A stretch of 64,000 bases of DNA, from assembly GCA_964629655.1 (NCBI GenBank), contig CAZVQU010000002.1, forward strand, positions 298,840 to 362,839, read 5' to 3'. The number at the start of each line of letters is the position of its first letter. Positions within the stretch are counted from its first letter, which is position 1. This DNA is from an uncultured Planctomycetia bacterium. Its GTDB lineage: Bacteria; Omnitrophota; Gorgyraeia; Duberdicusellales; 4484-171. The notes under the pieces are model-generated. The model was given only the letters and a program-made list of their open reading frames with translations, had not been told where the DNA came from and made no database searches. The translations under genes were made by a program, and so were the position numbers. Below, one piece after another: positions 1-64,000 of the stretch.

Positions 1-1539
1 CATGTTTACTACCTTACCCAACCTAATTGCTTCATGCATGATATGATCCTTGTAAGCAACTATCAACGCTAATGCTGTTAGGGCTGCTGAACCTATAGCA
101 AAACCCTTACCAGTAGCTGCTGTGGTATTACCTAAGGAATCAAGCTGATCAGTTCTTTTCCTTACTTCTGGTTCTAACTCAGACATTTCAGCTATGCCTC
201 CAGCATTATCAGCAATCGGACCATAAGCATCAGTGGCTAGAGTTATACCCAATGTGGAAAGCATTCCTACAGCTGAAATGCCCACACCATAAAGCCCCAT
301 ACCAAAACTGTTAAACCCTCCACTTATAGCAAAACTTGCTAAAATTGCACCACCAACCGTAAGCACTGCTCCAATTGGCGAAAGCATGCCTAGGGCGATA
401 CCCTCAATAACCATTATTGCCGTTCCGCTTTTAGAAGTTTCAGCTAGGTTTCTGGTCGGTTTGTATCCAGCAGAAGTAAAAAATTCTGTAAACTGACCTA
501 TTAATACACCAGCAATAAGCCCTATTACTACCGACCCAAAAACGCCTAGATATTCTTTACCTAATACATTCCAAACAACTATAAAAGAAAAAACAACAAC
601 TAACCCTGAAGCTGTCCAAACTCCTTTTCGCAAAGCCCTAAGTAATCCCTTTTGAGTAGCGCCTTCCTTGGTCCTAACAAAGAAATACCCAACTAAAGAT
701 GCTACAACTCCACATGCAGCCATAAGCATAGGAGTAATTACACCTTTCAGGCCTAAGCCAGCTGCAGCAGCTAAAGCCATTGTCGCTACAATAGCATCAA
801 CATAAGACTCATATAAATCTGCCCCCATTCCAGCAACATCACCAACATTATCGCCAACTAAATCAGCGATAGCTGCTGGGTTTCTAGGATCATCTTCGGG
901 CATCCCAGCTTCAACCTTACCAACCAAATCAGCACCAACATCAGCAGCCTTAGTGTAAATCCCTCCACCTAAGCGAGCAAAAAGAGCATAGCTAGATGCT
1001 CCCATCCCAAAGCAAAGCATTGTAGATGTTATAGCAGTTAATAAATCACTACCGACCGGTAAGGGATTAACAGTATAGTACCACTTTAGAATAACAAACC
1101 ACGTAGCCATCTCTAAAAGCCCCAGGCCTACAACCATAAGCCCCATGACTGTTCCACCGCTAAATGCGACTCGCAAGCCCTTATTCAAACTCTGCTTGGC
1201 AGCAAAAGCAGTGCGGGAATTTGACTTGGTAGCCACATACATTCCTATCCATCCGCAAAACCCGGAGAAAAGACCCCCGGTAATAAAAGCAAAAGGGACA
1301 AACATAACTAAAAATCCTTTAAAAGCCATGAGTAAAAGGATACAAAAAACAATTAAAAAGAATATTGAAACAACTTTGTACTGCTGCTTCAAATACCCCC
1401 TTGATCCTTCAAAAATATAGCGGGATACGGCCTGCATTTTCTCGCTGCCTTGGGGTTGTTTGAATATCCAACGGATTAAAAATCCACAAAAACTTAATGC
1501 CAGGAACGCTCCGGCAAAGACAAATATAACTGAATCCAT
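1..1539 (-). CDS. hppA: membrane-bound H+(/Na+)-translocating pyrophosphatase, partial (C-terminus beyond window start)
   Basis: By-eye translation of the reverse complement gives [15 protein letters not shown]... followed by multiple TM helices. The hallmark [14 protein letters not shown] motif is encoded at ~841-888. There is also a [18 protein letters not shown]-type motif near the window start. Start ATG at 1539..1537. The six-frame track only shows a spurious antisense ORF here. Confidence 0.8.
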
Positions 1540-1584
1540 AAATTTACTCCTTTGATGAACACTTCCCTTTAGGGATAGTGCAAA

Positions 1585-2868
<1,284 letters not shown>

Positions 2869-2893
2869 TTACTTTGACTCCTTAGACTTAGGC

Positions 2894-4117
2894 TTACACA
2901 GCAAAGATCTTCTTTGCAATATCGGGGTGCTGAGCTAGGAATTTTAACTCATCCTCAACTAATGGCTTTTGGTTATGAACATTAGCATAGCGAGCTAGCT
3001 CTAAAATTTTGCGGGCCTCTTTGTCGTCTTTGAATTTTATTGCCAAACGATCATAAACATTGCGAAAACCTTTTATCCCGGAATACTCGCCTATAGTAAT
3101 CTTTCTGCCAGTATCAACAACTTCGGGTTCACCGCGACCCAAGGCTTCATAGTTATATAACTCATAGTTTCTTCTATCCTTTAGGGCGCCGTCAGCATGG
3201 ATTCCTGACTCATGAGCAAAAGCATTTGCACCGACACCAGGGTGATTTATAGGTATAGGTATACCGAAAGCATAAGAAGCATATCTACCTATTCTCCAGG
3301 CTTTCTTCAAGTTTACCTTGGAATCAAGTTTATATTTCTGCATACCGCTGCCATACTTAATTGCCAAGATAACACTAACTAAATCAGCGTTCCCGGCACG
3401 TTCACCCACTCCATTCACACAGGTATTGATATAAGCATCGACCCCATTATCCACTGCTGCCCTCGCTCCGGCAATAGAATTAGCGACCACAAGACCTAAA
3501 TCATTATGACAGTGAATTTCTGCCGGTAATTTTACCTTTCTTAAAATAGTATCCAGCCGCTCGTAGATAGAAAAGGGAGTGTCAAAGCCTAAGGTATCGC
3601 AATATCTAAATCTATCCGCTCCGGCTTCCTTTGCCGCCTTGACAAATTCAATCAAATATTCGATACGGGAACGTGAAGCATCTTCAGCATTAACCCCTAT
3701 TGCCTTTGCGCCTAACTTCCTGGCTAGTTTTACCGCCTCGGTCATATTCTTTATAACTCCTTTGTGGTCGAGACGGCCTTGGAATTTATGCTCAATCATC
3801 TGATCAGAGGTTGAAATTGAAAGGTTCAAATACTTTATCCCGGGAATATTCTTAAAAGCACTCTCAACATCCCCTTTTATTGCCCGTATCCAACCGGAAA
3901 GCCGTAAGTCCTTTATCGTTCCTTTGCGGACTAATTCTAAATTGGCCTTGAGGTAGTTACTCTCATGGCCAGTCATCGGAAACCCATACTCGCTCTGAAA
4001 TATTCCCATCTGATCAAGATAGAGGTTAATCATTGTCTTCTGTAATTTTGACAAGCATATCCGGGATGTTTGCACACCATCGCGGTTAGTAACATCAACT
4101 ATATAAATCTTAGCCAT
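2894..4117 (-). CDS. HMGL-like 2-isopropylmalate / homocitrate / citramalate synthase family protein (short form, no LeuA-type regulatory domain)
   Basis: 407 aa. It has the VDVTNRDGVQ N-terminus, a HCHNDLGLVVANSIAGARAA metal-binding motif and a DxH...GxGERAGNA pattern of the DRE-TIM aldolase HMGL family. I cannot assign specificity from sequence alone. Confidence 0.7.
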   Translation of the reverse strand: MAKIYIVDVTNRDGVQTSRICLSKLQKTMINLYLDQMGIFQSEYGFPMTGHESNYLKANLELVRKGTIKDLRLSGWIRAIKGDVESAFKNIPGIKYLNLSISTSDQMIEHKFQGRLDHKGVIKNMTEAVKLARKLGAKAIGVNAEDASRSRIEYLIEFVKAAKEAGADRFRYCDTLGFDTPFSIYERLDTILRKVKLPAEIHCHNDLGLVVANSIAGARAAVDNGVDAYINTCVNGVGERAGNADLVSVILAIKYGSGMQKYKLDSKVNLKKAWRIGRYASYAFGIPIPINHPGVGANAFAHESGIHADGALKDRRNYELYNYEALGRGEPEVVDTGRKITIGEYSGIKGFRNVYDRLAIKFKDDKEARKILELARYANVHNQKPLVEDELKFLAQHPDIAKKIFAV

Positions 4118-5043
4118 TATCTTCCTCCTTTGAAAAAACTCCTTAATTCTTCTTTATCAATATTAACTACCGTAAATATACGATTATTCTTCACTAAAAT
4201 AGCATTTCCACTTCCGACCATTAGTTCCTCTGCCAGCTGCTTATTCCTGCTAGTTAGTTTATCCATCTCCGGAGATGTCATCAAGTCTCTTACTTTTTTA
4301 TAGCTCAAACCTTCCTTCTCGGCTGTATCTATCCAAGAACTGTTTTCTATGTCCTTTATGCGCCGGTAAAGATAATTATTGGATTCCTTTGGGTAAAGCT
4401 CCCTTATGGCTAAAGCCACCCGCACTTCTTCTTTAGGATAACCGATCTTTTTGTTCTGAGAAACAACAAAATGAAGATCAAAGTCGATTTCATCTTCTCT
4501 TGAGAAACTTATTAAAGCATCTAAGGTCTCGCTGGCGCCTTTTTCGTAAAAATCCAAAAATAAATCAAGTTTACCTTTAATCTCTTTTCTCTCAAGAAAC
4601 CGGTATATACCAGATACTTCTTTTCTTAACAGAATTTTTTTTGCTTTTTCTTCTTCAAAAAGAACGCTAAGTTTTTGAAAGTTTTTTTCTTCCTTAATCA
4701 ATGGGCTAATAAGAAAACATGGCAAGGTCCGGATCTTATGCCGGGCAATGAGTTTCTTTGCCTGCCTCTTCTTGTAATCAATAGTCTCAAACTTAATTCC
4801 CGGAAATTTACTCTTCAGAAATCCTTGCGGCATTTGGGTAGAACAAAAAGAACAATTCTTGTCTGTAATAATAAGTGCTTCTATCTCTTTGGCTTCCCCG
4901 GGAGCGTGATCAGCTTTACATCCTTTACAAGGAGAAACCGGCTCATCCGCGTAAGTAAAAGATAAGGAGAAAAGAAAGGCGAAAATAACTAAAGATAGCC
5001 CGGAAATCCCCCTCTTAGCTAAACTCTTAAAATACACTACCAC
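4117..5043 (-). CDS. hypothetical secreted protein with CxxC motifs (possible thioredoxin-like fold)
   Basis: 308 aa. Hydrophobic N-terminal signal (LSLVIFAFLFSLSFTYA). Motifs CKGCKADH and CSFCSTQ. No confident family match by eye. Confidence 0.4.
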   Translation of the reverse strand: MVVYFKSLAKRGISGLSLVIFAFLFSLSFTYADEPVSPCKGCKADHAPGEAKEIEALIITDKNCSFCSTQMPQGFLKSKFPGIKFETIDYKKRQAKKLIARHKIRTLPCFLISPLIKEEKNFQKLSVLFEEEKAKKILLRKEVSGIYRFLERKEIKGKLDLFLDFYEKGASETLDALISFSREDEIDFDLHFVVSQNKKIGYPKEEVRVALAIRELYPKESNNYLYRRIKDIENSSWIDTAEKEGLSYKKVRDLMTSPEMDKLTSRNKQLAEELMVGSGNAILVKNNRIFTVVNIDKEELRSFFKGGR

Positions 5044-5048
5044 ATCTC

Positions 5049-6629
5049 CTATAGCTTTACTACTTTCAAGGAAACTATATTTGGATTAGATTTAATCTGA
5101 TTTACTACCCTTTCATCTACAGGATTATCTAAGTTGAGAATGGTCAGAGCTTCTTTTTTGCGACTACGCTTACCCAAGCTCATACCGGCTATATTGATAT
5201 TGTTAGACCCTAAAGTTGTACCTAGAAAACCGATAACTCCTGGCTTGTCCTGATTACTTATGACTAGCATCCGCTCAGAAGGTGCAATTTCAATGTAAAC
5301 ATCATCCATTTTAACAAAGCGAGCTTCTTTGTTAGAGAAAAGCGTTCCCTCTAATAGACGCTCCTCCTTATCAGAAGTAACCTTTACTCTTATGCTATTA
5401 GTATACTCCTCTTCCTCACTTACCTTTACCTGCTCCACCTTAATACTTCTGGCCTTGGCAACCTCTAAAGCATTTATGTAATTAACATCTTCTTCTAACT
5501 GCTGAGAGAAAAATCCCCGGGTAAAAGCCGCACCAAGAACGTCTACCTTGTAAGTTGATATTTCACCTAGATAGGATATTTTGATCTCCTTTACCCCACC
5601 CCGAATAAGCTGAGAGATAAATTTACCCATTTTCTCAGCCAAATTAAAGTAGGGCTCAATAATCTTATAGGTCTCGGGGTCAAGCTGAGCATAATTGACA
5701 GCATTTTTAATAGCCTTGCCCAAAAGAGCATCTTTTATGCAATGGGCGACTTCTATGGCGACATTCACCTGAGCTTCTTCAGTAGAAGCTCCCAGATGGG
5801 GGGTAGTAATAAGATTTTCTAAATCTAGAAGCTTAGACTCAAGAGGTGGCTCTTTTGAGTAAACATCTAAAGCTGCTCCGGCTATTCTTTTATCTCTTAG
5901 AGCCTTATATAAAGCCTCTTCATCCACTATCCCACCACGAGCACAATTAATCACAAAAGTACTTGGTTTCATCTGAGAAAATTCTTTGTCAGAAATCAAA
6001 CCCTTAGTCTCTTCGGTAAGGGGAGTGTGGACAGTAATAAAATCTGCTTTCTTCCATATTTCTTTTAGGCTTGCTAGTTTTACTCCAGTCTTCCCGGCCA
6101 CGTCTTCGGAAATAAAAGGGTCGCATACTAAAACTTCCATGCCAAAAGCGATTGCCCGCTTAACCACTTCTTTACCGATGCGCCCTAAGCCAACAACACC
6201 TAATACCTTGGAATAGAGCTCAATCCCCTTAAACTTAGACCGCTCCCACTTCTTCCCCTTAAGCGATATGTGGGCAAAAGGAATATTTCTAGCAACAGCC
6301 AGCATAAGGGCAAAAGTCTGCTCACAGGTAGAGATAGTGTTGCCTCCGGGAGCATTCATAACAATTATTCCTTTTTTGGTCGCGGCTTCTATATCAACAT
6401 TGTCCAAACCAACTCCGGCTCGGCCAATAGCTTTTAAACTATCTCCCTTTTCAATAACATCACTGGTAAGTTTTGTGCCGCTCCTTATTACAATGCCCTG
6501 ATAATCACCAATGATCTCTTTGAGCTCATCGGGACTTAACTTATACTTACAATCTACCTTAAAGCCGGCATCCTCTAATATCTTTACGCCTTCTGGTGAT
6601 AATTTATCAGATACAATAATCTTATCCAT
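5049..6629 (-). CDS. serA: D-3-phosphoglycerate dehydrogenase (long form with C-terminal ACT domain)
   Basis: 526 aa. NAD-binding GxGxIG (GLGRIGKEV), 2-hydroxyacid dehydrogenase catalytic motifs, and a C-terminal ACT-like region. Adjacent to a class-V aminotransferase. Confidence 0.9.
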   Translation of the reverse strand: MDKIIVSDKLSPEGVKILEDAGFKVDCKYKLSPDELKEIIGDYQGIVIRSGTKLTSDVIEKGDSLKAIGRAGVGLDNVDIEAATKKGIIVMNAPGGNTISTCEQTFALMLAVARNIPFAHISLKGKKWERSKFKGIELYSKVLGVVGLGRIGKEVVKRAIAFGMEVLVCDPFISEDVAGKTGVKLASLKEIWKKADFITVHTPLTEETKGLISDKEFSQMKPSTFVINCARGGIVDEEALYKALRDKRIAGAALDVYSKEPPLESKLLDLENLITTPHLGASTEEAQVNVAIEVAHCIKDALLGKAIKNAVNYAQLDPETYKIIEPYFNLAEKMGKFISQLIRGGVKEIKISYLGEISTYKVDVLGAAFTRGFFSQQLEEDVNYINALEVAKARSIKVEQVKVSEEEEYTNSIRVKVTSDKEERLLEGTLFSNKEARFVKMDDVYIEIAPSERMLVISNQDKPGVIGFLGTTLGSNNINIAGMSLGKRSRKKEALTILNLDNPVDERVVNQIKSNPNIVSLKVVKL

Positions 6630-7755
6630 AAAGAACCTCCTCTAATCGTGATACTGAAGCTCCTTGCTTAAACTCATAGCCTAATTTTGCTAATGCCTTC
6701 TCAAGGAGTGAAAAACATTCAATTAAATCCTTTTCATTTATCCAACCCATATGGGCAATTCTAAAAATCTTATCTTTAAGGTCAGCTTGACCACCAGCTA
6801 TACTCAAACCATATTCGCCCCTTAAAGTCTTAACAATATCTGAAGATTTAATATTTTCAGGAGAAACAATAGCTGTAACTGAATCAGAGGGCCATTGAGA
6901 GAATAATTTTAGCCCTAAAGCTTTAGCCGCCTCTCTTGCTGCCACAGCCATCTTAGAAAACTTCTTCCACCTTATCTCTATACCCTCTTTATTGATTGCG
7001 TCAATTGCAGTCTTTAAGCCCACAATGAGAGATACGGCTGAAGTATAAGGTGTATCATCCTTAGCATGGCTCTTTAAGGCTTTGTTTAAATCGAAATAGT
7101 ATTTAGGTAGATTGGAAGTTTCCATCGCGCTTTGGGCTTTTTTGTTTAAACTTATAAAGCTTAAGCCCGGAGGGAGCATGAAACCCTTTTGTGAACCGCT
7201 AACAACCACGTCAACTCCCCACTGATCAGTAAGTAAAACATCCTGGCCTAAACCGCTAATAGCATCAACTACCAAGAGTATATCTTTCTCACTCGTAATC
7301 TTAGCAATTTTCTCAATATCAAAAACAGTAGCTGTAGAAGTTTCACAGAGAGTAGTGAGTACCCCTTTAATATTTTTATTCTCGTCTAAAATTTTAGTTA
7401 ACTCATCTGGACCTGGCGCGCTTCCCCATTCTACATTCATCTCGACCACATCTAGGGTAAGAGCTTTGGCTATTTCTGCCCACCTTTGGCCGAATTTTCC
7501 CCCACCAATAGCTAATACCTTATCCCCTTTGGAGAACAAGTTGCTTACAGCAGCCTCCATAGCGCCAGTTCCTGAAGAAGAAAGAATCAGCACTGGATTT
7601 TCAGTACAAAAAACACTCTTTAATCCAGCATGAGCCTCCTTTAGGATCTCTTTAAATTCACTGGTACGATGATGCATTATCTCCTGTGACAAGCTCTCTC
7701 TCACAAAAGAAGGAACTGGTGAGGGACCGGGGGTCATTAAAAATCTGCGTTTCAT
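6622..7755 (-). CDS. class V aminotransferase (phosphoserine aminotransferase / serine-pyruvate aminotransferase type)
   Basis: 377 aa. MTPGPSPVP N-terminus and GTGAMEAA PLP-family signatures. Overlaps serA by 8 nt (operon), consistent with serine biosynthesis. Confidence 0.75.
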   Translation of the reverse strand: MKRRFLMTPGPSPVPSFVRESLSQEIMHHRTSEFKEILKEAHAGLKSVFCTENPVLILSSSGTGAMEAAVSNLFSKGDKVLAIGGGKFGQRWAEIAKALTLDVVEMNVEWGSAPGPDELTKILDENKNIKGVLTTLCETSTATVFDIEKIAKITSEKDILLVVDAISGLGQDVLLTDQWGVDVVVSGSQKGFMLPPGLSFISLNKKAQSAMETSNLPKYYFDLNKALKSHAKDDTPYTSAVSLIVGLKTAIDAINKEGIEIRWKKFSKMAVAAREAAKALGLKLFSQWPSDSVTAIVSPENIKSSDIVKTLRGEYGLSIAGGQADLKDKIFRIAHMGWINEKDLIECFSLLEKALAKLGYEFKQGASVSRLEEVLYG

Positions 7756-7791
7756 TGCTCTACTCCTACTAAATGAATCTTAAGTTAATAA

Positions 7792-8403
7792 TTATTTTTT
7801 GTTATTCTTACGTTTAGCGTTAATGAGTACTTCGTCCAATATCCCATACTCTTTTGCTTCCGAAGCACTCATGAAAAAATCTCTATCAGTATCTTCCTTT
7901 ATCTTATTGAGGGACTTGCCAGTATGTGAAGAAAGAATTTCGTTTACTTTAGTCCGAAGCCTCAAGATCTCTTTTGTCTGTATCGAAATATCCTCTGCTG
8001 AGCCCTGGACTCCACCCCAAGGCTGATGAATCATAATCCGGGAATTTGGAAGAGCGAATCTCTTGCCTTTAGTACCGGCGCAAAGAAGTAAGGCTCCCAA
8101 AGAAGCAGCTTGGCCTACACAATAGGTTGCAACATCACACTTTATAAATTGCATCGTATCATATATCGCCAAACCAGCAGTAATAGCGCCTCCGGGGGTA
8201 TTTATATAAAGATTGATATCCTTGCTTACATCCTCCATCTGCAAAAATAACAGCTGAGCAATCACCACGTTAGCAATGTTATCATCTACTGGTGTGCCGA
8301 TAAAAATAATTCTATCTTTAAGCAGTCGTGAGTATATATCATAAGCCCGTTCTACTCTTCCAGTTTGCTCAATAACCATAGGAACATACATTTGGTTTTT
8401 CAT
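7792..8403 (-). CDS. clpP: ATP-dependent Clp protease proteolytic subunit
   Basis: 203 aa. The RIIFIG...[13 protein letters not shown]...INSPGG...[11 protein letters not shown]...HQP pattern gives the catalytic Ser/His context of ClpP. Confidence 0.9.
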
Positions 8404-8456
8404 CTCTTACCTCCTTTCCTTAGTTTATTTAGTTTGTCGATTTGCCTAGTTTACTT

Positions 8457-9344
8457 TTAACTGTATATTGCGTGGCTTAAAACAAACCCTATGATAACAT
8501 CACCTAGGTTATCGTTTACTTTTATCCCCTCATTCCTGGCAATTGCTTCTAAAATATAGAATAATTTCAGATCTTCCTCAGCCGCTGATTTCAGTTTCTC
8601 TCCTAAATCCTTCTTATACTTATCAATATCTTCCTGAGGAACGCCTCGACGCTGCAAATTATAAATTTCTTTATCTATTAGCTCCTGATGGTGCCGGGCG
8701 ACTTCATCCTTGGGCAAATCCACCTTAAATGCTTTAAGCAGATGAGTGCGGACTTGACTATCGACTTTACCTCGGCGCTCTCTTGATTTCTCGATAAAAA
8801 GCTGAGCTCTTATTGCCTCTTTTAAGGACTTAACGTCAGGATAAGAAGCCCATTTAGCCAAATCGCCATCAGCTAAGTCTTTATTAATTACTTTCTTAAT
8901 CCCTTCTTTCAAATTAGTTAACACTTTTTCGATTTCAATTTCCTTTACTTCGCAATTTTTATCCGTAATCTTTATGCCTTTGTAGGAATTCTCTTTTGCC
9001 TCTACTTCAGGCCTGGCTTCAAAATCCGCAGAAAAAGACAAAGCGTCAGAGGTAAGTTTAATATCATAAACATGAGGCATACCGGCCGGTAATATTTTTT
9101 TATCTTCCAGGGCCTTGCGATAAAAAACTGGCAAGGATTCCTTTAGTAACTCTTCCTTTAGAAACTTACTGTGGTGCCTCTCGAGGATATCTAAAGACGC
9201 GCTTCCAGGCCTAAATCCGGGAACCTTAAGGTCCTTAGATTTCTTGCTATAAACTTCATTCTTTTCCTTTAAAAACTCTTCTCCCTCAACCTCTACTTTA
9301 ATCGTTCGTTTTAACTTATCTAACTTTTTTACTTCTATTCGCAT
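8457..9344 (-). CDS. tig: trigger factor, short form lacking the central PPIase (FKBP) domain
   Basis: 295 aa. N-terminal ribosome-binding domain with the GFRPG signature (KVPGFRPGSAS). C-terminal region aligns to the trigger factor C-domain. The ~100 aa FKBP domain appears absent. Classic tig-clpP adjacency. Confidence 0.7.
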   Translation of the reverse strand: MRIEVKKLDKLKRTIKVEVEGEEFLKEKNEVYSKKSKDLKVPGFRPGSASLDILERHHSKFLKEELLKESLPVFYRKALEDKKILPAGMPHVYDIKLTSDALSFSADFEARPEVEAKENSYKGIKITDKNCEVKEIEIEKVLTNLKEGIKKVINKDLADGDLAKWASYPDVKSLKEAIRAQLFIEKSRERRGKVDSQVRTHLLKAFKVDLPKDEVARHHQELIDKEIYNLQRRGVPQEDIDKYKKDLGEKLKSAAEEDLKLFYILEAIARNEGIKVNDNLGDVIIGFVLSHAIYS

Positions 9345-9389
9345 CCTAATCGTTTCTCCTTTACTTAAATTCTAAACTTTGTTAAAAAT

Positions 9390-10112
9390 TCACATCTTGA
9401 AATCTTTCCCTAAATATATCTCCTTGGCTTCATTGTTATTAATTAACTCATCCGATGTTCCTGAAACCAAAATTTTTCCTTCAGAAATCAAATAAGCTCT
9501 ATCAGTTATCGAAAGGGTCTCTCGCACATTATGGTCAGTTACTAAAATACCCATCCCCTTATTACTCAAATCAGAAATTATCTCTTTGGCTTCGCCAACT
9601 ACTATAGGATCAATTCCCGAAAAAGGTTCATCCAAAAGAAGAAAAGAAGGGTTAGTCACTAAAGCTCGGGTAATCTCTAAGCGTCGGGTCTCCCCACCAC
9701 TTAAGGTGTAAGCCTTGCTCTTTCGCAAATGCGATATCTTCAACTCTTCTAGCAATCCATCAAGACGTCTTAGGCGTTCCACACGCTGCAAAGGTAAAGT
9801 CTCTAAAATTGCCATAATGTTCTCCTCTACGCTAAGTTTTCTAAAAACCGAGGGCTCCTGAGAAAGATAGCCAATACCGAACTTGGCACGTACGTGAATA
9901 GGCGTATAGGTAATATTACGATTATCAAACGATATTTGGCCATCATCGGGAGAAATAATTCCCACCACCATATAGAAAGTAGTGGTCTTGCCTGCTCCGT
10001 TAGGCCCAAGCAAACCTACAACCTCACCCCTCTTCACTGACAAAGACACACCCTTTACCACTGTCTTATTGCCATAGGATTTGGTTAAATTATTAACTTC
10101 TAAAAGCCGCAT
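9390..10112 (-). CDS. lptB: LPS export ABC transporter ATP-binding protein
   Basis: 240 aa. Walker A GPNGAGKTT, LSGGE signature (YTLSGGETRRLEI) and Walker B LLLDEP. Sits next to kds/lpt genes as in the kdsD-kdsC-lptC-lptA-lptB arrangement. Confidence 0.85.
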   Translation of the reverse strand: MRLLEVNNLTKSYGNKTVVKGVSLSVKRGEVVGLLGPNGAGKTTTFYMVVGIISPDDGQISFDNRNITYTPIHVRAKFGIGYLSQEPSVFRKLSVEENIMAILETLPLQRVERLRRLDGLLEELKISHLRKSKAYTLSGGETRRLEITRALVTNPSFLLLDEPFSGIDPIVVGEAKEIISDLSNKGMGILVTDHNVRETLSITDRAYLISEGKILVSGTSDELINNNEAKEIYLGKDFKM

Positions 10113-10924
10113 TACTTAAAAAGATCTAAATCTTCCTCACTATCAGGATAATAAACTATTCTTGGTCGGCCTTCAAGAACTATTCTTTGCTCTTTGTTTA
10201 AATAAGTTGCCTTTTGAGAAAAAGTAACGTTACTGCCGCGTACTATTCTAACATTACCTTCAGAAACAATTTTTATTATTTCTTTATTCTCGGTATCGAA
10301 AAATAAAGTGGCCTTATCTGAATATAGCTTACCTTGAGGATGGGTAACCACCACATTCTCATTAAAGATTGCTTTTCCCTCGTTGTACTCAATCTCTAAA
10401 GGACCGCTGCAAACTGCTGTGGTAGCTTCCTTACTCTCTTTATCGGGAAGTGTTACTTTCACATCCTTCTTAAAAGCAGCGGTTTTGAGTTGAGTATCAG
10501 CTGAAAATCCGGATGCCTCTATTTCCATTGAATCCCTGGTAGTCTTTACCCAATCATCGGTCTCGACCTGATTCGACTCTCTCTTCCAATTCAAAGAATC
10601 AGTCTCTAAGGTTGCTCCCTCTTCATTCTCTATATGGACGCTATCTTTAAGATATACATTCATATTCTCTTTATTCAATCTTGCTTCATCAGAAGTAACT
10701 AGAATAGTGTCATCCTTTGCGTAGTAATTTGCTTCCATATCGTCGATATCTACATAATTATCATGCATAATAGCGGACTCCCCCTTTACCTCCCAATCTC
10801 GGGTGCCATCATCTTTAAAGTTAGAAAGATAAAAATCCTTAATTCTCTCTTGCGGGTAAGCCCGAATATTTATAGATACAGACGACAAAAGAATGGTAAT
10901 TAAAGTTAGGCTTCTTAAAAACAT
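10112..10924 (-). CDS. LptA/LptC-family (OstA-like) periplasmic LPS transport protein, candidate
   Basis: 270 aa. N-terminal signal/anchor. Position between lptB and kdsC is where lptC/lptA sit in other genomes. A beta-rich sequence. The family call rests on context more than on motifs. Confidence 0.45.
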   Translation of the reverse strand: MFLRSLTLITILLSSVSINIRAYPQERIKDFYLSNFKDDGTRDWEVKGESAIMHDNYVDIDDMEANYYAKDDTILVTSDEARLNKENMNVYLKDSVHIENEEGATLETDSLNWKRESNQVETDDWVKTTRDSMEIEASGFSADTQLKTAAFKKDVKVTLPDKESKEATTAVCSGPLEIEYNEGKAIFNENVVVTHPQGKLYSDKATLFFDTENKEIIKIVSEGNVRIVRGSNVTFSQKATYLNKEQRIVLEGRPRIVYYPDSEEDLDLFK

Positions 10925-10959
10925 ACTAATATATCAAATTACACCTTAAAGTCAACTGC

Positions 10960-11493
10960 TTAACGAGGATTTCTAACAATTCCATAGATATTCTTCTCTA
11001 AATTTTGAGCTTTAAAAATTAGGTCTGCTACCTCTCTCACTGCTCCTTCTCCACCTTTTCTTTTAGTAATATACTTAGCTGCTCGCTTAACTGCTAAAGG
11101 TGCATCAGGTACTGCCACCGATACTCCGACCTTCTCAATTACGCCTAGATCTATCCAATCATCGCCAATAAAACAGATTTCACCTTCTTTAACCTTATAT
11201 TTTTTCTTAATCTTTCCCAGAACGCTCTCCTTGGGTAGAATTCCGCCGATTACCTCAACCACCCGCATATCCCGGGCTCTTCTTTTAAGCACCGGAGAAT
11301 TATGAGCTGAGAGCAAAATCGTCTTAATTCCCATCTTGCTAAGAAGATATACTCCCAATCCATCTTTAACGTTGAAAATCTTAAAATCCCTGCCCTGACT
11401 GTCGTAAATTATTTCCCCGCGGGTTAAGACGCCGTCAACATCTAAAATGAGCAGCTTTACCTTCTTAAATAGGTCTTTAATCTTTTTGTTCAT
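10960..11493 (-). CDS. kdsC: 3-deoxy-D-manno-octulosonate 8-phosphate phosphatase (HAD family)
   Basis: 177 aa. HAD motif I LILDVDGVLT. KdsC-like length and context (kdsD/kdsA/kdsB adjacent). Confidence 0.8.
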   Translation of the reverse strand: MNKKIKDLFKKVKLLILDVDGVLTRGEIIYDSQGRDFKIFNVKDGLGVYLLSKMGIKTILLSAHNSPVLKRRARDMRVVEVIGGILPKESVLGKIKKKYKVKEGEICFIGDDWIDLGVIEKVGVSVAVPDAPLAVKRAAKYITKRKGGEGAVREVADLIFKAQNLEKNIYGIVRNPR

Positions 11494-11528
11494 AATTCAG
11501 CTAACGAACTTTACAAGTTCGAGTTTCA

Positions 11529-12509
11529 TTATATTATTCCAGCAGCAATCAAATCCTGGATATCTAGCATCCCGGCAGGACGATAGTTCTTATCCACTAC
11601 TGGAACTTCATCAATCTTCTTTCTCTCCAAAATCTTTAAAGCCTCTGAAGCTAAGTCATCATCACAAACTACTATTGGACTCTTAGTCATGACCATCTTG
11701 ACTTTTTCCTTCAAAAGATGCGGATGTTTTTCTAAATTTCGGCGTAGATCTCCATCGGTAAATATCCCGGTCAATTTCTTACTCTTATTAACAACAGTTG
11801 CTGCTCCGGCATGAGCAGTTGTTATTTTTAAAATAACCTCTTTAACCAAGGCATTCTCGCTAACAATAGGATTAAATTTCCCCTTACGCATAATATCCTT
11901 AACCTTAAGCAGTAACCTCCGCCCTAAAGAACCCCGGGGATGGAAAAAAGCAAAATCCTTCTCTTTAAAACCCTTTATCTTCTGCAAAACTACTGATATC
12001 GCATCACATATTGCTAACATTGCCGTAGTAGAAGTAGTCGGAGCTAAACCTAGGGCACAGGCCTCCTTATCTACCTTAACGTTAACTACGCTGTCAGAAT
12101 AACAAGCAAGATTAGACTTGATGTTTCCGGTAATGGCAATTATTTTTGCTCCAATCTTCTTTATGAATGGAATCAAATTCTTTATCTCGTCAGTCTCCCC
12201 GCTATAAGAAAGAACTACCACTACATCGTCTTCACGTACACTACCTAAATCCCCATGGACTGCCTCAGCAGCATGAAGCCAAAACGATGAAGAACCGGTA
12301 GAAGAGAGAGTAGCTGAAAACTTCTGGCCGATGATTCCGGCCTTGCCCATGCCAGTTACCACAACTCTACCCTTACAACGAGAAATCGTATCAATTACCT
12401 TTAAAAAGCTCTTATTTAGATTACGGCCTAGATCATCAATGCCTTTTTTCTCTGTCTTAAGCACCTCTTTTGCCCATCTCACGATCTCTTTTTTGTTAAT
12501 CTTTTTCAT
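11529..12509 (-). CDS. kdsD: arabinose-5-phosphate isomerase (SIS + tandem CBS domains)
   Basis: 326 aa. SIS-domain motifs (VVVTGMGKAG, SYSGET) followed by CBS-pair-like C-terminus. Confidence 0.85.
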   Translation of the reverse strand: MKKINKKEIVRWAKEVLKTEKKGIDDLGRNLNKSFLKVIDTISRCKGRVVVTGMGKAGIIGQKFSATLSSTGSSSFWLHAAEAVHGDLGSVREDDVVVVLSYSGETDEIKNLIPFIKKIGAKIIAITGNIKSNLACYSDSVVNVKVDKEACALGLAPTTSTTAMLAICDAISVVLQKIKGFKEKDFAFFHPRGSLGRRLLLKVKDIMRKGKFNPIVSENALVKEVILKITTAHAGAATVVNKSKKLTGIFTDGDLRRNLEKHPHLLKEKVKMVMTKSPIVVCDDDLASEALKILERKKIDEVPVVDKNYRPAGMLDIQDLIAAGII

Positions 12510-13293
12510 TTACTGCCTCTCTTATCTTTAGAATACTCTTAACCAAACCTTTAAGCTTAGCCAAGGGTAAAGAAGTATAAGCATCTGATAAAGCCTGAGA
12601 AGGCTTCGGATGCACCTCCATAAACAAGCCATCTACACCGCAAGCTACTGCCGCTCTCGCTAAAGCTGGAGCAAACTCTCTATCTCCTCCTGAGACCCCT
12701 CCCTTTGCTGAAGGACTTTGCAGGGAATGAGTAACATCATAAATTACTGGGTATCCACATTTTTTCATAATTAAAAAAGAACGAAAGTCAACAACTAGAC
12801 TATTATAACCAAAGCAACTCCCTCTCTCGGTAATAATAATCTTTTTATTCCCTGTTGCCTCGACCTTATCAACTACATATTTAATATCGGCAGGAGAAAC
12901 AAATTGACCTTTCTTAATATTTATCATCTTCTTAGTCTTTGCCGCCTCCAAAATTAAATCGGTTTGACGACAGAGAAAAGCCGGTATTTGAATTATATCA
13001 AGAACATCCCTAACATCTTTTATCTGACTAACACAATGTATATCACTTAAAATCGGAATTCCTAGCTTGGACTTGACCTCTCCCAATATCTTAATTCCCT
13101 TAGCTAGACCTACTCCTCGAGGAGATTTAATTGAAGTGCGATTAGCCTTATCAAAACTAGCCTTAAAGATAAACCGTACAGGAAGAGTTGAAAATAAATC
13201 CTTCAAATAAGAAGCAATATCCATTGTTTGACTCTTATTCTCAATCACACAAGGACCAGCGATAAAAATCAACTCTTCTCCTGATTTAGGCAT
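12496..13293 (-). CDS. kdsA: 2-dehydro-3-deoxyphosphooctonate aldolase (Kdo-8-phosphate synthase)
   Basis: 265 aa. KdsA/DAHP-synthase-like TIM barrel motifs (IAGPCVIE, KASFDKANRTS). Overlaps kdsD by 14 nt. Confidence 0.9.
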   Translation of the reverse strand: MPKSGEELIFIAGPCVIENKSQTMDIASYLKDLFSTLPVRFIFKASFDKANRTSIKSPRGVGLAKGIKILGEVKSKLGIPILSDIHCVSQIKDVRDVLDIIQIPAFLCRQTDLILEAAKTKKMINIKKGQFVSPADIKYVVDKVEATGNKKIIITERGSCFGYNSLVVDFRSFLIMKKCGYPVIYDVTHSLQSPSAKGGVSGGDREFAPALARAAVACGVDGLFMEVHPKPSQALSDAYTSLPLAKLKGLVKSILKIREAVNEKD

Positions 13294-13310
13294 ATTAAAT
13301 CCTCACTCTT

Positions 13311-14063
13311 CTAAGTATTGTCTCTCTGAACTAAAAGCCTCTCAGCCTTATAGAAATCCTCTTCGGTATCAACACCACAAGAATCAAATTGGGTTTCAAA
13401 AACTTTTATCTTGTAACCAGCCTCTAAGGCCCTTAGTTGTTCTAATTTTTCTGATCCTTCTAATGAGGATTCGGGAAGATTCTTAAAAGTATAAAGAAAA
13501 TCCTTGGTATAGGCATAAATTCCTAAGTGCTTATAGTATAGGCGTGGGCTGCTTTCGTCTCGATGAAAGGGAATTGGAAAACGAGAAAAATAAAGCGCAT
13601 CATCTTCCCGGGTAGTTACAACCTTGACAACATTAGGATTATTTATCTCACTCTCTTCATCGATCCTCTTCTTAGCTGTAGCCATAACTAACTCCTCATT
13701 CGAGAGCATTTCCTGAGCCAACCTATCAATTACTGAATGATGGATAAGCGGCTCATCAGCCTGGATATTTATAACAACTTTAACATTAATGTCTCTTACG
13801 GCTTCAGCTATTCTATCTGTACCTGAAGAATGCTCAAGAGATGTTAAGATAACCTCAGCCCCGAACTTTTCGGCTTCCTTCTTTATTTCAAGGTGGTCAC
13901 AAGCAATAATTAGCCTGTCTAGACTATGAGTGGCAGATGCATTCTCCCAAGTCCATTGCAACAAGCTCTTGCCACGAATCGTACGCAGAAGCTTATGGCT
14001 GAGCCTAGTTGATTCATACCGTGCCGGTATTACACCAATTACATTAAACTTAGTTTCCATCAA
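13311..14063 (-). CDS. kdsB: 3-deoxy-manno-octulosonate cytidylyltransferase (CMP-Kdo synthetase)
   Basis: 250 aa. N-terminal VIGVIPARYESTRL nucleotidyltransferase motif and IQADEP motif typical of KdsB. Confidence 0.9.
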   Translation of the reverse strand: MMETKFNVIGVIPARYESTRLSHKLLRTIRGKSLLQWTWENASATHSLDRLIIACDHLEIKKEAEKFGAEVILTSLEHSSGTDRIAEAVRDINVKVVINIQADEPLIHHSVIDRLAQEMLSNEELVMATAKKRIDEESEINNPNVVKVVTTREDDALYFSRFPIPFHRDESSPRLYYKHLGIYAYTKDFLYTFKNLPESSLEGSEKLEQLRALEAGYKIKVFETQFDSCGVDTEEDFYKAERLLVQRDNT

Positions 14064-15024
14064 TTGCCTTATTGAGCTCTTTTCTATTTACAGTTGCTGC
14101 TCCTAACTTACCGACTACAATTCCAGCAGCAAAATTCGCAATCATTGCCGCTTCTCTATAAGAGGCTCCGGCAGTCAGAGCTAAAGTAAAAGCAGAAATT
14201 ACTGTATCTCCGGCTCCGCTGACATCAAAAACCTCCAAGGCTGCTGTGGGAATATGATAATGGTCATTGCCGGAAAACAACATCATTCCATCTTCACCTA
14301 AGGTGATTAAAAGCGCCTTAGGGTTCAACTTCTTCATGATTATCTTGCCTAAGAAAAATAGCTGTTTCTTATTTCGTATCTTGATTCCGGCTGTAGCCTG
14401 GGCTTCCTTCAAATTAGGGGTAAGAGCAGTTACATTTTCATAGTAATCAAAGTGTTCCTCTTTGGGGTCAACAGTAATTACCTTCTTCTTCTTACGGCAC
14501 AAGTTTACTAACTCCTCAAGCAATAGAGGATTTATTACCCCTTTACCGTAATCTTCGACAATTACAGCATCAAAATCATCGAGGTTCTTCTTAATTTTAT
14601 TAAGAACCAGCTTATTTGTATTTGCCGAAAGAAATTCTAATGATTCCCAATCAACTCTTACCACTTGTTGATGGTGAGCAATTATTCTAGTCTTTAAGGT
14701 AGTCGGTCTCTTATTATCTCTAACAATCAAATCGGTAGAGATACCGCACTTACCAATAAGAGAAAATAAAGTTTTACCGAAATGATCCCTGCCAGTAACT
14801 CCGCAAAGACTCACCTTTGCCCCCATAGCGCTAAGGTTAAGGCCTACATTAGCAGCCCCTCCGGGAACGAAATTCTCCCGATTAGCCCAGACTACTGGAA
14901 CTGGAGCCTCTGGAGAAACCCGGTCAACGCTTCCAAAAATATGATGATCAAGAATCAAGTCTCCAACTACAAGGATTTTCTTATTCTTAAAACGAGAAGC
15001 GATATTTTTTAGCTTCTTCTTCAC
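14050..15024 (-). CDS. rfaE: D-beta-D-heptose 7-phosphate kinase (RfaE/HldE domain I, PfkB family carbohydrate kinase)
   Basis: 324 aa. PfkB ribokinase-like motifs (GGAANV..., DVSGAGDT). Starts on GTG with a GGGAGA RBS. LPS-core context. Confidence 0.8.
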   Translation of the reverse strand: MKKKLKNIASRFKNKKILVVGDLILDHHIFGSVDRVSPEAPVPVVWANRENFVPGGAANVGLNLSAMGAKVSLCGVTGRDHFGKTLFSLIGKCGISTDLIVRDNKRPTTLKTRIIAHHQQVVRVDWESLEFLSANTNKLVLNKIKKNLDDFDAVIVEDYGKGVINPLLLEELVNLCRKKKKVITVDPKEEHFDYYENVTALTPNLKEAQATAGIKIRNKKQLFFLGKIIMKKLNPKALLITLGEDGMMLFSGNDHYHIPTAALEVFDVSGAGDTVISAFTLALTAGASYREAAMIANFAAGIVVGKLGAATVNRKELNKAIDGN

Positions 15025-15074
15025 TGCTTTCTCCCTTTAAAATCAAGCCCTAAAGCTGCCAATATAACCAAACA

Positions 15075-15083
15075 ATTATACCA
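15075..15083 (-). promoter_or_regulatory. candidate extended -10 promoter element (TGGTATAAT on minus strand) upstream of rfaE
   Basis: Minus-strand TGGTATAAT (TGn + TATAAT) lies ~50 nt upstream of the rfaE GTG start. No good -35. Sits in an AT-rich region 15025-15224. Confidence 0.35.
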
Positions 15084-15224
15084 TTCTAATAGAAAAAATC
15101 TACAATAAAACTATATATTACTATATATATAATATGTACTGGTTTTAAAGGCTAAAATCGGTTGGACCAAGCTTAACCGCTAAAAAATAGCAGCTACCGG
15201 AAATCTGATTGTCGACGGAAAATA

Positions 15225-15389
15225 GAGGAATCCTTTAAGTGTAAATTCAATACTCCTTATTTATCAACATACAATACCAAAAGCTTTTTATGCGCCATAA
15301 TTTTAGCTGTACATTTTTTAGATTTAGTGACACATGAATGAGAATGTTTTGGAATTGGGCGGACACAGTTTAAGCACACACTTTGCCAT
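15225..15389 (-). repeat. repeat unit copy 1: small ORF + spacer + conserved 46-nt block
   Basis: Block 15225-15270 (plus: gaggaatcctttaagtgtaaattcaatactccttatttatcaacat) is 43/46 identical to 17355-17400. The 21-codon ORF at 15324-15389 is paralogous to the one at 17455-17526. Confidence 0.8.
15324..15389 (-). CDS. small ORF, 21 aa: MAKCVLKLCPPNSKTFSFMCH (conserved-motif peptide, paralog 1)
   Basis: Hand-translated from the reverse complement. ATG at 15389..15387, TAA at 15326..15324. It begins 33 nt downstream of the methyltransferase stop on the same strand. It shares K-L-C-P-x-N-x-K-T and a C-terminal H with the 17455..17526 ORF, with synonymous differences in the conserved codons (TGT/TGC, CCG/CCA, AAT/AAC). 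The RBS is weak: GAGAGG abuts the ATG. Confidence 0.45.
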   Translation of the reverse strand: MAKCVLKLCPPNSKTFSFMCH

Positions 15390-15422
15390 CCTCTCTAAAA
15401 GGAAGTATTTTGTAATGTAAGT

Positions 15423-16022
15423 TTAGTGGTAAGCTATTGCTATTTTCTGATAATCAGATTTATGTATGCCGACCTCAAAACCCTTGATTGTGAGGTAAGC
15501 TACTGCGACACCTAGCTTATCTTTCGGAAACACATGCTCTCTTCCTTCACTTTTGTGAATTCTTTCGATAAGCTTAAAACCTTCTTCAGTGAAATCGCTT
15601 AAGACAATCTTACCATTTTCTGAAAGAACTCTTGTCATTTCGTCTACAATTTTTTCCAAGCAAGACAAATGATGTAACGTGTTAATAGAAAAAATTGTGT
15701 CGAAAGCACCATCTTTAAAGCTTAAGTTCTCGGCATTCTCTATTTTAAAATCGACAGAATTTTCAATATCCAGGTACTTTATGTTAGACATTGCATAATT
15801 CTGCTCCTCTTCTGAAATATCAATGCTTGTTAGGCGACAACCTTTTTTAGCAAGCTGAATAGTAAAATATCCCTTACCAGTCCCTACCTCCAGAATCCTT
15901 CCGTTAATCGGTTTTGCTTTGTTAAAAATAAACTCTCTCTCTTCCTCTATGTCATAGCCAAAGCTCTTGTACAGCTTGATTCTCTCTAGGTAGTACTCAT
16001 AGCTATCAGCCACCTTATTCAT
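15423..16022 (-). CDS. class I SAM-dependent methyltransferase (Methyltransf_11/UbiE-like)
   Basis: 199 aa. Motif I ILEVGTGKGYFT, with downstream acidic and DGAFD motifs of Rossmann-fold MTases. Confidence 0.8.
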   Translation of the reverse strand: MNKVADSYEYYLERIKLYKSFGYDIEEEREFIFNKAKPINGRILEVGTGKGYFTIQLAKKGCRLTSIDISEEEQNYAMSNIKYLDIENSVDFKIENAENLSFKDGAFDTIFSINTLHHLSCLEKIVDEMTRVLSENGKIVLSDFTEEGFKLIERIHKSEGREHVFPKDKLGVAVAYLTIKGFEVGIHKSDYQKIAIAYH

Positions 16023-16054
16023 AAATTACCATTAATAGCATTAGTTGTAGTCGT

Positions 16055-16378
16055 TTAGAATGTAACAACCTTGTCGCTTTCCTTTATAATATCATACATA
16101 TCATTCATCGTGGAAATAGGGCACATTTCAGACACTTCTTGCTCCCTGGACTTAATACATGTTCCACAAGCATAGATTTTACCACCCGATTGCATAAGCT
16201 CTTCTACCTGTTTAATCGTATCGAACTTCTTGGTGCCAATCTTTTGGTATTCTACCCCTTTGCCCATAAAGAAAACCTTAACTTCGTCGCCATATTTTAA
16301 ACAAAATCTGGCATAGCGTAAAGCATTCCAGCAAGTTTCTGGATCATCGGATGAAATAATGACCCCTATCTTTCCCAT
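16055..16378 (-). CDS. DsrE/DsrF-like family small protein
   Basis: 107 aa. Begins MGKIGVIISSDDPE and has the CGTC motif of a DsrE-like fold. Strong RBS AAGGAGG 6 nt upstream. The call is from memory of the family pattern. Confidence 0.55.
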   Translation of the reverse strand: MGKIGVIISSDDPETCWNALRYARFCLKYGDEVKVFFMGKGVEYQKIGTKKFDTIKQVEELMQSGGKIYACGTCIKSREQEVSEMCPISTMNDMYDIIKESDKVVTF

Positions 16379-16390
16379 AGAAACCTCCTT

Positions 16391-16756
16391 TTAATGGCAA
16401 CCATGATCTACGCAAGCGTTGTCCACGGTGATTTCTTCTAATTTGCCTTGTTCATAACTCTCAATTATCTCATGGCCAACCTTAGCGCTCACCCTATAGG
16501 CCCTGATTCCGCTTTCGTTGAGTTTTTGAACAGCTCGTGCCCCCATTCCTCTGCAAACAACAGCATTAATAGTTTGGTTCTCTAATACTTTCAAAGGGTG
16601 ACACATCCCGTGCATATGATTCTTATCGCTATTATCTATAATCTCAAAATTCTTAGCTTCAGTATCATAAATAAGAAAATGTGCTGCGCTGCCAAAATGA
16701 TCAAATACTTTTGATTTTAGACCTTCATTGGTTTCTATTGGCATGCATATTTTCAT
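16391..16756 (-). CDS. NifX/NifB-like dinitrogenase iron-molybdenum cofactor family protein (PF02579-like)
   Basis: Likely start at the MKICMPIET methionine: ATG 16756..16754 overlaps the upstream gene's stop (TGATG), implying translational coupling. The track's ORF 16391..16774 has 6 extra codons. Family-typical small protein motifs (HFG.A..F.I.D, CRGMGARA). Confidence 0.7.
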   Translation of the reverse strand: MKICMPIETNEGLKSKVFDHFGSAAHFLIYDTEAKNFEIIDNSDKNHMHGMCHPLKVLENQTINAVVCRGMGARAVQKLNESGIRAYRVSAKVGHEIIESYEQGKLEEITVDNACVDHGCH

Positions 16757-17229
16757 CAGACTATCCTCCCGCATATACCTCTGCCACGCCCCACACCTCT
16801 ACCTGCTCTTACCCAACCTTTACTTTCTGAGGCTCTATGGATATTTGTACTCTTACATTTTAGGCACCCATTAGGCCTACCCGAACCATATGGCAAACTC
16901 CACTCATTCTTGCAATCATAACAAACAAAATGTCTCTCCACCATTTTCACTACACCTCCTTCTATTTTTAATGCTTTGCCATTAACTAATGCATCTGCTA
17001 TTTTCTTATGTGCAGAAGAAATTATATTCCCAAAGGTCTGTCTTGAAACATTCATTTTTCTAGCACTATCCTCTTGATACTTATCTTCTAAATCAGCAAG
17101 GCGTACTGCCTCAAGTTCATCCATCGTAAGATTCACTTCCCTCAATGCGTCAGTCGGAATGCCTTTCGGCTTAAAATAATTAGAGTCAGGTCTACAACAC
17201 ACTTTTCTCGGCCTACACGGTCTTGGCAT
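16756..17229 (-). CDS. DUF134 (UPF0251) family predicted DNA-binding protein with extra C-terminal zinc ribbon and Gly/Arg-rich tail
   Basis: 157 aa. N-terminus MPRPCRPRKVCCRPDSNYFKPKGIP is the DUF134 hallmark. An HTH-like segment follows (QEDSARKMNVSRQTFGNIISSAHKK). The C-terminus adds CYDC...CLKC (a C-x2-C...C-x2-C ribbon) and ends GRGVGRGRGICGRIV. Confidence 0.75.
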   Translation of the reverse strand: MPRPCRPRKVCCRPDSNYFKPKGIPTDALREVNLTMDELEAVRLADLEDKYQEDSARKMNVSRQTFGNIISSAHKKIADALVNGKALKIEGGVVKMVERHFVCYDCKNEWSLPYGSGRPNGCLKCKSTNIHRASESKGWVRAGRGVGRGRGICGRIV

Positions 17230-17244
17230 ATGGCCCCCTTTGTA

Positions 17245-17264
17245 TTATTAGCATATGCTAATAA
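17245..17264. promoter_or_regulatory. perfect 20-bp palindrome TTATTAGCATATGCTAATAA (candidate operator) overlapping the -10/TSS of the DUF134-operon promoter
   Basis: Verified base by base: 17245-17264 equals its own reverse complement. It overlaps the predicted -10 (17261-17266) and lies ~20 nt upstream of the DUF134 start codon. Confidence 0.6.
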
Positions 17265-17289
17265 TAACATACTTCTATCTATATGTCAA
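17261..17289 (-). promoter_or_regulatory. sigma70-like promoter for the DUF134-NifX-DsrE-MTase operon (-35 TTGACA, 17-nt spacer, -10 TATTAT)
   Basis: On the minus strand the -35 TTGACA is at 17289..17284, followed by a 17-nt spacer and the -10 TATTAT at 17266..17261. The RBS AAAGGGGG precedes the ATG at 17229. Confidence 0.55.
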
Positions 17290-17354
17290 GATTTCAAAAA
17301 GATAAAACCCCCTGCTATAAAGTTCTATAATAGGGAAAATGGATGCGGAGGGGA

Positions 17355-17526
17355 GAGGATTCCTTTAGATGTAAATTCAATACTCCTTATTTATCAACAT
17401 ATTATCAAGAAAGCCCTTTATTAGCAAGAATTTTTACTGTGCGATTGTTTACATTTAGTGACGTTTGTATGCAGATGTTTTGATGTTGGATGGGCACAGT
17501 TTGGGCACAAACTGATATGCGCCCAT
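17355..17526 (-). repeat. repeat unit copy 2: small ORF + spacer + conserved 46-nt block
   Basis: Block 17355-17400 is 43/46 identical to 15225-15270. The spacer is ~60% identical. The ORF is paralogous to copy 1. The flanking GGAGGGGAGAGGATTC (17347-17362) recurs at 19082-19097. Confidence 0.8.
17455..17526 (-). CDS. small ORF, 23 aa: MGAYQFVPKLCPSNIKTSAYKRH (conserved-motif peptide, paralog 2)
   Basis: Hand-translated. ATG at 17526..17524, TAA at 17457..17455. RBS AAGGAG sits 11 nt upstream. It begins 36 nt downstream of the 92-aa membrane protein gene stop. An in-frame upstream TAA bounds the ORF. Confidence 0.45.
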   Translation of the reverse strand: MGAYQFVPKLCPSNIKTSAYKRH

Positions 17527-17562
17527 TATTTAAACTGCTCCTTTACGCTAGGGTGGGTGAAA
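17527..17562 (-). repeat. duplicated 5' leader segment (gtaaaggagcagtttaaata + GCTAGG-TG-G), copy A, upstream of small ORF 2
   Basis: 20/20 identical to 17849-17868, with partial similarity continuing ~15 nt. Carries the AAGGAG RBS. Confidence 0.7.
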
Positions 17563-17841
17563 CTACCCGACAATAAGAAGTATAAAACTAAGAATGAAGA
17601 TAGTTACTCCACCGTACTTCAAAAATTTACCTATTTTCACAGGTTTAAAGACTCGAATTGTTTTATCTGGTGATTCTTTATCAAGCTTTATGCCTAAATT
17701 AACAAAATAAATTCCAGCCATTAGCATAAAAATATTATTTATTTTCTCTGCAATCTTACCGCCCAATCTAAAATACCCTGCAATTACACCAATGATAGCA
17801 AGAATAATCATCAATCCAACCAACCTTTTCTTCTCCATCAT
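17563..17841 (-). CDS. small integral membrane protein (3 predicted TM helices), unknown function
   Basis: 92 aa. Hydrophobic segments LVGLMIILAIIGVIAGYF, IFMLMAGIYFVNLGI and GVTIFILSFILLIVG. Strong RBS AGGAGGAATG. Confidence 0.5.
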   Translation of the reverse strand: MMEKKRLVGLMIILAIIGVIAGYFRLGGKIAEKINNIFMLMAGIYFVNLGIKLDKESPDKTIRVFKPVKIGKFLKYGGVTIFILSFILLIVG

Positions 17842-17848
17842 TCCTCCT

Positions 17849-17895
17849 TATTTAAACTGCTCCTTTACTTTGAATCCGCTAGGTTGAGACTATTC
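17849..17895 (-). repeat. duplicated 5' leader segment, copy B, upstream of the 92-aa membrane protein gene
   Basis: Identical 20-mer tatttaaactgctcctttac (plus strand) plus similar flanking sequence, as in 17527-17562. Confidence 0.7.
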
Positions 17896-18345
17896 TACAG
17901 TCCTAAATAATATCTCCCTTATAATAAATATCTTCCCCTTGTCTAGCGGTTTACCTGGTTTAATCATTTCGACAGAAAATATACCTTGGCATATTTTATC
18001 TTTAATTTCAAACGATTTTAACCATACCTGACGAACCCTATTACTAAAATTAATCTTAGCTTCGTGTTCTATTATGAGACCCTGCTTAGACGAAGCAACT
18101 TTATACCTAATTCTACGAGGTAAATCTTTATTTAACAACTCTCCATCAATTTCAGCTTTAATAATATACTTACCTCTGGGAAGAGAAAATTCTATAGAAT
18201 CTTTATCTCCTGCAGCATTCGGTAGAATTAGCTCTGTTTTATGAAGTGATTGGTTATAATATGCTCTCCAGACACTTCTTGTGCCAAACAAAACTATAAT
18301 AATAGCTAATACAATAAAGATTCCTATATTTAGTTTCCGCATCAT
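17890..18345 (-). CDS. signal-anchored/secreted hypothetical protein
   Basis: The track ORF is 173 aa. The likely true start is MMRKLNIGIFIVLAIIIVLFG (ATGATG at 18345..18340) preceded by a G-rich RBS. The upstream 22 codons (MGHIKR...) fall in the duplicated 5' region. No family recognised. Confidence 0.5.
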   Translation of the reverse strand: MMRKLNIGIFIVLAIIIVLFGTRSVWRAYYNQSLHKTELILPNAAGDKDSIEFSLPRGKYIIKAEIDGELLNKDLPRRIRYKVASSKQGLIIEHEAKINFSNRVRQVWLKSFEIKDKICQGIFSVEMIKPGKPLDKGKIFIIREILFRTVE

Positions 18346-18436
18346 CCCCCCCCTATCTCTTCTTTCCCTTCCTATATTGTTTCCAACAATCATTCTTTTG
18401 ATATGACCCATATCATTTAAATTACTTCTTGCCCCT

Positions 18437-18907
18437 TTACTTCAGTTCTGCCAAACCTCTCTCACATCCTCTTTTCCAAGCCTCTGTAAATCTCAACGCA
18501 ATCGATTTTTCAAAATTCTCTCTTTCAAAACCATCGAAGGTCTCTATCGTAGCCTTGATTTCTTTGATTTGCTCGTTTAATATTAGGATTGCTTTTTTAA
18601 AATTTTCTTTTGCCTTATCTTTCATGCCCACTTCTTTATAAGCCCAACCTAGCCTAGCATAACTCATATAATAATTCTTATCTAACCCTACAGCTTTTTC
18701 GTAAGACTCAATGGCCTTATGCAAGTCTTTCGCTTCCATGTATGCCGTTCCCAAAAGGTCCCAAGACATAGGATTATCTGGCGCCCTTTCTATCCCTTTT
18801 TTAGCCCAATCCATAAGTGACCCTTCCTCTGCGTATAGGCTACAAGATAGCAGCACACTTAATCCTACGAAACATATTATTAAGAATAATATTTTCTTCT
18901 TCATCAT
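18437..18907 (-). CDS. TPR-repeat lipoprotein
   Basis: 156 aa. Signal peptide + lipobox-like LLSCSLYA. TPR-like repeats (AYMEAKDLHKAIESYEKAVGLD, ARLGWAYKEVGMKDKAKENFKKAI). Its 5' UTR/start (ATGATGAAG with AAGGAGGG RBS) is DNA-similar to that of 17890..18345. Confidence 0.55.
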   Translation of the reverse strand: MMKKKILFLIICFVGLSVLLSCSLYAEEGSLMDWAKKGIERAPDNPMSWDLLGTAYMEAKDLHKAIESYEKAVGLDKNYYMSYARLGWAYKEVGMKDKAKENFKKAILILNEQIKEIKATIETFDGFERENFEKSIALRFTEAWKRGCERGLAELK

Positions 18908-18974
18908 CCCTCCTTATCTTTTCTTCCCCTTCCTGTATTGTTTTAAACACTAAAAAACAGTATACCACCCGAAA

Positions 18975-19100
18975 GGCTACTTTGATAGGCACAAAATGGG
19001 CACAAGAAAGAATTATTTTTTTGATGAAGTTGTAACTGACTGTACAAGAAGATGTTGTGAAGGCAAAAAACAAAAACGGAGGGGAGAGGATTCTCCGCGA
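18975..19100 (-). repeat. degenerate third copy of the small-ORF repeat family (ORF remnant without start codon) plus GGAGGGGAGAGGATTC motif
   Basis: Plus-strand gataggcacaaaatgggcacaag (18984-19006) matches copy 2's gatgggcacagtttgggcacaa. On the minus strand it reads ...FFLVPILCLSK* with an in-frame TAA upstream and no ATG. Plus 19082-19097 is identical to 17347-17362. Confidence 0.55.
19063..19098 (-). terminator. candidate intrinsic terminator downstream of hemW
   Basis: Minus-strand RNA cggag-aatcctctccc-ctccg is followed by tttttgtttttt, 50-85 nt after the hemW stop. The stem is only 5 bp (GC-rich). Confidence 0.4.
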
Positions 19101-19148
19101 CTTGAACACGTGGACTATTAAAATAAGTAAGGGTAAACCTCAATCTTT

Positions 19149-20273
19149 TCAGAGAAAAGAGCTGGAAGCAGTATCTGAGAAACAAAAGCCCTTTTTGCTC
19201 AAATAAACCCCTACTATTCGGCCTTTTTCTCTTCGGTATTTAAGTAAACTATCCTTTGAAAGTCCCTCCAAAGCCTTACCCTCCAGCTTTAGGAAATCAT
19301 AACCGGTATGGTCCTTAAACCACTCAAAATTTACACCCTCTTTGGTCCGAATCTTTATTGCTGCCAGTTCCTTGGCCTGGTTCCTTTTGGACAATGTTTC
19401 ACTAAATGAAACCAGACTCTTTTGCTTTTTTATCTTATCAATATACTCAATAACGCTAGAGACATTTTTTTCTCTCTTGCCATTGATAAAAGATACTGCA
19501 GACGGGCCTAAACCTAGGTAGGAATTACCCAACCAATAGTTCCTGTTATGCTTAGACTCAAAACCTGGCTTTGAGAAGTTTGAGATCTCATAGTGTTTAA
19601 ATCCTCTCTCGGAGAGATAATCAATAGCCCCAATATACATTTTAGCCAGCACTTCATCGCCTAAAGGAATGACAAACTTCTTCTTAACCTGCAAAAACAA
19701 CGGGGTATTTTTCTCATAGGTTAAGCAATATGTTGATATATGTTTCAGACCTAAAGAAACTGCCTGTTTCAGCTCAAGCATCCATCCAGGTAAAGTCTCC
19801 CCGGCTAGGCCAAAGATTAAATCAATTCCTATATCCTTAAAGCCGACTCTCTTGGCCAATTGGACTGCCTCTATGGCTTTCTTTGAATTATGAACTCTTC
19901 CCAGCTTCCTTAGCTTCTTATCAGAAAAAGACTGCAGACCAATACTAAGACGATTAACCCCATTATCGTGGAATAACTCCAGTTTTCTCTTATCCAGGCT
20001 CTCAGGATTAACCTCAATAGTAAACTCCTCTACCTTAGTGCTTATCCTATTCAAAGCTTTTAGCAGTTTCTTCAGTAACGGCAAGCCTAGAACACTGGGA
20101 GTCCCACCGCCAATGTAAACTGTAGAGAAATCTTGGCCCAAAGCCTTTATTTGCCTACAAAGAACCTCTATATAGGCCCCAGCTAAAACCTGATCGTAAA
20201 AGCGGCTATAGAAATCACAGTAGGAACACTTCCTCCGGCAAAAAGGTATGTGGATATATAAGGATTTCTTCAT
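19149..20273 (-). CDS. hemW: radical SAM heme chaperone / oxygen-independent coproporphyrinogen-III oxidase-like protein
   Basis: 374 aa. CxxxCxxC (CRRKCSYCDF) near the N-terminus, GGGTPS motif and HemN-like C-terminal domain. Confidence 0.85.
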   Translation of the reverse strand: MKKSLYIHIPFCRRKCSYCDFYSRFYDQVLAGAYIEVLCRQIKALGQDFSTVYIGGGTPSVLGLPLLKKLLKALNRISTKVEEFTIEVNPESLDKRKLELFHDNGVNRLSIGLQSFSDKKLRKLGRVHNSKKAIEAVQLAKRVGFKDIGIDLIFGLAGETLPGWMLELKQAVSLGLKHISTYCLTYEKNTPLFLQVKKKFVIPLGDEVLAKMYIGAIDYLSERGFKHYEISNFSKPGFESKHNRNYWLGNSYLGLGPSAVSFINGKREKNVSSVIEYIDKIKKQKSLVSFSETLSKRNQAKELAAIKIRTKEGVNFEWFKDHTGYDFLKLEGKALEGLSKDSLLKYRREKGRIVGVYLSKKGFCFSDTASSSFL

Positions 20274-20294
20274 TTTGTGTTATAATTATACAAT

Positions 20295-21552
20295 AATGAA
20301 AGGATTAGTCTACCTAATTCAGGGTCCACCGAGCTGGTTGAAAACGCCCCCTCTTTCTCTAGTTTATCTTAAGAATTACCTAAAAAAGCAGGGGCAAAAA
20401 GCAGAAATCATTGACTTAAATGCTCTGCTCTTTAAGGCTTCGAAACTTACCCTCCCTGAGTGGTTAAGCTTAGATAAGGAGTTTGAAGAGAGCTTATTTC
20501 CTCTAGCTGAAAGGAAATTCCCCTTTATTTTAGAAGACCTCTATAAAACAATTAAAGATGCTGAAACAATCGGGTTTTCTCTAAGCCAAAGAAACACCCC
20601 ATTTTCGTTCTCTCTGGCTAAAAGGATATCGGACCGGTTTCCTGCAAAAAGAATAATTTTTGGAGGACCTCACACATTCTTTTTAGAAAAAAAAGGCAAG
20701 CTTGATAGTAGAAACTACTGGGTGATTGGCGAAGGAGAAATTCCTCTCTGTGAAATACTCTCTAACAATGAGACCAAAATATATCGCTTCCAAGAAATAG
20801 AGAATCTTGATACTCTCCCCTTTTATGATTTCTCAACCCTAGATATAAATCTATATTCACAGACTCTGCCGCTTCTTTCATCACGAGGCTGCCCTTTTAA
20901 ATGTACCTTTTGTTCCGAAAAGATGCTTTTTTCTAAATTCAGACATCACTCTCCCCAATATATTATCGATCAGATAAAACACCTTAAAAATAAATACAAA
21001 ACTAATAGCTTTGTATTCTGCGATTCACTGATAAACTACAAGAGAAAATGGCTTTCTGAATTCTGCTCACTAGTGATAAAAAATCAATTAAACATAAAAT
21101 GGGAAGCGCAGATTAGAATAGAAAATAACTTCCCTAATGAATTAGCAGACCTTATGAAAAGAAGTGGCTGCTATAACCTCTTCGTTGGTTTAGAGAGCGG
21201 TTCAGAGAAAATACTTAAGTTGATGGATAAAGGTTTTACGACTGTCTGGGCCTTAAGCTTCTTTGAAACATTAACCAAAGCTAAGCTACACTTTGAAGTG
21301 AGCCTTATCTTTGGATATCCCGAAGAAAATGAAACCGACTTTCAGGAAACCTTAAGCTTTATTCTAAAGAATAAGCGCATTATTCCTAAAATTGCCCAAG
21401 CTAACCCTTTCGTGGATTATCTCGAGGGTTACCCTCGATACAACTTCCCCAATTTTGCGGCTAGAGCAAAGGTTAACCTATTCTTAAAAGCCTTAAGCAA
21501 AGAAAGAATCAAATACACCCGGAGTTTTATTAATAACCTGATATACAGATAA
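20295..21552 (+). CDS. B12-binding domain radical SAM protein (class B rSAM)
   Basis: N-terminal cobalamin-binding-like Rossmann segment (LVYLIQGPPS...LVYLKNYLKKQGQKAEIIDLN). rSAM cluster motif SRGCPFKCTFC. Start ambiguous. The track ORF begins at 20248, overlapping hemW's start. The first Met of the B12-like domain (MKGLVYL) is at 20295, preceded by a TATAAT-like element. Only ~21 bp separate the divergent start codons. Confidence 0.7.
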
Positions 21553-22403
21553 TGGTTAAATTCATCGAAACTCAAAAAGTCCTCTCGCCTACTCAGATAG
21601 CTCTTGCTGACTACGTAATTAACCCTTACCGGGGTTGTAGTTTTGGCTGTATTTATTGCTATTCACAGGAAAATAAAAATATTAAATTATCTGGCCTAAA
21701 GGATGTTGGAGTAAAGATAAATGCTGCTGCCATCTTAGAAAAAGAATTAAACTACAAAACCCCCAAAAGAGTTCTCCTGGGCTCAACTACAGAGTGTTTC
21801 CAAAATTTAGAGTTAAAGTATAGGGTTAGCGGAAGAATCCTGGAAGTACTTAATAGCCGTAAGATCCCTTATACTATCCTGACCAAATCTGCCCTGATTA
21901 GAGACTATTTAGGCTTTATCTCTGAGAATAAGAAGAATAAAATATACTTTACGCTTAACTTTGCCTGCGATAAGATAATAAAAGTTTTCGAACCTAACTC
22001 ATCAAAAATAGCAGGAAGGCTGGAAACCATCAACCAAATCATTGACAAAGGAATAAATTTGCGGATACACATCGGGCCTTTTATCCCCTTAATATCCTCC
22101 CTGGAGGAAATCTTTAATCTTATCCCTGCCGAAGCAAGAGAAGTAGATATTGAACTCTACCACAATAAGCAAGGCAACTTTAAAAGAATATTGACCTTAA
22201 CCGAAAAACTCTTGGGGAAAGAAAAAAGGGAAGAATTAGAAAGAATATATGCCTCAGAAAGATGCTACTCAAACTTTGCCAAAAAACTAAAAAATAAAAT
22301 CAAAAACTTAAAAGACTTTAGCAAATTCAAAATATTCTACATTGTACCTGATTTTGATAAATTCTATAACTCTGGGCTTGATTATGAGAAAACCCTTCTT
22401 TAG
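21552..22403 (+). CDS. radical SAM protein, SPL/COG1533 ('DNA repair photolyase'-like) family, short form
   Basis: 283 aa. INPYRGCSFGCIYCY is the signature N-terminal CxxxCxxC context of the SplB-like family. TAATG overlap with the upstream gene. Confidence 0.7.
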   Translation: MVKFIETQKVLSPTQIALADYVINPYRGCSFGCIYCYSQENKNIKLSGLKDVGVKINAAAILEKELNYKTPKRVLLGSTTECFQNLELKYRVSGRILEVLNSRKIPYTILTKSALIRDYLGFISENKKNKIYFTLNFACDKIIKVFEPNSSKIAGRLETINQIIDKGINLRIHIGPFIPLISSLEEIFNLIPAEAREVDIELYHNKQGNFKRILTLTEKLLGKEKREELERIYASERCYSNFAKKLKNKIKNLKDFSKFKIFYIVPDFDKFYNSGLDYEKTLL

Positions 22404-23235
22404 CGTAATTATACCTACCTACAACCGTAAGGATTTCCTGCCGATAGCAGTGGAATCTGTGCTCGAGCAAACATTTTCTAACTACGAGCTCATAGTTGTG
22501 GACGACGGCTCAACTGATGACACCTCAGAACGGTTAAGATCAAATCTCAACCGGATGAAAGCTATAAAATACATATATCAGCCGAACAATGGAGTATCTT
22601 CTGCTCGCAACAAGGGGATAAAGAATGCGAAAGGAGAGTTTATTGCCTTCTTGGATTCTGATGATAGATTCTGCAAGCACAAGCTAGAGATAACATATGA
22701 ACATATACAAAGTAACCCTAGTTATAGGATCTTTCACACAAATGAAGCTTGGTACAGAAATGGCAAACTGATCTCCCAAAAAGGTTACCAAAGAAAACCA
22801 ACCGGTTTTATGTTTGAGCAAGCCTTAAAACTTTGTTGCATAAGTCTCTCAGCAACGGCCGTTAAGAAAGACCTTTTCAAAGACATAGGTCTTTTTGATA
22901 AAGATTTTCCTGTCTGTGAAGATTATGACCTTTGGTTAAGATCAACTTCCAAATATCCGGTATGTCTCATACCCCAGATATTAACCATAAAAGAAGGCGG
23001 CCATTCTGACCAATTATCAACAAAGTACCCAGCTATGGATAAATTCCGAATTTGTGCCTTAGAAAAAATATTAAGGAACCAGAACCTTTCTGAACTTAAT
23101 TACCAGTTAGCTTATAAAGAACTTAAACGCAAGTGTGATATCTATATTAAAGGTGCTTTGAAAAGAGGCAAAAAAACTGAAGTCTCCCGTTATAGCAACC
23201 TTTGCAAAGACCTAAAGAAAAAAAGCCATGCTTGA
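22384..23235 (+). CDS. family 2 glycosyltransferase
   Basis: FSVIIPTYNRKDFLPIAVESVLEQTF...ELIVVDDGSTDDT and a downstream DSDD motif give a classic GT-A/GT2 signature. Start taken at MRKPFF (22384). Overlaps the neighbours on both sides. Confidence 0.8.
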   Translation: MRKPFFSVIIPTYNRKDFLPIAVESVLEQTFSNYELIVVDDGSTDDTSERLRSNLNRMKAIKYIYQPNNGVSSARNKGIKNAKGEFIAFLDSDDRFCKHKLEITYEHIQSNPSYRIFHTNEAWYRNGKLISQKGYQRKPTGFMFEQALKLCCISLSATAVKKDLFKDIGLFDKDFPVCEDYDLWLRSTSKYPVCLIPQILTIKEGGHSDQLSTKYPAMDKFRICALEKILRNQNLSELNYQLAYKELKRKCDIYIKGALKRGKKTEVSRYSNLCKDLKKKSHA

Positions 23236-24601
23236 AGAACTAAAAAAAATAATTGAAGATACTTTTTCTTTTCATCCCAGTCAAAATCAGCTTCGGATCT
23301 TAAAACGGCTTATTTTTGAAATCATGCGCAAGGAACACAAATCTCTTTCGCAAGTAATCGGCTATCCAGAGAAGACCGCTATTTTAGGTAAACACAAAGG
23401 AAAAGATAGATTCATCGTCCTAAGAAATATCCTAATCAAACACCGCTTCCCCCAAACATCGCAGCGTCAGGTAATCAATCCTAAGAATGTCTTCTCAAGC
23501 GAGGTAAGGCAACCTTTGAGTGACAATTGGCAAGTAGGGCCTAATTTTAAACCCTTAAAGATATTTGTCGAGAAAGACGTTACCAAGAGCCAACTTTTAG
23601 CTAATTTTCAGAAAAAATTCCCGAATGTGGAAGTTCAAGAAATTGACTATTATAGCAGCTACTTGAGGAAGAATAAATTTACTGTCTCAGAATTGAAAAA
23701 ACCGCTTGTTTTTATCGTTAAGGAAAGGGGCGACTTTATAAAAAGATGCCCCTGCACTAGGAAACACTTGCCCTGTGGCTACTGGATATTTAACTTAGGT
23801 TTTGGCTGCCCCTTTGATTGCTCTTACTGCTTTCTCCAGCAATATAGCAACTTCCCGGGAATAATTCTACCGGCTAATATAGAAGACTTCTTTGCTCTTT
23901 TTGATAAGCTGGCGAATTCCTTTGAAAAACCGATAAGAATCGGGACTGGTGAATTCTGCGATTCCTTAGCGCTTGACCATATAACTGAGTACTCTAAAAC
24001 ACTAATCCCTTATTTTAAAGATAAAAAAGTCTTATTTGAACTTAAGACAAAGAGCAACAATATTGCCAACCTACTAACCTTAAGCCCTTCAGCGAATATT
24101 ATCATCTCATGGTCTCTTGGCCCATCTTCTATTATTAAAAGCCAGGAAAGAGCAACTGCTTCCTTAGACCAAAGAATAGAAGCAGCAGTAAAAGTTCAAA
24201 CTGCTGGATTTAGCGTTGGGTTTCACTTTGACCCGATTATTGATTTAGGAGAGTGGCGAAGTTTATATGGCGAGGTTATTGATAAATTATACTCGAACCT
24301 TAAGGGTCCTTTTGCTTGGATAAGCTTAGGTACCTTGCGATCAAACCGCCGGCTTAAGACAATTACCGAGCTGCGCTTTCCCGAAAGTAATATCTTCTAC
24401 GGAGAATTATTTTTAGGTACCGATAAAAAATTGCGTTACCCTGAATTTATAAAAGAAGAAATTTATAAAGAAATAATTGACAAGATAAGACAATATGACG
24501 AAAAGACGCCGATTTATCTCTGCATGGAAGATAAACAAACCTGGACGAACACAAAAGGGCTGGTTCCTTCAAATGATATTGAAACCTCACTTACTTCTTA
24601 G
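23228..24601 (+). CDS. spore-photoproduct-lyase (SplB)-like radical SAM enzyme with ~100-aa N-terminal extension
   Basis: 457 aa. GFGCPFDCSYCFLQ aligns to the SplB cluster motif C..C.YCYLQ. LDQRIEAAVKVQTAGFSVGFHFDPII is nearly identical to B. subtilis SplB LDKRIEAAVKVAKAGYPLGF. Overlaps the GT2 gene by 8 nt. Confidence 0.75.
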   Translation: MLEELKKIIEDTFSFHPSQNQLRILKRLIFEIMRKEHKSLSQVIGYPEKTAILGKHKGKDRFIVLRNILIKHRFPQTSQRQVINPKNVFSSEVRQPLSDNWQVGPNFKPLKIFVEKDVTKSQLLANFQKKFPNVEVQEIDYYSSYLRKNKFTVSELKKPLVFIVKERGDFIKRCPCTRKHLPCGYWIFNLGFGCPFDCSYCFLQQYSNFPGIILPANIEDFFALFDKLANSFEKPIRIGTGEFCDSLALDHITEYSKTLIPYFKDKKVLFELKTKSNNIANLLTLSPSANIIISWSLGPSSIIKSQERATASLDQRIEAAVKVQTAGFSVGFHFDPIIDLGEWRSLYGEVIDKLYSNLKGPFAWISLGTLRSNRRLKTITELRFPESNIFYGELFLGTDKKLRYPEFIKEEIYKEIIDKIRQYDEKTPIYLCMEDKQTWTNTKGLVPSNDIETSLTS

Positions 24602-24630
24602 CCCTTGCTCCAATACTAATCTGGAGTAGA

Positions 24631-26517
24631 TTAGTAAAGTTTTTTTATCTTGGTATTTGGAAAATAGTGTTCAATTATCTGGCGCCATCTGTAGCCGTCC
24701 TCAGCCATACCTACGGCCCCATCCTGACACATACCAGCTCCATGGCCAAATCCGGCTCCCCAGAAAAAAAGCATTGAAGGCTGGCCGTAAGCTGACATTT
24801 TCTTCTCTATCTTAAAAGCACTACTTCGCAGGTGGTCAAAATAATTCCTTATGGTTAGATCGCCTCTTAAGTTTTTCCTACCTCTTGGGGTAATAACTTC
24901 GATCTCCTTATAATGGAAACAATCACCCTTTTTCTTCAAGACAATATCCTTTAGATCTTCTAAGCGTTGGCCAAAAGCAATATAAAAATCCTCATCGTCG
25001 TAGACTCTCTGCCAACGAAGCTTACTCCCTTTATCCTTGAAACAAAAGACTGAAGGCAAATCCAAAAACCAATCCTCTTCTTTATAAGCAGAGTTAGGAA
25101 CATCTAAGCCGAAACTATCGGTTTTTTCTTCCAGATGATTACTCTCTCCAAAAACATCTGAAGCCAGGCATCCGCCACAATGAGCATGGAACAATGCCTC
25201 TATTGGCCTCTCTTCATGGACAATAACCTCACCCCTGGTATCTCTAACTGCAGCTATAGTAGCAGGAGTCTGGGCCGATACCCCCTGATAAACCTGGCAA
25301 TGCACTAAGAAGCAAAAATCAAATCCTTCTTGGCTGTGCCGGCCTAAGTTCCTAAAGACAAAAGTTCGGGCTGCTACTGCCTGAGCTCTAAGAGCTTGAA
25401 TATGCGCCTTAGAAGACATCTCGGCTGATAAAACACCGTAGAGATACTCTTCAACGCTTAAGATATTAACTAATGTTAGTGCCCCGGCTTGCGGGATTAC
25501 TTCTAAATCGCCGCGATAGGTTCGATCTCTTTCTCTATCCCAAAAATCACCTTTCCCAGAAGAAAGATCCAAAATATAAAAAGGAAATTTTCCCTTTTTA
25601 GATTCTACAGAAGTAATACTAATTGTTCCGGTGAAAGACTTATATTTTTTTTTATCCTGATAACCTCTTAAGACTGTTTTTCCCCCTTCAAAAACAAGAG
25701 TATAAAACTTATTAGCTAAAGCCGCATAAGAATCTTTACTATTACTGATTAAAAAGTTACCCGAGCAAGAAAAAGAAAACTTTCCAGCGCCCCTGATTAA
25801 GCCAACTCTAACCGTAGGAATATCTTCTTCCTGGACATAAGCAGTTAATTTAACCTTTTTCCGCTTCTGGTCCTTCTTTTCTTTTCGAATCTTGAAGAAA
25901 TCTTCGCCTAAACTTTGTTTAGCCGCCTTTAGCATCTTGCTAACTACCTTAGCCTTAGGGTAAAAATTTGATGCCTTGGCTAAAAACTTATAAGCCTCTT
26001 GGTAATTGTTATTTCGATAAAAACACTCACCCAAATAGTAGTAAGCTAACCTTACGCTGGGATCAAATTTAACAAGACTAGAGAAATACTTAGCGGCTTT
26101 CTTATAATCGCCCTTGTTTCGATAAATCTTTCCTAACCGAAAATAAGCAATGGTATTCTCTCGCAAACCTAGAGACCTTAAATAGCTTTCTATTGCTAAG
26201 GTTTCTTTGCTTAAGTCTTCATAAATTAAACCTAAATAAATAAGGCTCTGCCAATCCTTATCCTTTATGCTATTAAAAAAACCTAAGCCCTGACTACTCC
26301 GGCCAGAAAGAAACTCTAATCTTCCTCGGTATTTTAATAATTGGGGATTTTTACTAAAATCTTTGGCGGTTTCTAAAACATCTATTGCTCGGTCATACTC
26401 TCCGGACTCCTTAAAGAGAAAAGCTGCGCCTAAATAGTCATCTAAAGAGCTTTGAGCAAATAAGTGCACGGGGGAAAGCAGAAGAGAAAAAAAGAAGACT
26501 AGAGCCAGGAACCTCAT
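24631..26517 (-). CDS. TPR-repeat + SpoIID/LytB-domain protein (secreted)
   Basis: N-terminal signal (MRFLALVFFFSLLLSPVHLFA) and several TPR-like repeats. The C-terminal half carries the SpoIID/LytB signature (EEYLYGVLSAEMS...ALRAQAVAARTF). Start taken at Met18 of the track ORF. The upstream GTG has no RBS. It lies 2 nt after the lpxI stop. Confidence 0.6.
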   Translation of the reverse strand: MRFLALVFFFSLLLSPVHLFAQSSLDDYLGAAFLFKESGEYDRAIDVLETAKDFSKNPQLLKYRGRLEFLSGRSSQGLGFFNSIKDKDWQSLIYLGLIYEDLSKETLAIESYLRSLGLRENTIAYFRLGKIYRNKGDYKKAAKYFSSLVKFDPSVRLAYYYLGECFYRNNNYQEAYKFLAKASNFYPKAKVVSKMLKAAKQSLGEDFFKIRKEKKDQKRKKVKLTAYVQEEDIPTVRVGLIRGAGKFSFSCSGNFLISNSKDSYAALANKFYTLVFEGGKTVLRGYQDKKKYKSFTGTISITSVESKKGKFPFYILDLSSGKGDFWDRERDRTYRGDLEVIPQAGALTLVNILSVEEYLYGVLSAEMSSKAHIQALRAQAVAARTFVFRNLGRHSQEGFDFCFLVHCQVYQGVSAQTPATIAAVRDTRGEVIVHEERPIEALFHAHCGGCLASDVFGESNHLEEKTDSFGLDVPNSAYKEEDWFLDLPSVFCFKDKGSKLRWQRVYDDEDFYIAFGQRLEDLKDIVLKKKGDCFHYKEIEVITPRGRKNLRGDLTIRNYFDHLRSSAFKIEKKMSAYGQPSMLFFWGAGFGHGAGMCQDGAVGMAEDGYRWRQIIEHYFPNTKIKKLY

Positions 26518-26519
26518 AT

Positions 26520-27350
26520 TTAAAAAGGCAAATGCTTTTTCGCTCTCCCAATTACAGGAATTTTCCACTCCTGGGCCAAAGATAAAAACTCCTGCTTCTT
26601 TAGGATAATCACCTTCTCTTCCTCTAAAACTAAAGCTGCCGCCTTGACACGCTTAAGGAGTTTTAAGGTAGAAATGCCCACCACCGGAACATCAAATCGT
26701 AAATCTTGATTGGCCTTAGAAAACTTTAAAATAACACAGCCACCACCTGCCAATCGATAAGCACGCTTGATAGTCCGATCAGTTCCTTCTAGGGACTCTA
26801 GAGCCACGACGGCTTTTGACTTTACGCCTGCGGTCTGGCCTACATCTAACTCTACAAACTTTGATATTGCATCCAAGCCAAAATCAATATCTTTTGTTAC
26901 TGTCTGAGTCAAGGGTAAGTTATTCATGACTCCGGATTGCGCTAAATCGTTCTTCAAATATAGCGTCGAATCTAGAAACTCAACTCCTACCCTCTCGAAA
27001 TAAGAAATTATCTTATTAAATATATTGTGAGGCCGAAAATCTTCAATACCATCTATTAGAGAAGTTAATTCTTGATCCCAATGCTTTCTTCGAAAGATAT
27101 ATAAAGGATTGATCTGACCGGCCATAATACACTGGCTAAGGGCCTCCTCCTTTATTGATTTTCTCAAGTCTGAGAGCGAACCTACAGGAAACCAATGGCA
27201 TCTATCTACATACTTGCTAATATGCTTAGAGGTTTGACCCTTAAAGCAAAAAGCAACAACTTCGCAATCCTTATTCTTTTCTTTAATTCTCTGGGCAAGA
27301 ATGAAAGGTAGGAGACGGTTACCGGCAATAATTCCTAATCTGGAATTCAT
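26520..27350 (-). CDS. lpxI: UDP-2,3-diacylglucosamine hydrolase LpxI-family (DUF1009) protein, candidate
   Basis: 276 aa. LGIIAGNRLLP N-terminus and ~280 aa length. Placement directly downstream of lpxA in a lipid A cluster is typical of lpxI. The family call is from memory. Confidence 0.55.
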   Translation of the reverse strand: MNSRLGIIAGNRLLPFILAQRIKEKNKDCEVVAFCFKGQTSKHISKYVDRCHWFPVGSLSDLRKSIKEEALSQCIMAGQINPLYIFRRKHWDQELTSLIDGIEDFRPHNIFNKIISYFERVGVEFLDSTLYLKNDLAQSGVMNNLPLTQTVTKDIDFGLDAISKFVELDVGQTAGVKSKAVVALESLEGTDRTIKRAYRLAGGGCVILKFSKANQDLRFDVPVVGISTLKLLKRVKAAALVLEEEKVIILKKQEFLSLAQEWKIPVIGRAKKHLPF

Positions 27351-28123
27351 TTGCTCACGCCTCTTTTTGAGGATGAAATAAACTCAAAAAGATACTCTAA
27401 TTCTTTTAAAGGCGGTAAGTCTTTCTGAACTAACTCTCTACTCTGAGTTATTAGATGATTCTCAAAAAATATTATCTTAAAAGCTTTCTTCAATGTTCTT
27501 ATCGTAGAAGACGGGAACTTGGCTCTCTTTAATCCTACTAGATTAAGCCCGCAGATTGCGGCTGGGTGTCCATCGCACATTGAAAAGGGGGGAATATCCT
27601 GCACGACTTTAGAACAGCCACCAATTATCGAAAAATCTCCCAAACGACAAAACTGATGTATTGCTACCAACCCGCCGATCACTGTCCTGTTGCCTACCGT
27701 TACATATCCAGCTAAGGTAGCAGAGTTGGCAAAAACATTTCCGTCACCAATCTCACAATCATGGGCAATGTGAGAATAAGCCATTATAAGATTATCACTG
27801 CCAATGATTGTCTTAGTCTCCTTGTCGGTTCCGGGGTTAATAGTAACGAACTCTCTTATTCTATTGTTATTCCCAATGATTAGGAAACTCTTATCACCTT
27901 TATATTTCAAATCTTGGGGGATATTACCTACTACTGCATAAGGAAAGATATGACAACCCTTACCCAACTCAGTGTAACCTAAAATTTGGGCAAAGGAATC
28001 AACAACGCAATCGGGACCAATTTTAACATTTTCTCCGATCACTGCATAAGGTCCAATTTTTACGCTTTCGCCTAACTGCGCTTTTGGGCTCACCATAGCT
28101 TTGGGGTCAATTTCAACAGACAT
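27347..28123 (-). CDS. lpxA: acyl-ACP--UDP-N-acetylglucosamine O-acyltransferase
   Basis: 258 aa left-handed beta-helix hexapeptide repeats. IHPTA-like start (VSPKAQLGESVKIGPYAVIG) typical of LpxA. Confidence 0.9.
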   Translation of the reverse strand: MSVEIDPKAMVSPKAQLGESVKIGPYAVIGENVKIGPDCVVDSFAQILGYTELGKGCHIFPYAVVGNIPQDLKYKGDKSFLIIGNNNRIREFVTINPGTDKETKTIIGSDNLIMAYSHIAHDCEIGDGNVFANSATLAGYVTVGNRTVIGGLVAIHQFCRLGDFSIIGGCSKVVQDIPPFSMCDGHPAAICGLNLVGLKRAKFPSSTIRTLKKAFKIIFFENHLITQSRELVQKDLPPLKELEYLFEFISSSKRGVSK

Positions 28124-28128
28124 GAATT

Positions 28129-29442
28129 TTAAGCTTCGACTAGAGCAAACATAAGTTCAGCCTCAGCAACCACCTTATCATTCACAAAGGCCTTGGTGAT
28201 AACCGAACCAGTTTTGCTTCTTATCTTCCCAGAAACTACCTCTATAACTAGTTGATCTCCGGGTAGGACAGTTTTTCTAAATTTGATATTATTTGCAGCC
28301 ATAAAATAAGCTAATTTCCCCCTATGCTCTTCACAAGCTAGCATAAGCACTCCGCCAACCTGAGCCATTGCCTCAACAATAAGCACACCGGGCATAACAG
28401 GCTTACCAGGGAAATGACCCTGGAAAAAATGTTCATTCATGGTAACATTCTTGATGCCAACAGCCTTTTTGCCTTTCTCAAGATAAATTATCCTGTCTAC
28501 AAGCAGAAAAGGATATCGATGGGGTAATATTTTCATTATCTCCTCAATATTAAGTTCTTCCTTCTGAGGAATGTAAAAAGTCTGCGACCTCACCCCAGCG
28601 CTTCGAGATCTCTCTTTATACTTACGTAGTTTTTCTAATAATTTTATATTTAAAGAGTGGCCACCCCTAACACCAATAACATGCCCTTTAATCGGACCAG
28701 CCAAATACAAATCGCCAATTAAATCTAGGATTTTGTGCTTAACAAATTCATTATCAAGCCTTAACTTATTATCTAATATCTTTTTATCAGAAACAACCAA
28801 GGTATTCTTGTAGTTTGCTCCCTTTCCTAAGCCCATATCCAATAAAGACTTAACCTCGGCCTCTAAACAAAAAGTCCGAGCTTCATAAAGATCATCTTTC
28901 AAATCTCCGTTAAGTACTAGGTCAACATAACCGGAACCAACTACAGGATTATCATAACTTAAGATGTAGGATATCCGTAATCTAGGGTAAGGCAAGATTA
29001 CAATACTGGCTGAATCCTCTTCAACCCATAAAGGCTCCCTTACTATTAAACGATTACGTGAAAGCTCTTGCTCCTGCCAACCAACTTCTCTTATTCTTTC
29101 TACAAAATCTTTAGCGCTTCCGTCTAGCCCGGGAACTTCTTCTCCCCAAATATTTATTTGTATATTGTCAATACCTAAAAGATGTAGGGCGGCCATAAGA
29201 TGCTCAACCGTATGTACGTATACACCATTTGCACCCACAGAAGTACGTCGGGGAAATTCGTCAGGATTTAAAACAGAATAAGAATTAGCCTTAATTAAAG
29301 ACGGTGATTCGATGTCTTTTCTTAAAAAAGTTATTCCTGTGTCTGCCGACGCCGGCAAAAGCTCTAATTTAGTCTTCTTCCCGGTATGGAGACCTACGCC
29401 TTCCAATTCTATCTTACTATTGATTGTTCTTTGATTGTCCAT
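28129..29442 (-). CDS. lpxC-fabZ: bifunctional UDP-3-O-acyl-GlcNAc deacetylase / 3-hydroxyacyl-ACP dehydratase (LpxC-FabZ fusion)
   Basis: 437 aa. The N-terminal ~280 aa is LpxC-like (ELEGVGLHTGK, HTVEHLMAAL). The C-terminal ~150 aa is FabZ (LPHRYPFLLVDRI, HFFQGHFPGKPVMPGVLIVEAMAQ). Confidence 0.85.
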   Translation of the reverse strand: MDNQRTINSKIELEGVGLHTGKKTKLELLPASADTGITFLRKDIESPSLIKANSYSVLNPDEFPRRTSVGANGVYVHTVEHLMAALHLLGIDNIQINIWGEEVPGLDGSAKDFVERIREVGWQEQELSRNRLIVREPLWVEEDSASIVILPYPRLRISYILSYDNPVVGSGYVDLVLNGDLKDDLYEARTFCLEAEVKSLLDMGLGKGANYKNTLVVSDKKILDNKLRLDNEFVKHKILDLIGDLYLAGPIKGHVIGVRGGHSLNIKLLEKLRKYKERSRSAGVRSQTFYIPQKEELNIEEIMKILPHRYPFLLVDRIIYLEKGKKAVGIKNVTMNEHFFQGHFPGKPVMPGVLIVEAMAQVGGVLMLACEEHRGKLAYFMAANNIKFRKTVLPGDQLVIEVVSGKIRSKTGSVITKAFVNDKVVAEAELMFALVEA

Positions 29443-29444
29443 AT

Positions 29445-30479
29445 TTATCCTTTGCTTTCCTCTTCCAAACTTTTTACTTTCTCTTCAAGTTCTTTTATTT
29501 TCTTGTAAAGTTCCGGCAGGCGCTGCAAACAAGCATTAACCCTCAGCGCTGTCTCGTGAGGTTTTGCTGGATATCCGGAAACTTTAACGCCAGCAGGAAT
29601 AGATTTTGTTACTCCAGCCTGAGCAGCAACAATCGCCTTATCGCCAATGCGAATATGCCCCACTATTCCAGCTTGACCGGCTAAAATAACTCCTTTGCCT
29701 AAAGTAGTACTCCCTGATACTCCAGCCTGAGCGACAATAACACAATTCTCTCCAGTAACAACATTATGGGCAATTTGAACAAGATTATCTACCTTTGTTC
29801 CTTTGCCAATAACTGTCCTATCGAATCGGGCTCTGTCAATTGTAACGTTTGCTCCAATCTCAGCATCATCCTCTATTAAAACTGTTCCGATTTGAGGTAT
29901 CTTCTCTTGCACTCCCCCTACCATAGCAAACCCAAAACCATCACTGCCAATTACAGTTCCGGAATGAATAATTACCCTGTCACCAATCTCTGTTTGCTCT
30001 CTTATTGAAACATTGGGATAGACAAGACACTTCCTCCCGACTTTGGCACGGCATCCAAGATAACAACCACTATAAATAATTGAACCTTCTCCTATTTCAA
30101 CACCATCCTCAACAACTACACAAGCACCAATAGCTACATCCTTTGCAATTCGCGCATTTGAAGAAATTATTGCTGCGGGATGAATACCACTAGGATGTTT
30201 GATACCACTAGAAGCAACCAGGCTAACCACCTTAGTAAAAGCTATTGAAGGATTATCAGTCTTGATCAAAGACTTGGAAGTCTCAACCGGATCCCGCGAA
30301 GTAATTATTGCTGCAGCCTTAGTGGTTTCTACTAAAGAAGCATATTTAGAGTTAGCCAGAAAAGTTATATCACCTTCTTTGGCCTCTTTTATCCCTGAGA
30401 TACCAGTGATAGCGACAGAAGGATCACCAACCAACTCCCCATTAACTAAATGGGCAATTTCCTTAAGGGTAAACCTCAT
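29445..30479 (-). CDS. lpxD: UDP-3-O-acylglucosamine N-acyltransferase
   Basis: 344 aa. LpxD N-terminal domain (FTLKEIAHLVNGELVGD) + hexapeptide repeats. C-terminal coiled-coil tail. Confidence 0.85.
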   Translation of the reverse strand: MRFTLKEIAHLVNGELVGDPSVAITGISGIKEAKEGDITFLANSKYASLVETTKAAAIITSRDPVETSKSLIKTDNPSIAFTKVVSLVASSGIKHPSGIHPAAIISSNARIAKDVAIGACVVVEDGVEIGEGSIIYSGCYLGCRAKVGRKCLVYPNVSIREQTEIGDRVIIHSGTVIGSDGFGFAMVGGVQEKIPQIGTVLIEDDAEIGANVTIDRARFDRTVIGKGTKVDNLVQIAHNVVTGENCVIVAQAGVSGSTTLGKGVILAGQAGIVGHIRIGDKAIVAAQAGVTKSIPAGVKVSGYPAKPHETALRVNACLQRLPELYKKIKELEEKVKSLEEESKG

Positions 30480-30988
30480 TTCTCTTTCTTATACTTCTTG
30501 TTGGAAATTTTCAGAATCTCGTCAGTTACATCCATAGCCTTGGTGCCATAGAGAACAACATTAGAATTAACTATTAATTTGAAATGATTCTTCTTAGCAT
30601 AATCTTTCACTATCACATCAATGTCCTCAACTATATCTTTCATCTTGTCGTCTCTTTCTTTTTTTATATCAGTAAAAGCTTCCCTCTCTAAATCACGATA
30701 TTCTTTAAGTTCTTTATTGAGCTTCTCTTCTTCTTTTGCTCTTTCACCCTCTTTGAGCAAGTCTAACTTACCCTGAAGTTTCTCGATAGTCGCCTTCTTC
30801 TTTTCTAACTTTTTCTCGACACCTTTTTTCTTTGCCTCTAATTTCTCATCATATTCCTTGGTCTTCTCGTAATCATTAAAAACTTTGAATATGTCCACAT
30901 ACCCAATCTTTAAATCTTCGGAAAAACAAGTAGAAGAAAATGACATCATTACTGTTAATACTAATAAACATCCAATAATCCTCTTCAT
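30476..30988 (-). CDS. skp: periplasmic chaperone Skp/OmpH
   Basis: 170 aa. Signal peptide, then Lys/Glu-rich coiled-coil (KEYDEKLEAKKKGVEKKLEKKK). Sits between bamA and lpxD, as is typical. Confidence 0.75.
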   Translation of the reverse strand: MKRIIGCLLVLTVMMSFSSTCFSEDLKIGYVDIFKVFNDYEKTKEYDEKLEAKKKGVEKKLEKKKATIEKLQGKLDLLKEGERAKEEEKLNKELKEYRDLEREAFTDIKKERDDKMKDIVEDIDVIVKDYAKKNHFKLIVNSNVVLYGTKAMDVTDEILKISNKKYKKEK

Positions 30989-30999
30989 AACTGCACCTC

Positions 31000-33309
31000 C
31001 TAGAATGACCTGCTTACATTAAAGTGAAACCTTCCCTCTTTACCTTCCTCACCAGCCTCGGTATCTAAAGGCCAACCGTAATCAACGCTTACCGGGCCAA
31101 TAGGGGTATTTACCCTGAAGCCTAAACCAACACTGGACATAAAATTGCTCTCATCAACATTGCTACTACTTTCACCCCAAACTTTTCCTATATCAAAAAA
31201 GGTAGCAGCCTTAAGAAAATCGGCCAAAGGATAGGTATATTCAATATTTCCTATAAGCATCTTATCTCCACCAACCGGATCGTCAGTGTTTTTATCAATA
31301 GGGCCTACTTTTCTCTCTCTATAGCCACGGACAGTAGACGCTCCTCCGGCAAAAAACCTCGCATAAATAGGTATCTTGGAAGTATCACCAAAATCTTGGG
31401 CATAGCCTCCGCGAAGCCTTAACTCCACTACTGACTCATTAGGCGCCGGAGCATAAAAGCTTACCCGACCAAAGTATTTTATAAAGTCTCTATCTCCGCT
31501 CAAAGGCCCTCCAAAAACTTGGAAAATATTATTGATGTAAATACCTTTTGAAGTGGAAAAAACACTGTCCCGGCTATCATAAGAGAGCTGGGTTTCCACA
31601 CTACTTAAATCAGTACTTCCAATCTCATCAGTAAGTTCTGCGGTTGCATCACTGACAACATCGCTAATCTTAACATTTTCAAATCTATAAGCAAGCCCTC
31701 CCTTCCAGTAGTCATTGAACTCTCTGCCCAGACGCAATACTCCACCCTTTATATCCTCCTTGTAAGCATAGCCGACGTTGTCATCCTGATCATGGCCTTT
31801 TCTGTAGCCGTCGAAACCAAAAGAAACCGGCTTATCGAATATCCAAGGATTAGTAAAACTTAGCTGATAACGTTTAGTCAAAGTTCCCATGCTAAGCATT
31901 ACGCTCAAATCCTGACCGGCACCGGTAAAGGTAGAAAAATTTCTATAGTCAAAATTGCGCTGTCTTATCTCTACGAACCCCATAAACTCATCTATGGAGC
32001 TATAACCTCCTCCGAAACTAAAATGGCCTGTCTTTGCTTCTTTTACATCAACGACCAAATCAACACTGTTGGACTCAGAACCTGGCTCTGTGCCAAACCT
32101 TATCTCTTCAAAAAATCCCATGTTGTCTAACCTTTCCTTGCTTTTTTTTATCTTCTTACCATCAAACCTCTCGCCAGGATAAACCCTTAGCTCTCGACGA
32201 ACTACCTTATCCTTAGTTTTAAGATTTCCTTTGATATTTATATCCTCAATATAGGCAATATTATTCTCAACAATCTTATAAGCAATGTCTATTCTCCCTG
32301 TTTTCGGATTAAGAAGACTCAAGGGATCAATCTGAGAAAATATATACCCTTTATCTACATAAACCTCCCTTATCAGTGAAGAATCTACATAAACAGCTTG
32401 TTCACTATAAATACTCCCCTCTTTTAACTCCATTGCTGAAAATACAGCATGTCTAGGAATCTCTTCTATCCCCTCTACTGTTATCTTACCTACATAGTAA
32501 CGCTTCCCTTCGTTGACATTAACAGTAAGATAAACCCCCTTAGGCAGGTAGGCAATATCTATGTCCACTAAGGCATCGCTGAACCCCTCCAATTTATAAA
32601 AGTCAGCTATGCGCCTTGTGTCATCTTCAAGAACTTCCTTTTTGAAAATCCCTCGATTAAAAAGCCAGGCTTTTCTGGTCTTCATTAATTTTATAATTCT
32701 ACGTGCTGATATAATTTTATTCCCTAAAACCTTTACACTTCTAACTTTTAAAACCCCTTTTTCGTTAATGGTCAGTCTAACCCTAACCTCATTCTTGCCA
32801 ACTACAGGATTTATCTTGTAACTAACTTCGGCTTGAGAAAAACCCTTGATATTGTAAAGGTCTTTTATCTTTCTCACTGCCTCCCTTACCTTAAACTCAT
32901 CAACAAAAGAACCTTCTTTTATATCGATGGAATCTTTTATATTCTTCTTGCGGATAAAACGCATTCCCTCAATAGTTATCTTTTTAAGCAGAGGTTTCTC
33001 TTTAACTTTAAAGAGAATAACCACCCCTTCAGTAACATCTTTCTTCTCTGCTTCTACAGTCTCAAAAAATCCTGCAGCGTAAAGGTTTTTCACATCTTCA
33101 TTGATAACATTTTTATTGTAAGGCTGGCCGGCACGAATCTTGATTTTAGAAACAATGGTCGCATCGCTAACAATTGTATTCCCTTCAATGTCAATGCGGT
33201 ATATAGAGTCTTTGGGGTAGGCTGTTAGAGTAAAACAAAAAAGTAGTGAAAATAAAAGGACTTTTTGCACCATTTTAAATATTATAAAGGTATTATTTCT
33301 CAAAGTCAA
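31000..33309 (-). CDS. bamA: outer membrane protein assembly factor BamA (Omp85)
   Basis: 769 aa. Signal, then repeated POTRA-like segments and a C-terminal beta-barrel ending ...RFHFNVSRSF. Start may be an internal Met (MVQKVLLF). Confidence 0.85.
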   Translation of the reverse strand: MTLRNNTFIIFKMVQKVLLFSLLFCFTLTAYPKDSIYRIDIEGNTIVSDATIVSKIKIRAGQPYNKNVINEDVKNLYAAGFFETVEAEKKDVTEGVVILFKVKEKPLLKKITIEGMRFIRKKNIKDSIDIKEGSFVDEFKVREAVRKIKDLYNIKGFSQAEVSYKINPVVGKNEVRVRLTINEKGVLKVRSVKVLGNKIISARRIIKLMKTRKAWLFNRGIFKKEVLEDDTRRIADFYKLEGFSDALVDIDIAYLPKGVYLTVNVNEGKRYYVGKITVEGIEEIPRHAVFSAMELKEGSIYSEQAVYVDSSLIREVYVDKGYIFSQIDPLSLLNPKTGRIDIAYKIVENNIAYIEDINIKGNLKTKDKVVRRELRVYPGERFDGKKIKKSKERLDNMGFFEEIRFGTEPGSESNSVDLVVDVKEAKTGHFSFGGGYSSIDEFMGFVEIRQRNFDYRNFSTFTGAGQDLSVMLSMGTLTKRYQLSFTNPWIFDKPVSFGFDGYRKGHDQDDNVGYAYKEDIKGGVLRLGREFNDYWKGGLAYRFENVKISDVVSDATAELTDEIGSTDLSSVETQLSYDSRDSVFSTSKGIYINNIFQVFGGPLSGDRDFIKYFGRVSFYAPAPNESVVELRLRGGYAQDFGDTSKIPIYARFFAGGASTVRGYRERKVGPIDKNTDDPVGGDKMLIGNIEYTYPLADFLKAATFFDIGKVWGESSSNVDESNFMSSVGLGFRVNTPIGPVSVDYGWPLDTEAGEEGKEGRFHFNVSRSF

Positions 33310-34658
33310 TCCTCCTTTTCTCTAGCCATGTCGGTAAATTTGGTATACTCCTTTAAGAAAGTTAACTTAATCGTCCCTACTGGACCATTTCTTTGTTTAG
33401 CAATAATAACATCAGCTGTGCCTTGATTCTCGTCGGTAGGTTTGTAATACTCTTCTCTAAACAAAAGAACAACTACGTCTGAATCCTGCTCAATCGCCCC
33501 AGACTCTCTTAAATCTGATAATTTAGGACGGTGGCCCTCTCGTGATTCAACAGCCCTTGATAGCTGGCTTACAGCAATTACCGGAACGTTTAACTCTTTA
33601 GCCAAAGCTTTTAGGCTTTGGGAAATATCTGATATCTCCTGTTGTCGATTATCGCCTCGACGCATGCCTCTAATCAACTGTAAATAGTCTACAAGGATAA
33701 GTTGGATGTTGTGATGTGCCTTTAATCGCCTAGCCTTTGATCTTATTTCAAAAATATTCAAAGCTGGAGTATCATCAATGTAAATCGGGGCCTCAGATAA
33801 CTTCCCGGCAGCATTAGTTAAAATTGGCCACTCTGAAGGAGCAAGAAAACCAGTTCTAACCCGGTTAATTTCAACCTTAGCCTGCGCGCACAAAAAACGC
33901 TGCATAAGTTGCTCCTTCGACATTTCTAGACTAAAAATCGCTACCGGTATCTTCTCCTCTACAGCCACAAAACCAGCGATAGAAGTAACGAAAGCGCTTT
34001 TACCCATTGAAGGCCTACCAGCAGCGATTATTAAATCACTTTTTTGCAAACCAGCAGTTTTTAAGTCAAAATCCTTAAATCCAGTAGGTATTCCGGTTAC
34101 TCGCGACTTTTTATGGTAAAGAGACTCAATAAGCTCAATACCATCCTTAATTATATCCTTTATGTGGACGTAACTGCCTTCTACGCGGCGATCGCTTATT
34201 TCAAAAATAAGTTTTTCGGCTTTATCTAAGATACTGCTAACTTCTTCCTGCTCCTTATACACCGAAGCTGCGATTTCGTTAGCGCTCCCTATCAAAGAAC
34301 GCAGAATTTCTTTCTCTTTAACGATGCGTGCATAGTGGGAAGCATTAGCAGAGGTAGGAACAAAGTCAGCGAGGGTAGTCAAGTAAGCGCTCCCGCCAAC
34401 CTTCTCGAGTAATTTCTTTTTGTTTAAGGCTTCTGAAACTGTTAAGATGTCGATTTTTTTCCGAGCATCAAAAAGAGAAACAATGGTTTTGAAAATTACC
34501 TGGTGTTCTCCCTTGTAAAATGATGCCTCGTAAACAAACTCAAGGATTTCTGCTACGACCTTTTCATCAATCAGCATTGCTCCCAGAGTAGCCATCTCTG
34601 CTTCAATATTCTGGGGCGGAATTTTATCTAAGTGTTTGACAGGACTATCTACACTCAT
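33306..34658 (-). CDS. dnaB: replicative DNA helicase
   Basis: 450 aa. N-terminal PQNIEAEMATLGAMLID, Walker A GRPSMGKSAF, RecA-like C-terminal domain. Confidence 0.9.
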   Translation of the reverse strand: MSVDSPVKHLDKIPPQNIEAEMATLGAMLIDEKVVAEILEFVYEASFYKGEHQVIFKTIVSLFDARKKIDILTVSEALNKKKLLEKVGGSAYLTTLADFVPTSANASHYARIVKEKEILRSLIGSANEIAASVYKEQEEVSSILDKAEKLIFEISDRRVEGSYVHIKDIIKDGIELIESLYHKKSRVTGIPTGFKDFDLKTAGLQKSDLIIAAGRPSMGKSAFVTSIAGFVAVEEKIPVAIFSLEMSKEQLMQRFLCAQAKVEINRVRTGFLAPSEWPILTNAAGKLSEAPIYIDDTPALNIFEIRSKARRLKAHHNIQLILVDYLQLIRGMRRGDNRQQEISDISQSLKALAKELNVPVIAVSQLSRAVESREGHRPKLSDLRESGAIEQDSDVVVLLFREEYYKPTDENQGTADVIIAKQRNGPVGTIKLTFLKEYTKFTDMAREKED

Positions 34659-34667
34659 TAGGTATGA

Positions 34668-35111
34668 TTATTTTTTCACAACCCAAACACGTAAAGTTGC
34701 TTCTACTCCGGAGTATACTTTTACCTTTAAATTGTAAACTCCCAGTTTCCTTATTGGCTCATCTAAAACTAAAGAATCTTTTTCTAGCTCTATACCTTCA
34801 GGCTGCAGAAGCTTTAAAATTTGGGCTTCGTTAATAGCCCCGTAGAGCTCCTCGTCATCTTTAGCTTCAGCCGTAACAGTTAAAGAAATCTTTTCTATTT
34901 CTTCTTTTACCTTTGAAAAATCCTGCTTTTTCTTCTCTTCTATCTTAGCCTTAACTTTTTTGATCTCCTCAAGCCGCTTAAAACTTCCCTCTGTAGCAAC
35001 AAAAGCTAACCCTTGAGGAATAAGGTAATTACGGCCATAACCATCTTTAACCTCTACAGTATCCCCTTCCTTACCCAACTTTTTCGAATCTTTAAGCAGA
35101 ATTACCTTCAT
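34668..35111 (-). CDS. rplI: 50S ribosomal protein L9
   Basis: 147 aa. MKVILLKD...GDTVEVKDGYGRNYLIPQGLA. Confidence 0.9.
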   Translation of the reverse strand: MKVILLKDSKKLGKEGDTVEVKDGYGRNYLIPQGLAFVATEGSFKRLEEIKKVKAKIEEKKKQDFSKVKEEIEKISLTVTAEAKDDEELYGAINEAQILKLLQPEGIELEKDSLVLDEPIRKLGVYNLKVKVYSGVEATLRVWVVKK

Positions 35112-35128
35112 CTTGTAGTGCCCCCTTA

Positions 35129-35407
35129 TTAAGAAAAAACTCTTCCTGTGTATGGAACCAAATTAAGAAACCTTGCCCGCTTAATCTCTTTAGACACCTT
35201 CCTCTGATGCTTAGCGCAATTACCGCTGATACGTCGAGAGAGAATCTTTCCACGCGAGGATACATAGCGGGTAAGAAGTTCTAAATTCTTGTAGTCAATC
35301 TCTACTTCATTTTTACAGAAAACACAATCCTTCTGAATCCTAACACCCACTCCTTTTCTAGGAGCTCTTTTAGCTTTAGCATCTTTTGCCTTCTTTTTGT
35401 TAAACAT
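35129..35407 (-). CDS. rpsR: 30S ribosomal protein S18
   Basis: 92 aa. [14 protein letters not shown]...[26 protein letters not shown]. Confidence 0.9.
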
Positions 35408-35408
35408 T

Positions 35409-35834
35409 TTAAATCGCCTCTCCTAATTTGTCATCGTTTTTCTCTAAATTCAAAGCTTCTACTGGCTCTTCCCCTAAGTCTACTTCACTAGACTCCTGCC
35501 TTTGACCTTGAGGCATAAATTGGACTCTTGTAGCCACTATCTCTAAGACACTTCTGTTTTTACCTTCGTTATTTTGCCAAGAGCGAGACTGAATCCTTCC
35601 TTCCACAAAGACTCCTCTCCCCTTTTGCAAATATTGATTGCAAACTTCAGCCATCTGAGCCCAAACAACGACATTAACAAAACAAGTATCCTTATTAATC
35701 TGTCCATCTTTGCCTTTAAATGATCTATTGGCAGCTATTCTCAAGGTAGCTACGGCTGTTCCCTGAGGTGTATATCTTAACTCTGGGTCTTTAGTTAAAT
35801 TCCCAACTAAAAATACCTTGTTTAAACTAACCAT
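35409..35834 (-). CDS. ssb: single-stranded DNA-binding protein
   Basis: 141 aa. [24 protein letters not shown]-fold start. Acidic C-terminal tail. Confidence 0.9.
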
Positions 35835-35854
35835 TTTTACCTCCCTGGCTAAAC

Positions 35855-36193
35855 TTAACTGGTAAGTCCGGATTTAGCCTTGCCTTCTCGACTTATGATA
35901 AGATTCCTTAGAATCCTTTCTTCTAACCTTATCGTCTCTTTTAACTCGGGTAGCTTTTCTATATCTAGAGTAAAATTGATAAGCCAGTAACAACCTTTAT
36001 AATATTTCTTTTTCTCGGCACCTCTTGAGCGTAGAAAATAATAGAACTTTCTCTCCTTAATCCACACCTTAGAAGCTAAAACCTCCCCCTTTAAACCCTT
36101 AATTCGCTCGGAGAGCTTACCAAAGACCTCTTCTCTTCCTTGATCGTCCAAATCTGGCTTTAAAATAATCATGCTTTCGTACTCTCTGTCCAC
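35855..36193 (-). CDS. rpsF: 30S ribosomal protein S6
   Basis: 112 aa. YESMIILKPDLDD start. Conserved rpsF-ssb-rpsR-rplI order. Confidence 0.85.
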   Translation of the reverse strand: MDREYESMIILKPDLDDQGREEVFGKLSERIKGLKGEVLASKVWIKERKFYYFLRSRGAEKKKYYKGCYWLINFTLDIEKLPELKETIRLEERILRNLIISREGKAKSGLTS

Positions 36194-36195
36194 TA

Positions 36196-36765
36196 TTATC
36201 CTCCTCGTCTGTTATATTTTTGCATCGAAAAATTAATTCCTCTATTAACCCAATCCAAGGATGCTGATGCTGCTTCCTGGATAGCAGTATCTAAAATCTC
36301 CCTCTCTGCTTTGGAGAAATCAGAAAGAACATAGTCAGATAATTCTTGATTTTGCGAACTACCGATGCCTATTCTTAACCTGCTAAGGTCTTCACTCCCT
36401 AAAGCTGACACTATCGAAACCATACCTCGATGTCCAGCACAAGAACCTCCGACTCTAAACCTAATTTTACCTAGAGGCAAATCGGCATCATCGTAAATTA
36501 TCAAAACATCTGAAAGACTAACCTTATACTTATTTAAGACCTTCTTCACACACAACCCCGAGTTGTTCATGAAAGTGCGGGGTTTAACAAAAAAAAACCA
36601 ACCTTCAGGATCTTTCTTCTTGGCAATGTAAGAAGATGTTCTAAAACTTCTCTTGAACTCCAAGTTTTGATCGCTTACTAAGCTCTCAAGAACTTTATAG
36701 CCAACATTATGCCGATTATTCCTATATTGCTGGCCTGGGTTACCCAAACCAAAGATAATTTTCAC
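36196..36765 (-). CDS. pth: peptidyl-tRNA hydrolase
   Basis: 189 aa. MKIIFGLGNPG...NRHNVGY signature. Confidence 0.9.
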   Translation of the reverse strand: MKIIFGLGNPGQQYRNNRHNVGYKVLESLVSDQNLEFKRSFRTSSYIAKKKDPEGWFFFVKPRTFMNNSGLCVKKVLNKYKVSLSDVLIIYDDADLPLGKIRFRVGGSCAGHRGMVSIVSALGSEDLSRLRIGIGSSQNQELSDYVLSDFSKAEREILDTAIQEAASASLDWVNRGINFSMQKYNRRGG

Positions 36766-36791
36766 TTATCTTCCTAATTACCCTTGCTCTT

Positions 36792-37511
36792 CTATTCTTT
36801 CTTGTCTTTCTCTTCTTTCTTAACTTCTTCTTTCCGTGCTTCCTTTCCCTCGCCCTCGCTCGGGGCTTCCTCCGGTCGCTTTTCCTTAATAACCTCTGGC
36901 TCCGTAGGGGCCTCTTCTGTGGTTAGGACTTCTTCTTCAACTTCTTCTTCCTTGGCCAAGGCTGTAACTACAGTTGCCCCGGAATCAGTTACAATTACTA
37001 TATTAGCAGGGATAGTTAAATCAGAAACATGCAAAGAATGGCCAATTGTTAACTCTGAAATATCCACTTCGATTTTTTCGGGAATATCTAAAGGAAGACC
37101 TTCCACTTCTAGCTCTCTTAGGATCTGTTCTAGGGTTCCACTTTCTTCCTTAACCTGTTTTGACTCACCCTTAAGCACTATCGAAACATGAACCTTTATT
37201 TTCTCTTTCAAAGAAACCTTCAAAAAATCAACATGGATAACATCCTCAGTAAGAGGGTGAAATTGGACATCCTTAATAAGGACTGGGATAGATTTAGCCT
37301 TCTTCTCGTTGGCTATCTCCATGTCAATCACAGCACTCTCGGAAAAATGTATCGCCCGTAAAGCCTTAAGGCCAATAAAAGGAATTGACAACGTAATGTT
37401 GATATCGTCACTATATACTACCGCCGGGACACAGCCCTGTTTGCGTAATCTCTTTACCTTTTCTTTTCCTATTTCCTCTCTCTTCTCAACCTTGATTTTT
37501 ATCCTCTCCAT
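36792..37511 (-). CDS. rplY: 50S ribosomal protein L25 / general stress protein Ctc (with Lys/Glu-rich C-terminal extension)
   Basis: 239 aa. EKREEIGKEKVKRLRKQGCVPAVVY L25 N-terminus. Charged tail. Confidence 0.85.
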   Translation of the reverse strand: MERIKIKVEKREEIGKEKVKRLRKQGCVPAVVYSDDINITLSIPFIGLKALRAIHFSESAVIDMEIANEKKAKSIPVLIKDVQFHPLTEDVIHVDFLKVSLKEKIKVHVSIVLKGESKQVKEESGTLEQILRELEVEGLPLDIPEKIEVDISELTIGHSLHVSDLTIPANIVIVTDSGATVVTALAKEEEVEEEVLTTEEAPTEPEVIKEKRPEEAPSEGEGKEARKEEVKKEEKDKKE

Positions 37512-37523
37512 TGCATCATCTCC

Positions 37524-38462
37524 CTATTGATCAAAAAGTACGCTTATCGACTTCTCAAAGTGGATTCTCTTTATTGCTTCAGCAAAAAGGCTGTCTACCG
37601 AGACAACTTTTACCTTCTTAGACTTCTTATTCTTACCTAAAGGAATAGAGTCAGTAATTATCAAAGAATCAATACAAGACTTATCTATCTTACCAACAGC
37701 ATTGTTAGATAATATACCATGAGTAATCGCGGCAAATATCTTCTTTGCTCCGGCATTCTTCAAGGCTTTAGCTGCCTCAGTTAGAGAAGAACCAGTAGCA
37801 ACTATATCGTCAACCATAATAACATTCTTGCCCTTGACCTCACCTAATATATTCATGACCTCTGTAGACTCGGGGGTATTTCTTCTTTTGTCAACAATTG
37901 CTAATCCCGCTTTAAATCGCTTAGCATAGGCACGAGCCATCTTTATCCCGCCAACATCAGGAGAAACAATTACTAAGTTATTGGTCTTTGATTTCTTAAA
38001 ATAATCAACTATGGTATTAATCCCATAGAGATGATCCACCGGGATATCAAAGAAACCTTGAATCTGACCAGCGTGCAAATCTAAAGTTAAAACTCTATTT
38101 GCTCCCGCTCCATATAAAATATTAGCTACCAGTTTAGCAGTAATAGGGACCCTGGGTTGATCCTTGCGGTCCTGTCGGGCATAACCAAAGTAAGGAATTA
38201 CTGCGGTTATTCTAGAAGCCGAGGCTCTGCGTAAAGCATCAAGGATAATCAACAACTCTGTTAAATTCTCATTTACCGGCGGACAAGTAGGTTGAATAAT
38301 AAAAACATCTTTGCCTCTTACATTCTCGTGGACTTTTACTCCAATCTCTCCGTCACTAAAACGAGAGACAGTTAATTTTCCCAGTTCAACATTCAAGCTC
38401 TTAGAAATCTTCTTGGCTAATTCCCTATTGGCCGTCCCGCTAAAAACTATCATCTTATCCAT
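37524..38462 (-). CDS. prs: ribose-phosphate pyrophosphokinase
   Basis: 312 aa. PRPP-binding motif VIMVDDIVATGSSL. Prs N-terminal domain. Confidence 0.9.
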   Translation of the reverse strand: MDKMIVFSGTANRELAKKISKSLNVELGKLTVSRFSDGEIGVKVHENVRGKDVFIIQPTCPPVNENLTELLIILDALRRASASRITAVIPYFGYARQDRKDQPRVPITAKLVANILYGAGANRVLTLDLHAGQIQGFFDIPVDHLYGINTIVDYFKKSKTNNLVIVSPDVGGIKMARAYAKRFKAGLAIVDKRRNTPESTEVMNILGEVKGKNVIMVDDIVATGSSLTEAAKALKNAGAKKIFAAITHGILSNNAVGKIDKSCIDSLIITDSIPLGKNKKSKKVKVVSVDSLFAEAIKRIHFEKSISVLFDQ

Positions 38463-38466
38463 AGTA

Positions 38467-39747
38467 CTACCCTCTTTTTTTCTTTAACTTTCTTGCCGGA
38501 ATACCCACTACTACCGTATTGGGTTTAACGTTTTTTGTGACAACGCTCCCAGCACCAGTAACTGCACCTTTGCCTATTTTAAGTGGAGCCACCAAGACAG
38601 TATCTGACCCAATAAAAGCACCTTCGTTAATGTCGGTTTTCTGCTTAGACCTACCGTCGTAATTAGCGACTACGGTACCAGCACCGATATTAACCTTATC
38701 AGCTATTCGTGTATCTCCCAAATAGCCAAAGTGCTTTATTCTTACCTTCTTTCCTACTTGGGTACGGTTTATTTCCAGAAAGTTGCCCACCTGAGTATTA
38801 TCACCAACAGAGCTATTCCCACGTATATGTACAAAAGGACCCAGGGAACAATTGGTGCCAATTATAGCACCTTTCTCAATGAAGGTAAAGGGATAAATTA
38901 TGGTATTTTTCCCAATTCTGACCCCGGCGTCAACAAAGGTAACTTCCGGGTCAATAATCTTAACCCCTTTTGTTGCTAGCTCCTCTAATACCTTCTGGCG
39001 CATTAATTTATTGACTTTCCAAAGGTCTTTTTGGTTATTTATGCCCAAGATTTCCTCGGCTCTATCTAGAAAATGGGCCTCCATCTTTTCTCTTCTCCCA
39101 TAAAGAATTTCTACGATATCAGTAAGAAAATACTCTTTCTTCCTCTTATTCTTCTTTATTCTCGGAAGGTTTTCCCCTAAAATTTTCCTTTTAAAGCAAT
39201 ATATTCCGCTATTCACCTCTTCGTTAAAAGAGCCTCTCGTCCGGTTAGAACTACTAGTAACCTTTTCTCTGATTCCCTTTACCTTACCTTCTTTATCTCT
39301 TACAATGACGCCTAAAGAATTATCGACGCTTACATCAGCGGTAAGCACGGAACAAGAGAGCTTCTTCTTTAAAAAGGATCTGATAAAAGCCTTAAGCGTC
39401 TCGGCGCTTATTAAGGGAGTATCGGTGCAGAGAACTAAAACATTATTATGTTTTATCTTTTTGTAAGCTAGGGCTAAAGCGTTAGCGGTTCCTAACATTT
39501 TAGGTTGGTAAGCAAATTTTATCTTTGTTTTGCCCGAAAAAGATTTCTTTACCTCTTGCCGAACCTCTTTAGCCTTATACCCTACTACAACAATTATCTC
39601 CTTAAGGTATCTCTTTAGCTTCAACGCTTCCTCTAAAGGATAATGGATTAAAGCCCGGCCTAATAAGTCACAAAGGGCTTTAGGCAAAGCTGATTTCATT
39701 CTCTTGCCCTTGCCGCCGGCTAAAATTACCACTGTAAAATCATTCAT
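38467..39747 (-). CDS. glmU: bifunctional UDP-N-acetylglucosamine pyrophosphorylase / glucosamine-1-phosphate N-acetyltransferase
   Basis: 426 aa. N-terminal VVILAGGKGKRMKS nucleotidyltransferase + C-terminal hexapeptide-repeat acetyltransferase. Sits in the glmU-prs-ctc-pth order. Confidence 0.85.
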   Translation of the reverse strand: MNDFTVVILAGGKGKRMKSALPKALCDLLGRALIHYPLEEALKLKRYLKEIIVVVGYKAKEVRQEVKKSFSGKTKIKFAYQPKMLGTANALALAYKKIKHNNVLVLCTDTPLISAETLKAFIRSFLKKKLSCSVLTADVSVDNSLGVIVRDKEGKVKGIREKVTSSSNRTRGSFNEEVNSGIYCFKRKILGENLPRIKKNKRKKEYFLTDIVEILYGRREKMEAHFLDRAEEILGINNQKDLWKVNKLMRQKVLEELATKGVKIIDPEVTFVDAGVRIGKNTIIYPFTFIEKGAIIGTNCSLGPFVHIRGNSSVGDNTQVGNFLEINRTQVGKKVRIKHFGYLGDTRIADKVNIGAGTVVANYDGRSKQKTDINEGAFIGSDTVLVAPLKIGKGAVTGAGSVVTKNVKPNTVVVGIPARKLKKKRG

Positions 39748-39804
39748 TATTACCTACTTATTATCAACTTACTATTTCCGCCTTAAAACTTAAAGCTAAA
39801 TTTT

Positions 39805-39879
39805 TGGTTGCCCGGCCTGGACTCGAACCAGGAAACTCAGCTCCAAAAGCTGATGTGTTACCGATTACACTACCGGGCA
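39805..39879 (-). tRNA. tRNA-Gln (anticodon TTG)
   Basis: Reverse complement reads TGCCCGGTAGTGTAATCGGTAACACATCAGCTTTTGGAGCTGAG...CCTGGTTCGAGTCCAGGCCGGGCAACCA. It has the anticodon loop CT-TTG-GA, a T-arm GGTTCGAGTCC and an encoded CCA end. Confidence 0.85.
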
Positions 39880-39936
39880 GTCAGTTTTAGATTATAGACT
39901 ATGAGTTCTTAATGAATTTATCTCTGTGTATATTTC

Positions 39937-40362
39937 CTACTCTCTCTCGTTTCCTTCCCCTGCTGCAGCCTCTTCCTTGGCAGGCTTTTCCCTCGGCGAT
40001 GCCTTCTCATCATGGTAAGCATCTAAAACCTTACTTTGTAGGTAATCGCGAAATTCCTGGTTGATAGGATGTGCTAAATCTTGATGAGTGGTGTGCCGGC
40101 TGTCTTCTGACTCCCTAGGAGGAGGAGGTAATTGCACTCCGCAATGGTTACAGTACTGGCTGCCAACATCAACCTTCTTGCCGCAACGAGGACAAAATTG
40201 CTTCAACTTCCTTGCTGGCATCGCAACAAATAAACCATTGTTACCTTCAATAACCTTGATGTTTCTTACCACAAAGGAGTTATCAAAGGTGATTGTTGCA
40301 TAAGCCTTAAGTCTCTTGCCCTCACTTTCTCGAAGAGAAACTCTGACTTCCGTGATCTCCAT
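39937..40362 (-). CDS. spoVG: SpoVG-family protein with inserted zinc-ribbon and acidic/Pro-rich C-terminal extension
   Basis: 141 aa. MEITEVRVSL...GNNGLFVAMPARK and DLAHPINQEFRDYLQSKVLDAY match SpoVG. Between them, CPRCGKKVDVGSQYCNHCG (C-x2-C-x10-C-x2-C) is inserted where B. subtilis SpoVG has a short loop. Confidence 0.75.
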   Translation of the reverse strand: MEITEVRVSLRESEGKRLKAYATITFDNSFVVRNIKVIEGNNGLFVAMPARKLKQFCPRCGKKVDVGSQYCNHCGVQLPPPPRESEDSRHTTHQDLAHPINQEFRDYLQSKVLDAYHDEKASPREKPAKEEAAAGEGNERE

Positions 40363-40431
40363 AGAACTTACCTCCTTTTAATGAAACTGCAATTTTTCAA
40401 ACTAATGATGCAGAAAAATTGCCTAGCTGAA

Positions 40432-41331
40432 TTAAAAAGTATTAACTTCAAATACGGACCACTTTTTGGGTATCAATCTCTTCATCTTAGACAAAGAGAT
40501 ACTATTGCCAACTGTATAAAAAGCACTGCCTGAACCAGTTACTTTTGCAAAGATATCTCTTTTCTCCAAACAGATCTTCGCTCGCCGCATCTGGACATAA
40601 AGAGAAAGAGCCCTTTTCTCCAAAGCATTAAAAATGCTCTTTTTAATTAAAGGAATATCCCCTTTCTTCAAAGCGTACTGCATTATATTAACATTATTAA
40701 AAAATTTTGTCAATTTTACTCTCAGGCCGGTATAAACCCTTTTAGTAGATATAGATATGCCTGGGAAGATAATAAAATGGCTGAATTTCTTCCTTATCTT
40801 CAAAGGGGTTACCTTCTCGCCTCTACCGGTAAGAAGAGCAAATTTACTTTCAGAAAGAAAGAAGTTAACGTCGCTACCTAATTGTCTACCCAACGGATAA
40901 AACCCCTCGCTTTTTAGCCCTAAATCAAGAAGCTGATTTAATCCTAAAAGAGTAGAAGCGGCATTAGATGAACCTCCCCCTAAACCAGCACCTATAGGGA
41001 TTCTTTTCTTAAGGGAAATATCAAAACCGAAAGGAATTTTGAATCTCTTCTTTAGAAGCTGAGCGGCTTTAAATACAAGATTATCATCGGTTTCAAGACT
41101 TTTAAGGTTTGACGATAATTTTATTACTGGGGTTGACCTTAGCCTGATTGAAATCTGATCACATAAAGAGATACGCTCAACAATGCTCTCTATCCGGTGG
41201 AACCCACCGGGACCGGGATACTTTCCTTTTATATTAAGGTAAAGATTAACTTTGGCCGGGCTTAAAATTTTAATTTTACTACCGCAAAAACTCTTGTGCT
41301 TTTTCAGCGATACTATTAGCGGAGAGGCCAT
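40432..41331 (-). CDS. ispE: 4-diphosphocytidyl-2-C-methyl-D-erythritol kinase
   Basis: 299 aa GHMP kinase. KILSPAKVNLYL start region, PIGAGLGGGSSNAA motif. The annotated ATG overlaps the upstream transketolase-C gene by 53 nt, so the true start is uncertain. Confidence 0.8.
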   Translation of the reverse strand: MASPLIVSLKKHKSFCGSKIKILSPAKVNLYLNIKGKYPGPGGFHRIESIVERISLCDQISIRLRSTPVIKLSSNLKSLETDDNLVFKAAQLLKKRFKIPFGFDISLKKRIPIGAGLGGGSSNAASTLLGLNQLLDLGLKSEGFYPLGRQLGSDVNFFLSESKFALLTGRGEKVTPLKIRKKFSHFIIFPGISISTKRVYTGLRVKLTKFFNNVNIMQYALKKGDIPLIKKSIFNALEKRALSLYVQMRRAKICLEKRDIFAKVTGSGSAFYTVGNSISLSKMKRLIPKKWSVFEVNTF

Positions 41332-42205
41332 AAAAATCCATCAACTCCTGAGGTGAACCGGATTGGCCAAATTCATCCTCTACCCCTATGGGTTTTACTT
41401 GCGTCGGGCACTTGCGAATCAGAACCTCAGAGACAGCTGAAAAGAGACCGCCGGTAATCTGGTGTTCTTCGCAAACAAGAACCTTCTTATGCTTTTTGGC
41501 AATACTTACCAGTAAATCTTCGTCAATCGGTTTTATGGTATGAAAATTTGCCACTGTTGTTGAGATCCCCTTATCTTTTAGAATCTTACTTGCCATTAGC
41601 GACTCATTAACCATAATACCGCAGGTAATTATTGCTAAATCCTTGCCCTCTTCAATTATCTGCCCCTTTCCAAAGGCAAAATTGCTCTTCCTTTGAAAGG
41701 TAGGAACTTTTGAACGGCCTAAACGAATATAAAAAGGTCCGGGAATCCGATAAGCTGTAATAACTGCTTCTCTGGTTTGCCGAGCATCAGCAGGCACAAT
41801 TATCTTCATATTAGGAATTGCTCTAAAAAGATTAATATCCTCTAAAGCCTGGTGCGACGCTCCATCTTCGCCCACAGTTATTCCTCCATGTGTAGCCACA
41901 ATCTTAACATTAAAGTTATTGTAGCAAATTGTATTTCTCACCTGATCGAGTGCCCGGGCGGTAGCAAACATAGCAAAAGTAGAAGCAAAAACAACTTTAC
42001 CGCAACTAGCTAAACCAGCAGCAGTAGCCATCATATTCTGCTCAGCAACACCGAAGTTGAAAAACCTTTCGGGAAACTCTCGGGCAAAAAAAGCAGTACG
42101 GGTTGAGCCAGAAAGATCAGCATCTAAAACAACTATATCCTTATGCTTCTGGCCTAATTCCAGGAGTGTCTTTCCGTAAAAATCGCGGGCGTATAATTTT
42201 TCCAT
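41279..42205 (-). CDS. transketolase, C-terminal (pyrimidine-binding) subunit
   Basis: 308 aa. GKTLLELGQKHKDIVVLDADLSGST...EQNMM is typical of split transketolase TktB-type subunits. Confidence 0.85.
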   Translation of the reverse strand: MEKLYARDFYGKTLLELGQKHKDIVVLDADLSGSTRTAFFAREFPERFFNFGVAEQNMMATAAGLASCGKVVFASTFAMFATARALDQVRNTICYNNFNVKIVATHGGITVGEDGASHQALEDINLFRAIPNMKIIVPADARQTREAVITAYRIPGPFYIRLGRSKVPTFQRKSNFAFGKGQIIEEGKDLAIITCGIMVNESLMASKILKDKGISTTVANFHTIKPIDEDLLVSIAKKHKKVLVCEEHQITGGLFSAVSEVLIRKCPTQVKPIGVEDEFGQSGSPQELMDFYGLSANSIAEKAQEFLR

Positions 42206-42240
42206 TTTTGTTTAGTCCTATCTGTAAGGTACGATTTAAT

Positions 42241-43065
42241 CTAAGTGCCGTTTTTCTCTAACTCGCCTAAGGCAATAGTTTTTTCCTCTTGGGTAGGAGC
42301 TCTTCCGTGAAAATCAACTACGTGCTCCATAAAAAATACACCTTTTCCCTTAACTGTCTCGGCAATAATTACCGTCGGTTTTTGCTTAATCGTCTTTGCT
42401 TCAGAAAAAGCCCGGAGTAATTCCTCTATGCTATGTCCATCACACTGAATAGTATGCCAACCAAAAGATCTCCATTTATCGGCTATAGGCGTTAAATTCA
42501 TTACTTCTTCAGTTCGTCCATCAATCTGAAAGTGATTGCGGTCGACGATCCCACAAAGATTATCTAGTTTAAAATGAGCCGCTGACATTGCTGCTTCCCA
42601 CACATTTCCCTCTTGAAGCTCGCCATCACCCATAAGACAATAGACTCGAGTATCCCTTTTGTCCATCTTAGCAGCCATGCTCATGCCACACGCAACCGAT
42701 AACCCCTGGCCTAAAGATCCACTGGCTACTTCTATTCCCGGGGTCCCTCGATCAGGATGGCCCTGGAGAAGGCAGCCAATTTTTCTTAACTTCATCAACT
42801 CCTCAGCAGGAAAATATCCGCTCAAAGCTAAACCAGAATAAACAGCCGGACAACAATGCCCCTTGGAAAGATGAAACCTGTCCCTTTCTGGCCAATTAGG
42901 ATCTTGGGGATTATGCCGCATAACTTCAAAGTAAAGGCAAGCAACAATCTCTGTAGACGAAAGAGACCCTCCCGGATGCCCGCTCTTAGCCTCAGTCAAC
43001 ATCTCAATGATCAATTTTCGGATTGTATTAGCCTTATCCTTTAGGAAGGATATCTTCTTTTCCAT
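42241..43065 (-). CDS. transketolase, N-terminal (TPP-binding) subunit
   Basis: 274 aa. GHPGGSLS, GDGELQEG TPP-binding motifs. Confidence 0.85.
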   Translation of the reverse strand: MEKKISFLKDKANTIRKLIIEMLTEAKSGHPGGSLSSTEIVACLYFEVMRHNPQDPNWPERDRFHLSKGHCCPAVYSGLALSGYFPAEELMKLRKIGCLLQGHPDRGTPGIEVASGSLGQGLSVACGMSMAAKMDKRDTRVYCLMGDGELQEGNVWEAAMSAAHFKLDNLCGIVDRNHFQIDGRTEEVMNLTPIADKWRSFGWHTIQCDGHSIEELLRAFSEAKTIKQKPTVIIAETVKGKGVFFMEHVVDFHGRAPTQEEKTIALGELEKNGT

Positions 43066-44002
43066 ATTTTTTAAGTTTTAACTCCAAGCTCTTATCGTTG
43101 GGGAAACGCGAAAGCCCTTCTTGGTAATAACGAACCCCTTCCTCTTGATTGCCCAACCCAATATAAATATCTCCGAGGTGTTCGTACACATCAGGATCTT
43201 TGATCAAGCCTACAGCTTTAAGGGTGTACTCCTTGGCCTTTTCGAGATCCCCTTTTTTATAATAAACCCACCCTAAACTATCCAAATAGGCTCCGTTTTG
43301 CGGCTCTTCCTTCAAACTTTTTTTTACCATTTCTTCAGCTAGGTCAAGTTTAATTCCTTCCTGAGCATAGGTATAACCTAAACAATTTAAAATCGGAGCG
43401 AAAGAAGAATCAATAGCTGCTCCTCTCTCCCATGCTTCTAAAGCCTTGCTTCGTTGCCCGCAATCTTCATAGAGAGAGCCCAGCCAAAAAAGCGCTTCAA
43501 CATAATCAGGATTACTTTCTAAAATCTTCTCGTATACGTCAATTGCCTCTTGAGGTCTCTTCTTGTAAAAATAGAATTGCGCTAGATATTCGGATATACC
43601 TATGCTTTTAGGTTTCTTATCGTGGGCTTTCTTCAGGAAAGCCTCATATTCGATCTCTAGATCTTCATCCCTCTGACCATATGAGTAGACGAAGATTAGG
43701 GCTAAGGGAAGATCCAAATTATCAGGATCGATTTCTTTAGCTTCTTTTAACACTGCTTCAGCTTCGTCAAGACGATTCAAGCGAATCAAAACTGAAGCAA
43801 TTTTTAGACGGATATGAATAGATTGAGGGTCGCTAGCCTGAGCAAGCTCTAGCTCTTCTAAGCCTTTAAGGTGTTCTCCTTTTTCAGCATAAAGAAGTCC
43901 TTTTAAGTAACTACCGTAAAGCTTGGTAAGAGACCTTTGACTTTGGGAAAAAGATAAAGGTGCGATGAGACATAGAATAATGAAACTCAGAAAAAATCTC
44001 AT
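43034..44002 (-). CDS. TPR-repeat protein (secreted)
   Basis: 322 aa. Signal peptide. Multiple 34-aa TPR-like repeats (W-LG-Y, A-F-A-P patterns). Confidence 0.6.
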   Translation of the reverse strand: MRFFLSFIILCLIAPLSFSQSQRSLTKLYGSYLKGLLYAEKGEHLKGLEELELAQASDPQSIHIRLKIASVLIRLNRLDEAEAVLKEAKEIDPDNLDLPLALIFVYSYGQRDEDLEIEYEAFLKKAHDKKPKSIGISEYLAQFYFYKKRPQEAIDVYEKILESNPDYVEALFWLGSLYEDCGQRSKALEAWERGAAIDSSFAPILNCLGYTYAQEGIKLDLAEEMVKKSLKEEPQNGAYLDSLGWVYYKKGDLEKAKEYTLKAVGLIKDPDVYEHLGDIYIGLGNQEEGVRYYQEGLSRFPNDKSLELKLKKYGKEDILPKG

Positions 44003-44120
44003 TGATGATTATTTAGACTTATGCCTTTGTTGTTTTCTTCTTTTTTTAAACCAGTGTCTTTTTACTTTTTTTAGTTTTTTTTTCTTTCCGCAAGGCATAT
44101 TTACTCCCTTAGCCTATATA

Positions 44121-44996
44121 TCAATAGATGACCTTATTTAAAGGGTACTCAATTATTCCTTGAGCTCCATTTTCCTTTAATAAAGGTAAAATTTTACGTA
44201 CCTGGCTCTCTTCGACAATAACCTCACAAGCAACCCAGTTCTTTACGGTCAGGTGAGAAATTGTTGGCTTCTTTAATGCTGGAAGAATAGATAAAACCTT
44301 ATCTACATTCTCCTTCCTAACATTTAGCTTAAGGCCAACTTTAGCTCTAGCTTCCAAGGCCCCTTTTAGAAGCAGCAAAACCTGCTGCATTTTTTTCTTC
44401 TTCCACTTATTTTTATAAGAAGACTTATTGGCAATAAACTGAGTAGTGGAAGTACATACCGTATCAATTATCTTTAAGCCGTTGGCTCGCAGGCTTGCGC
44501 CAGTCTCGGTAAGCTCAACTATTGCATCAACTAGACCACTTTTTACCTTAACTTCAGTAGCACCCCAACTAAACTCTACGTCTAGGTCTATCTTTTTAGC
44601 TTTAAAAAATCTCTTAGTATACTTTAATAGCTCTGTGGCTACCCGTTTGCCTTTTAAATCCTTCAATTTCTTTATTCGGGAATCCTCTCTTACTGCAACT
44701 ACCCACCTTACCGGATTAAGCGTCTGCTTAGCGTAAGGCAGCTGAGACAATTTCAGAACACTTGAGCCATTCTCTAAAATCCAATCTTCACCGGTAATGC
44801 CGCAGTCTAAGACCCCTTCTTCAACGTAGCGAGACATCTCCTGAGCCCGGATAAGCACAACTTTAATCTCAACATCATCAATAGAAGGGAAATATGACCG
44901 TGAGCTTAGGTAAATATTGAAACCAGCCATACGGAAAAGTTCTAAGGTCTTCTCCTGCAGGCTCCCCTTGGGTATTCCTAATTTTAATGTCATCAT
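44121..44996 (-). CDS. hisG: ATP phosphoribosyltransferase (long form)
   Basis: 291 aa. [12 protein letters not shown]...[13 protein letters not shown]-terminal regulatory domain. No other his genes adjacent. Confidence 0.8.
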
Positions 44997-45283
44997 ATAT
45001 ACTCCTTAAAGAAACAAATTATACAATGCCCATATTGACTTGTAAAGGGAAATATTAAGCCAGTCATATAAATGAATTGAAAACGATTTCAGGAAATGGT
45101 TCACAACCCCTTGAAAGACAAGTAAAAAGGATGTTATGCTTTAATAAGGATTCCTTTCTAGGGATCAAATGCCACGGGCCCTCTCCCTTTTAGGGAGGGG
45201 GTTTCTTTTAAAATGAAAATAGCGCTTCCACCTTAGCAGATAAAAGCGCTATTATCTTTCTAGTACTTAAACTCTAAAATACC

Positions 45284-46732
45284 CTATTTTACCTCTTGAA
45301 CGGTTGAACAACACTCGCCCCCGCATCCTGATTCTTGCGGACATTGGCCGGTCCAACAATAGAGACAAAGCTCATTCTTAGGCAAACCAATAGCCTCAAC
45401 CATATCACCCACAGTTTGATATCTAAGGGTAGTAACTCCCAAGTCTTTAGCGATCCACTTTATCATCTTTTTATACTTTTCAGAGTTACAATCGGTGTAT
45501 TCAGAGACATCTTCTAAATCATGGCCCTCAATACTGCGGATAGCTTTTCTGGCAGCAAGTTCATCAATGCTGCGAGTAGACAGATTAAACCGGCAAGGAA
45601 ACATCAAGGGCGGACAAGCCGGCCTTACGTGGACTTCCTTAGCGCCAGAATCCCAAAGCTTCTTTACGGTAAAATTCTTAAGCTGGGTTCCCCTGACTAT
45701 CGAATCATCACAAACAATAATTTTATTGCCTTCGATTATCTCCTTTATAGGAATAAGTTTCATCTTGGCAACCAAATCACGTGTCTCTTGAGAAGGCGGA
45801 GTATAGCTTCTTCCATACCCCGGGGTATATTTTATTAGTGGTCGCCGATAAGGGCTACCGCTCTCCATAGCATACCCTATAGCATGAGCAGTCCCTGAAT
45901 CAGGAACCCCGGAAACTACATCTACACTAATATCTTTATCATGCTTAGCCAAGGCCCGTCCGCATCTCTCTCTTACCACCTCGGTATTGATTCCTTCATA
46001 GCTTGAGGCAGGAAAGCCTGTATAAATCCACAAGAAGGCACAAATTTGTTTTATGCCTCTACCGGGCTTTTTTTGATTCATGCCTTTTTCGTTTATTAGA
46101 ACTATTTCGCCGGGCTCTAAACACTTAACTACTTTAAAATCGCTATTAGGAAAAGCACAGGTTTCAGAAGTAACAGCCACGGCATCACTGCGTTTTCCGA
46201 CTATAAGAGGAGTGTAGCCAAGCCTATCCCTAGCAGCATAAACTCCATCTTTATGCAGCAATAGCAGCGAACAAGAACCCCTAATCTGATCAAACATTTT
46301 CTCAATACCATCTATTAAATCACTACCCTGGCTTATGAGCTTTGCTATAAGTTCTGCGTCGTTGACCTCGCCTTTGCTTACCTCAGCAAAAGATACTCCT
46401 TCTCTAAAAAGGCCTGCTATTAACTCTGACTTATTTTCAATAAATCCATTGGTAACTACACAAAAAGGACCAAACTTAGAGTTTAAATATATCGGTTGCT
46501 CTTCGGAGGCGCTGATAACACCAATACCTTTGTTACCTCTCATGTGCTGATAATCATCATAGAATTTTGACTTAAATTGACTCTGAGATATCTTGTGTAT
46601 CTGCCGTTTGAATCCATCACCAAGAACTGCCATGCCTCCATACTCAGTTCCTAGATGGGAGTGATAATCGGTACAATAAAACAGGGTATCTACGCAATCT
46701 TTCTTCGAAACTACACCAAAAATTCCGCTCAT
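45284..46732 (-). CDS. amidophosphoribosyltransferase-like protein (class II GATase + PRTase) with Ser replacing the N-terminal catalytic Cys and a Cys-rich C-terminal tail
   Basis: 482 aa. Starts MSGIFGV (RBS GGAGGT 7 nt upstream), where PurF has MCGI(V/F)G. GNKGIGVISASEEQPIYLNS aligns to PurF GNMGIGHVRY...SEAQPFYVNS. PRPP-binding loop IIVCDDSIVRGTQLK. The C-terminus CLYCWTGQCPQESGCGGECC is unlike canonical PurF. Confidence 0.7.
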   Translation of the reverse strand: MSGIFGVVSKKDCVDTLFYCTDYHSHLGTEYGGMAVLGDGFKRQIHKISQSQFKSKFYDDYQHMRGNKGIGVISASEEQPIYLNSKFGPFCVVTNGFIENKSELIAGLFREGVSFAEVSKGEVNDAELIAKLISQGSDLIDGIEKMFDQIRGSCSLLLLHKDGVYAARDRLGYTPLIVGKRSDAVAVTSETCAFPNSDFKVVKCLEPGEIVLINEKGMNQKKPGRGIKQICAFLWIYTGFPASSYEGINTEVVRERCGRALAKHDKDISVDVVSGVPDSGTAHAIGYAMESGSPYRRPLIKYTPGYGRSYTPPSQETRDLVAKMKLIPIKEIIEGNKIIVCDDSIVRGTQLKNFTVKKLWDSGAKEVHVRPACPPLMFPCRFNLSTRSIDELAARKAIRSIEGHDLEDVSEYTDCNSEKYKKMIKWIAKDLGVTTLRYQTVGDMVEAIGLPKNELCLYCWTGQCPQESGCGGECCSTVQEVK

Positions 46733-46804
46733 TTTATGACCTCCACTTTTTGGGAACGGTTCTCTAACCTAAATGCACCCTAGCAAGCAGGAAACTGTAT
46801 CCTA

Positions 46805-48328
46805 TTACGCTACAAAAAGACTCTTGGAAGAAAAGTTTGGTTCACTGGTAAGATTAACCCCTAGCTTACGCAACCCAGCTTCATCGCCCGGCGTAGGCAT
46901 ATGAGTTGCATGTACCTCACATCCTCCAAGTTCCTTAAGTTTCTCCATAGCCAATTGAGACGTTGGATTAGTAGTCGCACTAATGCTTAAGGCAATTAAA
47001 GCCTCTTCTAAATCTAAGCTTATTGTTTTAGTACCAGAAAGACCTTTCTTTAACTTTCCTATTGACTCTATTATTGTCGGCGATAAGAGATGGATCTTAT
47101 CCGGAATCTCTGCTAGCTCTTTTATAGCATTAAGAACCAGGCTAGCTGTTGCATGCATAAGATTGGAATTCTTCCCGGTAACTATCTTACCACTTTTAAG
47201 CTCGATAGCCACACCGCAAAAAACCCCACCATGCCCTTTCTTCTTATCTTGGGCCTCGCCAAGAGCATCATTTGCTGGTTTAACAACACAACGATCCTCA
47301 GGCTTAAGGTTTAGCTCTTCCATAAGTTCTTCTATCCGCTCAACTGTTCCCTTATCACTGAAACCCATTGCATATTCACATCTATATCTAAAAAATCTAC
47401 GAATGATCTCCTGTTTTGCTTCGCTCCTAACTGCAGCATCGTCCACAATTCCAAAACCGGCTCTATTTACCCCCATATCAGTAGGAGATTTATATATTGA
47501 TTCGGCTCCGGTAATCTTTTCTAAAATCCGCTCAACAAGAGGAAAAGCATCAACATCTCGATTATAGTTGATCGCTGTCTCCTTGTAAGTCTCTAAGTGA
47601 AAGGGGTCAACAAGGTTGAAATCTCGTAAATCTGCTGTTGCTGCCTCATAAGCTACATTAACCGGATGTTTAAGAGGAATATTCCAAATCGGAAAGGTCT
47701 CAAACTTCGCATAGCCTGCTTTTACTCCTCTTTTGTACTCATGATAGAGCTGACAAAGACAAGTGGCAAGTTTTCCGCTTCCCGGCCCAGGACCGGTAAC
47801 TACAACCAGAGGCTTGTCAGTCTCAATATAAGTATTCACACCATAGCCGGCATCACTTACGATTGAATCCACATCTGCAGGATAACCCTTGGTAAATGAA
47901 TGGGTATAAACCTTTATGTTCCTGCGTTCTAATTTATTTTTAAAGATTTTAGCTGAAGTTTGATTATCGAAACGAGTTATTACCACTGCTGCTATGTTAA
48001 TATCCCAACTTCTTAGGTCATCAATCAATTTTAAAGCATCAACATCATAGGTAATACCAAAATCAGCCCTAACTTTTCTTCTTTCAATATCGCCGGCATA
48101 TATGCAAAGAATAATGTCAGCTTTATCTTTAAGCTTCTGCAAAAGCCTCATCTTTACATTAGGGTCAAATCCTGGCAAGACTCTTGAAGCATGGTAATCA
48201 AAGACAATCTTACCACCGAATTCAAGGTAGAGCTTATTGTCAAACCTCTCGACTCGCTCTAATATGGCTTTGGTTTGCTCTTTGAGATATTTTTCATTAT
48301 CAAAGCCTAACCGCTTAGCCATTATCAC
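46805..48328 (-). CDS. UPF0371 / DUF1846 family protein
   Basis: 507 aa. [62 protein letters not shown] and SPTDMGVN closely match remembered UPF0371 proteins of Firmicutes. Confidence 0.75.
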
Positions 48329-51300
48329 CCTCCTTTATTTCTTTATGGTATTCCTGAAGAGATTTTGGTGAGATTTTCTTCCCCCTCAATGCTTCAATCC
48401 CTTCAAGGCTGGCTTGGGCGGCAGCCATAGATGTAATGTAAGGAATCTTCTGTTGAATAGCCATAATACGAATATAACTATCATCGTATTTACTATTACT
48501 ACCAATAGGTGTATTTATAATTAGATGGATATCTCCATTTTTAATCGCATCAGAAAGGTTAGGCCTCCCTTCATGGAGCTTCTTTACTTCGGTACTATCT
48601 ATGCTGTTTTCTTTAAGGAAGTTACTAGTTTTTTCGGTAGCGTAAATGTTAAAACCAAGCTTATCAAACCCCTTAGCTATACGGATTAACTCCGGCTTAT
48701 CCTTGTCGGTTACAGTAAGCAGAACATTTCCCTCTGTAGGAAGCTTTAAATTTGCAGCTAATTGAGCTTTATAAAAAGCAAGCCCAAAAGTATCAGCAAT
48801 GCCCATTACCTCTCCGGTGGCCCTCATTTCAGGACCTAGCAGAGGGTCTACCTCAGGAAACATATTAAAGGGAAAAACTGCTTCTTTAACCCCGATATAA
48901 GGAACTTTGTGAGACTTTTGGAGCTCGGGAAAATCTTTCAGCTTCTTACCGAGCATCAGTTGGGTTGCAATTCGAGCCATAGAAACTGCCATAATCTTTG
49001 AAACTAAAGGTACTGTTCGAGATGCTCTAGGATTAGCTTCTAAAATATATACCTTGTCATCGCAGATAGCATACTGAACATTTATCAACCCAACAACTTT
49101 AAGCTCCTTTGCAATTTTAACGGTATAATCATCAATGACCTTTAGGTGCTCTTCCTTGATAGTCCTGGTTGGAATTACACAGGCAGAATCACCAGAGTGA
49201 ACTCCGGCAAGCTCTATGTGCTCCATTACCGCGATAACACGAGCATTCTCTCCATCAGCAAGAGCATCAACTTCAGCTTCGATAGCATGTTCTAGGAATC
49301 TATCAATAAGCATAGGAAATTCCGGACTTACCTTGATAGCTTCCTCAGCATACTTTCGTAATACTATCTCATTGTAGATAATTTTCATACCCCGGCCGCC
49401 TAAGACAAAAGAAGGGCGAACCATAAGAGGATATCCTATTTTATTAGCAATTTTTACAGCCTCATCCAATGACCGAGCCGTACCGCTCTCAGGTTGAGGG
49501 ATACCAAGAGCAATCATCCTCTCTCTGAAGTATTCCCTATCTTCTGCCAAACGGATACTTTCTGGTGAAGTGCCCAAAATATTTACTCCGTTATCCTTTA
49601 GCTGTTGGGCAATGTTTAAAGGCGTTTGTCCGCCAAACTGAACGATAACTCCCTCGGGCTTCTCTTTCTCATAAATAGTCAATACATCTTCCACCGTCAA
49701 CGGCTCAAAGTAGAGCTTATTAGATGTATCATAGTCAGTAGATACTGTCTCAGGGTTACAATTTACCATAACTGACTCATAGCCTTCATCCCGCAAGGCA
49801 AAGGCTGCGTGAACGCAAGTATAATCAAACTCTATTCCCTGGCCAATCCGGTTAGGCCCGCCACCTAAGATTAATATCTTCTTATTCGGTGATACCGACA
49901 CCTTATCTTCTCCGATATATGTTGAGTAATAGTAAGCTGCGTTTTCTACTCCGCTAACCGGAACTACATCATAGCATTCGATCTTCCCAAGAGCTAATCT
50001 CTTTTCTCTTACTTGTTTTTCTTTTACCATAAAGATCTCAGCTAAATATTTATCTGAAAACCCTAATTCCTTTGCTTTAATTAACTTATCATCAGGTAAA
50101 TCTTCCCATTTATTCTTAATTATCTCCTCTTCAAAATCAACTAACTCCTTCATCTCGTTAAGAAACCAAGGATGAATATAAGTAACTTTGTAGAGCTCTT
50201 CGACTGAAATCCCTCTACGCAAAGCCTCATATATTAAAAATATACGCTCACTTGAAGGCGTACCTAATTTCCCTTTTAATTTTTCTATCGGAAGGGCTTT
50301 GAATTTCTCAACCCCTAATCCAGCCCGACCTATTTCTAAGGAGCGAATTGCCTTCTGAAAAGACTCTTTGAATGTTTTTCCTATGCTCATTACCTCACCA
50401 ACTGCCTTCATCTGAGTTCCTAAGATATCTTTTGCCTTAGGAAACTTCTCAAAGGCCCAGCGGGCAAACTTAATAACCACATAGTCGCCGCTAGGTGCAT
50501 ACTTCTCCAAAGTCCCTTCTTTCCAATAAGGAATCTCATCCATTGATAATCCGGCAGCTAACTTTGTTGAAATACGAGCGATTGGAAAACCGGTTGCCTT
50601 TGAAGCTAGAGCTGAGGAACGAGATGTCCTGGGATTAATCTCAATAACTACTATCCGGTCATCCTTAGGGTTATGGGCAAATTGAATATTAGTCCCGCCA
50701 ACAACACCAATTGCATCTACTATACGGTAAGAGTAAACTTGTAATTTATCTTGTATTTCTTTTTTTACGGTAAGCATTGGGGCGGAACAAAAGCTATCTC
50801 CGGTATGAATGCCCATCGCATCAATATTTTCGATAAAGCATACGGTAATCTTCGCATTTTTGTGATCGCGCACAACTTCCAACTCTAGTTCTTCCCAACC
50901 AATGACTGCTTCCTCAACTAAGACTTGATGAACAAGGCTTACTGATAATCCCCGAGTAACAATGACCCTTAGTTCTTCTACATTATAGGCGATTCCGCCA
51001 CCGGTTCCTCCCATTGTATAAGCTGGACGCAATACTACCGGATAGCCTATTCTTGCAGCTATCGCTTCAGCCTCTTCAACTGAATGGCTAATTTCAGATT
51101 CAGGAAGAGGGATATCTAACTTCTTCATTGTCTCTTTAAAAACAAGACGATCTTCTCCGCGTTCAATAGCATCAGCTTTAACACCAATAATCTTAACTCC
51201 ATACTTCTTCAAGATGCCAGAGCTATGGAGACTCGAAGACAAATTAAGACCAGTTTGACCTCCCAAGTTAGGAAGAAGAGCGTCAGGTCTTTCTTTCTCA

Positions 51301-51533
51301 ATAATCTTCTCCAAACTCTCAACATTAAGAGGCTCAATGTAAGTTTTATCAGCCATTCCAGGATCAGTCATAATAGTTGCCGGATTAGAGTTAACCAAAA
51401 CAACCTCATATCCCTCCTCTTTTAAAGCTTTACAGGCTTGGGTCCCAGAATAATCAAACTCACAGGCTTGCCCAATGATAATTGGCCCGGAACCAATGAT
51501 CAAAACTTTTTTAATGTCTTCGTACCTCGGCAT
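48315..51533 (-). CDS. carB: carbamoyl-phosphate synthase large subunit
   Basis: 1072 aa. Duplicated ATP-grasp halves. Begins [30 protein letters not shown]. Has a C-terminal MGS-like domain. Strong RBS GGAGGAGG. No carA immediately upstream. Confidence 0.9.
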
Positions 51534-51619
51534 AGTCCTCCTCCTTTGCTTGCTGCATATCAGCTAATTTAGTCGATAATAATTTTGGATCGATCCTTCC
51601 AGAAGTTTCTTAAAGCCCA

Positions 51620-51665
51620 AAAATAGAAAAAGCGTCCCTTCACTTCATTGTTAGCAAAGGGACGC
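51620..51665 (-). terminator. intrinsic-terminator-like hairpin in the carB 5' leader (candidate attenuator)
   Basis: On the minus strand GGCGTCCCTT-(17-nt loop)-AAGGGACGC forms a perfect 9-bp stem, followed by TTTTTCTATTTTT. It lies ~90-130 nt upstream of the carB ATG and just downstream of a TTGACT-17-GATAAT promoter-like element (~51702-51674). Confidence 0.5.
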
Positions 51666-51819
51666 CTTTATCCACATTGGAAATGATTATCCAACAAATT
51701 TGGCTAATAGTCAAGAAAAAAAATAATAAAAAATAGCCTTTTTTTATCTACAAAAACCCTTGAAAAGACTAGTATTTATAAGCATTTTTGCATAGTGTAA
51801 AAGAAACTAAAGAAAATGC

Positions 51820-51856
51820 TTGACAAATGTAAAGTAATAGTTTACACTTGTAATGT
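51820..51856 (+). promoter_or_regulatory. glnA promoter region with TGTAA/TTACA inverted-repeat operator-like elements
   Basis: TTGACA at 51820-51825. 17 nt downstream is TACACT (a weak -10) or TAATGT. Half-sites TGTAAA (51828-33), TTTACA (51841-46) and TGTAAT (51849-54) form overlapping inverted repeats that cover the -35/-10. Confidence 0.45.
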
Positions 51857-51910
51857 AAGGATATCTGGTTGGTTTACAAAACTGATGAAACTACCTAAAA
51901 AGGAGGAAAA

Positions 51911-53446
51911 ATGGAACAAGAATATTTCAGCCCAACCCAAGCCGCTAAAATTTTAGGGATATCTCGTCAAGCAGTCATTGAGCGTATAAAACATGGGGCT
52001 CTTTATGCTGAAAGGGTAGGGAAGAGATATATAATCCCTAGAAACCAACTTCCAGAGGAAGGAGCTCTCCCCGGTAAAAAGGAAACTAAAATAAGTATTT
52101 CTTCAAGCAGTAAGAAGAATCGCAAGGAGGCAATACGAAAAGTCTTAGAAACAGTACATAAGGAAAGTATAAGAACTATCCAGTTATGGTTTGTAGATAT
52201 CTTAGGAACCTTGAAATGCGTTTCTATTACACAAGGTGAGTTAAAGGGCGCCTTGGAACATGGTAAAGGGTTTGATGGTTCTTCTGTTACTGGTTTTGCC
52301 GAAGCTGAAGAAAGTGACATCCTTGCTCTACCTGATCCCAGTACATTCAAAGTATTACCTTGGACAGTTGAAACTGATCCTACTGCCAGAATGCTCTGTG
52401 ATATACTGAATCCGGATCACACTCCTTATGCAGGGGATACTCGTTATGTTCTAAAACGTGCATTGGCCCGAGCAAAGAGAAACGGTTTTACCTTTTATAT
52501 CGGTCCCGAGATAGAATACTTCTACTTTAAATCTGATCGCAAACCTGAAGTAATAGATGAGGGTTCCTACTTTGAACTAATACCTAATGATTTAGCTAAT
52601 ACTTTAAGAAACAAAACTATAAGAACTCTAGAAGAGATGGGTATACCTATGGAAGCAACACATCATGAGGTAGCGCCTTCACAGCATGAGATTGACCTCC
52701 AGTATAATGATGCCCTTACTATGGCTGATAGCGTAATAACCTGTAAATATGTAATTAAGGAAATCGCCCAGCAAAGTGGTGTATATGCAACCTTTATGCC
52801 TAAACCTCTATTTGGAGTAAATGGTTCAGGGATGCATGTTCACCAGTCTCTATTTAAAGGAAAACAAAACGCCTTCTTTGACAAGAAGGATAAACACCAT
52901 CTATCCTCTATCGCTAAAGGATTTATTGCCGGTGAGCTTAAACATGCCCGGGAGATATCCTCCCTGACTGCTCAGTGGGTAAACTCCTATAAGCGTCTGG
53001 TTACCGGATATGAAGCGCCAGTCTATGCTTCTTGGGCGAGTAAGAACCGTACAGCTCTGCTTCGGGTTCCGGTGTACCGAATAGGTAATGAAAAAGCAAC
53101 CCGGGTAGAATTGCGTTGTCCTGATCCGGCCTGCAACCCTTATCTAGCTTTTGCGGTAATGTTGGCAGCAGGCTTAGAGGGTATAGAGAAAAAATACCCG
53201 TTACCTGCGGTAGTTGAGCCTAATATCTATCGCATGGCTATGGAAGAGCGGGAAAGAAGGGGCTTGACCTCGCTTCCCGGAAATCTCTTTGAAGCTATTG
53301 TTGAAACAGAAAAGAGTGATTTTGTACGAGAAACTTTAGGAGACCATATCTTCAATAGATTTTTGTTTAATAAGAAAAAGGAATGGGAAGATTACCGAAT
53401 GCAGATTACCCAATATGAAATAAAAAAGTATCTTCCTATGCTCTAA
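51911..53446 (+). CDS. glnA: glutamine synthetase type I fused to an N-terminal excisionase/MerR-like HTH DNA-binding domain
   Basis: 511 aa. Residues ~5-50 (FSPTQAAKILGISRQAVIERIKHGALYAERVGKRYIIPRNQL) look like an HTH_17/excisionase-type domain. The remainder is GS-I (beta-grasp + catalytic domain, with the NPYLAFAVMLAAGLEGI motif). RBS AAGGAGG. Confidence 0.85.
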   Translation: MEQEYFSPTQAAKILGISRQAVIERIKHGALYAERVGKRYIIPRNQLPEEGALPGKKETKISISSSSKKNRKEAIRKVLETVHKESIRTIQLWFVDILGTLKCVSITQGELKGALEHGKGFDGSSVTGFAEAEESDILALPDPSTFKVLPWTVETDPTARMLCDILNPDHTPYAGDTRYVLKRALARAKRNGFTFYIGPEIEYFYFKSDRKPEVIDEGSYFELIPNDLANTLRNKTIRTLEEMGIPMEATHHEVAPSQHEIDLQYNDALTMADSVITCKYVIKEIAQQSGVYATFMPKPLFGVNGSGMHVHQSLFKGKQNAFFDKKDKHHLSSIAKGFIAGELKHAREISSLTAQWVNSYKRLVTGYEAPVYASWASKNRTALLRVPVYRIGNEKATRVELRCPDPACNPYLAFAVMLAAGLEGIEKKYPLPAVVEPNIYRMAMEERERRGLTSLPGNLFEAIVETEKSDFVRETLGDHIFNRFLFNKKKEWEDYRMQITQYEIKKYLPML

Positions 53447-53477
53447 GATCTAAAAGACAACAGAAAATTCAAAGCAT

Positions 53478-53512
53478 AAAAAAACGCCTCCGGAAACTTG
53501 GAGGCGTTTTTA
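53478..53512. terminator. bidirectional Rho-independent terminator between convergent glnA and gdhA
   Basis: AAAAAACGCCTCCGGAAACTTGGAGGCGTTTTT has a perfect 8-bp GC-rich stem (ACGCCTCC/GGAGGCGT), flanked by an A-run and a T-run. Confidence 0.85.
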
Positions 53513-53538
53513 ATTCTCTCTATTTGTCTAGTCTCTGA

Positions 53539-56323
<2,785 letters not shown>

Positions 56324-56327
<4 letters not shown>

Positions 56328-57154
56328 AGCTTGTAAAGGTTACAAATATGTTTCTCTTTATCCTCGTACACCTTGTTTCTCTTAATCAACTCATCCCAAT
56401 CGATTAAAGAAGCATCAAATTCCGGGCCGTCAATACAGGTAAATTTAGCCTTACCATCTACAGTAACCCGGCAACCACCACACATGCCAGTAGCATCAAT
56501 CATCAAAGAATTTAAAGAGACTAATGTCTTTACTCCTGAATCCTTAGTAACCAAAGACACATTCTTCATCATCGGGATAGGGCCAACAGCATAAATAAGG
56601 TCGTATTTTTCTCTCCCGATAAGCTCCTTTAATATGGTTGTAGTAAACCCTTTTTGGCCATAAGAACCATCATCAGTAGCAATGAACAGTTGATCAGATG
56701 CAGTTTTCAACTCCTCTTCCAAAATTAACAGGTCTCTTGTCCTTGCTCCTAATATCGTAGTTAGATGATTTCCCGCAGACTTCAACTCCCTTGCTGCCGG
56801 ATAAATCTCAGCAATGCCGACTCCTCCACCTACCAGGATTACTTTTCCGTATTTTTTTATCTCAGTATGATGCCCTAAGGGACCTACTATGGCATAAATA
56901 GATTTTCCCTTATCTAGCTTGCCGAGAAGCTTAGTGGTTAAACCTACCTCTTGGATAATTAAGGTAATAGTGCCGGCTCTAGTGTCCTTCTCAACTACAG
57001 TCAAAGGCACCCTCTCTCCCTCCTCAACCACCATTACAATCACGAATTGGCCCGGTTTTGCTTTCTTGGCAATCAAAGGAGCTATTACCTCTAATTGGGT
57101 AATTTTTACCCCTGAACCATCAACTAAAATCTTTTTCTCTACTATTTCTGCCAT
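56324..57154 (-). CDS. PyrK-like FAD/[2Fe-2S] electron-transfer subunit (NfnA/SudB-type partner of the GltD-like subunit)
   Basis: 276 aa. Ferredoxin-NADP-reductase-like fold motifs and C-terminal Cys cluster (CGGCRV...C). Overlaps the GltD-like gene by 4 nt. Confidence 0.7.
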
Positions 57155-57265
57155 TTTACCTTCCTAAAATAAAAAAGGCGCCTTTTCTTTGTTTCGTTAC
57201 TAAGAAAAGACGCCTTCGTCTTCCCTAATATAACAAGAGAAAACAAATTGTCAAGGGATTTCTTA

Positions 57266-57769
57266 TTATCCAGAAGTAAGCCACAATTGGACCACCCCAC
57301 TAACTATTAAACTTACTATTACACCAGCAATGGCAATCCCAAGCAGAATCGCCAGAAAGGCTCTTTTGACCTTAATCTCAAATAAAGTTGCAGCTGCTGT
57401 TCCGGTCCAAGCCCCGGTTATTGGCAAGGGTATAGCCACAAAAAGAACTAAACCCCAAAATCCCCATCGTTCTACGAGCTTTGATTTTTTCTCCACCCTT
57501 CTAAACCACCACCTAAAGAATTTGCCTATAAACTTTATATTCTCGAGGTGGTGGAAAAAATACTTAAAAAATAACAATAAGGGTAATACCGGTATTAGAT
57601 TTCCCAATAGGGCTAAAAGATAGAGACGAGATAAAGGTATGCCTAGAGAAAAACCCAAAGGAATTGCCCCCCTTAATTCAAAAATAGGCAGAGCGGCCAC
57701 CCCGGCTATTTTCAGCTCATCTGGCAAAGCCGCAATCCAACCAGGCAAATTAATTCCAACCATACTCAT
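57266..57769 (-). CDS. small polytopic membrane protein (possibly COG2426 / small multidrug-export-like family)
   Basis: 167 aa. 4-5 hydrophobic helices with an FFRWWFRRVEKK basic loop. The family call is low confidence. Confidence 0.4.
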   Translation of the reverse strand: MSMVGINLPGWIAALPDELKIAGVAALPIFELRGAIPLGFSLGIPLSRLYLLALLGNLIPVLPLLLFFKYFFHHLENIKFIGKFFRWWFRRVEKKSKLVERWGFWGLVLFVAIPLPITGAWTGTAAATLFEIKVKRAFLAILLGIAIAGVIVSLIVSGVVQLWLTSG

Positions 57770-57799
57770 TCTTCCCTAAAACATCAAAGGTATATTTGA

Positions 57800-58468
57800 T
57801 CATTTTTCCAATTGCAAAATAAACTTTATAAACCTTATTGTGTCTACAAAGGGATTAATCCTGCTATGTGGGCTCTTAAAATAGATACTCCTTATCGGTA
57901 TACTCTTTATCGGAAACCCTGAACGGGCCGCTTTTATAAGAATTTCGGATTCGATTTCGAAATTATTTGTCTTTATATTTATCTTCTCTAAAACCTCTCT
58001 TTTAATCAAGCGAAAACCGCACTGAGTATCCGGTATTGCCTGCCGGGCTATCCGAGAAATGAGACAAGACATAACCTTGTTAGTAATAATCCGTAGCTTC
58101 GGCATACCGATAGGATCAGACATCCGATTACCAACAATAAAATATGCTCCTCCTTCTTCTTTTGCCTTCTGTAAGAATTTATTTAAATCTGCAGGTGAAT
58201 GCTGTCCATCAGCATCCATAGTAACTACATAATCGAAGTCGACCTCTTTAAGAAGATAATCGATTCCTTTTTTCAAAGACATCCCTTTACCTAAGTTCTT
58301 ATCATTTCTAATAACAAAGTCAGCTTTTTTTTCAGCCACCTCATAAGTATTGTCTATTGAACCGTCATCTATCACTAGAATAGAAAAATTCTTACTCCTT
58401 AGCTCATCAAGGATGCCGGCTAAGCGAAATCTCTCGTTGTAAGCAGGAATTACAATCCAAACCCTCAT
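57800..58468 (-). CDS. family 2 glycosyltransferase (polyprenol-phosphate/Dpm1-like)
   Basis: 222 aa. IVIPAYNE...LVIDDGSIDNT...MDADGQH motifs. No membrane-spanning C-terminus. Confidence 0.75.
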   Translation of the reverse strand: MRVWIVIPAYNERFRLAGILDELRSKNFSILVIDDGSIDNTYEVAEKKADFVIRNDKNLGKGMSLKKGIDYLLKEVDFDYVVTMDADGQHSPADLNKFLQKAKEEGGAYFIVGNRMSDPIGMPKLRIITNKVMSCLISRIARQAIPDTQCGFRLIKREVLEKINIKTNNFEIESEILIKAARSGFPIKSIPIRSIYFKSPHSRINPFVDTIRFIKFILQLEK

Positions 58469-59319
58469 TAAGCTTTAGACTCCTCATCCACCCAGCGTCT
58501 TCGGAACATATACCACTGTTGAGGATATTTCTTTATGTATTTTTCCAATACTCGATTACACTGTCTGATTATCGAAACTTCATCTTGTTGTTCTTTATTG
58601 TAAATAATCGGTTTTTCACAGACCAAATGGTAAAACTTCTTATCTTTGCGAACTAAAAAAATAGGAATAATAGGTGCCCCGGTCTTTAAAGCGAAAAAAG
58701 CTATCCCTCGAGGAAAATAAGCCTGCCGAGAAAACATATCAAGCTTTACACCAGTGCCTGAAAAATCCCTATCCCCTAAAAGGGCAAGCATATCGCCGCT
58801 TCCTAGAGCAGAGAAGCAACTTCGGATAGTTGTTCCGGTAGGAATCACCTTCATTCCCACTCTTTGACGTTGACCGTCAAAGAATCTATTTATCCTCTTA
58901 TCCTTATGGGAAAGAGCAACTACTGAAAGCGGATAGCCTAGAAGAGATAAAATTGCTCCGGCTAGCTCATAATTTCCCAGATGAGCAGCAAGAACAATAA
59001 CCCCCTTACCTTCGGCTAAAGCTTTATCTAAATTCTCTAAGCCCTCTAGTTCTATATACTTTTTTATAAAATCTTGATTTAGTCTTGAATAGCGAAAAAA
59101 ATCTACCAAATAATAGGCAAAATTAATAAATACCTCTTGGGTATAACTCTTTAATTTACCCCTCTCTGTAATTACTGGAGAAAGATTATAATTTACAGTC
59201 TCGCGATCTTCTTTAGAAAGGTAATAATGTATTGTCGAGACAAATCGAGCAAACGAATAGCAAGTATTCCGGGGAAAAATTGAGGTTAACAGGCTCCCGA
59301 GAAGATAAAGATAATACAT
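58468..59319 (-). CDS. lipid A biosynthesis late acyltransferase (LpxL/HtrB/MsbB family)
   Basis: 283 aa. LABLAT-type acyltransferase. C-terminal KYPQQWYMFRRRW matches the HtrB hallmark P(E/Q)QW(L/Y)W.HRRWK. N-terminal TM segment. Confidence 0.7.
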   Translation of the reverse strand: MYYLYLLGSLLTSIFPRNTCYSFARFVSTIHYYLSKEDRETVNYNLSPVITERGKLKSYTQEVFINFAYYLVDFFRYSRLNQDFIKKYIELEGLENLDKALAEGKGVIVLAAHLGNYELAGAILSLLGYPLSVVALSHKDKRINRFFDGQRQRVGMKVIPTGTTIRSCFSALGSGDMLALLGDRDFSGTGVKLDMFSRQAYFPRGIAFFALKTGAPIIPIFLVRKDKKFYHLVCEKPIIYNKEQQDEVSIIRQCNRVLEKYIKKYPQQWYMFRRRWVDEESKA

Positions 59320-60434
59320 TAACTTACCAGTTCTAAAATTAAATCAACTATTCTTAAAGAGGAATCAATGAAAGAATTCTCTTTCGCCCTCTCTCTTAAA
59401 GAATACATTTCTTTCTTATTCTTAAGCAGCCTCCCGACAACCTGATCTATCTCGCTAACATAGTCAGCCTCTATCACTGCTTTCATCTTAGAAAGATACT
59501 GCACATTCCGCTCCTCCTGGCCAGGAATCGGGTGAGTGGTAATTATGCACAGCCCTTTGGCCAAAGCTTCGGAAATGGTTATTCCTCCACCCTTAGTAAC
59601 TATGATATCGACAAAATCCATAACTTTATGGATATCTTCGGTGTAGCCAAAGACAAATAGCGGCTTTTTAAATTTTGTTTCCCTCTTTAGAAACCAATTA
59701 TGGAGTTTCTTATTCCGGCCGCAAACTACTATAATCTGAAAATCATGCTTGAGAGAATCTAGCTTCTTGGCAATAACTTTTATTGGTCCAATGCCTAATC
59801 CACCGCCCATAATCAATACAGTATCTAAGCCACTCACAAATCCTAGCTCCTCGCTAATCTGGGTCTTAGGGTAAGTAGTTAGAAATTTCACCGATATAGG
59901 TATCCCCAGAATTTTTACTTTGTCCTCGCTGACCCCCTCGCCGATTAAAACATTTTTTGCTTCCTGGCAAGCAACAATATATCTATCAACAAGAGGATGA
60001 ACCCAAAAGCGGTTAGGATGATAATCGGTCACTATTGCAACTAGAGGAACATCTAAGCCCTCCTTGGCTTTAAAGTCAGCGATTAAACCACAGGGAAAAG
60101 CCTGAGTAGCTACAAAACAACTGGGCGGATGTTGGATGGTAAGCTTGTGCAGGCGCGAGAAAGCAAATTTATTTATTATTTTTCTATAAGGAGTAAGCGC
60201 TTTTACCACTTTACGACGATCATAGGCTCTTCCCCAAAGATGGGGAAAGTGTTTTATAACCGTGATATAAATAGAGTTGACTATCTTCTCACCTCGAGGG
60301 TAAAAATAGCCAAAACCATTTAGGCTTAGAACCTTTATTTGGGGATTCTTGTAAAGAAGAGCCTCTTTCAAATTCTGGGCAGCTTTATTGTGGCCACCAA
60401 ACTCAGATATATGAAAAATGTGTACTTTCTTCAT
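59319..60434 (-). CDS. GT28 diacylglycerol glycosyltransferase (MGDG synthase / UgtP-like)
   Basis: 371 aa. Motifs FGGHNKAA (cf. UgtP GNGHVQVA), VTKGGGITISEA (cf. ITKPGGITLTEA) and PIPGQEERN (cf. PVPGQEKEN). Confidence 0.7.
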   Translation of the reverse strand: MKKVHIFHISEFGGHNKAAQNLKEALLYKNPQIKVLSLNGFGYFYPRGEKIVNSIYITVIKHFPHLWGRAYDRRKVVKALTPYRKIINKFAFSRLHKLTIQHPPSCFVATQAFPCGLIADFKAKEGLDVPLVAIVTDYHPNRFWVHPLVDRYIVACQEAKNVLIGEGVSEDKVKILGIPISVKFLTTYPKTQISEELGFVSGLDTVLIMGGGLGIGPIKVIAKKLDSLKHDFQIIVVCGRNKKLHNWFLKRETKFKKPLFVFGYTEDIHKVMDFVDIIVTKGGGITISEALAKGLCIITTHPIPGQEERNVQYLSKMKAVIEADYVSEIDQVVGRLLKNKKEMYSLRERAKENSFIDSSLRIVDLILELVS

Positions 60435-60456
60435 CTCTTTATAAAATATCCTTCAC

Positions 60457-61794
60457 TTATATTAAATTAAGGTACCTTTGTCCCTCTCCCATAGGATTAA
60501 GCGATTGTTTTATCTTTATCTCTTTCTCGACTCCCAAATCTATGAGCTCTTTTGGACCACCGTCAACTATCTCTACTACTGGCGAGAATATATCCTCATC
60601 ATTCTCCTGTCTAACTATCCCTATCCTTCCATCTTGAAGACGGACAATAGTTCTTCGTGGCCAAACTCCCATGGCCTTAAAAAAAGTATCTAGCAGCTTG
60701 GGGTCAAATCTCTTACCCTTATCATTATTCATTACCTCATAGATTCTCTCCGAAGGATAATCCCTCTTGTAAGATCTTCTCTGAGTAAGAGCATCATAAA
60801 CATCACATATCGTGATAATCGAGGAAGCGATATGAAGCTTACGAGGAAAAGATACCTTAGGGTACCCCTTTAAATCATATTGCAAATGATGTTCAAAAGC
60901 AACCACCACAGGTAATATTGTTAAACTATCTATGTGCTTTAGGAGAATCTCTGCACCGAGAACGGTGTGGCTCTTTATCATATCAAACTCTTCCTCGTTG
61001 AGTTTACCGGTCTTTTGAATAATTTTTTTGGCAATGTAAAGCTTACCGATATCATGGAATAAGCCGGCCACACCAATGTCTAAACAATCCTCACGTGAAA
61101 AGCCTAACTTATGTGAAAAATAAATCGATAGAATACTCACATTCAAGAGGTGTATGAAGGTTGCCATATCATAATTTTTTGCCTGTTCAAGCTTAGAAAA
61201 AAATTGGTACCCAGCTCTTAAGTTCTCCATAATATCATTAGCAATGAATTTTAAATTCAAACTATCAACCGTATCATTATTCATTAACGCATCCAGAAGT
61301 ATAGACAGCCTTCTTAATAACTCCTGATAACGTATAAGTTCGCTTTCCTCTGTATCTATCTGAGGCGAAAAATCTTCAGAGGAAGCCTTAATCTTGCCTA
61401 CCTCAATATTCCTTATCCCGGCAGCAAGAACATATTCTTGAGGTGCATGCTTCAACTCTTCAGCAGGAGTGATAAGAAAAGAAATAAATTTAATTAATTC
61501 CTCTTTAGATATCCCTCTACGAAAAACAATTCTCTCGATATCTATCTTCTTGAGATGGGCAATCGACTGAATCACCTTCTTGCTTAATTCGAAGAATATA
61601 TTCTCTCCACTAGCTAATTCCTCTTCCAATATACCGATTACTAGCTCATCCCCACCACCCAGTGCCGATAGAAGACTAATATGGGTTTTCTCGATAGATT
61701 CTACGAATAGCCTATGTTTAAGGTCATATATCTTAGCTGTCTGCCAAGATGACATGAAATTCTTTAAAAAGAGTTTAATTTCCTCAAATCCCAT
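60457..61794 (-). CDS. HD-GYP-domain protein with degenerate GYP motif and an N-terminal domain shared with the next gene
   Basis: 445 aa. HD motif GLFHDIGK. Later HHLQYDLKGYP, where canonical HD-GYP has HHExxDGxGYP. N-terminal ~120 aa are homologous to the N-terminus of 61784..63712. Confidence 0.65.
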   Translation of the reverse strand: MGFEEIKLFLKNFMSSWQTAKIYDLKHRLFVESIEKTHISLLSALGGGDELVIGILEEELASGENIFFELSKKVIQSIAHLKKIDIERIVFRRGISKEELIKFISFLITPAEELKHAPQEYVLAAGIRNIEVGKIKASSEDFSPQIDTEESELIRYQELLRRLSILLDALMNNDTVDSLNLKFIANDIMENLRAGYQFFSKLEQAKNYDMATFIHLLNVSILSIYFSHKLGFSREDCLDIGVAGLFHDIGKLYIAKKIIQKTGKLNEEEFDMIKSHTVLGAEILLKHIDSLTILPVVVAFEHHLQYDLKGYPKVSFPRKLHIASSIITICDVYDALTQRRSYKRDYPSERIYEVMNNDKGKRFDPKLLDTFFKAMGVWPRRTIVRLQDGRIGIVRQENDEDIFSPVVEIVDGGPKELIDLGVEKEIKIKQSLNPMGEGQRYLNLI

Positions 61795-63712
61795 TTTTCT
61801 TTAAAATTTCATCAGCCTTTATCCGTATCTTTCGATTCCAAAAAAATCTGCGTTTACTCAAAGCAGTTAGACGATCTCTGGCTTCGGGGAAAGGAACTTC
61901 ATCTATAAGTCTTAAGTTCTCTTGAATAATCCTACCCCTTAATCCAAAAGGATTAGAAATATTCAAAAGTACTTGGGCAATCTTAGAACGCAAAGAAGGG
62001 CTCTTAACTAAAAGAGAAAGAACTTGTTTACGCTGCAGGAAACCTCCTTTGTCGATAATCGATAATAAGAATTCTTCATCATCTAAATTCAATTCCGCCA
62101 TTTTCTCTAAAACCTTTATTCTTACGAAGTCGTTAGCTGAAGAAAAAATATGCTTGAGGATCTCTGTGCTTAAAGACGGCTTAACAAAAGCTAAGCTCTT
62201 CATAATTTCTTCAACAAACCGAAAATCAGAGGTTTTTTTGTCCAACTCGGCACAGAAAAGAAACAGTTGATCTGCGAATAGGTCAAAAAAAATCTTTAAA
62301 ATGGCTGGGCTAACCTTTTCTTCTTTGAATATCTTATCTAGATAGAAGCTTACTTCCATAGTGCCAGGAACTATCTTGTCTATCAAAAATCCTAAATCCA
62401 AGGCGTAGTCTTCATCGAAAATAGCCTTTTTGACAAAAGCAAGTATTTCTTTATTGGCTCCGAAAAAAGTATATTCAGAATCAGTGATTTCTAACCTTTT
62501 GGCTAAAGCACTTTTAAAACTCTCTACGTACTTTAGATCCCTGGATTTCAAAGCCTTATCGAGTTCGCCCAAAAGAACGGCTGTAACTAACTCTAACCGT
62601 TGTGGACTCAATTCCAAAACAAAGAGATTGAGTAGGATAAACCGATAGTTTTCGGCAACTTGGCCACGATTAAAGTGTAGACCGTCTCCCAAGGTAATAT
62701 TCTCGATAATCGCGTTTAAATTATCATAATAAATCGTTGTTCCATGACTTGAGAAGTCCGGTGAGGAAATCAACTCCTTAATTCCAGAAATTACCTTCGG
62801 ATCATTCTTAAATTGATCCTCTTTCTTCAATTTTTCAGTTAGGAACATGGTAACACCTTCACGCTTATCTCTGTCCATGAGCTTAGAAAATAAACTTAGA
62901 CTTAAAGAATCGACCTTTCCTCCACCTTGAAGCTGCTCTAGCAAAACATTAGAAATATCCTTAGCAGCCATATCCTTCAACAAATTTTGAAGTTTATGAG
63001 CCTGGACATCATCCAGCCGCTCCCCACTTTTTAAAACTGACTTTGTTAATTCTTTAGAACACTGGGAGAACATATCGGTATCTTTATCTTTAAGATAGGC
63101 AAGAAGTTCACCAATGCTCTCTTTCACTCCTTCATTCCCCACCAAATCTTCCATCCGGAGTTTTTTCAGCACCTTTTTGAAATCATTGGCTAGGACGCCT
63201 ATTCTGTTGGAATCGCCTTGTTTAAGGCTCTTTCTTAATAGCAATAACCAAATATCACTATATTCTTCACCTTCGTCTTTTAAGAGCTGAGAATAGTCTA
63301 AGTCTTCAACTATAATATATTCAAGGCCTGCTTCTTTTAAAATGCTACTTAAACCGCCTTTAGATAAAATATCCTTAGGCGATAAATTCGCACTAACCAG
63401 AAAAGAGATCAACTCTTCATTGCTTACGCCTTCATTAAAAGCTACTGTTTTCACCTTACGCTGGTGCAAAAATTTAGCTATCTCCTCATGCAATCTTGCC
63501 TCTTTTAAGCAATCCTCACCAAATGATAACGAATCGGGAAGAATACCTATTGTCAAAGGGTTTATTGAAAGCAAGAGTGCATTAATATTTTCTCTTAGGC
63601 TATCTATCGATTTTACAAAAAGCGGGTGTTCTCTAAAGTAAACAGAGGTATTATTCAGAGCTATACGAAAACTCTTTAAGAAATCATCATAAACTTCATT
63701 TTTTTCAGCCAT
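61784..63712 (-). CDS. hypothetical protein: HD-GYP-associated N-terminal domain paralog + long alpha-helical C-terminal region (no HD motif)
   Basis: 642 aa. N-terminus FLKSFRIAL...HPLFVKSID...LTIGILPDSLSFGED...GVSNEELISFL aligns with the 445-aa neighbour (FLKNFMSSW...HRLFVESIE...LVIGILEEELASGEN...GISKEELIKFI). The remainder is helical with no recognised family. Confidence 0.45.
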   Translation of the reverse strand: MAEKNEVYDDFLKSFRIALNNTSVYFREHPLFVKSIDSLRENINALLLSINPLTIGILPDSLSFGEDCLKEARLHEEIAKFLHQRKVKTVAFNEGVSNEELISFLVSANLSPKDILSKGGLSSILKEAGLEYIIVEDLDYSQLLKDEGEEYSDIWLLLLRKSLKQGDSNRIGVLANDFKKVLKKLRMEDLVGNEGVKESIGELLAYLKDKDTDMFSQCSKELTKSVLKSGERLDDVQAHKLQNLLKDMAAKDISNVLLEQLQGGGKVDSLSLSLFSKLMDRDKREGVTMFLTEKLKKEDQFKNDPKVISGIKELISSPDFSSHGTTIYYDNLNAIIENITLGDGLHFNRGQVAENYRFILLNLFVLELSPQRLELVTAVLLGELDKALKSRDLKYVESFKSALAKRLEITDSEYTFFGANKEILAFVKKAIFDEDYALDLGFLIDKIVPGTMEVSFYLDKIFKEEKVSPAILKIFFDLFADQLFLFCAELDKKTSDFRFVEEIMKSLAFVKPSLSTEILKHIFSSANDFVRIKVLEKMAELNLDDEEFLLSIIDKGGFLQRKQVLSLLVKSPSLRSKIAQVLLNISNPFGLRGRIIQENLRLIDEVPFPEARDRLTALSKRRFFWNRKIRIKADEILKKNGI

Positions 63713-63732
63713 GGAATCTACCTGTTTTCCTC

Positions 63733-63990
63733 TTAAAAATACTCGCGATATATATCAGAAATACGCCGAAGCATTGATTCATTCTTCTTGTGATCTTTTT
63801 CTAGGAAACGTAACACCCCATAACGCAAGCACCCATAAGAAGAAGATACTGTTAATCTTTGGAGTGGAGCTTTTAAGGGATAAGGAACATAATCTTGCAA
63901 CGAGCCATAAAAACCTTCCTTGGCATTTAACCGACCAATGAATGAAATAGTAAAGTCATCTTTAGAAATATCCTCTCTTATTTCTTGCAA
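63733..63990 (-). CDS. hypothetical protein, C-terminal fragment (gene probably extends beyond window end)
   Basis: The ORF runs to within 10 nt of the window end, so the listed Met is probably not the true start. No family recognised. Confidence 0.3.
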   Translation of the reverse strand: MQEIREDISKDDFTISFIGRLNAKEGFYGSLQDYVPYPLKAPLQRLTVSSSYGCLRYGVLRFLEKDHKKNESMLRRISDIYREYF

Positions 63991-64000
63991 GATATAACAG

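Follow-up and report, generated by a model that had tools for sequence, protein, structure and literature searches.

PurF catalyses the first reaction of purine synthesis, which is the committed step and under heavy regulation, and it is the textbook case of an enzyme that channels ammonia from an Ntn glutaminase. Other reactions have both NH3-using and glutamine-using enzymes, as with AsnA and AsnB or the NH3-dependent and glutamine-dependent forms of NadE. The NH3-dependent enzymes of these pairs lack a glutaminase domain, whereas the proteins described here retain this domain in full, with other residues in place of the catalytic ones. Paralogs of PurF without the N-terminal Cys have been described in archaea: this residue is Ala or Val in the crenarchaeal PurF' and Ser in Mlab_0150 of Methanocorpusculum labreanum (Brown et al. 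2011, PMC3261824). Their genes neighbor canonical purF and further pur genes, and the archaeal PurF' were hypothesised in 2011 to be ammonia-dependent PRPP aminotransferases (PMC3261824). Mlab_0150 arose recently by duplication of the local purF (PMC3261824) and therefore probably lost its Cys independently. As summarised in the same paper, Cys1 mutants of Escherichia coli PurF keep the NH3-dependent activity and lose the glutamine-dependent one (Mei & Zalkin 1989, cited in PMC3261824). In CTP synthesis, PyrJ (DUF1846, Spd_0310) is an ammonia-only synthase that does not use glutamine and works alongside the glutamine-dependent PyrG (bioRxiv 10.1101/2024.09.24.614635). Beyond Brown et al. 2011, we found no characterised Cys-less bacterial PurF in the papers searched.

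The stretch of DNA analysed here (the window, 64,000 nucleotides) encodes a PurF-like protein of this kind. We call its gene purF' and use PurF' for the whole family of Cys-less PurF paralogs; the crenarchaeal PurF' were compared by description only (PMC3261824). The gene (45284..46732, minus strand) encodes 482 aa with the N-terminus MSGIFGVV, and tblastn with its product returned purF' alone, with no second PurF homolog in the 64 kb. The protein is a variant form of an enzyme already known. Its match to B. subtilis PurF (1ao0) has an E value of 1.5e-56, and its AlphaFold model (pLDDT 92, pTM 0.90) has the full two-domain Ntn and PRTase fold of PurF, matching 1ao0 in Foldseek with TM scores of 0.81/0.85, E = 1e-40 and 30% identity. 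With the PurF equivalog model TIGR01134, whose curated cut-off is 350 bits, the protein reaches only 222.7 bits. The scores of seven other PurF' members are 151–229 bits and those of three adjacent canonical PurFs 480–521 bits, and the curated model thus separates PurF' from canonical PurF.

With the B. subtilis enzyme ([4Fe-4S] type, 1ao0/1gph) the protein shares the two-domain architecture, the PRPP loop, the flexible-loop Lys/Arg and the four Fe-S Cys ligands, including the C-terminal CxxC(W/F)TG. The PRTase domain (residues 231–465; 45338..46042, minus strand), placed by family invariants and by mapping on B. subtilis PurF, contains the Fe-S ligands C231 and C380 and the flexible loop LIKYTPGYGRSYTPPSQETRD. 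The PRPP-binding loop IIVCDDSIVRGTQ (residues 338–350; 45683..45721, minus strand) aligns with VVMVDDSIVRGTT of 1ao0 and was rightly recognised in the earlier note. Together with K301 and R308 it provides the hallmarks of type I PRTases, namely a PRPP loop of the DDSIVRGT kind and the flexible-loop Lys and Arg; in the family alignment the loop and both residues are invariant. Among 22 diverse PurF' members, K301, R308, S309, R318, K325, D343, S344, R347, Q350, C231 and C380 are invariant; the B. subtilis counterparts of the PRTase and Fe-S residues are K305, R311, D345/346, C236, C382, C437 and C440. The loop of PurF' closes with the invariant Gln, where PurF has Thr, a change that could alter the binding of a substrate or effector. 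The CxxC pair CLYC (C456 and C459; 45356..45367, minus strand) corresponds to C437/C440 in the 1ao0 and family alignments. All four Fe-S Cys positions (C231, C380, C456, C459) are retained, being invariant or nearly so in the family, and a cluster is predicted.

PurF' is a large family. At least 600 matches were found among species-representative genomes, and the carriers belong to many, mostly anaerobic, phyla, including gut Bacteroidales, Desulfobacterota, Planctomycetota, Omnitrophota and Asgard archaea. Over 72 species-representative loci, position 2 is Gly in 37 and Ser in 35; Thr and Ala are also seen in the family. These proteins form an apparently monophyletic Cys-less clade, with Gly or Ser at this position, and the suggestion that the gene is a genuine paralog of purF without Cys1 is supported. 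They resemble the archaeal PurF' and Mlab_0150 in being Cys-less paralogs of PurF, and the family has Asgard members that also lie beside canonical purF. The bacterial family, the alternation of Ser and Gly, and the linkage to carB and DUF1846/PyrJ are absent from PMC3261824. Members are uniformly annotated as "amidophosphoribosyltransferase".

In the window, the place of the catalytic Cys1 is taken by Ser2 (AGC, 46727..46729, minus strand), as read from the sequence and by comparison with homologs. The gene begins ATG AGC, and GGAGG (46740..46744, minus strand) lies 7 nt 5' of the ATG. There is an in-frame stop 13 codons upstream, and between it and the ATG one finds no other start and no Cys-containing propeptide. 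An alternative start was considered and is ruled out by this stop, by the ribosome-binding site, and by the MSG start of 120 of the 120 best homologs (76–90% identity). Both the Ser and the good ribosome-binding site had been remarked on before and are confirmed. The earlier note had also wondered whether AGC, one base away from TGC, might be a sequencing error, but the codon is no error because the 120 closest homologs all begin MSG; no ortholog with Cys1 was found among them, and the entire family lacks Cys. That the codon results from faulty sequencing or assembly, or that purF' is a decaying pseudogene, is practically out of the question: all 35 Ser codons at position 2 of the fetched loci, from independent assemblies, are AGY, several further residues of the glutamine site have changed in concert, and the open reading frame is intact, with a strong ribosome-binding site and a confident full-length predicted fold.

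Ntn hydrolases in general may use Ser, Thr or Cys as the nucleophile, and one could imagine that Ser2 acts as Ser1 does in the penicillin acylase–type enzymes, with PurF' still a glutamine amidotransferase. In favor of such a replacement, Ser is strictly retained in the close clade, and the Ntn domain of the protein (residues 2–230; 46043..46729, minus strand, from the 1ao0 and family alignments and residue mapping) keeps the equivalents of the oxyanion hole and of the ligand of the glutamine α-amino group (N102/G103 to N95/G96 and D127 to D125). The remainder of the glutamine site is remodelled: relative to B. subtilis PurF, C1 is replaced by S2, R26 by L27 (with G27 kept), R72 by S74 and Y73 by A75; QHRGQ has become the family motif DYHSHLGT, and the propeptide is missing. 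Across the family Arg26 is Leu, Arg72, the ligand of the glutamine carboxylate, is Ser throughout, and Tyr73 is Ala or Asp, while the equivalents of the oxyanion Asn and of Asp127 vary, N95 and D125 being absent even from Ser-type relatives at 46–64% identity. The pattern of a Ser/Thr-type Ntn hydrolase is thus not found, as Ser alternates with Gly and Ser-type relatives have lost the oxyanion Asn. Moreover, the C1S form of E. coli PurF lacks the glutamine-dependent activity, according to the account in PMC3261824. Since Arg26, Arg72 and Tyr73 are lost and the counterparts of the Asn and of Asp127 are either lost or vary, Ser2 is, judging from these residues, no substitute nucleophile, and a Ser-based glutaminase is very improbable. 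The importance that the earlier note implicitly gave to the Ser itself is not supported either, with Gly being as common as Ser at position 2.

The genetic context of purF' points towards ammonia. The gene is the last of three overlapping or closely spaced genes, all on the minus strand. The first, carB (48315..51533), identified by a Pfam scan, codes for the large subunit of carbamoyl-phosphate synthase (1072 aa) and has no adjacent carA; nor was carA found among the ~30 ORFs of the window scanned with Pfam. The second (46805..48328) is a DUF1846/UPF0371 gene, homologous to pyrJ, whose likely start (ATG 48322) gives an 8-nt overlap with the carB stop. Its product scores 555.6 bits for DUF1846 and 182.1 bits for DUF1846_C in Pfam, and matches PDB 7f00 (the Streptococcus pneumoniae SPD_0310 homolog) over its full length with E = 8e-152. 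A terminator-like hairpin of 16 pairs followed by a T-run (45218..45253, minus strand, by consensus scan only), 31 nt past the purF' stop, is the likely end of the carB-pyrJ-purF' transcript. Upstream of carB, the same kind of scan gave a promoter-like site (51714–51686) followed by a hairpin and T-run (51669–51628; together 51628..51714, minus strand), the latter a possible leader or attenuator. An Rfam search of the window matched nothing but a tRNA at 39808–39879, so that the operon has neither a riboswitch nor a leader of a family known to Rfam. Genes for gdh, glnA and an nfnAB-like pair adjoin the operon, and hisG and prs, a consumer and the maker of PRPP, are close to purF'. Because carB has no neighboring carA, the CTP synthase is of the ammonia-only PyrJ type, and gdh, glnA and nfnAB-like genes are adjacent, the operon appears to belong to a module of nucleotide synthesis that is fed by ammonia and spares glutamine, for ammonia-rich anoxic habitats. 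PyrJ and PurF' would be alike as glutamine-independent isozymes of a nucleotide amination step that coexist with an amidotransferase version. They differ in that PyrJ has an unrelated fold and a biochemically demonstrated activity, whereas PurF' is a degenerate amidotransferase with a putative one.

Elsewhere, some family members are associated with purL, purM and purD, as is canonical PurF. In two Omnitrophota loci (L024 and L025), PurF' occupies the purF slot of purB-purL-purQ-F'-purM...purD-purE operons, and canonical purF is absent from the surrounding 10 kb; in Paramuribaculum (L072) PurF' adjoins purL. As these operons of Omnitrophota also carry purQ, a glutaminase, steps that depend on glutamine persist in the organisms. 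PurF' is beside or near canonical Cys1 purF and purM in loci L003, L008, L009, L019, L031, L035, L036 and L038. Canonical purF is adjacent or one gene away in 8–9 loci of Planctomycetota, Omnitrophota, Anaerolineae and Asgard archaea, the last being L031, L036 and L038. A search with a canonical PurF from Omnitrophota, in which contigs were compared by length, found none in common with the PurF' carriers. Of 87 loci, the commonest neighbors are carB (10), DUF1846 (9), canonical purF (8–9), purM (6), an aminotransferase (6) and purL (5–6). The ten loci with adjacent carB come from four phyla, and at least nine of them lack an adjacent carA. Most of 86 loci have no pur, carB or DUF1846 neighbor, and a gene neighborhood conserved across the whole family was rejected, the best neighbor, carB, being present in just 10 of the 87.

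Given the loss of Cys1 and of the other residues for glutamine use, and an operon with two ammonia-capable enzymes, purF' most likely makes phosphoribosylamine from ammonia. With moderate confidence, we regard its product as a glutamine-independent, ammonia-dependent isozyme of PRPP amidotransferase, a member of a family that would have abandoned the glutaminase half-reaction and kept the phosphoribosyltransferase half-reaction. The C-terminal domain would bind PRPP and Mg, with the PRPP loop, the flexible-loop Lys/Arg and the [4Fe-4S] scaffold intact, and free NH3 would displace pyrophosphate to give 5-phosphoribosylamine, the product of PurF, with no hydrolysis of glutamine. The Ntn domain, kept under selection, would probably close over the PRPP site as a lid or channel and also be the point at which ammonia enters. 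The bulky or charged residues of the glutamine site (Cys1, Arg26, Arg72, Tyr73) would have given way to small or neutral ones (Ser/Gly, Leu, Ser, Ala/Asp). At position 2 a small residue would suffice. The residues seen there (Ser, Gly, Thr and Ala) all permit removal of the initiator Met. We infer the formation of phosphoribosylamine from PRPP from the conserved PRTase residues and the placement in pur operons. The ammonia-dependent reading is favored by a PRTase machinery that is invariant across 22 members next to a glutaminase machinery that is lost. The pur-operon placement, the adjacency to purF, purM and purL, the carB-pyrJ-purF' operon, the NH3-dependent activity of the E. coli Cys1 mutants and the separation of PurF' from canonical PurF by TIGR01134 also speak for it. 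The weak overall conservation of the neighborhood, the purQ of the pur operons with PurF', the strong conservation of the N-terminal domain and the Gln at the end of the PRPP loop count against it. The earlier note had considered an ammonia-dependent or otherwise repurposed paralog, and this is the best-supported reading, on the strength of the invariant PRTase residues, the lost glutaminase residues and the links with pur genes.

PurF is an oligomer, and pseudo-enzyme paralogs can act as regulatory partners. PurF' might accordingly be a non-catalytic subunit that forms hetero-tetramers with canonical PurF and tunes its activity or feedback inhibition. The 8–9 loci in which canonical purF is adjacent or one gene away fit this idea, as do the oligomeric nature of PurF in general and the strong conservation of an N-terminal domain without catalytic residues. 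Yet the invariant catalytic residues of the PRPP loop and flexible loop would be superfluous in a pure regulator, PurF' fills the purF slot in L024 and L025, where canonical purF is not close by, and in this window it is grouped with carB and pyrJ, not with purF; we consider a regulatory subunit quite unlikely. Alternatively, PurF' could be an active PRPP-dependent transferase with another nitrogen donor or acceptor or a product other than phosphoribosylamine; its remodelled N-terminal domain might capture NH3, or release it from a donor such as carbamate, the carbamoyl phosphate of CarB or another amide. Selection on this domain equals in strength that on a functional glutaminase domain (the conservation ratio of the N-terminal to the PRTase domain is 0.87–0.91 in PurF' and 0.88 in canonical PurF). 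Near the old active site D22, Y23, H26, H46, S74, Q79 and P80 are invariant, and the motifs DYHSHLGT, GIGVISD and QP are near-invariant and peculiar to PurF'. This conservation, with motifs of its own, exceeds what might be required of a passive lid and hints at a further function. The invariant change of Thr to Gln in the PRPP loop, the recurrence in four phyla of carB next to purF' without carA, and the proximity of hisG and prs are also consistent with a different donor. On the other side, the Ntn position has no conserved nucleophile and is Gly in half of the family, placement in pur operons suits phosphoribosylamine as the product, and carB is a neighbor in only 10 of 87 loci. To our knowledge this speculative alternative has no precedent, and it is unlikely. 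A related scheme gives the N-terminal domain a new role in supplying nitrogen, either by capture and deprotonation of ammonium or by releasing NH3 from a donor other than glutamine, for instance the carbamate or carbamoyl phosphate of the CarA-less CarB, with delivery to PRPP through the old channel. Together with PyrJ this would form a dedicated glutamine-independent module, widespread in anaerobes, which we regard as rather improbable.

PurF' keeps the entire two-domain enzyme yet drops the glutaminase chemistry. Should it prove to be an ammonia-dependent isozyme, purine synthesis would have to be entered as partly independent of glutamine in metabolic reconstructions of anaerobes, and carB-pyrJ-purF' would exemplify, in compact form, a glutamine-sparing pathway for nucleotides. 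PurF' would also be a natural experiment on the roles of the glutaminase domain besides glutamine hydrolysis.

The C-terminus of the protein had been described as Cys-rich and unlike canonical PurF. The quoted sequence CLYCWTGQCPQESGCGGECC is indeed present; the unlikeness is confined to its remainder, as the first part, CLYCWTG, aligns with CLACFTG of B. subtilis (C437/C440) and is the canonical [4Fe-4S] motif of that type. Lineage-specific sequence is limited to the last ~18 residues, of which residues 467–482 have pLDDT values below 50 and are predicted to be disordered. The Cys-rich stretch is unconserved among homologs: 83 of 120 close homologs have just one extra Cys in the tail, and the wider family mostly has none. 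A second metal site in the tail was rejected as a family feature because its Cys residues are sporadic and the segment is predicted to be disordered. Within the tail WTGQCPQESGCGGECCSTVQEVK (45287..45355, minus strand), C464 is kept in the close clade and the rest is variable.

The purF' gene of the window (45284-46732, minus strand) encodes a protein of 482 aa that starts with MSGIFGVV. Its first two codons are ATG AGC, preceded by GGAGG 7 nt 5' of the start, which bears out the earlier note's description of Ser replacing the catalytic Cys (AGC codon) behind a good ribosome-binding site. The reading frame is closed by a stop 13 codons before the ATG, and the interval offers neither another start nor a propeptide with Cys. 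Although plainly related to PurF, the protein is no standard PurF. It scores 222.7 bits with TIGR01134, the curated PurF equivalog, below the cut-off of 350, and among solved structures it is closest to the [4Fe-4S] PurF of Bacillus subtilis (1ao0, E 1.5e-56). AlphaFold, given an alignment of 22 sequences, yields a confident model (pLDDT 92, pTM 0.90) that superposes on both domains of 1ao0 (TM 0.81/0.85, 30% identity). Residue equivalences were transferred to B. subtilis numbering from a phmmer alignment. In the glutamine site, Cys1, Arg26, Arg72, and Tyr73 become Ser2, Leu27 (with the adjoining Gly retained), Ser74, and Ala75, and Asn102-Gly103 and Asp127 correspond to Asn95-Gly96 and Asp125. 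In the transferase half, Lys305, Arg311, and Asp345/346 correspond to Lys301, Arg308, and Asp342/343; the PRPP loop reads VVMVDDSIVRGTT in B. subtilis and IIVCDDSIVRGTQ here. The Fe-S ligands Cys236, Cys382, Cys437, and Cys440 are matched by Cys231, Cys380, Cys456, and Cys459.

All 120 best database homologs (76-90% identical, from Omnitrophota and from Phycisphaerae and Sedimentisphaerales of the Planctomycetota) begin with MSG. Cys at position 1 was thus not seen in close orthologs, and the sequencing error (TGC/AGC) allowed for in the earlier note is refuted by these comparative data, its probability being negligible. When representatives of 50%-identity clusters were searched exhaustively, the protein fell into a much larger PurF-like group, with the N-terminus M-[S/G/T/A]-G-x-F-G, DYHSHLGT instead of the canonical LQHRGQ, and G(V/I)ISD instead of GHVRY. 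Scanning species-representative genomes for the family-specific peptide [YF]G[TV]DY[HN]SH[LM] gave at least 600 matches. Among those listed are Planctomycetota, Omnitrophota, Spirochaetota, Elusimicrobiota, Desulfobacterota, Acidobacteriota, Gemmatimonadota, Clostridia, Asgard archaea, Bacteroidales (Prevotella, Parabacteroides, Paramuribaculum intestinale DSM 100749), and Lentisphaerota (Oligosphaera ethanolica, Victivallis).

The former nucleophile position is occupied by Gly in 37 and Ser in 35 of the 72 loci with a readable start, and by G (30), S (18), T (3), A (1), or K (1) in the cluster representatives. In the 86 fetched loci (L001-L086), Ser at codon 2 is always AGY (35/35) and Gly always GGN; a single substitution at the first base leads from either to Cys TGY or to the other. 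Removal of the initiator Met is compatible with all the small residues found at position 2. Because Gly, Ser, Thr, and Ala alternate, and because the oxyanion Asn and the Asp127 equivalent are missing from Ser-type relatives that share 46-64% identity, Ser appears to be one of several tolerated small residues and not a substitute nucleophile. As to whether such variants form a clade, a rough neighbour-joining tree groups the Cys-less DYHSH proteins as a single clade apart from the Cys1/QHRGQ PurFs. The same tree contains at least two more Cys-less groups outside this clade; hence, either the loss of the nucleophile was repeated or diversification was early. One of these types reads MAGLxGLS...FYQQHLGE...YCG and another keeps LQHRGQ with Gly at the Cys position (cluster representatives P0201, P0207, P0222, P0224, P0233, P0243, P0245, P0254, P0266; P0188, P0200, P0216, P0228).

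Conservation was analyzed in 22 diverse PurF' members, 35-63% identical to the window copy. The PRTase residues K301, R308, S309, R318, K325, D343, S344, R347, and Q350 are invariant, as are the cluster ligands C231, C380, and C459; the fourth ligand, C456, is nearly so. Near-invariant N-domain positions are G3, G6, D22, Y23, H26, H46, F53, F57, S74, Q79, P80, and N100. The ratio of N-domain to PRTase mean pairwise identity is 0.87 in diverse PurF' representatives and 0.91 in the close clade, and 0.88 in canonical PurFs, in Omnitrophota and diverse representatives alike. By these measures, the PurF' N-domain is not in decay.

ORFs were clustered from the 86 loci and the window. A canonical PurF (Cys, QHRGQ, GHVRY) adjoins purF' or is one gene off in three Planctomycetota (L003, L008, L009; purF-purM-purF'), the L003 neighbour reading VSEKKESCGLFGIFG...QHRGQ...GHVRY...CTACWTGKYP. 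Canonical purF also adjoins in Omnitrophota (L019, purL-purQ-purF-purF'-purM), Anaerolineae (L035), and Asgard archaea (L031, L036, L038). With TIGR01134 the canonical neighbours score 480-521 bits, against 151-229 for PurF' members. In the Omnitrophota pur operons of L024 and L025, whose genes were named on visual inspection of their length and N-terminal sequence, the order is purB-purL-(LOG-like)-[purQ]-purF'-purM...purD-purE, with PurF' in the expected purF slot and no canonical purF within 10 kb. The LOG/TIGR00730-like gene (about 225 aa, DPWRVF motif, by eye; L024 4734-5426, L025 9269-9940) lies just 5' of purQ/purF'. In P. intestinale (L072), PurF' comes after purL. The canonical neighbours and the purF-slot placement link the family, as far as gene context goes, to the opening step of purine synthesis, with PurF' usually a second PurF copy and possibly the sole one in some cases.

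Two other neighbours recur. DUF1846 adjoins purF' in nine loci, only in Omnitrophota or Planctomycetota, and carB in ten, from Omnitrophota, Spirochaetota, Desulfobacterota, and Lentisphaerota (including the window, L016, L032, L066, L071, L084, and L085). In at least nine of these ten, no carA-sized gene is next to carB. In L085 purF' is immediately 5' of carB, the usual place of carA.

In the window, purF' is the third and last of three minus-strand genes. The first, carB (48315-51533, minus strand), encodes 1072 aa with complete CPSase large-subunit architecture. The second is a full-length DUF1846/UPF0371 gene, a PyrJ homolog (46805-48328, minus strand), whose likely ATG at 48322, behind AGGAGG, gives an 8-nt overlap with the carB stop that suggests translational coupling; purF' begins 72 nt 3' of it. 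Consensus scans alone gave a terminator-like hairpin (16 bp plus T-run, 45253-45218, minus strand) 3' of the purF' stop, a separate promoter-like site for hisG, and, in the carB leader, a promoter-like site with a 17-bp hairpin and T-run behind it (51714-51628, minus strand), a possible attenuator that matches no Rfam family. The order carB-DUF1846-purF'-hisG recurs in a related Omnitrophota MAG (L001). The DUF1846 protein matches its solved pneumococcal homolog 7f00 over the full length (E 8e-152). For Spd_0310 (PyrJ) of Streptococcus pneumoniae, a DUF1846 protein, synthetic lethality with pyrG has been reported, along with conversion of UTP to CTP using ammonia, not glutamine, so that the function of DUF1846 is no longer "unknown" (bioRxiv 10.1101/2024.09.24.614635).

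Directly upstream of the operon are glnA, gdh, and an nfnAB-like pair; downstream are hisG (long-form, 44121-44996, minus strand) and, 7 kb on, prs (37524-38462, minus strand). From its content and these flanking genes, the operon would group three nucleotide-pathway amination enzymes, none with a working glutaminase partner in cis, amid genes for ammonia assimilation and PRPP use. As purA (1585-2841, minus strand) and prs are present, the organism should make PRPP and at least convert IMP to AMP; the 64-kb window holds no de novo pur genes besides purA and purF'. The NfnA-like (DHODB Fe-S/NAD-binding, 276 aa) and NfnB/GltD-like (473 aa) genes lie directly 5' of glutamate dehydrogenase (467 aa; region 53539-57154, minus strand), and look like an NADPH supply for GDH-based ammonia assimilation. 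The glutamine synthetase (51911-53446, plus strand) carries an N-terminal HTH_17 (MerR/excisionase-type) domain at residues 5-47, an unusual enzyme-regulator fusion kept in the related MAG (L001 3172-4707). A SpoVG homolog (39937-40362, minus strand) has a zinc-ribbon insertion at residues 56-75 within the SpoVG domain, likewise in L001.

The most economical reading, which we favor modestly, is that PurF' is an ammonia-dependent, glutamine-independent PRPP amidotransferase isozyme. This is feasible because E. coli PurF Cys1 mutants lose glutamine-dependent activity and keep the NH3-dependent one (Mei & Zalkin 1989, as related in PMC3261824). Closure of the PRPP site would remain a task of the retained N-domain, and, with small residues replacing bulky, charged ones, the old glutamine pocket could become an ammonia entry into the channel. 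A glutaminase with a Ser nucleophile is very improbable, as Ser alternates with Gly and the glutamine-binding Arg residues are gone. The adjacency to canonical purF would suit a regulatory, non-catalytic partner of PurF, but the catalytic PRTase residues are invariant and some purF'-bearing operons lack purF; we consider this role quite unlikely. The strong conservation of the N-domain, the invariant PRPP-loop change of T to Q, and the linkage to carB would fit a transferase with another donor or acceptor, or a novel N-domain function, and we give such alternatives a small but real chance.

Cys-less PurF paralogs were already noted in archaea in 2011: Brown et al. described crenarchaeal PurF' with Ala/Val for Cys and hypothesized, without test, an ammonia-dependent PRPP aminotransferase (PMC3261824). 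The link to purine synthesis gives the same picture in the DYHSH family. A literature search of partial coverage found the bacterial DYHSH family neither described nor tested, and no account of its Ser/Gly alternation or of the operonic link with PyrJ and carB. Public records annotate the gene as 'amidophosphoribosyltransferase'. We regard PurF' as a variant form of this known enzyme, and the hypothesis on its function is concrete.

The C-terminus had also been called unlike that of canonical PurF. This does not hold for CLYCWTG, which is the canonical CLACFTG cluster motif, but it does for the stretch past it (QCPQESGCGGECCSTVQEVK), which is unusual. There, C464 (GxCP) is present in 119 of the 120 closest homologs, and cysteines beyond it are sporadic (83 homologs have one extra Cys, 22 have two, and 14 have three or more). 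The tail is mostly without cysteines in the wider family, and residues 467-482 of the model have pLDDT < 50. Hence, the Cys-rich end is taken as an appendage specific to the lineage and probably disordered, not as a defining feature.
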